A model generated the notes under the pieces. That model ran no database searches. It saw only the letters and a list, made by a program, of their open reading frames with translations, and was not told where the DNA came from. The position numbers and the translations under genes are program-made. Shown piece by piece: positions 1 through 20,000 of a stretch of 20,000 nucleotides of DNA. Position 1 is the stretch's first letter. Each line of letters begins with the position of its first letter. Source of the stretch: an uncultured virus (IMG/VR IMGVR_UViG_3300028590_000001) (taxonomy: Duplodnaviria > Heunggongvirae > Uroviricota > Caudoviricetes); IMG/VR virus record IMGVR_UViG_3300028590_000001, one strand, 5' to 3'.

Positions 1-1
1 C

Positions 2-160
2 TTCTGGACGGGGTTCGCCTTGTTCATGGCTGGTGTCGTCACCACGTTCTGGCCCGCCAGCGCGCGGATGCGGCACTACGGTCCGTGGGTGCTGCTGGCC
101 GCGATGGTCGTACTGATCGTGTTCCTGGCGGCAGAGGCCATCGGGCGGGTGATCGGGTGA
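2..160 (+). CDS. 3' end of a small membrane protein (partial, starts before the window)
   Basis: Manual translation of frame 2: FWTGFALFMAGVVTTFWPASARMRHYGPWVLLAAMVVLIVFLAAEAIGRVIG*. Two hydrophobic segments; the TGA overlaps the polymerase GTG (GTGA at 157-160). Confidence 0.7.
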   Translation, partial: FWTGFALFMAGVVTTFWPASARMRHYGPWVLLAAMVVLIVFLAAEAIGRVIG

Positions 161-1977
161 CGGCCAGCGTCGCACTGCCCCGGGTGGAGGTCCCGGACGA
201 ATCGGTCTACACCCCGGCGTTCGGGTCCACCTTCCACACCGGAGCGGCGGCACGCGCCGCCGTGGCGGACATGCCCGGCGACATCCCGGTCGCCATCGAC
301 ATCGAGACGCCCAGCGTCACCGACTCGTTCACCATCAAGTGCGTGACGGCCGCGTGGGAAGGGCACGTCGTGCTGCTGGACCCTTCCCGCAACCCTCGAG
401 ACGCCGCCGCCCTGCGGCAGGTGTGCGACAAGGCGCAGTGGCTCATCCTGCACAACGCGCCGTTCGACATCCCCGGTCTGGTGGCCGCCGGGCTGATGAC
501 CCTGGACCATATCGACAAGGTCATGGACACCATGGTCATGGCGCGGCTCGTCTACACCGACACCCTGGACCGCAAGGGTCTGGCTGACCTGGCCGACAAG
601 GTGCTGGGCATCCCGTCGTTGGTGAACGCGCTCAAGATGGCGCAGAAGGCCGCCGGGCTGAACGGCAACGCCAAGTGGTTCCGCGAGGCCGACATCCACA
701 TGCAGACCTACGCCTTCGGTGCGATGGCGGACACGGCCGTCACCCTCGCGCTGGCGCACCCGCTGTTCGAGCTGGCGGTGAACCATCAGCTGCGGCACCC
801 GTTCGGCGTGCACGGCCTGAACACCCGAGAGGAGGCCGTCGACCTGGTCCTGCACAAACAGGCGGTCAACCGCGTGATGCTGCGCCGGGGCGCGCGGGGG
901 CTGGAGGTCAACCTGGAGTACCTGGACAACTACAGCGAGTCGGTGGCCGTGCGCGGCGAGCAGGCACGCCAGCAGGTGCAGGAGTTCGGCTGCCGTCCCG
1001 GCAACGGCGCGGACGTCATCCGCTACCTGGACGCCCAGGGCGCACTGCCGCACAACTGGCCACGTACGCCCAGGGGTGCGCTCAAGTCCGACAAGGACAA
1101 CATGGAGCGGCTCGAGCACCCGTTGGCCGAGGCGCACCGCATGATCGCGCACACCAAGAAGATCGTCGGCTACATGGAGAAGACCGCCGCGCGCTCGCGC
1201 ATCACGGGGCGGCTGCACCCGCAGTACAACATCCTCGGGGCCTCGGCCACGGGTCGCATGTCCGTGAGCGAGCCGGAACTCCAGCAGTTCCCCGGCGACG
1301 CGCGGCCCATCATCCTGGCGGACAAGGGCAGCGCGGGTGTGCACTCCATCGACTGGAGTTCCATCGAGCCCGCGCTGCTGGCCTGGATGGGCAGGGACTG
1401 GGACTTCATCACCCCGTTCGAGGAAGGGGCCGACCTCTACGAGCCCATCATGCGCATGGCGGGTATCGAGCGGAAGCCCGCCAAGGTGGTCCTGCTGGCC
1501 GACATGTACGGACAGGGGAAGCTCAAGCTGGCGGCGTCGCTCAAGACCGACGTCGAACACGCCCTGAGCATCAAGGCCAAGATGCGCGCGGCCATGCCGG
1601 TGGCGGCCCGCTTCATGAACACCATCAAGGCCGTGGCCGACGAGTACGGCATGGCGCTCACGGTGGCGGGCCGGGTGCTGGCCGTCCCGCGTTACAACGG
1701 CGTGGTGGCCAGCCACAAGGCCGTCAACTACACCATCCAGGGCAGCTGCGCCGACATGATCTACGACGCCATCTGGGCCGCTGACCGTGCAGGACTGGGC
1801 GACGCGATCATGATCCCCATGCACGACGAGATCGTCTGTGCGACGGAGGCGGCCGAGGAGATTCAGCGCATCATGCAGACGCCGTCCGCACGGCTCATCC
1901 AACGGGCAGGCGGACGGGTACCGGTGATCAGGACGGACAGCGTGTTGCTTGGTCCGGCGTGGACAGGAGACGCATGA
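157..1977 (+). CDS. polA: Phage family A DNA polymerase (3'-5' exonuclease + polymerase, no 5'-3' exonuclease domain), ~606 aa
   Basis: ExoI DIET, ExoII HNAPFD, ATGRMS..EPELQQFP, motif A DWSSIEP, motif B RKPAKVVLLADMYG, NYTIQGSCAD, motif C MHDEI. Start placed at GTG 157 from the GTGA overlap. Confidence 0.95.
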   Translation: MTASVALPRVEVPDESVYTPAFGSTFHTGAAARAAVADMPGDIPVAIDIETPSVTDSFTIKCVTAAWEGHVVLLDPSRNPRDAAALRQVCDKAQWLILHNAPFDIPGLVAAGLMTLDHIDKVMDTMVMARLVYTDTLDRKGLADLADKVLGIPSLVNALKMAQKAAGLNGNAKWFREADIHMQTYAFGAMADTAVTLALAHPLFELAVNHQLRHPFGVHGLNTREEAVDLVLHKQAVNRVMLRRGARGLEVNLEYLDNYSESVAVRGEQARQQVQEFGCRPGNGADVIRYLDAQGALPHNWPRTPRGALKSDKDNMERLEHPLAEAHRMIAHTKKIVGYMEKTAARSRITGRLHPQYNILGASATGRMSVSEPELQQFPGDARPIILADKGSAGVHSIDWSSIEPALLAWMGRDWDFITPFEEGADLYEPIMRMAGIERKPAKVVLLADMYGQGKLKLAASLKTDVEHALSIKAKMRAAMPVAARFMNTIKAVADEYGMALTVAGRVLAVPRYNGVVASHKAVNYTIQGSCADMIYDAIWAADRAGLGDAIMIPMHDEIVCATEAAEEIQRIMQTPSARLIQRAGGRVPVIRTDSVLLGPAWTGDA

Positions 1978-2309
1978 GCGCAAAGCACGCAGCGGAGCAG
2001 CTGACGGAGGATCAGGTGCGGGCCATCTGGCAACTGCACCAGATCGGGGGCTGGAAGCATCGCCAACTGGCGGCGATGTTCGGGACGAGCATCGGGTCGG
2101 TCAGCAAGATCGTCACCGGCCGCACGTGGCGGCACATCACCGGGGGACACAGCGTCTCCCGGTACGGGGTGGAGAGCGAATACCGGGACGCGCACATCGC
2201 GGCGCGCCTGGCGCAGGGGGTCAGTAGTTATACCCGGATCGGCAGGGAGCTGGGTATTTCGCGGCAGGCCGTGTCACAGCGTGTCCGCCACATGGAGAGG
2301 AGTTCGTAG
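1974..2309 (+). CDS. DNA-binding protein with two HTH-like motifs
   Basis: HRQLAAMFGTSIGSVSKIVTGRTW and SYTRIGRELGISRQAVSQRV; ATGA overlap with polA; AGGAG RBS upstream. Confidence 0.8.
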   Translation: MSAKHAAEQLTEDQVRAIWQLHQIGGWKHRQLAAMFGTSIGSVSKIVTGRTWRHITGGHSVSRYGVESEYRDAHIAARLAQGVSSYTRIGRELGISRQAVSQRVRHMERSS

Positions 2310-4732
2310 TGCTGGGTGGTCTCACCAATATCTCGACGGTGCTGGGGTCCGCACCGGAGCCGACCGCCGAACTGGTCCGGCTCAAGTCCTTCGCACGGGC
2401 GTGCTGTCAGGCAGGGCTGTACCTGATGCTCATCGAGCCGGGCACGAAGTCCCCGGTCGACATGCGCAGCGATCGGCAACGCCGCGAGGAAGACGGCGTG
2501 GCGCAGGATGTGGCCCGCATGGAGGGCCGCGCCAACTGGGATCGGGTGAAGTCCAAGGGCGGGGTGTACCTCGCCACCAACGAGGAAGCCAAGATCACCC
2601 GCTACCTGGATCGGTACCGCAAGGTGTACGGCGCAGAGGCGGCAGTCAACTTCGCCATCGACGTGGGCCGCAGCGGGCTGATCGTCGTCGACTGTGACAC
2701 CCGTGCGCAGGTGGACGCCTTCCTCGAACATGTGGCGCTGGCCAACGGCATCGACCCGGCCGATGCCCCCGACCTTCCGCCCACGGTGAAGACGCCGGGG
2801 CAGCGGGACGTGGACGGGCAGTGGGCGCACAAGGACGGCGGCCACTACTACTTCACGGCGTCCGGCCCGCTGCCGGAGACCAGCGGCAGCGTCACCATGC
2901 CCGGCGGCTGGGTGGTCCTGTGGGCCAACCGGTACGTGCTCATCCCGCCGTCCGTCCGCCCGGAAGGGGCGTACCGGCTGGTCGGGCAGGACTACCCGGC
3001 CCCGGACTGGCTGGAGCAGATCGTCACCGACAAGGCGACCAGCTACATGCAGCGCCGCCTGGACGCCCTGGACAACACCGACCTGTCCGACGCGGTGAAC
3101 CGCTGGGCGGCGGACACCACCTGGGACGACCTGCTGTCCCCGGCGGGCTGGGTGCTCACCGCCCGGCAGGACAACTGCGGCTGCGACATCTGGACCGCGC
3201 CCGGCGACCACGCCAGCCCGAAGTCCGCCACCGCCCACGACACGCAGTGTTCGCTCGGCCGGTACACCCCGGACAACGCGCCGCTGCACATCTGGACGGA
3301 CTACCCCGGCGAGGCGCTCGAGGCGTGGACCGCACAGCGTGGCAAGACCATGAGCCGCCTCCAGGTGGCAGCGGCGCTGGAGTACGGCGGCGACGTGGGC
3401 AAGGCGATGCGCAGCCTGAACGTCATGCCGACCAGTACCGGAGCGCTGGGCTTCGGGGCGGACATCACCCGCGACATGGGCGTCAGTCTGGAGACCCCGC
3501 TGATGTTCGACCCGCAGCCCGACGAGGACGAGGAGGAGCCGGAGGCTGCTGATGCCGACCCTTTCCTGTCGCCCGGCGTAGCCGGGACTGACGCCGAACC
3601 CTCCGCTGCCGCAGCGGCAGAGGCACGCCCGGTCACGGGCGTACCCAACATCCAGCCGTTCGACTACTGGCGGGACTTCCCGCCGCCGGAGTTCGCTATC
3701 GCCGGGCTTCTGGAACACCGGGGCTTCACTTCATTGATCGGTGCACCGGGCGTGGGCAAGTCCGGCGTCGCGCTGGACATGGCCGCCGCGTTGGTCACGG
3801 GCAACCGCTGGATGGGCCGCGAGACCTTGCAGCAGCGGGTCCTCTACCTGCCGGGTGAGGGTCTGTCCGGCGCGGTCCAGCGGATCAAGGCGTGGGAGGC
3901 TGCGCACGACATGGACCTGGGCGGCGAGCTGTTCGTCGGCGACAGCATCATCCAGATCGGGGCGTCGAACGAGGCGTGGGCCGCCGTGGTGGCACGCATG
4001 CTCAAGTTCGACATCGGGCTGCTGATGCTCGACACGTTTGCCCGTGCGTCGGTGGGTATGGAGGAGAACTCTGCCACCGACGTGGGCAAGGCCGTGGCCC
4101 GCTTCGACCAGGTACGCGCCGCCACGGGGGCGGGCCTGATGGTGGTGCACCACACCCGCAAGGACGGCGGCAGCGGTCGCGGCTCCAGTGCCCTCAACGG
4201 CGCGCTGGACACCGAACTCCTCATCCGCGAGGGCGGCTGGTGGGACGACAACGATGGGCCGCCGCCCGGCCGCACGCTGGAAATGCTGGTGACCAAGCAG
4301 AAGAACGCCGAACAGCCCGAGCACGGCATTCCCATGCTGGCCGTCAAGGAGGGCGGGAGCTTCATCATGACGGGCCCCAACGGAATCATCGACGACCCGC
4401 TGGACGGCGTCGTGGCCCCGCGCGCCATCATCCCCGAATCCGTAGTCAGTGTGGCCATCAGGCTCCAGGAGTACGCCCTGCGGTTCACGCAACAGGGCCT
4501 CACCCGCAGCGAGTTCGCCTACGGCGTACCGATGGACGAGTTCACCGCCCGCCGCCGGGATCAGAAGACCGCCTGGAAGATGAAGGTGAACGAGGCCGTT
4601 GACCTGGGGATTCGGTACAACCTGCTCCAGACGCTGACCGGCACTCTCACCGGCGCGCGGTATGTGCCCGGCCTCACGACAGCAGATAGCGCTATGGCGC
4701 TGTGGGCCAAGGAGGGCACCCGCACCGACTGA
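2309..4732 (+). CDS. Bifunctional primase-polymerase N-terminal domain fused to a RepA/AAA_25-type helicase
   Basis: LIVVDCD, TVKTPG, GGHYYF and YVLIPPS prim-pol motifs; central Cys/His cluster (CGCDIW...H...H..C); acidic linker DEDEEE; Walker A GAPGVGKS, Walker B LLMLDT, VVHHTRK and RGSSAL. Confidence 0.92.
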   Translation: MLGGLTNISTVLGSAPEPTAELVRLKSFARACCQAGLYLMLIEPGTKSPVDMRSDRQRREEDGVAQDVARMEGRANWDRVKSKGGVYLATNEEAKITRYLDRYRKVYGAEAAVNFAIDVGRSGLIVVDCDTRAQVDAFLEHVALANGIDPADAPDLPPTVKTPGQRDVDGQWAHKDGGHYYFTASGPLPETSGSVTMPGGWVVLWANRYVLIPPSVRPEGAYRLVGQDYPAPDWLEQIVTDKATSYMQRRLDALDNTDLSDAVNRWAADTTWDDLLSPAGWVLTARQDNCGCDIWTAPGDHASPKSATAHDTQCSLGRYTPDNAPLHIWTDYPGEALEAWTAQRGKTMSRLQVAAALEYGGDVGKAMRSLNVMPTSTGALGFGADITRDMGVSLETPLMFDPQPDEDEEEPEAADADPFLSPGVAGTDAEPSAAAAAEARPVTGVPNIQPFDYWRDFPPPEFAIAGLLEHRGFTSLIGAPGVGKSGVALDMAAALVTGNRWMGRETLQQRVLYLPGEGLSGAVQRIKAWEAAHDMDLGGELFVGDSIIQIGASNEAWAAVVARMLKFDIGLLMLDTFARASVGMEENSATDVGKAVARFDQVRAATGAGLMVVHHTRKDGGSGRGSSALNGALDTELLIREGGWWDDNDGPPPGRTLEMLVTKQKNAEQPEHGIPMLAVKEGGSFIMTGPNGIIDDPLDGVVAPRAIIPESVVSVAIRLQEYALRFTQQGLTRSEFAYGVPMDEFTARRRDQKTAWKMKVNEAVDLGIRYNLLQTLTGTLTGARYVPGLTTADSAMALWAKEGTRTD

Positions 4733-4746
4733 CCTGTACTGATGTG

Positions 4747-4776
4747 TTGCACATAGCACGGTGCCCGTGTTATGTT
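4747..4776 (+). promoter_or_regulatory. SigA-like promoter P1 with palindromic operator CACGGTGCCCGTG (4757-4769)
   Basis: TTGCAC-N18-TATGTT in an intergenic gap; the same architecture recurs five times in the window. Confidence 0.75.
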
Positions 4777-4823
4777 TGCTCCACTCAGTTGCACCACCAA
4801 ACACCACCGAGAGGACCCACCCC

Positions 4824-5696
4824 ATGGAGCACGTACTCCCCGGAGAACTTCTGGAACTCGACTGGCCCATCATCCGCACCGACTTCGTGTCGGTGACGCC
4901 GAAACTGGCGGACAAGTGGCTGGGCAGCCAGACCCGCAACCGCAGCGTCAACCGGCCCGCTGTCCTGGGCTACCGGCGCGACATGCTGGACGGCCGGTGG
5001 ACCTTCACCGGCGAACCGATCCAGTTCGACATCGAAGGCCGCCTGATCAATGGCCAGCACCGGCTGACGGCGCTGTCTCTGCTGGACGGCCAGATCGACA
5101 CCATCACCTTCCTTGTGGTGCGCGGTCTGCCGCCGGAGGCGCAGCTGTCCATGGACCAGGGCCGCCGTCGCAGCTCGGGCCAGCAGCTCCAGCTCACCGG
5201 TTTCAAGAACGCCACTGCCATGTCGTCGGGCATCCGCCTGTACATGCTGTGGAACACCGAGCGACTGTTCACCCGCAAATGGGACGACGCGGTCAACATC
5301 AGCACGGCCAGCATCCTGGCGTTCGCGCAGGCCAACCCGGAGCTGATCGAGCACGCCAACTCCAAGTACGGCGTCATCCGGGATGCCGGACTGCGGCACT
5401 CGTCCGGCATGGCGTTCGTGCTCAAGCTGGGGCTGGACAACGCCGAGACGGTGAATCTGTTCTTCGATGAGCTGCACGCCCTGGTGAACCAGCCGGAGGG
5501 GTCGGCGCTGCTGGCCCTCAACCGTCGGCTGACCCGCGCCCGCCTGGAAGGGCTCAAGCTGTCCGATGTGGATCAGCTGGCCTTCCTGGTGCGCACCTGG
5601 AACCACTGGATCAACGGGACCCGGGCGGGCAAGCTCCAGCGCCCCAAGGGCGGCGAGTGGAACGACGAGAACTTCCCGAAGGTGGAAGGCGTATGA
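4824..5696 (+). CDS. ParB/Srx-superfamily (DGQHR-like) protein, 290 aa
   Basis: VTPKLADKWL...NRSV...DMLDGRW...GEPIQFD..GRLINGQHRLTAL...MDQGRRRS; GAGAGGA RBS upstream of ATG 4824. Confidence 0.75.
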   Translation: MEHVLPGELLELDWPIIRTDFVSVTPKLADKWLGSQTRNRSVNRPAVLGYRRDMLDGRWTFTGEPIQFDIEGRLINGQHRLTALSLLDGQIDTITFLVVRGLPPEAQLSMDQGRRRSSGQQLQLTGFKNATAMSSGIRLYMLWNTERLFTRKWDDAVNISTASILAFAQANPELIEHANSKYGVIRDAGLRHSSGMAFVLKLGLDNAETVNLFFDELHALVNQPEGSALLALNRRLTRARLEGLKLSDVDQLAFLVRTWNHWINGTRAGKLQRPKGGEWNDENFPKVEGV

Positions 5697-5953
5697 GGCG
5701 GCAGGAACCTCTGGAAGTCGAGGTGGCGACACGGCGTGTGGAGCTGGCCGAATGGTCCATCGCGCTGACCGAAGACGAACCGATGGACTTCGACTCCCTG
5801 CGCACGGCAGTGGAGGAGGCGGGCGAGCACCTCAAGGCGATGCAGCGCATCCACGGCGCACAGAACGTGGAGGTCAGCTGGCACACCGGGGCCGCCAACT
5901 ACGGCGAGGACAAGTTGACCATTCGTGTCACCGTCGAGAAGGAGACGAACTGA
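5693..5953 (+). CDS. Hypothetical protein
   Basis: ATGA overlap with the upstream gene, GGAAGG RBS, GC3-rich frame. Confidence 0.75.
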   Translation: MRRQEPLEVEVATRRVELAEWSIALTEDEPMDFDSLRTAVEEAGEHLKAMQRIHGAQNVEVSWHTGAANYGEDKLTIRVTVEKETN

Positions 5954-6159
5954 TGAGGCGCACGCACGGCGGCTACGCCTTCATCTCCGCGCGGTTCGGT
6001 GACGAGGAGTTCGATGAAATCTCCATGAACCTGGGCGACCTGATCGAGTTCGTGGAAGACGCCCGGATGCACGGAGTTCCGTTGAACGCCCGGCTGGTGG
6101 GGTTCCCCCACGTGAACTCCATCCATCAGCTGGCGTTCATCTACCTGCCGGAGAGGTAG
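5953..6159 (+). CDS. Hypothetical protein (MRRTHGGYAF...)
   Basis: TGATG overlap, AAGGAG RBS. Confidence 0.75.
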   Translation: MRRTHGGYAFISARFGDEEFDEISMNLGDLIEFVEDARMHGVPLNARLVGFPHVNSIHQLAFIYLPER

Positions 6160-6185
6160 ACAACGCACGTCATCCGTGCTAAGGT
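6157..6185 (+). promoter_or_regulatory. SigA-like promoter P2 with operator CACGTCATCCGTG (6166-6178), probably giving a leaderless transcript
   Basis: TAGACA-N17-TAAGGT; ATG 6193 lies 7 nt after the -10 box. Confidence 0.7.
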
Positions 6186-6192
6186 GATCACC

Positions 6193-6327
6193 ATGACCAA
6201 CCACCACGAGAACCGCGAACCCACCCCGGAGGAGAAATTCTGGGGCGCGTTCTTCGCAGCCACGATCGGCATGTATCTGCTGGTCATGGTGATCATCCCG
6301 TCCATCCGATTCATGAACGGACTGTGA
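6193..6327 (+). CDS. 44-aa single-pass membrane protein (not in the ORF track)
   Basis: MTNHHENREPTPEEKFWGAFFAATIGMYLLVMVIIPSIRFMNGL*; the stop overlaps the helicase GTG (GTGA). Confidence 0.7.
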   Translation: MTNHHENREPTPEEKFWGAFFAATIGMYLLVMVIIPSIRFMNGL

Positions 6328-7970
6328 GACGCATGAACCGCCAGCTTCGCCCGTACCAGCAGGAGGCCGTGGACGCCGTCCTGACCAACTGGGGCAACGA
6401 GGTCCGCCGGACAGCCGTCGTGCTGCCCACCGGCACGGGCAAGTCCACGGTGATAGCCAGCGTCGCCGCCGAGTCCGCTCGGCTGGGGCTGCGGGTGGTC
6501 ATGCTGGCCCACCGCGCCGAACTGCTCGACCAGATGGCGCAGACCGTGGGGCAGGTCGACACCCTGCTGCCGCCGGTGGGCATCGTCCGGGCCGAGACCG
6601 ATGAGTCCCACGCGCAGATCGTGGCCGCCTCCCTCCAGACGCTCACCAACGACAACCGGCACGCCGCACTCGGTAAGCGGGATGTCGTCCTGTGGGACGA
6701 GGTCCACCACGGTGGGGCCGACAGCTGGCGGCGGGTGCTGGACGACTTCGGTACGCCGTTCTTCTGTGGGTTCACCGCCACCCTGCGCCGTGAAGACGGC
6801 AAGGCCCTGCGCGAGATCATCGACACGGTCGCCTACGAGAAGAACCTGCGGTGGGCCATCGACCAGGGGTACCTGGTGCGGCCCACCGGGCTGACCGTCA
6901 AGATTCCCGACCTGGACCTGGGCAAGGTGAAGACCGTCGCCGGGGACTTCCAGCAAGGGCAGTTGGCCGAGGTGATGGAAGGCGAGACCGACGAGGTGGT
7001 CAAGGCCATCGCGCTGCACTGCCAGCACCGCCGCCCGATCATCTTCGCCGCCAGCGTGCTGGCAGCGAACGATATCGCGGTGGACCTGATGCGCTACGGC
7101 ATCAACGCCGAGGCCGTCACCGGCAGCATGTCCTACGCTGAGCGGCAGCCGGTGTACCAGCGCTACCGCAGCGGCACCACGCAGGCGCTCGTCACGGTGC
7201 AGGTGCTGACCGAAGGCGCGGACTTCCCCATGTGCGACGCCGTCGTGATCGCGCGGCCCACCCAGTCGCAGAACCTGTACAGCCAGATGGTCGGCCGGGC
7301 CCTGCGGCTGTGGGAGACCGTCGACGAGTACGGTCACCCCGTCGAGAAGGAAGACGCGCTGGTGCTCGACCTGGTCGGCACGTCGCGCGTGCTCAAGTTG
7401 GTCACTCTGTCCAGCTTGGACAGCGGGGCCACCGGCCGCATCGTGGACACCGACGGCGAAGACCTTCCGCCGGAGGACTGGGACGAGGCCCCCGAGACGG
7501 GCGGCATCACCCGGGTGGCGTCCAAGCGGCTGGGCCCGCTGGAGACCATCGGCATCGACCTGCTCGGGCCGTCCGAGACGAACATCCTGTGGCTGACCAC
7601 GCCCAAGGGCGCGCCGTTCGTACAGCCGCAGGGCGAGGACTGGTTCGTCTTCCTGTGGGAGGGCGCGCCGGGCATGTTCCGCGCCGGGGTGATGAACCTG
7701 CGCGGCGACAAGAAGGGCGAGTGGCTGGACGGCGGGCGGGAGTGGCCGCTGATCGACGCCAAGGGCATCGCTGAGGACTACATCATCGACGCCGGTCTGG
7801 CGTACCCGCTGCGGACCGCCGCCTGGCGCAAGCACCAGCCGCCGTCCGACGCGCAGCTCCGGTTCGCCCAGAGCCTGAGCATCCCCGATGCCGCCCTGAT
7901 GACGAAGGCGCGGCTCTCCGACGAGATCAGCATGGCGCTGGTCGCCAACCGACTGGACACCGCACGATGA
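6324..7970 (+). CDS. Superfamily 2 DExH-box DNA helicase
   Basis: Q motif LRPYQ, motif I LPTGTGKS, II DEVHH, III TAT, V LTEGAD, VI QMVGRALR. Alternative start ATG 6333. Confidence 0.95.
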   Translation: MRRMNRQLRPYQQEAVDAVLTNWGNEVRRTAVVLPTGTGKSTVIASVAAESARLGLRVVMLAHRAELLDQMAQTVGQVDTLLPPVGIVRAETDESHAQIVAASLQTLTNDNRHAALGKRDVVLWDEVHHGGADSWRRVLDDFGTPFFCGFTATLRREDGKALREIIDTVAYEKNLRWAIDQGYLVRPTGLTVKIPDLDLGKVKTVAGDFQQGQLAEVMEGETDEVVKAIALHCQHRRPIIFAASVLAANDIAVDLMRYGINAEAVTGSMSYAERQPVYQRYRSGTTQALVTVQVLTEGADFPMCDAVVIARPTQSQNLYSQMVGRALRLWETVDEYGHPVEKEDALVLDLVGTSRVLKLVTLSSLDSGATGRIVDTDGEDLPPEDWDEAPETGGITRVASKRLGPLETIGIDLLGPSETNILWLTTPKGAPFVQPQGEDWFVFLWEGAPGMFRAGVMNLRGDKKGEWLDGGREWPLIDAKGIAEDYIIDAGLAYPLRTAAWRKHQPPSDAQLRFAQSLSIPDAALMTKARLSDEISMALVANRLDTAR

Positions 7971-8128
7971 TGAACATGGAGATCGTCCTGGACTGCGGCT
8001 GCGCGGTCACCCTGCGGCAGGAGTGGGAGTACGGCTGCGCCGGTGACTGCCACCCCGGGCAGTACGTCGTGGCTGCCGGGGAGATCACCGCGCCCTGCCT
8101 GCGCCACGACGACGGACCGGAGGACTGA
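7967..8128 (+). CDS. 53-aa Cys-rich hypothetical protein (not in the ORF track)
   Basis: MMNMEIVLDCGCAVTLRQEWEYGCAGDCHPGQYVVAAGEITAPCLRHDDGPED*; ATGA and TGATG overlaps on both sides. Confidence 0.7.
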   Translation: MMNMEIVLDCGCAVTLRQEWEYGCAGDCHPGQYVVAAGEITAPCLRHDDGPED

Positions 8129-8283
8129 TGCGCTACCTGTCCGGCCTGCTCTGCCAGCTGTTCGGGCACCGCGCGTACACCGTCTCGGTGGTGTGCCCGC
8201 ACGACCCCGACCACCCCATTGACGTCCTGGAGCTGTGTCTCCGGTGTGCGCACATCCGCGCACTGGTCGACCTGGTCGACTGA
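8128..8283 (+). CDS. 51-aa DUF1660-like zinc-binding phage protein (not in the ORF track)
   Basis: LLCQLFGH...CLRC pattern; GGAGG RBS and TGATG coupling. Confidence 0.7.
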   Translation: MRYLSGLLCQLFGHRAYTVSVVCPHDPDHPIDVLELCLRCAHIRALVDLVD

Positions 8284-8289
8284 CACTCA

Positions 8290-8307
8290 CACCACCACCA
8301 CCACCAC
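8290..8307 (+). repeat. (CAC)6 tandem repeat in the leader of the 8323 gene
   Basis: caccaccaccaccaccac directly upstream of GAGAAAGAG and ATG 8323. Confidence 0.85.
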
Positions 8308-8322
8308 GAGAAAGAGAAATCC

Positions 8323-8730
8323 ATGGAAGACGCTACGACCGCCGCACTGGACGCCGCAGCTGCGAAGGCCAAGGAAGCCATCGAGAACGGCACCATGACC
8401 CAGCAGCTTCTCGACACTCTGATCGACGAGTTCCAGGAGGGTGTAGACGCTGACGAAATCGCAGAAGAGTTCGACAAGCACCGCGATGCCGTCTGCCGGT
8501 ACCTGGACTTCATCGAGAAGCACCAGACGCTGGAGGCCGTCACCACGCTGCTCGGTCTGGACCCTCCGGGCATCATCTCGCTGATGGGTGCGCTGCTGCG
8601 GTTCTGGGGCGAAATGCTGCGGGACGGGGAAGACGTCACCCTGGGCGACATGGCGCGCCTGACCTACCACTCCATGGAGTGCGGCGGTGCTGACGACTGC
8701 CCGGTCTGCGCCACCGAGGACCCGGCGTGA
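8323..8730 (+). CDS. Acidic helical hypothetical protein with a C-terminal H...C...CPVC motif
   Basis: 135-aa ORF with a purine-rich RBS and GC3-rich frame. Confidence 0.8.
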   Translation: MEDATTAALDAAAAKAKEAIENGTMTQQLLDTLIDEFQEGVDADEIAEEFDKHRDAVCRYLDFIEKHQTLEAVTTLLGLDPPGIISLMGALLRFWGEMLRDGEDVTLGDMARLTYHSMECGGADDCPVCATEDPA

Positions 8731-8804
8731 GCGCCCAGCACCAGCGGGCGCATGCCCGTAGAGGCGGGCGGCACAGGGCCGCTCCCCCGACACAGAGGTA
8801 TCTC

Positions 8805-9218
8805 ATGAAGATTCGCACTCTCGCTGCCGCAGCGGCGGCCCTGGCCGTCATCGGCATGACGTCGGCCTGCGTTCCCAGCGGTGAACCGCTGGCGACGCCG
8901 GTGTCCGGCACGGTGGCGCTGCCCACCTACGGGCCGGGGCCGGTCACCACGCCGGTGAAGAAGACTCGCGACCCGCTGACGGCGGACGGTTCGTTCCGCA
9001 TCGGCACCGCGCCGGGGGAGATTCCGCCCGGCACCTACAACATCGAGCTGACCGGCAGCAGCGGGTACTACGCCCTGTGCTCGGACATCCCGTGCAAGGT
9101 GACCGAGGGCATGCTGTCGAACGACTTCATGCACGGCCCCGGCGTGGTCGAGATTCCGCCGAACGCCGTTCTCATGAAGGACAAGCGCGGCATCATCCTG
9201 ATTCCGACGGAGGGCTGA
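8805..9218 (+). CDS. Putative lipoprotein
   Basis: MKIRTLAAAAAALAVIGMTSAC: basic N-terminus, hydrophobic core, lipobox-like TSA|C; GAGG RBS. An alternative GTG start at 8727 exists. Confidence 0.75.
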   Translation: MKIRTLAAAAAALAVIGMTSACVPSGEPLATPVSGTVALPTYGPGPVTTPVKKTRDPLTADGSFRIGTAPGEIPPGTYNIELTGSSGYYALCSDIPCKVTEGMLSNDFMHGPGVVEIPPNAVLMKDKRGIILIPTEG

Positions 9219-9221
9219 GGC

Positions 9222-9419
9222 ATGGTGGAAGTCAGCGTGACGGTCAACATCATGGTGGGCGACGCGGAGATGGAGCTGCGCCGCACGGCGAACATCGTGC
9301 AGGTGGGCAACGTGAACGGCGCAGTGCGCGCCTTCATGCGGCAGGCACACCGCGCGGTCGCGGGCGCATACGCCGACCAGGAGCCCAAGGGGTATGACCC
9401 GGGTGACGATGACGAGTGA
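9222..9419 (+). CDS. Hypothetical protein
   Basis: 65-aa ORF packed into the operon, GGAGG upstream. Confidence 0.7.
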   Translation: MVEVSVTVNIMVGDAEMELRRTANIVQVGNVNGAVRAFMRQAHRAVAGAYADQEPKGYDPGDDDE

Positions 9420-9561
9420 CCCGTACAGCGGGCCGGACATCCTGGAGGCCCGCATCCCGGCTGACCTGCGGCCGTGGCTGGGCATGGCCATCGTGCTGCA
9501 CGACCATGGACCGGACGAGCCCTGCACCCGCCGGTGCAACTCCTACGTGATGGAGGACTGA
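9409..9561 (+). CDS. 50-aa hypothetical protein with an HDH...C...C motif (not in the ORF track)
   Basis: MTSDPYSGPDILEARIPADLRPWLGMAIVLHDHGPDEPCTRRCNSYVMED*; fills the gap; TGATG coupling to the next gene. Confidence 0.65.
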   Translation: MTSDPYSGPDILEARIPADLRPWLGMAIVLHDHGPDEPCTRRCNSYVMED

Positions 9562-9698
9562 TGGAAGGCGAAGCCACGGAGGAGATGGAGGACTTCACCG
9601 GGTACATCTGCGGTCAGACCGTGATGCGCAACGGGGAGACGTACATCTGCCCTGAATGCGATTACCCGCCGGTCGACTGGGACGACGAGGAGGACTGA
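9561..9698 (+). CDS. 45-aa acidic zinc-ribbon-like protein
   Basis: YICGQ...YICPECDY; GGAGG RBS, TGATG overlap. Confidence 0.65.
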   Translation: MEGEATEEMEDFTGYICGQTVMRNGETYICPECDYPPVDWDDEED

Positions 9699-10808
9699 TT
9701 GGGCAGCATGCTCGACCTCACCGGAGAGGTCGTCTACGCCACTCCGCTCTACGGTTACGAACTCCCGCCGCCCATTCCCGGGCGGCGGGAGCCGACCTTC
9801 AAGGCGGGTAAGTACAGCCTGCCGAACCCCAAGTATCCGTCGAAGTTCAAGAGCTTCACGCGCGCCAGTTCGGTGGCGAAGTCCCTGGAAGACACCGAGC
9901 TGCTGTCCCTGTGGCAGCAGCGGCAGATGCTGATCGGGCTCCAGCGCAGCACCGACATCATGGCCACGCTGGACCAGGTGCTGGACGAGCACCATGAACA
10001 GCAGCCGGACGACACGAACATCGCGAAGTCGTTGCGCCAGCCGTTGAACAGCCTGAGTCTGCTGGCGCAGGAACGTGCGGGCAGCGGCCGGGCGGCAGAG
10101 TTCGGCACGGCGGTCCACGCATGGTGCGAGTGGTACGACCACGGGATGTGTCACATGACCGAGGTCCCCGCTGAGTTCCGCCCGTGGGTGATCGGTCACC
10201 GGCGTGCGCTGGCCCGCGCCGGACTGCACGTCGACAGCTGCTGGACGGAGCGCATCGTGCTCAACAGCAAGTACGACATCGCCGGAACGCTGGACCGGCT
10301 GGTCTGGTGCCCGGACGGGAAGCTGCGGCTGGGCGATATCAAGACCAGCAAGGGCATGGACTACAGCTGGATGTACTTCGCCATCCAGATGGCGATCTAC
10401 TCCACGGCGGACTACATCCTGGCGCTGGACGGCAGCAAGTGGGAGCCGATGCCCGCCGTCGAGCAGGACGTGGCGCTCATCAGCCACCTTCCCCGGGAGC
10501 GCCCGGAGGAGTCCCGCATCCAGCCGATCAATCTGGACTACGGCCGTCGCGCACTGGAGGTGGCCATGGCCGCAAGGGAACTGCGCGCCGAAGCGGCAAA
10601 ACAGGCTAACACCGTGCCTTGTGTGATAGGTTGGGCAACGGTAGCCGAGGAGCGCCGGGCCACGGCCAAGCACCTCGTAGAGATTTCCGCCACCGAGGAC
10701 GAACTCGCTCTCGTGTGGGAGGAATACCGGGACGTCTGGACAGACGAACTCACCCGGATCGGCTGGGAATCCCTCCAGTCAGCAACGCAACGCAACGCAA
10801 CGCACTGA
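9699..10808 (+). CDS. PD-(D/E)XK (RecB/Cas4-like) phage exonuclease
   Basis: GTAVH, TERIV, IAGTLDRL, GDIKTS and QMAIY motifs. Start is TTG 9699 or ATG 9708. Confidence 0.88.
   Translation: MGSMLDLTGEVVYATPLYGYELPPPIPGRREPTFKAGKYSLPNPKYPSKFKSFTRASSVAKSLEDTELLSLWQQRQMLIGLQRSTDIMATLDQVLDEHHEQQPDDTNIAKSLRQPLNSLSLLAQERAGSGRAAEFGTAVHAWCEWYDHGMCHMTEVPAEFRPWVIGHRRALARAGLHVDSCWTERIVLNSKYDIAGTLDRLVWCPDGKLRLGDIKTSKGMDYSWMYFAIQMAIYSTADYILALDGSKWEPMPAVEQDVALISHLPRERPEESRIQPINLDYGRRALEVAMAARELRAEAAKQANTVPCVIGWATVAEERRATAKHLVEISATEDELALVWEEYRDVWTDELTRIGWESLQSATQRNATH
10782..10805 (+). repeat. (GCAAC)4-GCAC pentanucleotide tandem repeat
   Basis: gcaacgcaacgcaacgcaacgcac immediately before the exonuclease stop codon. 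Confidence 0.9.
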
Positions 10809-10828
10809 ACGCCCAAAGAGGAGAACGC

Positions 10829-11293
10829 ATGTCTGACAACCCCTTCGGCAAGTCCACCGCTGCCAAGGAGAAGCCCACCATCGCCAGCCCCAAGGGCGAG
10901 AACGCCGCCCCGGCCACCAACGACCCGTTCGCGTCGCCGTCCGGCGTCAGCGGCGAGTACATCACCAGTTTCGTCGGGAAGCTGCTGCTCGTGAAGCCCA
11001 CCGAGTACGTCCCCGAGATGAACACCGCCAAGGGCAAGAACGACGCCGTGCGTGTCGACCTGGCCGTCCTCGATGACGCCGACGAGCCGGGCCGCGTGGT
11101 CACCGGTGTGCTGCTGTTCCAGTCGGCGCTCAAGCGCGAGGCGAAGGCCGTGCTGGAATCGCCCAGCCCGTACCTGCTGGGCCGCCTGGTCAAGACCACC
11201 ACCGGTGGCGGTAACGACCTGTACCTCTTCGAAGAGGGCGCGGACGACGACAAGAACCTGGCGCGCCAGTTCCTCGCGGCTGCCACCCTGTAA
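10829..11293 (+). CDS. Putative ssDNA-binding/recombination protein
   Basis: AGAGGAG RBS; flexible N-terminus (DNPF, DPFA) followed by a beta-rich core; lies between the exonuclease and the resolvase. The function is inferred from context only. Confidence 0.55.
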   Translation: MSDNPFGKSTAAKEKPTIASPKGENAAPATNDPFASPSGVSGEYITSFVGKLLLVKPTEYVPEMNTAKGKNDAVRVDLAVLDDADEPGRVVTGVLLFQSALKREAKAVLESPSPYLLGRLVKTTTGGGNDLYLFEEGADDDKNLARQFLAAATL

Positions 11294-11340
11294 GACCTGC
11301 GGCCCGTGCGCGCTGATTGGACCCGCGCACGGTACGCACT

Positions 11341-11378
11341 GAACGGCCCGGCGGCCCCGCCATACCGCCGGGCCGTTC
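11341..11378 (+). terminator. 14-bp perfect stem-loop (terminator or processing site)
   Basis: GAACGGCCCGGCGG / CCGCCGGGCCGTTC with a 10-nt loop, intergenic; weak U tail. Confidence 0.6.
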
Positions 11379-11404
11379 TCATACCCACCCACGAGGAGAA
11401 CCCC

Positions 11405-11968
11405 ATGATCGTCGCCGCCATCGACTCGTCCCTGTCGAACACAGGGCTCGCCCGGCTCGAGGTCATCGACCACGGCCCGGAGACGGCCGGGCAGCGCAAG
11501 GCGGTGTGGCGCACCATGACGGTCAAGTCCGAACCGGCCAAGGACACCGAATACCATCCGGGGCAGCTCAAGCGCATGCGCAACATCTGCAAGTCGATGG
11601 CCGAGTTCATCCAGGATGCCGACATGGTCGTGATCGAGGCTCCCGCCTACAGCCGGGGCATGGGCATGTCGCACGAGCGCGCCGGGCTGTGGTGGATGCT
11701 GTACGCCGCTGCGGGCGCGGTCATGCACGGTGATCCGCTGGTCATCAAGCCGAACCTGCGCGCCAAGTACGCCACCGGTAACGGTGGCGCTGGCAAGGAC
11801 ACCGTCATGCTGGAGGCTTCCCGCCGGTACGCGGACGCGCCCATCCGAAACAACAACGAGGCCGACGCCGTGCTGCTGGCGGCGATGGGTGCCCGGCTGG
11901 CGGGCATGGAGATCGACAAGGTGCCGCAGACCCACCTCGCCGCGCTCAAGACGCTGCTGCTGGCCTAA
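11405..11968 (+). CDS. ruvC: RuvC-like Holliday junction resolvase
   Basis: IVAAIDSSLSNTG, VVIEAP, KYATGNGGAGK, NNEADA; GAGGAG RBS. Confidence 0.9.
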   Translation: MIVAAIDSSLSNTGLARLEVIDHGPETAGQRKAVWRTMTVKSEPAKDTEYHPGQLKRMRNICKSMAEFIQDADMVVIEAPAYSRGMGMSHERAGLWWMLYAAAGAVMHGDPLVIKPNLRAKYATGNGGAGKDTVMLEASRRYADAPIRNNNEADAVLLAAMGARLAGMEIDKVPQTHLAALKTLLLA

Positions 11969-11989
11969 GCACGCATAGCGTGGTAAGCT
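11961..11989 (+). promoter_or_regulatory. Promoter P3 with operator CACGCATAGCGTG (11970-11982)
   Basis: TGGCCT-N17-TAAGCT with extended -10 TGn; same palindrome geometry as the other four; weak -35. Confidence 0.6.
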
Positions 11990-11995
11990 GGAGCC

Positions 11996-12069
11996 GTTCG
12001 GAAGATCGGACATCCTTTCTGGTGGTGAGTACGACAACGGACCCGGTCCCCCTGCACCGGGTCCGTTTT
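11996..12069 (+). ncRNA. Candidate ~75-nt small RNA with an anti-Shine-Dalgarno/anti-leader core
   Basis: Bounded by promoter P3 and a 12-bp terminator hairpin; no credible ORF; contains TCCTTTCTGGTGGTG (12013-12027). The 5' end is estimated. Confidence 0.45.
12036..12069. terminator. Intrinsic terminator, probably bidirectional, between convergent ruvC and holin
   Basis: AACGGACCCGGT-CCCCCTGC-ACCGGGTCCGTT, ending in a TTTT run on the + strand. Confidence 0.8.
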
Positions 12070-12074
12070 CGTGT

Positions 12075-12338
12075 CTACACCTTGGTCGCGCCCAGGGGCC
12101 CTATCCACCGCTCCAGCCATGCATTCACCTGGGGGATGGCCATCAGCCGCGCGGTGACGCCTGCCGCCGCCAGCGCCCCGGCCACCCACGGAACAGCGGT
12201 GGACAGCCCCAGTTCAGCCACCACGAACGGGACCACCAGCATCAGCCCCACCGCCGCCTGCACCACGGTGCGCAGCACTGCCCGGCCGGGGTACTGCACC
12301 TGCGTCGGTTCGATCTCGAATGGCTCGTCGGAGGTCAC
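12075..12338 (-). CDS. Holin
   Basis: 87 aa, two hydrophobic segments, TQVQYPGRAVLRTVVQ N-terminus, GTGA overlap with lysin A. Confidence 0.8.
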   Translation of the reverse strand: MTSDEPFEIEPTQVQYPGRAVLRTVVQAAVGLMLVVPFVVAELGLSTAVPWVAGALAAAGVTARLMAIPQVNAWLERWIGPLGATKV

Positions 12339-13198
12339 TTGCCCAGCCCCTGAATCAGCGCGACGAGTTCATCCCGCAGCGCAGCCAGGTCGGCGCGCGT
12401 GGCGACACCGTCCACCAGGCTCGGCTTCGCCGGGGTGGCGCGCTCGGCATCGGCCAGCTGCGCCCAGCCGGTCGGCTTGAGCGGTGCCTTGCTTCCGGTG
12501 CGCTGGTCCTTGCTGCCGGTGCCCGCCAGCTGATCCAGCGCGTCACCGGTGTGCTGGTCGACCCACCCCAGCAGGATGCCCGCCTGCTCGGCGGTGCCGT
12601 CCGGCTTAGCCACCTTCATCTCCCAGACCGCCTTCGCGATCTCTTCGGCACTCGCCATCTCGTTGTCCTCTCCCTTGGTGTACTTCTCCACGGCGTTCGC
12701 GAACACATCCCACGGGAAGCCGGGGCCGACATCGGTATGCGTGCCGATGCCCAGCTCATCGGTGACATACCGGTGATCCGAGATGCCGTCCGCGTACCAG
12801 TACGGCGGTGCGATGACGGTGGTGTCGAACTTGTACTTCCGGCAGTCCTGGACAGCCAGGTACGCCGCCACGTCGATAGCGTCGCCCATGTTGTCCAGCC
12901 ACTGCTGGCGTGACCAGCCTGCGCGGCTGCCCGCGAAGCAGAGGTTGATGGTGTACGGGTTCGCATCCAGCACCGACCAACTGGCGTAGTCGGTGTTCAC
13001 CACGTCGCAGACCACCACGCTGTTGTCGATCGTGTAGTGGTAGCTGACGCCGTTGGCCGGGTTGTTCAGGTAGGCCGCCAGCGACTCCGCTGTGCCGTTG
13101 CCCTCCTGGGTGTGCAGCAGGAAGTTCGTGACGCGCGCACCGCCGCGCCCGCTGTACGACTTGCCCATCCTGTCGATCTCTGTGAACTCAGGTGCCAT
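12335..13198 (-). CDS. lysA: Lysin A, N-acetylmuramoyl-L-alanine amidase (Amidase_2) with a C-terminal domain, 287 aa
   Basis: LLHTQEG, VSYHY, SWSVLDANPYTINLCFAG, DHRY, HTDVGPGFPWD; GGGAAGGA RBS before ATG 13198. Confidence 0.92.
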   Translation of the reverse strand: MAPEFTEIDRMGKSYSGRGGARVTNFLLHTQEGNGTAESLAAYLNNPANGVSYHYTIDNSVVVCDVVNTDYASWSVLDANPYTINLCFAGSRAGWSRQQWLDNMGDAIDVAAYLAVQDCRKYKFDTTVIAPPYWYADGISDHRYVTDELGIGTHTDVGPGFPWDVFANAVEKYTKGEDNEMASAEEIAKAVWEMKVAKPDGTAEQAGILLGWVDQHTGDALDQLAGTGSKDQRTGSKAPLKPTGWAQLADAERATPAKPSLVDGVATRADLAALRDELVALIQGLGK

Positions 13199-13242
13199 GC
13201 CGGTTCCTTCCCTGTGGCCTGCCCCGAGCATATCGCACGGAG

Positions 13243-13273
13243 TTGCACAAACCCACGGAATCCGTGCTAAGGT
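13243..13273 (+). promoter_or_regulatory. SigA-like promoter P4 with operator CACGGAATCCGTG (13254-13266)
   Basis: TTGCAC-N19-TAAGGT in the divergent intergenic region. Confidence 0.75.
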
Positions 13274-13306
13274 TGAACCACACCACACCTCGAGAGGAAG
13301 CCCCCC

Positions 13307-13693
13307 ATGCACCCCACCAACCCGGACGATCCGTTCGCCGTCCGCCTGACCGCTGTGGCCACCGTCACGTACACCGTAGGGCTGATGGTGGAAGCCCCCA
13401 CCGTCGACATGCCCGTGCCCCACTCGGACATTCGCATGATCCCCCAACGCGCGGAGGTCGTGGTCGAGCGCAACCTGGAGACCGGCGAGTTGTTCGTGTA
13501 CCGCCTGGAGATCACCGGCAAGCGCGCCAAGAAGGATGGCACGCCTTCGCTGTTGTCGATCTCCGGCCAGTGGTACCGCCGTCACAACTATGAAGGCGGC
13601 ATCACCTACGGCCACCACCAGTGCGCGGACCACCCGTACGTGTTGAACCTGATCGACAGGGCCATCGCCGTGGTGCGGGAGACCCTGCGGTGA
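13307..13693 (+). CDS. Hypothetical protein
   Basis: 128-aa ORF with GAGAGGA RBS. Confidence 0.8.
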   Translation: MHPTNPDDPFAVRLTAVATVTYTVGLMVEAPTVDMPVPHSDIRMIPQRAEVVVERNLETGELFVYRLEITGKRAKKDGTPSLLSISGQWYRRHNYEGGITYGHHQCADHPYVLNLIDRAIAVVRETLR

Positions 13694-13872
13694 GCGCGGC
13701 GCGGAAGGAAGCTCTGGCCCAGTTGCGCGTCGCCGTGGCGTCAGCATTCGAGGCGCGGCCGAATACCCCGGAATGGCAGCAAGCCCACCGCACTGTCGCG
13801 CTGGCGCAGGTGCACGCTCTGGACGCGGGCGCGACGGCTGCCGAAATCCTCGACGCGAGCGAAGGGTTCTAG
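13690..13872 (+). CDS. Hypothetical protein (60 aa, helical)
   Basis: GTGA overlap start. Confidence 0.7.
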   Translation: MSAARKEALAQLRVAVASAFEARPNTPEWQQAHRTVALAQVHALDAGATAAEILDASEGF

Positions 13873-13874
13873 CC

Positions 13875-14099
13875 GTGGGAAGTCTGGACAACCGTGACCA
13901 CTACCTGGTCGCCGCGCTGCTGCACCAGCGCATCAAGCCGCTGCGCCCGCTGGAGAATCCCGCGCACGTCGAACAGTTCAACGAACTGCGCGGACTGAGC
14001 GCCCGGCTGTGCGCTGCCCTGGAGGACGACGCCGTGCGCCCGCCGAGGGTCGTCTTCCAGCCGCAGCGGTTCATCGAACTGGTCATGCGGGGCGAGTGA
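13875..14099 (+). CDS. Hypothetical protein (74 aa)
   Basis: GTG 2 nt after the upstream stop, GAAGGG RBS. Confidence 0.7.
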   Translation: MGSLDNRDHYLVAALLHQRIKPLRPLENPAHVEQFNELRGLSARLCAALEDDAVRPPRVVFQPQRFIELVMRGE

Positions 14100-14293
14100 T
14101 GGTCTGCCAGGCGCGCGGCGGCTGGCGCAAGCTGACTTGCCCGGCGCGCGACTCGCACGGCTACCGCTGCGAGAAGCGCGGACCGCACACCGACCATTGG
14201 ATCAGCGACCACACCATCCAGCACGCACTGGCGGGCGACGGATACAGCTGCGCCGCCATCACCGACATGCTCATGGAAAGGCTCTGGAAATGA
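14099..14293 (+). CDS. Small Cys/His-rich hypothetical protein
   Basis: CPARDSHGYRCEKRGPHTDH; TGATG overlap. Confidence 0.7.
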   Translation: MVCQARGGWRKLTCPARDSHGYRCEKRGPHTDHWISDHTIQHALAGDGYSCAAITDMLMERLWK

Positions 14294-14556
14294 AGACCCC
14301 CGTATCTGATCACGTAGCGGAGCGGCTGTACGCCGACGACTGGCGCGTGGAGTCCACCATCCACCTCGGCCCGCGCATCGTGAAGGACTGCGGCAGCGTG
14401 TACGCCACCATCGTCCCCACGTCGTACGACTACGGCTGGAACGTCTGGGAGTGGACCACCGGCCAGCACCTGCACGGCGGCCGTGACGAGGACATCACCG
14501 CTGCGGCGCAGGCGGCGTTGACCTGGGTAAACGAGGAGTGGTTGGGCAGCGAATAA
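14290..14556 (+). CDS. Hypothetical protein (88 aa, Trp-rich)
   Basis: ATGA overlap, GAAAGG RBS. Confidence 0.75.
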   Translation: MKTPVSDHVAERLYADDWRVESTIHLGPRIVKDCGSVYATIVPTSYDYGWNVWEWTTGQHLHGGRDEDITAAAQAALTWVNEEWLGSE

Positions 14557-14575
14557 CGTTCGCCGTGCGAAGGGG

Positions 14576-14605
14576 TTGTATTAGGCACGGAATACGTGCT
14601 ATTGT
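14576..14605 (+). promoter_or_regulatory. SigA-like promoter P5 with operator CACGGAATACGTG (14586-14598)
   Basis: TTGTAT-N18-TATTGT in an intergenic gap. Confidence 0.75.
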
Positions 14606-14636
14606 GGTTTCACCACCAACCGAGAGGATCACCACA

Positions 14637-15299
14637 ATGCACGCCAACCCCTTCGCCGCCCGCCTCGCCACCGCTGCCGCCGCCACCCAGGGCACAGCGC
14701 GCCGGGACCGCCTGGACCGGGTGGAGATCATGGAAGGCCCCGCCTTTCACTTCACCGGTCCGGCCCCTGTCGACATGATCACCGAGCGACAGGCCGCGCT
14801 GGTTCGGACACTGCTGGTGGAGCGCAACTTCCGCAGCGAGCAGCGCCCGGCGTGGATCGCTCGAATCCAGCAGATGGCCACGGTCAACGGCACCATCAGC
14901 GCGATGACCAAGGTTCAGGCCAGCGCGTTCATCGAGTACGCGTTCACCATGCCCGTGCGGAAGATCGCAGAGGCGGCCCCGGCGGTAGACGTCCCGGAGG
15001 GCCGCTACGCGGTCGACATCAACGGCGTTCTGTGGTTCGTCCAGGTGGACTGCCCGGCCGAAGGCCGCTGGGCCGGGCACACCTTCGTGCGCCGCCAGTT
15101 GGGCAGCGACACCCAGAACCTGAACCGCGCGCAGCGGGTGCTCGTCCTCAAGGCCATCGCCGAGGCGGGCATCAAGGAGGCCACCATCCGCTACGGCCAC
15201 GAGCTGGGCCATTGCGGCAAGTGTGGTCGTGAACTGACCAATGAGGCCAGCCGCACGGCGGGCATCGGCCCCAAGTGCGCAGCTAAGAGCGGGTGGTGA
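14637..15299 (+). CDS. Protein with a C-terminal DUF6011-like zinc finger
   Basis: CGKCGRELTNEASRTAGIGPKCA; GAGAGGA RBS before ATG 14637. Confidence 0.8.
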   Translation: MHANPFAARLATAAAATQGTARRDRLDRVEIMEGPAFHFTGPAPVDMITERQAALVRTLLVERNFRSEQRPAWIARIQQMATVNGTISAMTKVQASAFIEYAFTMPVRKIAEAAPAVDVPEGRYAVDINGVLWFVQVDCPAEGRWAGHTFVRRQLGSDTQNLNRAQRVLVLKAIAEAGIKEATIRYGHELGHCGKCGRELTNEASRTAGIGPKCAAKSGW

Positions 15300-15327
15300 T
15301 GTTAGCCACACCGGACAATTTCATACC

Positions 15328-15353
15328 GTCCCCCGGGCACCCGCCCGGGGGAC
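15328..15353 (+). other. 11-bp perfect hairpin upstream of the HTH gene
   Basis: GTCCCCCGGGC-ACCC-GCCCGGGGGAC; no adjacent U tract. Confidence 0.6.
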
Positions 15354-15380
15354 ACGCCCCGTTTGTGAAGGAGATGAACC

Positions 15381-15575
15381 ATGTTGAAGTTCTGGGGCCG
15401 CAAGGAGGTCGCGCAGTTCCTGGGAGTGAAGACCGACTCCATCAACGGTTACGAGCTACCCGAACCCGATGCCGAGATCGGACAGCACCGGGGGTGGATG
15501 CCGGAGACCATCAAGAACTGGAAGGAGACCCGTCCGGGTAGGGGCAACTGGGGGAAGCGCTCGACCGACAAGTAG
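15381..15575 (+). CDS. Small HTH DNA-binding protein (AlpA/excisionase-like)
   Basis: GRKEVAQFLGVKTDSI...LPEPDAEIG..RGW.PETI..W...RPGRG; AAGGAG RBS. Confidence 0.85.
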   Translation: MLKFWGRKEVAQFLGVKTDSINGYELPEPDAEIGQHRGWMPETIKNWKETRPGRGNWGKRSTDK

Positions 15576-15603
15576 GGAACCACCATGCGGAGCTACGCGC
15601 GAC

Positions 15604-15631
15604 GAGGACCCGGGGCAACCCCCGGGTCCTC
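15604..15631. terminator. Stem-loop between convergent transcription units
   Basis: GAGGACCCGGGG-CAAC-CCCCGGGTCCTC (12 bp). Confidence 0.7.
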
Positions 15632-15635
15632 TGAC

Positions 15636-15998
15636 TTATGCACAGCGGGACAGGTGCCCGGCGCGCCACGGCCGCCACAGCAGCGGGTCACCGCTGTCGT
15701 AGTTGACGTCCAGGGTGATCAGCGCGCCGCGCGGAATCTGCTCGGTCTCGGCCGCCGTCAGGACGTAGCGCAGCCACGCACCGTCGACAACGCCGGGGAT
15801 CAGCATCTCGGTGCCGGTGCCCCAGCTGATGCGCATCCGCGTTACGGTGCCTGCGGGCCACGCCACCGGGGACTTCGTGATGCTGTCCACCTGCTGGACT
15901 TCGCCCTCGAAGATGAAGCCCGCCGACATGCAGATGGACAGCGGCGCGGGGCAGCCGTTCATGTGGACGACGCCACAGGTGCATGTCGGGCTGGTCAT
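15636..15998 (-). CDS. Hypothetical beta-rich protein, last gene of the tail region
   Basis: 120-aa ORF; TAGCGT -10-like box 6 nt upstream of the ATG, no SD. Confidence 0.7.
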   Translation of the reverse strand: MTSPTCTCGVVHMNGCPAPLSICMSAGFIFEGEVQQVDSITKSPVAWPAGTVTRMRISWGTGTEMLIPGVVDGAWLRYVLTAAETEQIPRGALITLDVNYDSGDPLLWRPWRAGHLSRCA

Positions 15999-16031
15999 GG
16001 GTCCACGCTACCGCCGGTCAGTGCACGGAAA

Positions 16032-16313
16032 TCAGTGCATACCGCCCGCCATCGCGGCGAACGCCGCGAAGCTGTCCTCGGTGTCCTCGGGCTTGAACTC
16101 CTTGGCCATATCCTCCGGCTCCGGCTTGTACAGCTCGAAGTAGAACCGCTGCACGGCGTTCGGTCCTTCCTCAGCCTTGCTCTCCACAGCCATGGTCTCC
16201 ACGATGTCCAGCAGCGCGTGCATCGTGGGGAAGTGCCGCAGCGGATCGCCGATGCCGCCCTGCGCCAGCTTGGCCCGGATGATCCGCCACGAGTAGGCGG
16301 TCGCGTTCACCAA
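16032..16313 (-). CDS. Downstream ORF of a -1 frameshift pair (tail assembly chaperone GT-like C-terminal part)
   Basis: Weak TTG start with no obvious SD; the frame stays open back through the slippery heptamer at 16328-16334. Confidence 0.65.
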   Translation of the reverse strand: MVNATAYSWRIIRAKLAQGGIGDPLRHFPTMHALLDIVETMAVESKAEEGPNAVQRFYFELYKPEPEDMAKEFKPEDTEDSFAAFAAMAGGMH

Positions 16314-16777
16314 ACCAGCGACGGCCAGAAAGGGCGGGCCGTCCCGACTGTCACGATCCCCTTGACGAGGTCGTGGAACTCCTCCGTGCCGAAGCGGCCG
16401 TCGTCAGGGTCTGCCATGGCCATCAGTGCCACGGCGAGGTCGTCGGGGTGCGTGTAGCGCGCCACCAGGTCCATGAGGGTGCCGGTGGAGATGCGCTCGG
16501 ACTTCTGGTGCTGGGACCACGCCATACTCAGCACGTGGATGGCCTCGGGCTGTGGGCTGCGTACCCGGAAATGGAAGTCACCCACGTGAACGGACTTCCA
16601 GCCGTGCGGCTCGGTGTCGGCGGCGAGGTCATCGTGGGCGGGCGGCGGCTGGAACGGGGATACGAACGTCGGCTCACTGTTCGCGCCCCCACCCACACCC
16701 GGATGGGGCACCGCACGGCTGGCACCGCCCACGTTCCGCGCGGGCCGGTGCATCGGAATCTTTCGTGGTCCTGCCAT
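16307..16777 (-). CDS. Upstream ORF of the frameshift pair (putative tail assembly chaperone G-like)
   Basis: 156 aa, ending GTARPF at C CCT TTC; TAGGCT -10-like box 7 nt upstream of the ATG. Confidence 0.65.
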   Translation of the reverse strand: MAGPRKIPMHRPARNVGGASRAVPHPGVGGGANSEPTFVSPFQPPPAHDDLAADTEPHGWKSVHVGDFHFRVRSPQPEAIHVLSMAWSQHQKSERISTGTLMDLVARYTHPDDLAVALMAMADPDDGRFGTEEFHDLVKGIVTVGTARPFWPSLVW

Positions 16778-16798
16778 AACACCTAGCCTACGTGTTTT

Positions 16799-17410
16799 CT
16801 AGATGACGGGGTATGCGTACATGTCCAGCCGCGTGGCCCCGCTGCGAATGGACAGCTCCGTCTCGTTGTCGCCCTGGTAGTAGCTGGCCGTCTCCCAGAA
16901 GGCGCTGTCACTGCGGAGGCGGATGGCCACCTTATATGTCTGTCCCGGCGGCACCACCACCACGTTTCCGATCAGCGTGCTGCGCTGGCCGTCCCGGTTC
17001 TCGAACGGTGCGAAGCCGATCAGACCGCCGCCGTTGTTGTCGCCCAGGTCTCCCCCCGCACCGAACACCGAAATCAGCGTGCTGGCCGCCGGGTCCGCCG
17101 GTGCCACGCCGAGCGCACTGCCGAAGTACTGCTGGAGCTGCGGCCGGTTACGGCAGCTGGCGGCTGTACGACTGCCGCCGCGCGTGCACATGGCGTAGAC
17201 GTTGTGGCTGATCGGGTCCGGGTTGGTCCAGCTGACGCGCACCGTGTACAGGTCTTCGGCCTGACCGCTGCCGCCGTTGGGGTCGTAGTCGCGGTCGATG
17301 GACGCCGCCTCGTTCGTGGCCACGTGCCGCCACTGCATGTAGGGCTGCGGGGTGATCGCCCCGTTGGCGTCGATCTGGAAGTGCAGTTCGTTGATGCAGG
17401 GGTACGTCAT
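16799..17410 (-). CDS. Minor tail protein (paralog 3)
   Basis: Start MTYPCINE at a TGATG overlap with GGAG RBS; shares motifs with the two upstream genes. Confidence 0.75.
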   Translation of the reverse strand: MTYPCINELHFQIDANGAITPQPYMQWRHVATNEAASIDRDYDPNGGSGQAEDLYTVRVSWTNPDPISHNVYAMCTRGGSRTAASCRNRPQLQQYFGSALGVAPADPAASTLISVFGAGGDLGDNNGGGLIGFAPFENRDGQRSTLIGNVVVVPPGQTYKVAIRLRSDSAFWETASYYQGDNETELSIRSGATRLDMYAYPVI

Positions 17411-18000
17411 CAGATCACTCCTGCCACCCATGGAGCGGTGAACAGCCGCAGCCGGGTCCACCGCGCGGCGGCTTCGTGACGGGGCTGCACGGGCGTGCGC
17501 CATTCACCCGGCGTGCTGAACAGGCAGCGGTACCGGAAATGGAGGCTGTCGCCGGGGTCCACCGCGCCGACGTGGACGTAGCTCAGGTAGTCCGGGAAGT
17601 CCCGGAAGATGCGCGAGAAGATGAGCGGCTGGTAACTGCGCCGCGTCTTGATTCGCGCGCCGACACCGTTGTCCGTGCCGAAGGGGATCGGCGCAGCGGG
17701 CGACTCCCCGATGTCGAAGGTCCACGCGTCATCGAGCACCAAGGTGTTCGGCGAGCTGGACAGCAGAAACCGGCTGGCCCGGTGCACGCTCACCATGGTG
17801 TGCACGGTCTCGTTGCCGACGTTCGTCCACAGAATCTCGGAGTCGATGAACGGGACCTGGTCCGGCGCGCGGTCCACCGTGCCGTCCCGGCCGGACACGG
17901 CCATACGTTCGGTGACCATGGTGGGTAGCCAGTTCTGCGCGAACCCTGTCCCCGTCGCATCGGAGATCATGAATTCCGCGACACACACCTTGAGCGACAT
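17410..18000 (-). CDS. Minor tail protein (paralog 2)
   Basis: Start MSLKVCVAE at a TGATG overlap with GGAGG RBS. Confidence 0.75.
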   Translation of the reverse strand: MSLKVCVAEFMISDATGTGFAQNWLPTMVTERMAVSGRDGTVDRAPDQVPFIDSEILWTNVGNETVHTMVSVHRASRFLLSSSPNTLVLDDAWTFDIGESPAAPIPFGTDNGVGARIKTRRSYQPLIFSRIFRDFPDYLSYVHVGAVDPGDSLHFRYRCLFSTPGEWRTPVQPRHEAAARWTRLRLFTAPWVAGVI

Positions 18001-18626
18001 CAGCCCACCACCTCCGTGTCCTGCGACGGGAACGCCCACACCTGAATGCGGGTGTTGCGGATCGTCGCACTGTGCTGCGGACTGTTGCCGTTGGCGTTGT
18101 TGCTCCACGGCGGCGGCGTCCACAGGTACGCGCGGTACCAGTACTTGAACACCGCGCCCGGCTGGAGCATGTCCGGGCCGATCCAGTCTTCGATCATGTG
18201 CGCGTCGTCGTAGACCCAGAACCGGCCGATGAACGGCGTACCCGCATAGTTCGAGGACAGGTCGATCGCTGCGCCCGTCTGTCCCTGGAACACCGAACTG
18301 GTCTCGGGCACGCGCGGGTCGGTGCCGTTCTGGGTGAAGGTGTACCGGTCCCTGATCTGTGCGCTGTTCGGGTTGCTGACCAGCAAGTCCCGGTGTGCCC
18401 GCTGGATGCGCAGCAGCACGCGGCACGGCAGCGGGCTGTCGCTCGTCCAGGACTGGATGCCGCTGTCGATCATCAGCTTGCCGGGCAGCGTGGTCAGCTG
18501 GGTGAAGCTGCCGTCGCCGGTGGAGTTGAACGTCAGATCGGACACCATGCGCGGTATCGACCACGGGGCCATCGAAAGGTCACCGCCGACGATATCGGTA
18601 TTCCGTGTCACACATACTTCGGCCAT
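18000..18626 (-). CDS. Minor tail protein (paralog 1)
   Basis: Start MAEVCVTRN at a TGATG overlap. Confidence 0.75.
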   Translation of the reverse strand: MAEVCVTRNTDIVGGDLSMAPWSIPRMVSDLTFNSTGDGSFTQLTTLPGKLMIDSGIQSWTSDSPLPCRVLLRIQRAHRDLLVSNPNSAQIRDRYTFTQNGTDPRVPETSSVFQGQTGAAIDLSSNYAGTPFIGRFWVYDDAHMIEDWIGPDMLQPGAVFKYWYRAYLWTPPPWSNNANGNSPQHSATIRNTRIQVWAFPSQDTEVVG

Positions 18627-19285
18627 CAGCCCACCGCCTGCCGTGTCAGAGAGAGGGACGTGAACACTGTGGGGTCCGCGCCGCTGGGGCCGAAATCGAA
18701 GGTGCCCGAACCCGCCACGTACGCCGCTGCGCTGATCAGCTGTCCGGCGGTCAGCGCGTAGGTGTTGCTGATGTAGAACGTGTTGTAGACGTTGACTTCG
18801 TAGTTGGCTTCCGTCGCTTCGCGGACCACGCCGTCGATCATGAGGATGGCTTTGTTGACCACGTCCGACGAGTTCAGGAACACCAGGTTGTAGATGATCA
18901 GGTACACGCCGTCCTGCGGAATCACGATGTCCGTGGCCACCGGCGTGAAGCCCCAGTCGCCCGTCGCGTAGGCCACGGTGTCCCACTGCACCAGGTGCGC
19001 TGCGCCGCGCGACTCCGACTGGACGGCCTGCCGTTCCAGCTTGAGATGCGGCTGATCGTCGGTGTCGGTCACCTCGTCGGGCTCCTCACTGGCTGCGGGC
19101 TTCACGGCCAGGATCACGGAGCCGCCGTCCACGTGGCCCGCGATCAGATTCCCGGTGCCCTCCTGCGTGGACAGCGTCCATTCCCCGATGCGTACAGCCG
19201 TCGCGTTGTCGTGTTCGTTCAGGCGCTTCTCGGTGCGGCGCGCCCATTCCATGTTGTTGCGCGGCGGCTTAGGGATGGCGCTCAT
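18626..19285 (-). CDS. Minor tail protein with a C-terminal C1q/TNF-like beta-sandwich
   Basis: IVIPQDGVYLIIYNL...LTAGQLISAAAY...TSLSLTR; ATGA overlap, GGAGG RBS. Confidence 0.7.
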   Translation of the reverse strand: MSAIPKPPRNNMEWARRTEKRLNEHDNATAVRIGEWTLSTQEGTGNLIAGHVDGGSVILAVKPAASEEPDEVTDTDDQPHLKLERQAVQSESRGAAHLVQWDTVAYATGDWGFTPVATDIVIPQDGVYLIIYNLVFLNSSDVVNKAILMIDGVVREATEANYEVNVYNTFYISNTYALTAGQLISAAAYVAGSGTFDFGPSGADPTVFTSLSLTRQAVG

Positions 19286-19998
19286 GCGTTCGATCCTCCC
19301 ACCAACCGTGCGATTTCACCTTGCTGACCCAACGCTACGAGCGTGACCTGCACGTCGAACCTGTCCGGGCTGCCGGTGACGGTCAACTGGTCCAGGCGCA
19401 TCAGTTCGCTGGTGGTCTTGGAATGCACCACGAACACCTTGCCGGGCATCAGGTCATCGAAGCTGACCGGCGCGGTGGGGTTCAGCGCGGCCTGCGGCGG
19501 AACGTAGATTTCGTCGCGGATACGTGAGCTGTCCTTGGCGTACGCCAGCACGGCGCGCTGAATGTTGGAGGCACCGAAGAGGTCCGGCATGGACACCAGC
19601 GTCTGGAGGTGCAGCCCGGCCAGGTCCGCGATGGCCGTCTGTGCCCAGTTCTGCCCCTGCACCCGCACATCGTTGAACGTCTGGCTGCCGTCGCGTCGCC
19701 GTTCCAGCTTGACCATGAAATCGCATTCCGCCAGCTCTGCCACGGGGGCGGTGCTGAACTCGCCCAGTACCGGCCGCCCGGCCACCACGGTCCACTCCAG
19801 TCCGACCTTGACCAATTCGTCCATCAGCTGATGCAGCATCTTGCTGTCCGACTTCGCGGACAGGGTGAACGTCGCATCCGCGATGCCCGGCAGAACGTAC
19901 GGCTTCACGCGGATGCCGTGCAGGCTGAACATCGCAGCCCACAGCGTCTCCGCGATGCGCGCCGGTGCGGTCTCCACCCAGCTGCGCGTCACCGGCAC
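19282..19998 (-). CDS. Minor tail protein, 3' part (starts beyond the window)
   Basis: Frame open to the window edge; RRRDGSQTFNDVRVQG and DLMPG motifs resemble siphovirus tail-hub proteins. Confidence 0.7.
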   Translation of the reverse strand: MPVTRSWVETAPARIAETLWAAMFSLHGIRVKPYVLPGIADATFTLSAKSDSKMLHQLMDELVKVGLEWTVVAGRPVLGEFSTAPVAELAECDFMVKLERRRDGSQTFNDVRVQGQNWAQTAIADLAGLHLQTLVSMPDLFGASNIQRAVLAYAKDSSRIRDEIYVPPQAALNPTAPVSFDDLMPGKVFVVHSKTTSELMRLDQLTVTGSPDRFDVQVTLVALGQQGEIARLVGGSNA

Positions 19999-20000
19999 GC

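Follow-up and report, generated by a model that had tools for sequence, protein, structure and literature searches.

Hardly any regulatory small RNAs are known from phages of Actinobacteria. Bacterial small RNAs of the DapZ/MicL type are transcribed from a promoter inside the 3' end of a gene and share the terminator of its mRNA, and the examples are enterobacterial and Hfq-dependent. In phages P1 and P7, the c4 antisense RNA targets the ant mRNA and sets immunity, as presented in a 2025 review (PMC12197685), the accessible text of which contains no word starting with "mycobacteri". Closer to the phage considered here, the Cluster A mycobacteriophages L5, D29 and StarStuff produce abundant intergenic small non-coding RNAs, which were detected by RNA-seq and Northern blotting according to the accessible part of that report (PMC5712189). 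Those RNAs are transcripts that have been seen, with no function assigned to them in the accessible text (PMC5712189), whereas the candidate described below comes with a proposed function and is predicted from sequence. It has no sequence relation to the L5, D29 and StarStuff RNAs, and the actinophage intergenic setting is common to both.

The candidate lies in a 106-nt gap that separates the convergent genes for a RuvC-like resolvase (plus strand) and for a holin-like protein and an endolysin (minus strand). The initial annotation proposed that this gap encodes a trans-acting RNA carrying an anti-Shine-Dalgarno sequence complementary to the phage's own mRNA leaders. Here we compare the gap with the promoter-operator cassettes and translation initiation regions of the phage and its relatives, and weigh that proposal against other explanations of the same sequence.

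RESULTS

Gene setting and layout of the ruvC-lysis gap

The locus belongs to a 46,634-bp, 67% G+C, actinophage-like IMG/VR virus record with a completeness estimate of 70%. The window, i.e., the whole 20,000-nt stretch of DNA that was analyzed, comprises bases 18846 to 38845 of this record, and positions given below are those of the window unless stated otherwise. The phage occurs at wastewater or activated-sludge sites. Its nearest cultured relative is Nocardia phage NTR1, with 46% amino-acid identity in RuvC. The plus strand carries the replication module, which has the RuvC-like resolvase as its final gene, and the lysis cassette lies on the minus strand, convergent with the replication module:

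Family A DNA polymerase, plus strand, replication module
1959-2309, plus strand, HTH protein of the replication module
2309-4732, plus strand, primase-polymerase/helicase
6324-7970, plus strand, helicase
9699-10808, plus strand, exonuclease
11306-11968, plus strand, ORF of the RuvC-like Holliday junction resolvase (PHROG 159, E 3.7e-39), with stop TAA at 11966-11968
12075-12338, minus strand, 87-aa protein with two hydrophobic stretches (PHROG 4316, unknown function; homologue of NTR1 Orf68)
12335-13198, minus strand, Amidase_2 endolysin, start read at ATG 13198

It is probable that the true start of ruvC is the ATG at 11405, which has an initiation-region-like sequence ahead of it, and the endolysin probably starts at ATG 13198 rather than at the start of a 518-aa ORF. 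The 87-aa protein is holin-like and is referred to here as a putative holin. Between the two convergent genes, the gap contains a cassette copy, an open linker and a 12-bp hairpin followed by TTTT, the individual elements being as follows:

11960-11968, plus strand, CTGGCCTAA, the last RuvC codons and stop, at the -35 position
11969-11983, operator-type inverted repeat GCACG-CATAG-CGTGG, with 9/10 of the family core positions (GCACG-N5-CGTGC)
11981-11989, plus strand, extended -10 TGG-TAAGCT, with TAAGCT at 11984-11989
11995-11997, plus strand, predicted transcription start, placed by spacing after the -10
11996-12011, plus strand, small 5' hairpin, 5 pairs and a 6-nt loop in the 74-nt fold
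12013-12028, plus strand, unpaired core UCCUUUCUGGUGGUGA, reverse complement of the initiation-region consensus, with 12013-12020 matching the 16S rRNA tail
12036-12069, terminator hairpin, 12 pairs and an 8-nt loop, followed by UUUU on the plus strand and by GUUGUCGU on the minus strand

The initial annotation had described the gap as an operator-promoter copy, a stretch with no credible ORF and a 12-bp hairpin with a T run, and each of these elements was found in its place: the promoter copy is a diverged family member and not an exact repeat, positions 11990-12035 hold only shadow ORFs antisense to real genes, and the hairpin arms occupy 12036-12047 and 12056-12067 with the T run at 12066-12069. 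With its G+C-rich stem and U run, the hairpin has the form of an intrinsic terminator for the plus strand, the tail on the minus strand, GUUGUCGU, being weaker. A generic terminator scan missed this hairpin and listed only the small one at 11996-12011. The convergent genes alone account for the presence of a terminator, as convergent operons need one regardless.

Contigs from four sequencing runs spanning positions 10500-13500 represent a near-identical phage, in which 11867-12022 is unchanged; one contig of low depth (2.7) has a CCCCC insertion after 12047 and a T>G change at 12068. Because these public-run copies are near-identical to the phage, they are uninformative on selection, and as contigs they do not bear on expression either. 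Among the runs listed as containing sequence of positions 10000-14000, none is recorded as RNA.

A promoter-operator cassette family in six phages

The pattern CACG-N5-CGTG-N1-3-TANNNT occurs in 12 copies in the 46.6-kb genome, compared to 0.02 expected (100 Markov-1 simulations, with a maximum of 1). Altogether, 59 cassettes were found across six phages, i.e., 12 in this genome, 13 in G009, 7 in G004, 4 in G001, 5 in G006 and 18 in NTR1, while the reversed pattern, used as a control, gave 0 matches in all five relatives. The full cassette has the consensus TTGCACAAC-GCACGGAAyCCGTGC-TAAGGT-GGTCaCACCACCAAccGAGAGGA-N8-ATG, in which the TGn of the extended -10 comes from the right arm of the operator. 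All 58 cassettes other than the gap copy have something to transcribe in their own orientation, and none of them is clearly dead. An ORF starts within 100 nt downstream of 54 of them, including the cassette at window position 6166, where the ATG lies just 7 nt past the -10; three more are homologous promoters of a conserved structured RNA, and the remaining one, in NTR1, precedes a 120-nt leader. The gap copy is the sole cassette among the 59 that faces nothing but a terminator. Independently of the gap, the regulon, with its 59 cassettes across the six phages, is firmly supported and of value by itself.

The conserved structured RNA lies elsewhere in the genome. Behind the cassette at genome position 9738 (minus strand, outside the window) there is no ORF; approximately 190 nt of non-coding sequence is followed by tRNA-Trp. 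Of this stretch, about 110 nt is conserved behind the equivalent cassettes of G009 and NTR1. The match in NTR1 is 82% identical over 87 nt (E 3.6e-19) and falls in an unannotated 300-nt intergenic region, the RNA being placed at 64469-64747 of that genome. In a consensus fold of the three sequences, 25 pairs are predicted, and in 3 of these both sides have changed; no Rfam family matched this RNA. It is a better-supported non-coding element than the candidate in the ruvC gap, and it is testable in a cultured phage; since Nocardia phage NTR1 is cultured, both the regulon and the conserved structured RNA are open to bench study now.

The cassette copy in the gap

The exact 13-mer of the gap copy, CACGCATAGCGTG, is not repeated in the genome (1 match at up to 2 mismatches, 1.03 expected), which makes the copy a divergent representative of a degenerate family. 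It has the family's inverted repeat, (G)CACG-N5-CGTG(C), at 9 of 10 core positions, and a -10 of the form TANNNT within 1-3 nt past the repeat (TGG-TAAGCT); the same TAAGCT variant is found in gene-driving cassettes of G004, G006, G009 and NTR1. Two other family features are lacking. About 9 nt upstream of the repeat, where other cassettes have a -35 of TTGCAC (or a TTGACA/TAGACA-like sequence), the gap has CTGGCC, and in place of an initiation region with an ORF, or of a conserved RNA, some 45 nt leads to the terminator.

The closest parallel is the NTR1 cassette at 64449, which sits ahead of the conserved structured RNA. It is preceded by the same nine letters, CTGGCCTAG (CTGGCCTAR), and likewise has CTGGCC without TTGCAC; from the -35 position to the -10, the two cassettes are identical at 25 of 30 positions (score 35, shuffle maximum 26, 0/500 shuffles). 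Because this similar cassette drives a conserved RNA, the missing TTGCAC need not mean a dead promoter. In actinobacterial promoters, a -10 with TGn alone is often enough. The gap cassette is a real family copy and not a chance match.

The core sequence and the initiation regions of the phage

Nearly all Shine-Dalgarno-led genes of the phage and its relatives begin in the same manner, with CACCACC, a few bases, GA(A/G)AGGA, 7-9 nt and ATG. The core at 12013-12028 is, as had been claimed, the reverse complement of a sequence of this leader type, and the three leaders that the claim cited are present as described. A search of the genome, which the initial annotation had called for, found the core TCCTTTCTGGTGGTGA to be unique at up to 3 mismatches (0.11 expected), and most near-matches lie antisense to genuine initiation regions. 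With both strands of the genome searched, the 8-mer TCCTTTCT has a single occurrence (0.22 expected genome-wide, 0.0005 for the gap). These letters end the 16S rRNA gene of Kribbella, an actinobacterium (..GGATCACCTCCTTTCT), and their end is presumably that of the mature 16S rRNA.

On the minus strand, the core, read as TCACCACCAGAAAGGA, has the form of an initiation region. It is not a gene start, because the Shine-Dalgarno sequence runs straight into the ATG (12013-12011) and what follows is no more than a shadow frame antisense to RuvC. A profile built from 35 cassette-linked initiation regions of five genomes, with the candidate and NTR1 left out of training, gave the minus strand of the core 5.3 bits (E = 2), ranking it tenth in the genome; each of the nine matches above it is a real gene start, and two genuine starts fall below it. 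In the other five genomes, gene starts account for 38 of the 41 matches of at least 5.3 bits. NTR1 supplies all three exceptions, among them one within the 3' end of the major tail gene (25227) and one between divergent genes (59436), both outside any cassette-plus-terminator setting. From these exceptions, about 0.8 to 2 non-gene matches are expected by chance in a genome of this size; one non-gene match per genome is close to that expectation, and the likeness of the core to an initiation region is therefore not significant genome-wide. The evidential weight of this likeness comes from its location.

Predicted fold of the RNA and pairing with leaders

The sequence 11990-12075 folds with a predicted energy of -37.5 kcal/mol (z -2.29, 6 of 200 shuffles as good), and the modelled 74-nt RNA (approximately 11996-12069) with -29.7 kcal/mol (z -1.57). 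In the 74-nt fold, the core is unpaired, located in an open linker of about 24 nt between the small 5' hairpin and the terminator. When folded in a 276-nt context of the ruvC 3' end, the core is predicted to pair with upstream ruvC sequence, in a fold that is no better than shuffles (z -1.21).

The proposed base pairing with leaders was reproduced by cofolding, as the minimum-energy structures joined the linker to the CACCACC..GAGAGGA stretch in all nine cassette-linked leaders. The ddG values ranged from -11.2 to -21.0 kcal/mol with a mean of -15.7, compared to a mean of -6.9 (sd 2.0) for shuffled linkers, none of which (0/200) was as good as the real linker. In prediction, then, the 74-nt fold and the cofolds present an accessible seed complementary to the Shine-Dalgarno regions of putative targets, among them the following:

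4779-4826, plus strand, predicted target: leader of the gene 4824-5696, downstream of the cassette at 4757, ddG -21.0
14610-14639, plus strand, predicted target: leader of the DUF6011 gene, downstream of the cassette at 14586, ddG -16.8

Such pairing is not unique to the gap: in a cruder scan by duplex energy, 163 of 18,642 genomic 31-nt segments, representing about 60 loci, pair with the leaders equally well; about 18 of these loci are antisense to real initiation regions, and the remainder are G-rich antisense of coding DNA. Because the initiation regions look alike, the predicted pairing fits nearly every Shine-Dalgarno-led gene of the phage, beyond the cassette regulon.

Conservation of the gap

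RuvC-based searches of viral, metagenome and genome collections found no relative above 58% amino-acid identity. The syntenic relatives found in this way were NTR1 and G009 (locus L027) only, the latter being a complete metagenomic relative that is syntenic across the whole module at 43-70% protein identity. Conservation of the core, named in the initial annotation as a check, was not borne out, with both the core and the cassette copy absent at the equivalent place in G009/L027 and NTR1. The ruvC-lysis junction is different in each of the three syntenic phages. In G009, it is an 86-nt gap with a canonical A-tract/hairpin/T-tract terminator and without a cassette; this gap has no match to the initiation-region profile at E<=50, and its alignment with the gap studied here is at shuffle level (score 15.0, shuffle mean 15.8). 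In NTR1, an additional minus-strand gene, Orf69 (83 aa), follows the holin-like Orf68 and overlaps the end of RuvC. The RuvC protein of the present phage exceeds its NTR1 and G009 counterparts by 2 residues, and other RuvC relatives have a plus-strand gene behind RuvC.

Megablast and blastn searches against 50,697 phage records left the gap itself unmatched, and the exact pattern GCACGGAANCCGTGCTAAGGT had 0 matches in IMG/VR. The exact 16-mer core was found in 23 IMG/VR loci, none of them related to this genome by blastn, and these are therefore counted as chance. Eight records share the cassette; among them RuvC is present only in G007 (31% identity), which is too distant for comparison. A scan of the candidate against Rfam 15, with 6C included, returned best E values of 0.26-7.7 to unrelated eukaryotic miRNA/lncRNA models, far below thresholds.

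Other origins of the gap sequence were also considered and rejected. The putatively transcribed part is not a truncated copy of the conserved structured RNA, as its global alignment has z <1, compared to about 5 for G009 and far more for NTR1; an apparent colinearity of the two RNAs in MAFFT is unsupported by global alignment. Nor is the plus strand of the gap the remnant of a coding gene: a 16-nt match to G009, AAGCTGGAGCCGTTCG, lies in unrelated coding contexts, and only KLEPF is shared. The left arm of the terminator is identical to a G009 cassette at 15 of 17 positions, but 9 of 500 shuffles score equally, and this resemblance is regarded as unproven.

DISCUSSION

A stand-alone small RNA that blocks initiation regions is a plausible, if tentative, reading of this gap, roughly level with that of relics at a rearranged junction. 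As we model it, the gap would form a short transcription unit of its own within the end of the ruvC operon. If the promoter fires, the diverged cassette would start an RNA near 11996; the shared intrinsic terminator would end it near 12069, and an RNA that accumulates would be 74 nt long, its open linker of about 24 nt flanked by the small 5' hairpin and the terminator hairpin. In UCCUUUCUGGUGGUGA, this linker repeats the 16S rRNA 3' tail and is complementary to the CACCACC...GAGAGGA initiation regions, so the RNA would bind mRNA leaders of the phage, and possibly of the host, and exclude ribosomes. Pairing inside the cell may then lower translation, and from this we infer a possible control of the co-regulated gene set. 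The trans-acting RNA originally put forward is partly supported: the predicted pairing and the uniqueness of the core have stood, while the conservation fell away in the two syntenic relatives. In favor of the small RNA, a promoter of a type otherwise always used lies 50-75 nt upstream of a terminator, the sole open stretch of the modelled product is a copy of the 16S tail that matches leaders of the phage, and one unit covers both the plus-strand cassette and the inverted, initiation-region-like core, where relics would have to be two and both well kept. Repression of genes under the same type of promoter, on the other hand, has no obvious regulatory logic.

The gap may instead hold the debris of a rearranged replication/lysis boundary, with the cassette and the core as recent remains of genes since lost and no functional part but the hairpin, an ordinary bidirectional terminator; we regard this as about as plausible as the small RNA. 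Such a history is consistent with a junction that differs in all three syntenic phages and holds the gene Orf69 in NTR1, and with the 2 additional residues of RuvC relative to NTR1 and G009, which suggest a joint in its last codons. The minus strand of the core resembles a gene start (TCACCACCAGAAAGGATG) with the ATG fused to the Shine-Dalgarno sequence, as a deletion would leave it; the element is not conserved, its profile match has E = 2, the usual -35 is missing, and the convergent operons need a terminator anyway. Debris would nonetheless have to consist of two independent relics on opposite strands, both well preserved (operator 9/10, -10 intact, Shine-Dalgarno 8/8). None of the 58 other cassettes looks dead, and the gap cassette resembles a specific, working variant in NTR1. 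Moreover, the relic initiation region on the minus strand would lie past the terminator of that strand, without a promoter of its own.

The remaining explanations dispense with one part of the gap or another. Rather unlikely, in our estimate, is a 3' UTR element of the ruvC operon mRNA without its own promoter, which would act, if at all, in the long transcript or in a processed 3' fragment, and could fold back on the leaders of the same polycistronic mRNA or affect mRNA stability. The stretch does lie past the RuvC stop and ahead of the terminator at which plus-strand transcripts must end, the -35 position is without the usual TTGCAC, and the core pairs with upstream ruvC in the 276-nt context; yet that long-context fold is no better than shuffles (z -1.21), and the intact operator and extended -10 are left unexplained. 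If the operator were all that matters, the palindrome would bind a phage regulator as a decoy or roadblock at the end of the ruvC operon and the downstream complementarity would be chance. The 9/10 operator core and the HTH protein in the same module (1959-2309) point in this direction, but with a strong terminator only 50 nt further on a roadblock is superfluous, and the kept -10 and the unique 8-mer are unaccounted for, which makes this improbable. A functional minus-strand element, i.e., a very small gene or a site for ribosome loading where the lysis transcript has its 3' end, is the most improbable of all: against a perfect Shine-Dalgarno sequence, AGAAAGGA, in its CACCACC context stand an ATG that abuts it where real starts lie 7-9 nt away, a sole frame behind it that is a shadow ORF antisense to RuvC and the preceding gene, and a location beyond the terminator.

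If the small RNA is made, a different use of it can also be envisaged, as a phage-made mimic of the 16S 3' tail that comes from an operator-controlled promoter and titrates Shine-Dalgarno sequences at large, those of host mRNAs and of the phage's early leaders alike. Messages independent of such pairing, e.g., the leaderless mRNA suggested at 6166-6195, would then be favored in translation. We consider this mimicry doubtful; if true, it would constitute a post-transcriptional timing switch in an actinophage. Blocking of initiation regions by a small RNA, the reading we put forward tentatively, would offer a compact example, easy to test, of how a phage turns a copy of the ribosome's anti-Shine-Dalgarno tail on stereotyped leaders, and would extend a large operator-controlled promoter regulon to the level of translation. 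If the gap is debris, it amounts to a common terminator region where two modules meet at a boundary prone to recombination.

The candidate belongs to no described RNA family, and its resemblance to known systems is one of principle. Like the candidate as modelled, c4 of P1/P7 is a small phage RNA that pairs around a ribosome-binding site and blocks translation, with the complementary stretch in an accessible part of the folded RNA, as the review describes it (PMC12197685). Unlike c4 as described there, the candidate would have its own promoter and address a whole class of stereotyped leaders, and it has no sequence relation to c4 and a different host group. The sar RNA of P22 and the OOP RNA of lambda are, in the same account (PMC12197685), short phage transcripts with their own promoters that repress a phage gene by pairing, as the candidate would; they are cis-antisense and lie opposite a single target, whereas the candidate lies apart from its putative targets and would pair with bulges and G-U pairs.

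Among actinobacterial RNAs, mycobacterial B11/6C, in the account available to us, acts in trans (PMC10470900): it represses many genes as its pyrimidine-rich unpaired stretches pair with purine-rich ribosome-binding sites, a mode also proposed for the candidate. B11/6C is chromosomal, uses C-rich loops and forms a conserved family (PMC10470900), whereas the candidate is phage-borne with its seed in a linker; unlike that of B11/6C, the seed copies the 16S tail (UCCUUUCU) together with GGUGGUGA. As in the DapZ/MicL type, the predicted promoter overlaps the end of the upstream coding sequence, the RNA would be short, and the intrinsic terminator is shared. By analogy, then, the candidate, if real, would work like c4 of P1/P7 and mycobacterial B11/6C and would have the architecture of small RNAs nested at the 3' ends of genes.

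The operator-promoter cassettes

A pattern search of whole genomes for CACG-N5-CGTG-N1-3-TANNNT found 59 cassettes over six phages, 18 of them in the cultured Nocardia phage NTR1, while the reversed-control pattern gave no matches in the five relatives tested. Behind most cassettes lies almost the same leader, GGTCaCACCACCAAccGAGAGGA-N8-ATG. Together, the cassettes are predicted from their sequences to form an operator-promoter regulon, for which the HTH protein encoded at window 1959-2309 is one candidate regulator. The copies inside the window are:

4757, cassette
6166, cassette
11970, cassette, in the ruvC-holin gap
13254, cassette
14586, cassette

Leaders and translation starts in the window

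At the cassette at 6166-6195, only 7 nt separate the -10 element from the ATG (TAAGGTGATCACCATG); translation of the helicase operon's first gene may use an mRNA with no leader or almost none. The leader of the gene at 8323-8730 (window 8286-8325) carries an ACC-repeat run, CACACCACCACCACCACCACGAGAAAGAG, ahead of the start codon, and this run is an extreme version of the CACCACC leader motif.

In the lysis region, the 518-aa "lysin" ORF at 12335-13891 is over-extended; the probable start codon of the endolysin is ATG 13198, with the Shine-Dalgarno sequence GGAAGGAA. A separate gene lies on the opposite strand:

13307-13693, + strand, separate gene with a cassette of its own (13254)

Also in the divergent region, the - strand carries the -10-like sequence CGTGCGATATGCT, putatively serving the lysis operon and resembling the -10 element of the structured-RNA cassette described below.

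In the terminator of the ruvC-holin gap, one contig of low depth (2.7) from another wastewater run has CCCCC inserted in the loop (window 12047) and a T>G change in the T run (window 12068); these differences may be assembly errors.

A conserved structured RNA or long 5' leader behind a cassette

Outside the window, a cassette with the -10 element TATGCT/TACGGT, lacking the usual TTGCAC, is followed on its 3' side by a conserved element in the virus record (G000), its complete metagenomic relative G009 and NTR1:

G000 ~9530-9716, - strand, structured RNA or long 5' leader (locus L147)
G009 9395-9625, - strand, counterpart (locus L141)
NTR1 MF477236.1 64469-64747, + strand, counterpart
G000 9445-9518, - strand, tRNA-Trp encoded 3' of the element, anticodon CCA

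About 110 nt of the element are kept in the three phages, among which protein identity is only ~45-65%; the NTR1 match has 82% identity over 87 nt (E 3.6e-19), and in one helix two neighbouring base pairs have changed in a compensatory way. An Rfam search with the element returned no match. The element is predicted to be a structured RNA or a long 5' leader. The gene 3' of it is tRNA-Trp in G000 and a protein gene in G009 and NTR1; G009 has tRNA-Phe in place of the tRNA-Trp.

Comparison with the deposited NTR1 record

The structured-RNA region carries no annotation in the NTR1 record, nor does a 567-nt stretch at MF477236.1 25257-25823. Within this stretch, a - strand cassette (25821) is followed by an initiation region and then a 76-codon ORF, which is probably a missed gene of this cultured phage.
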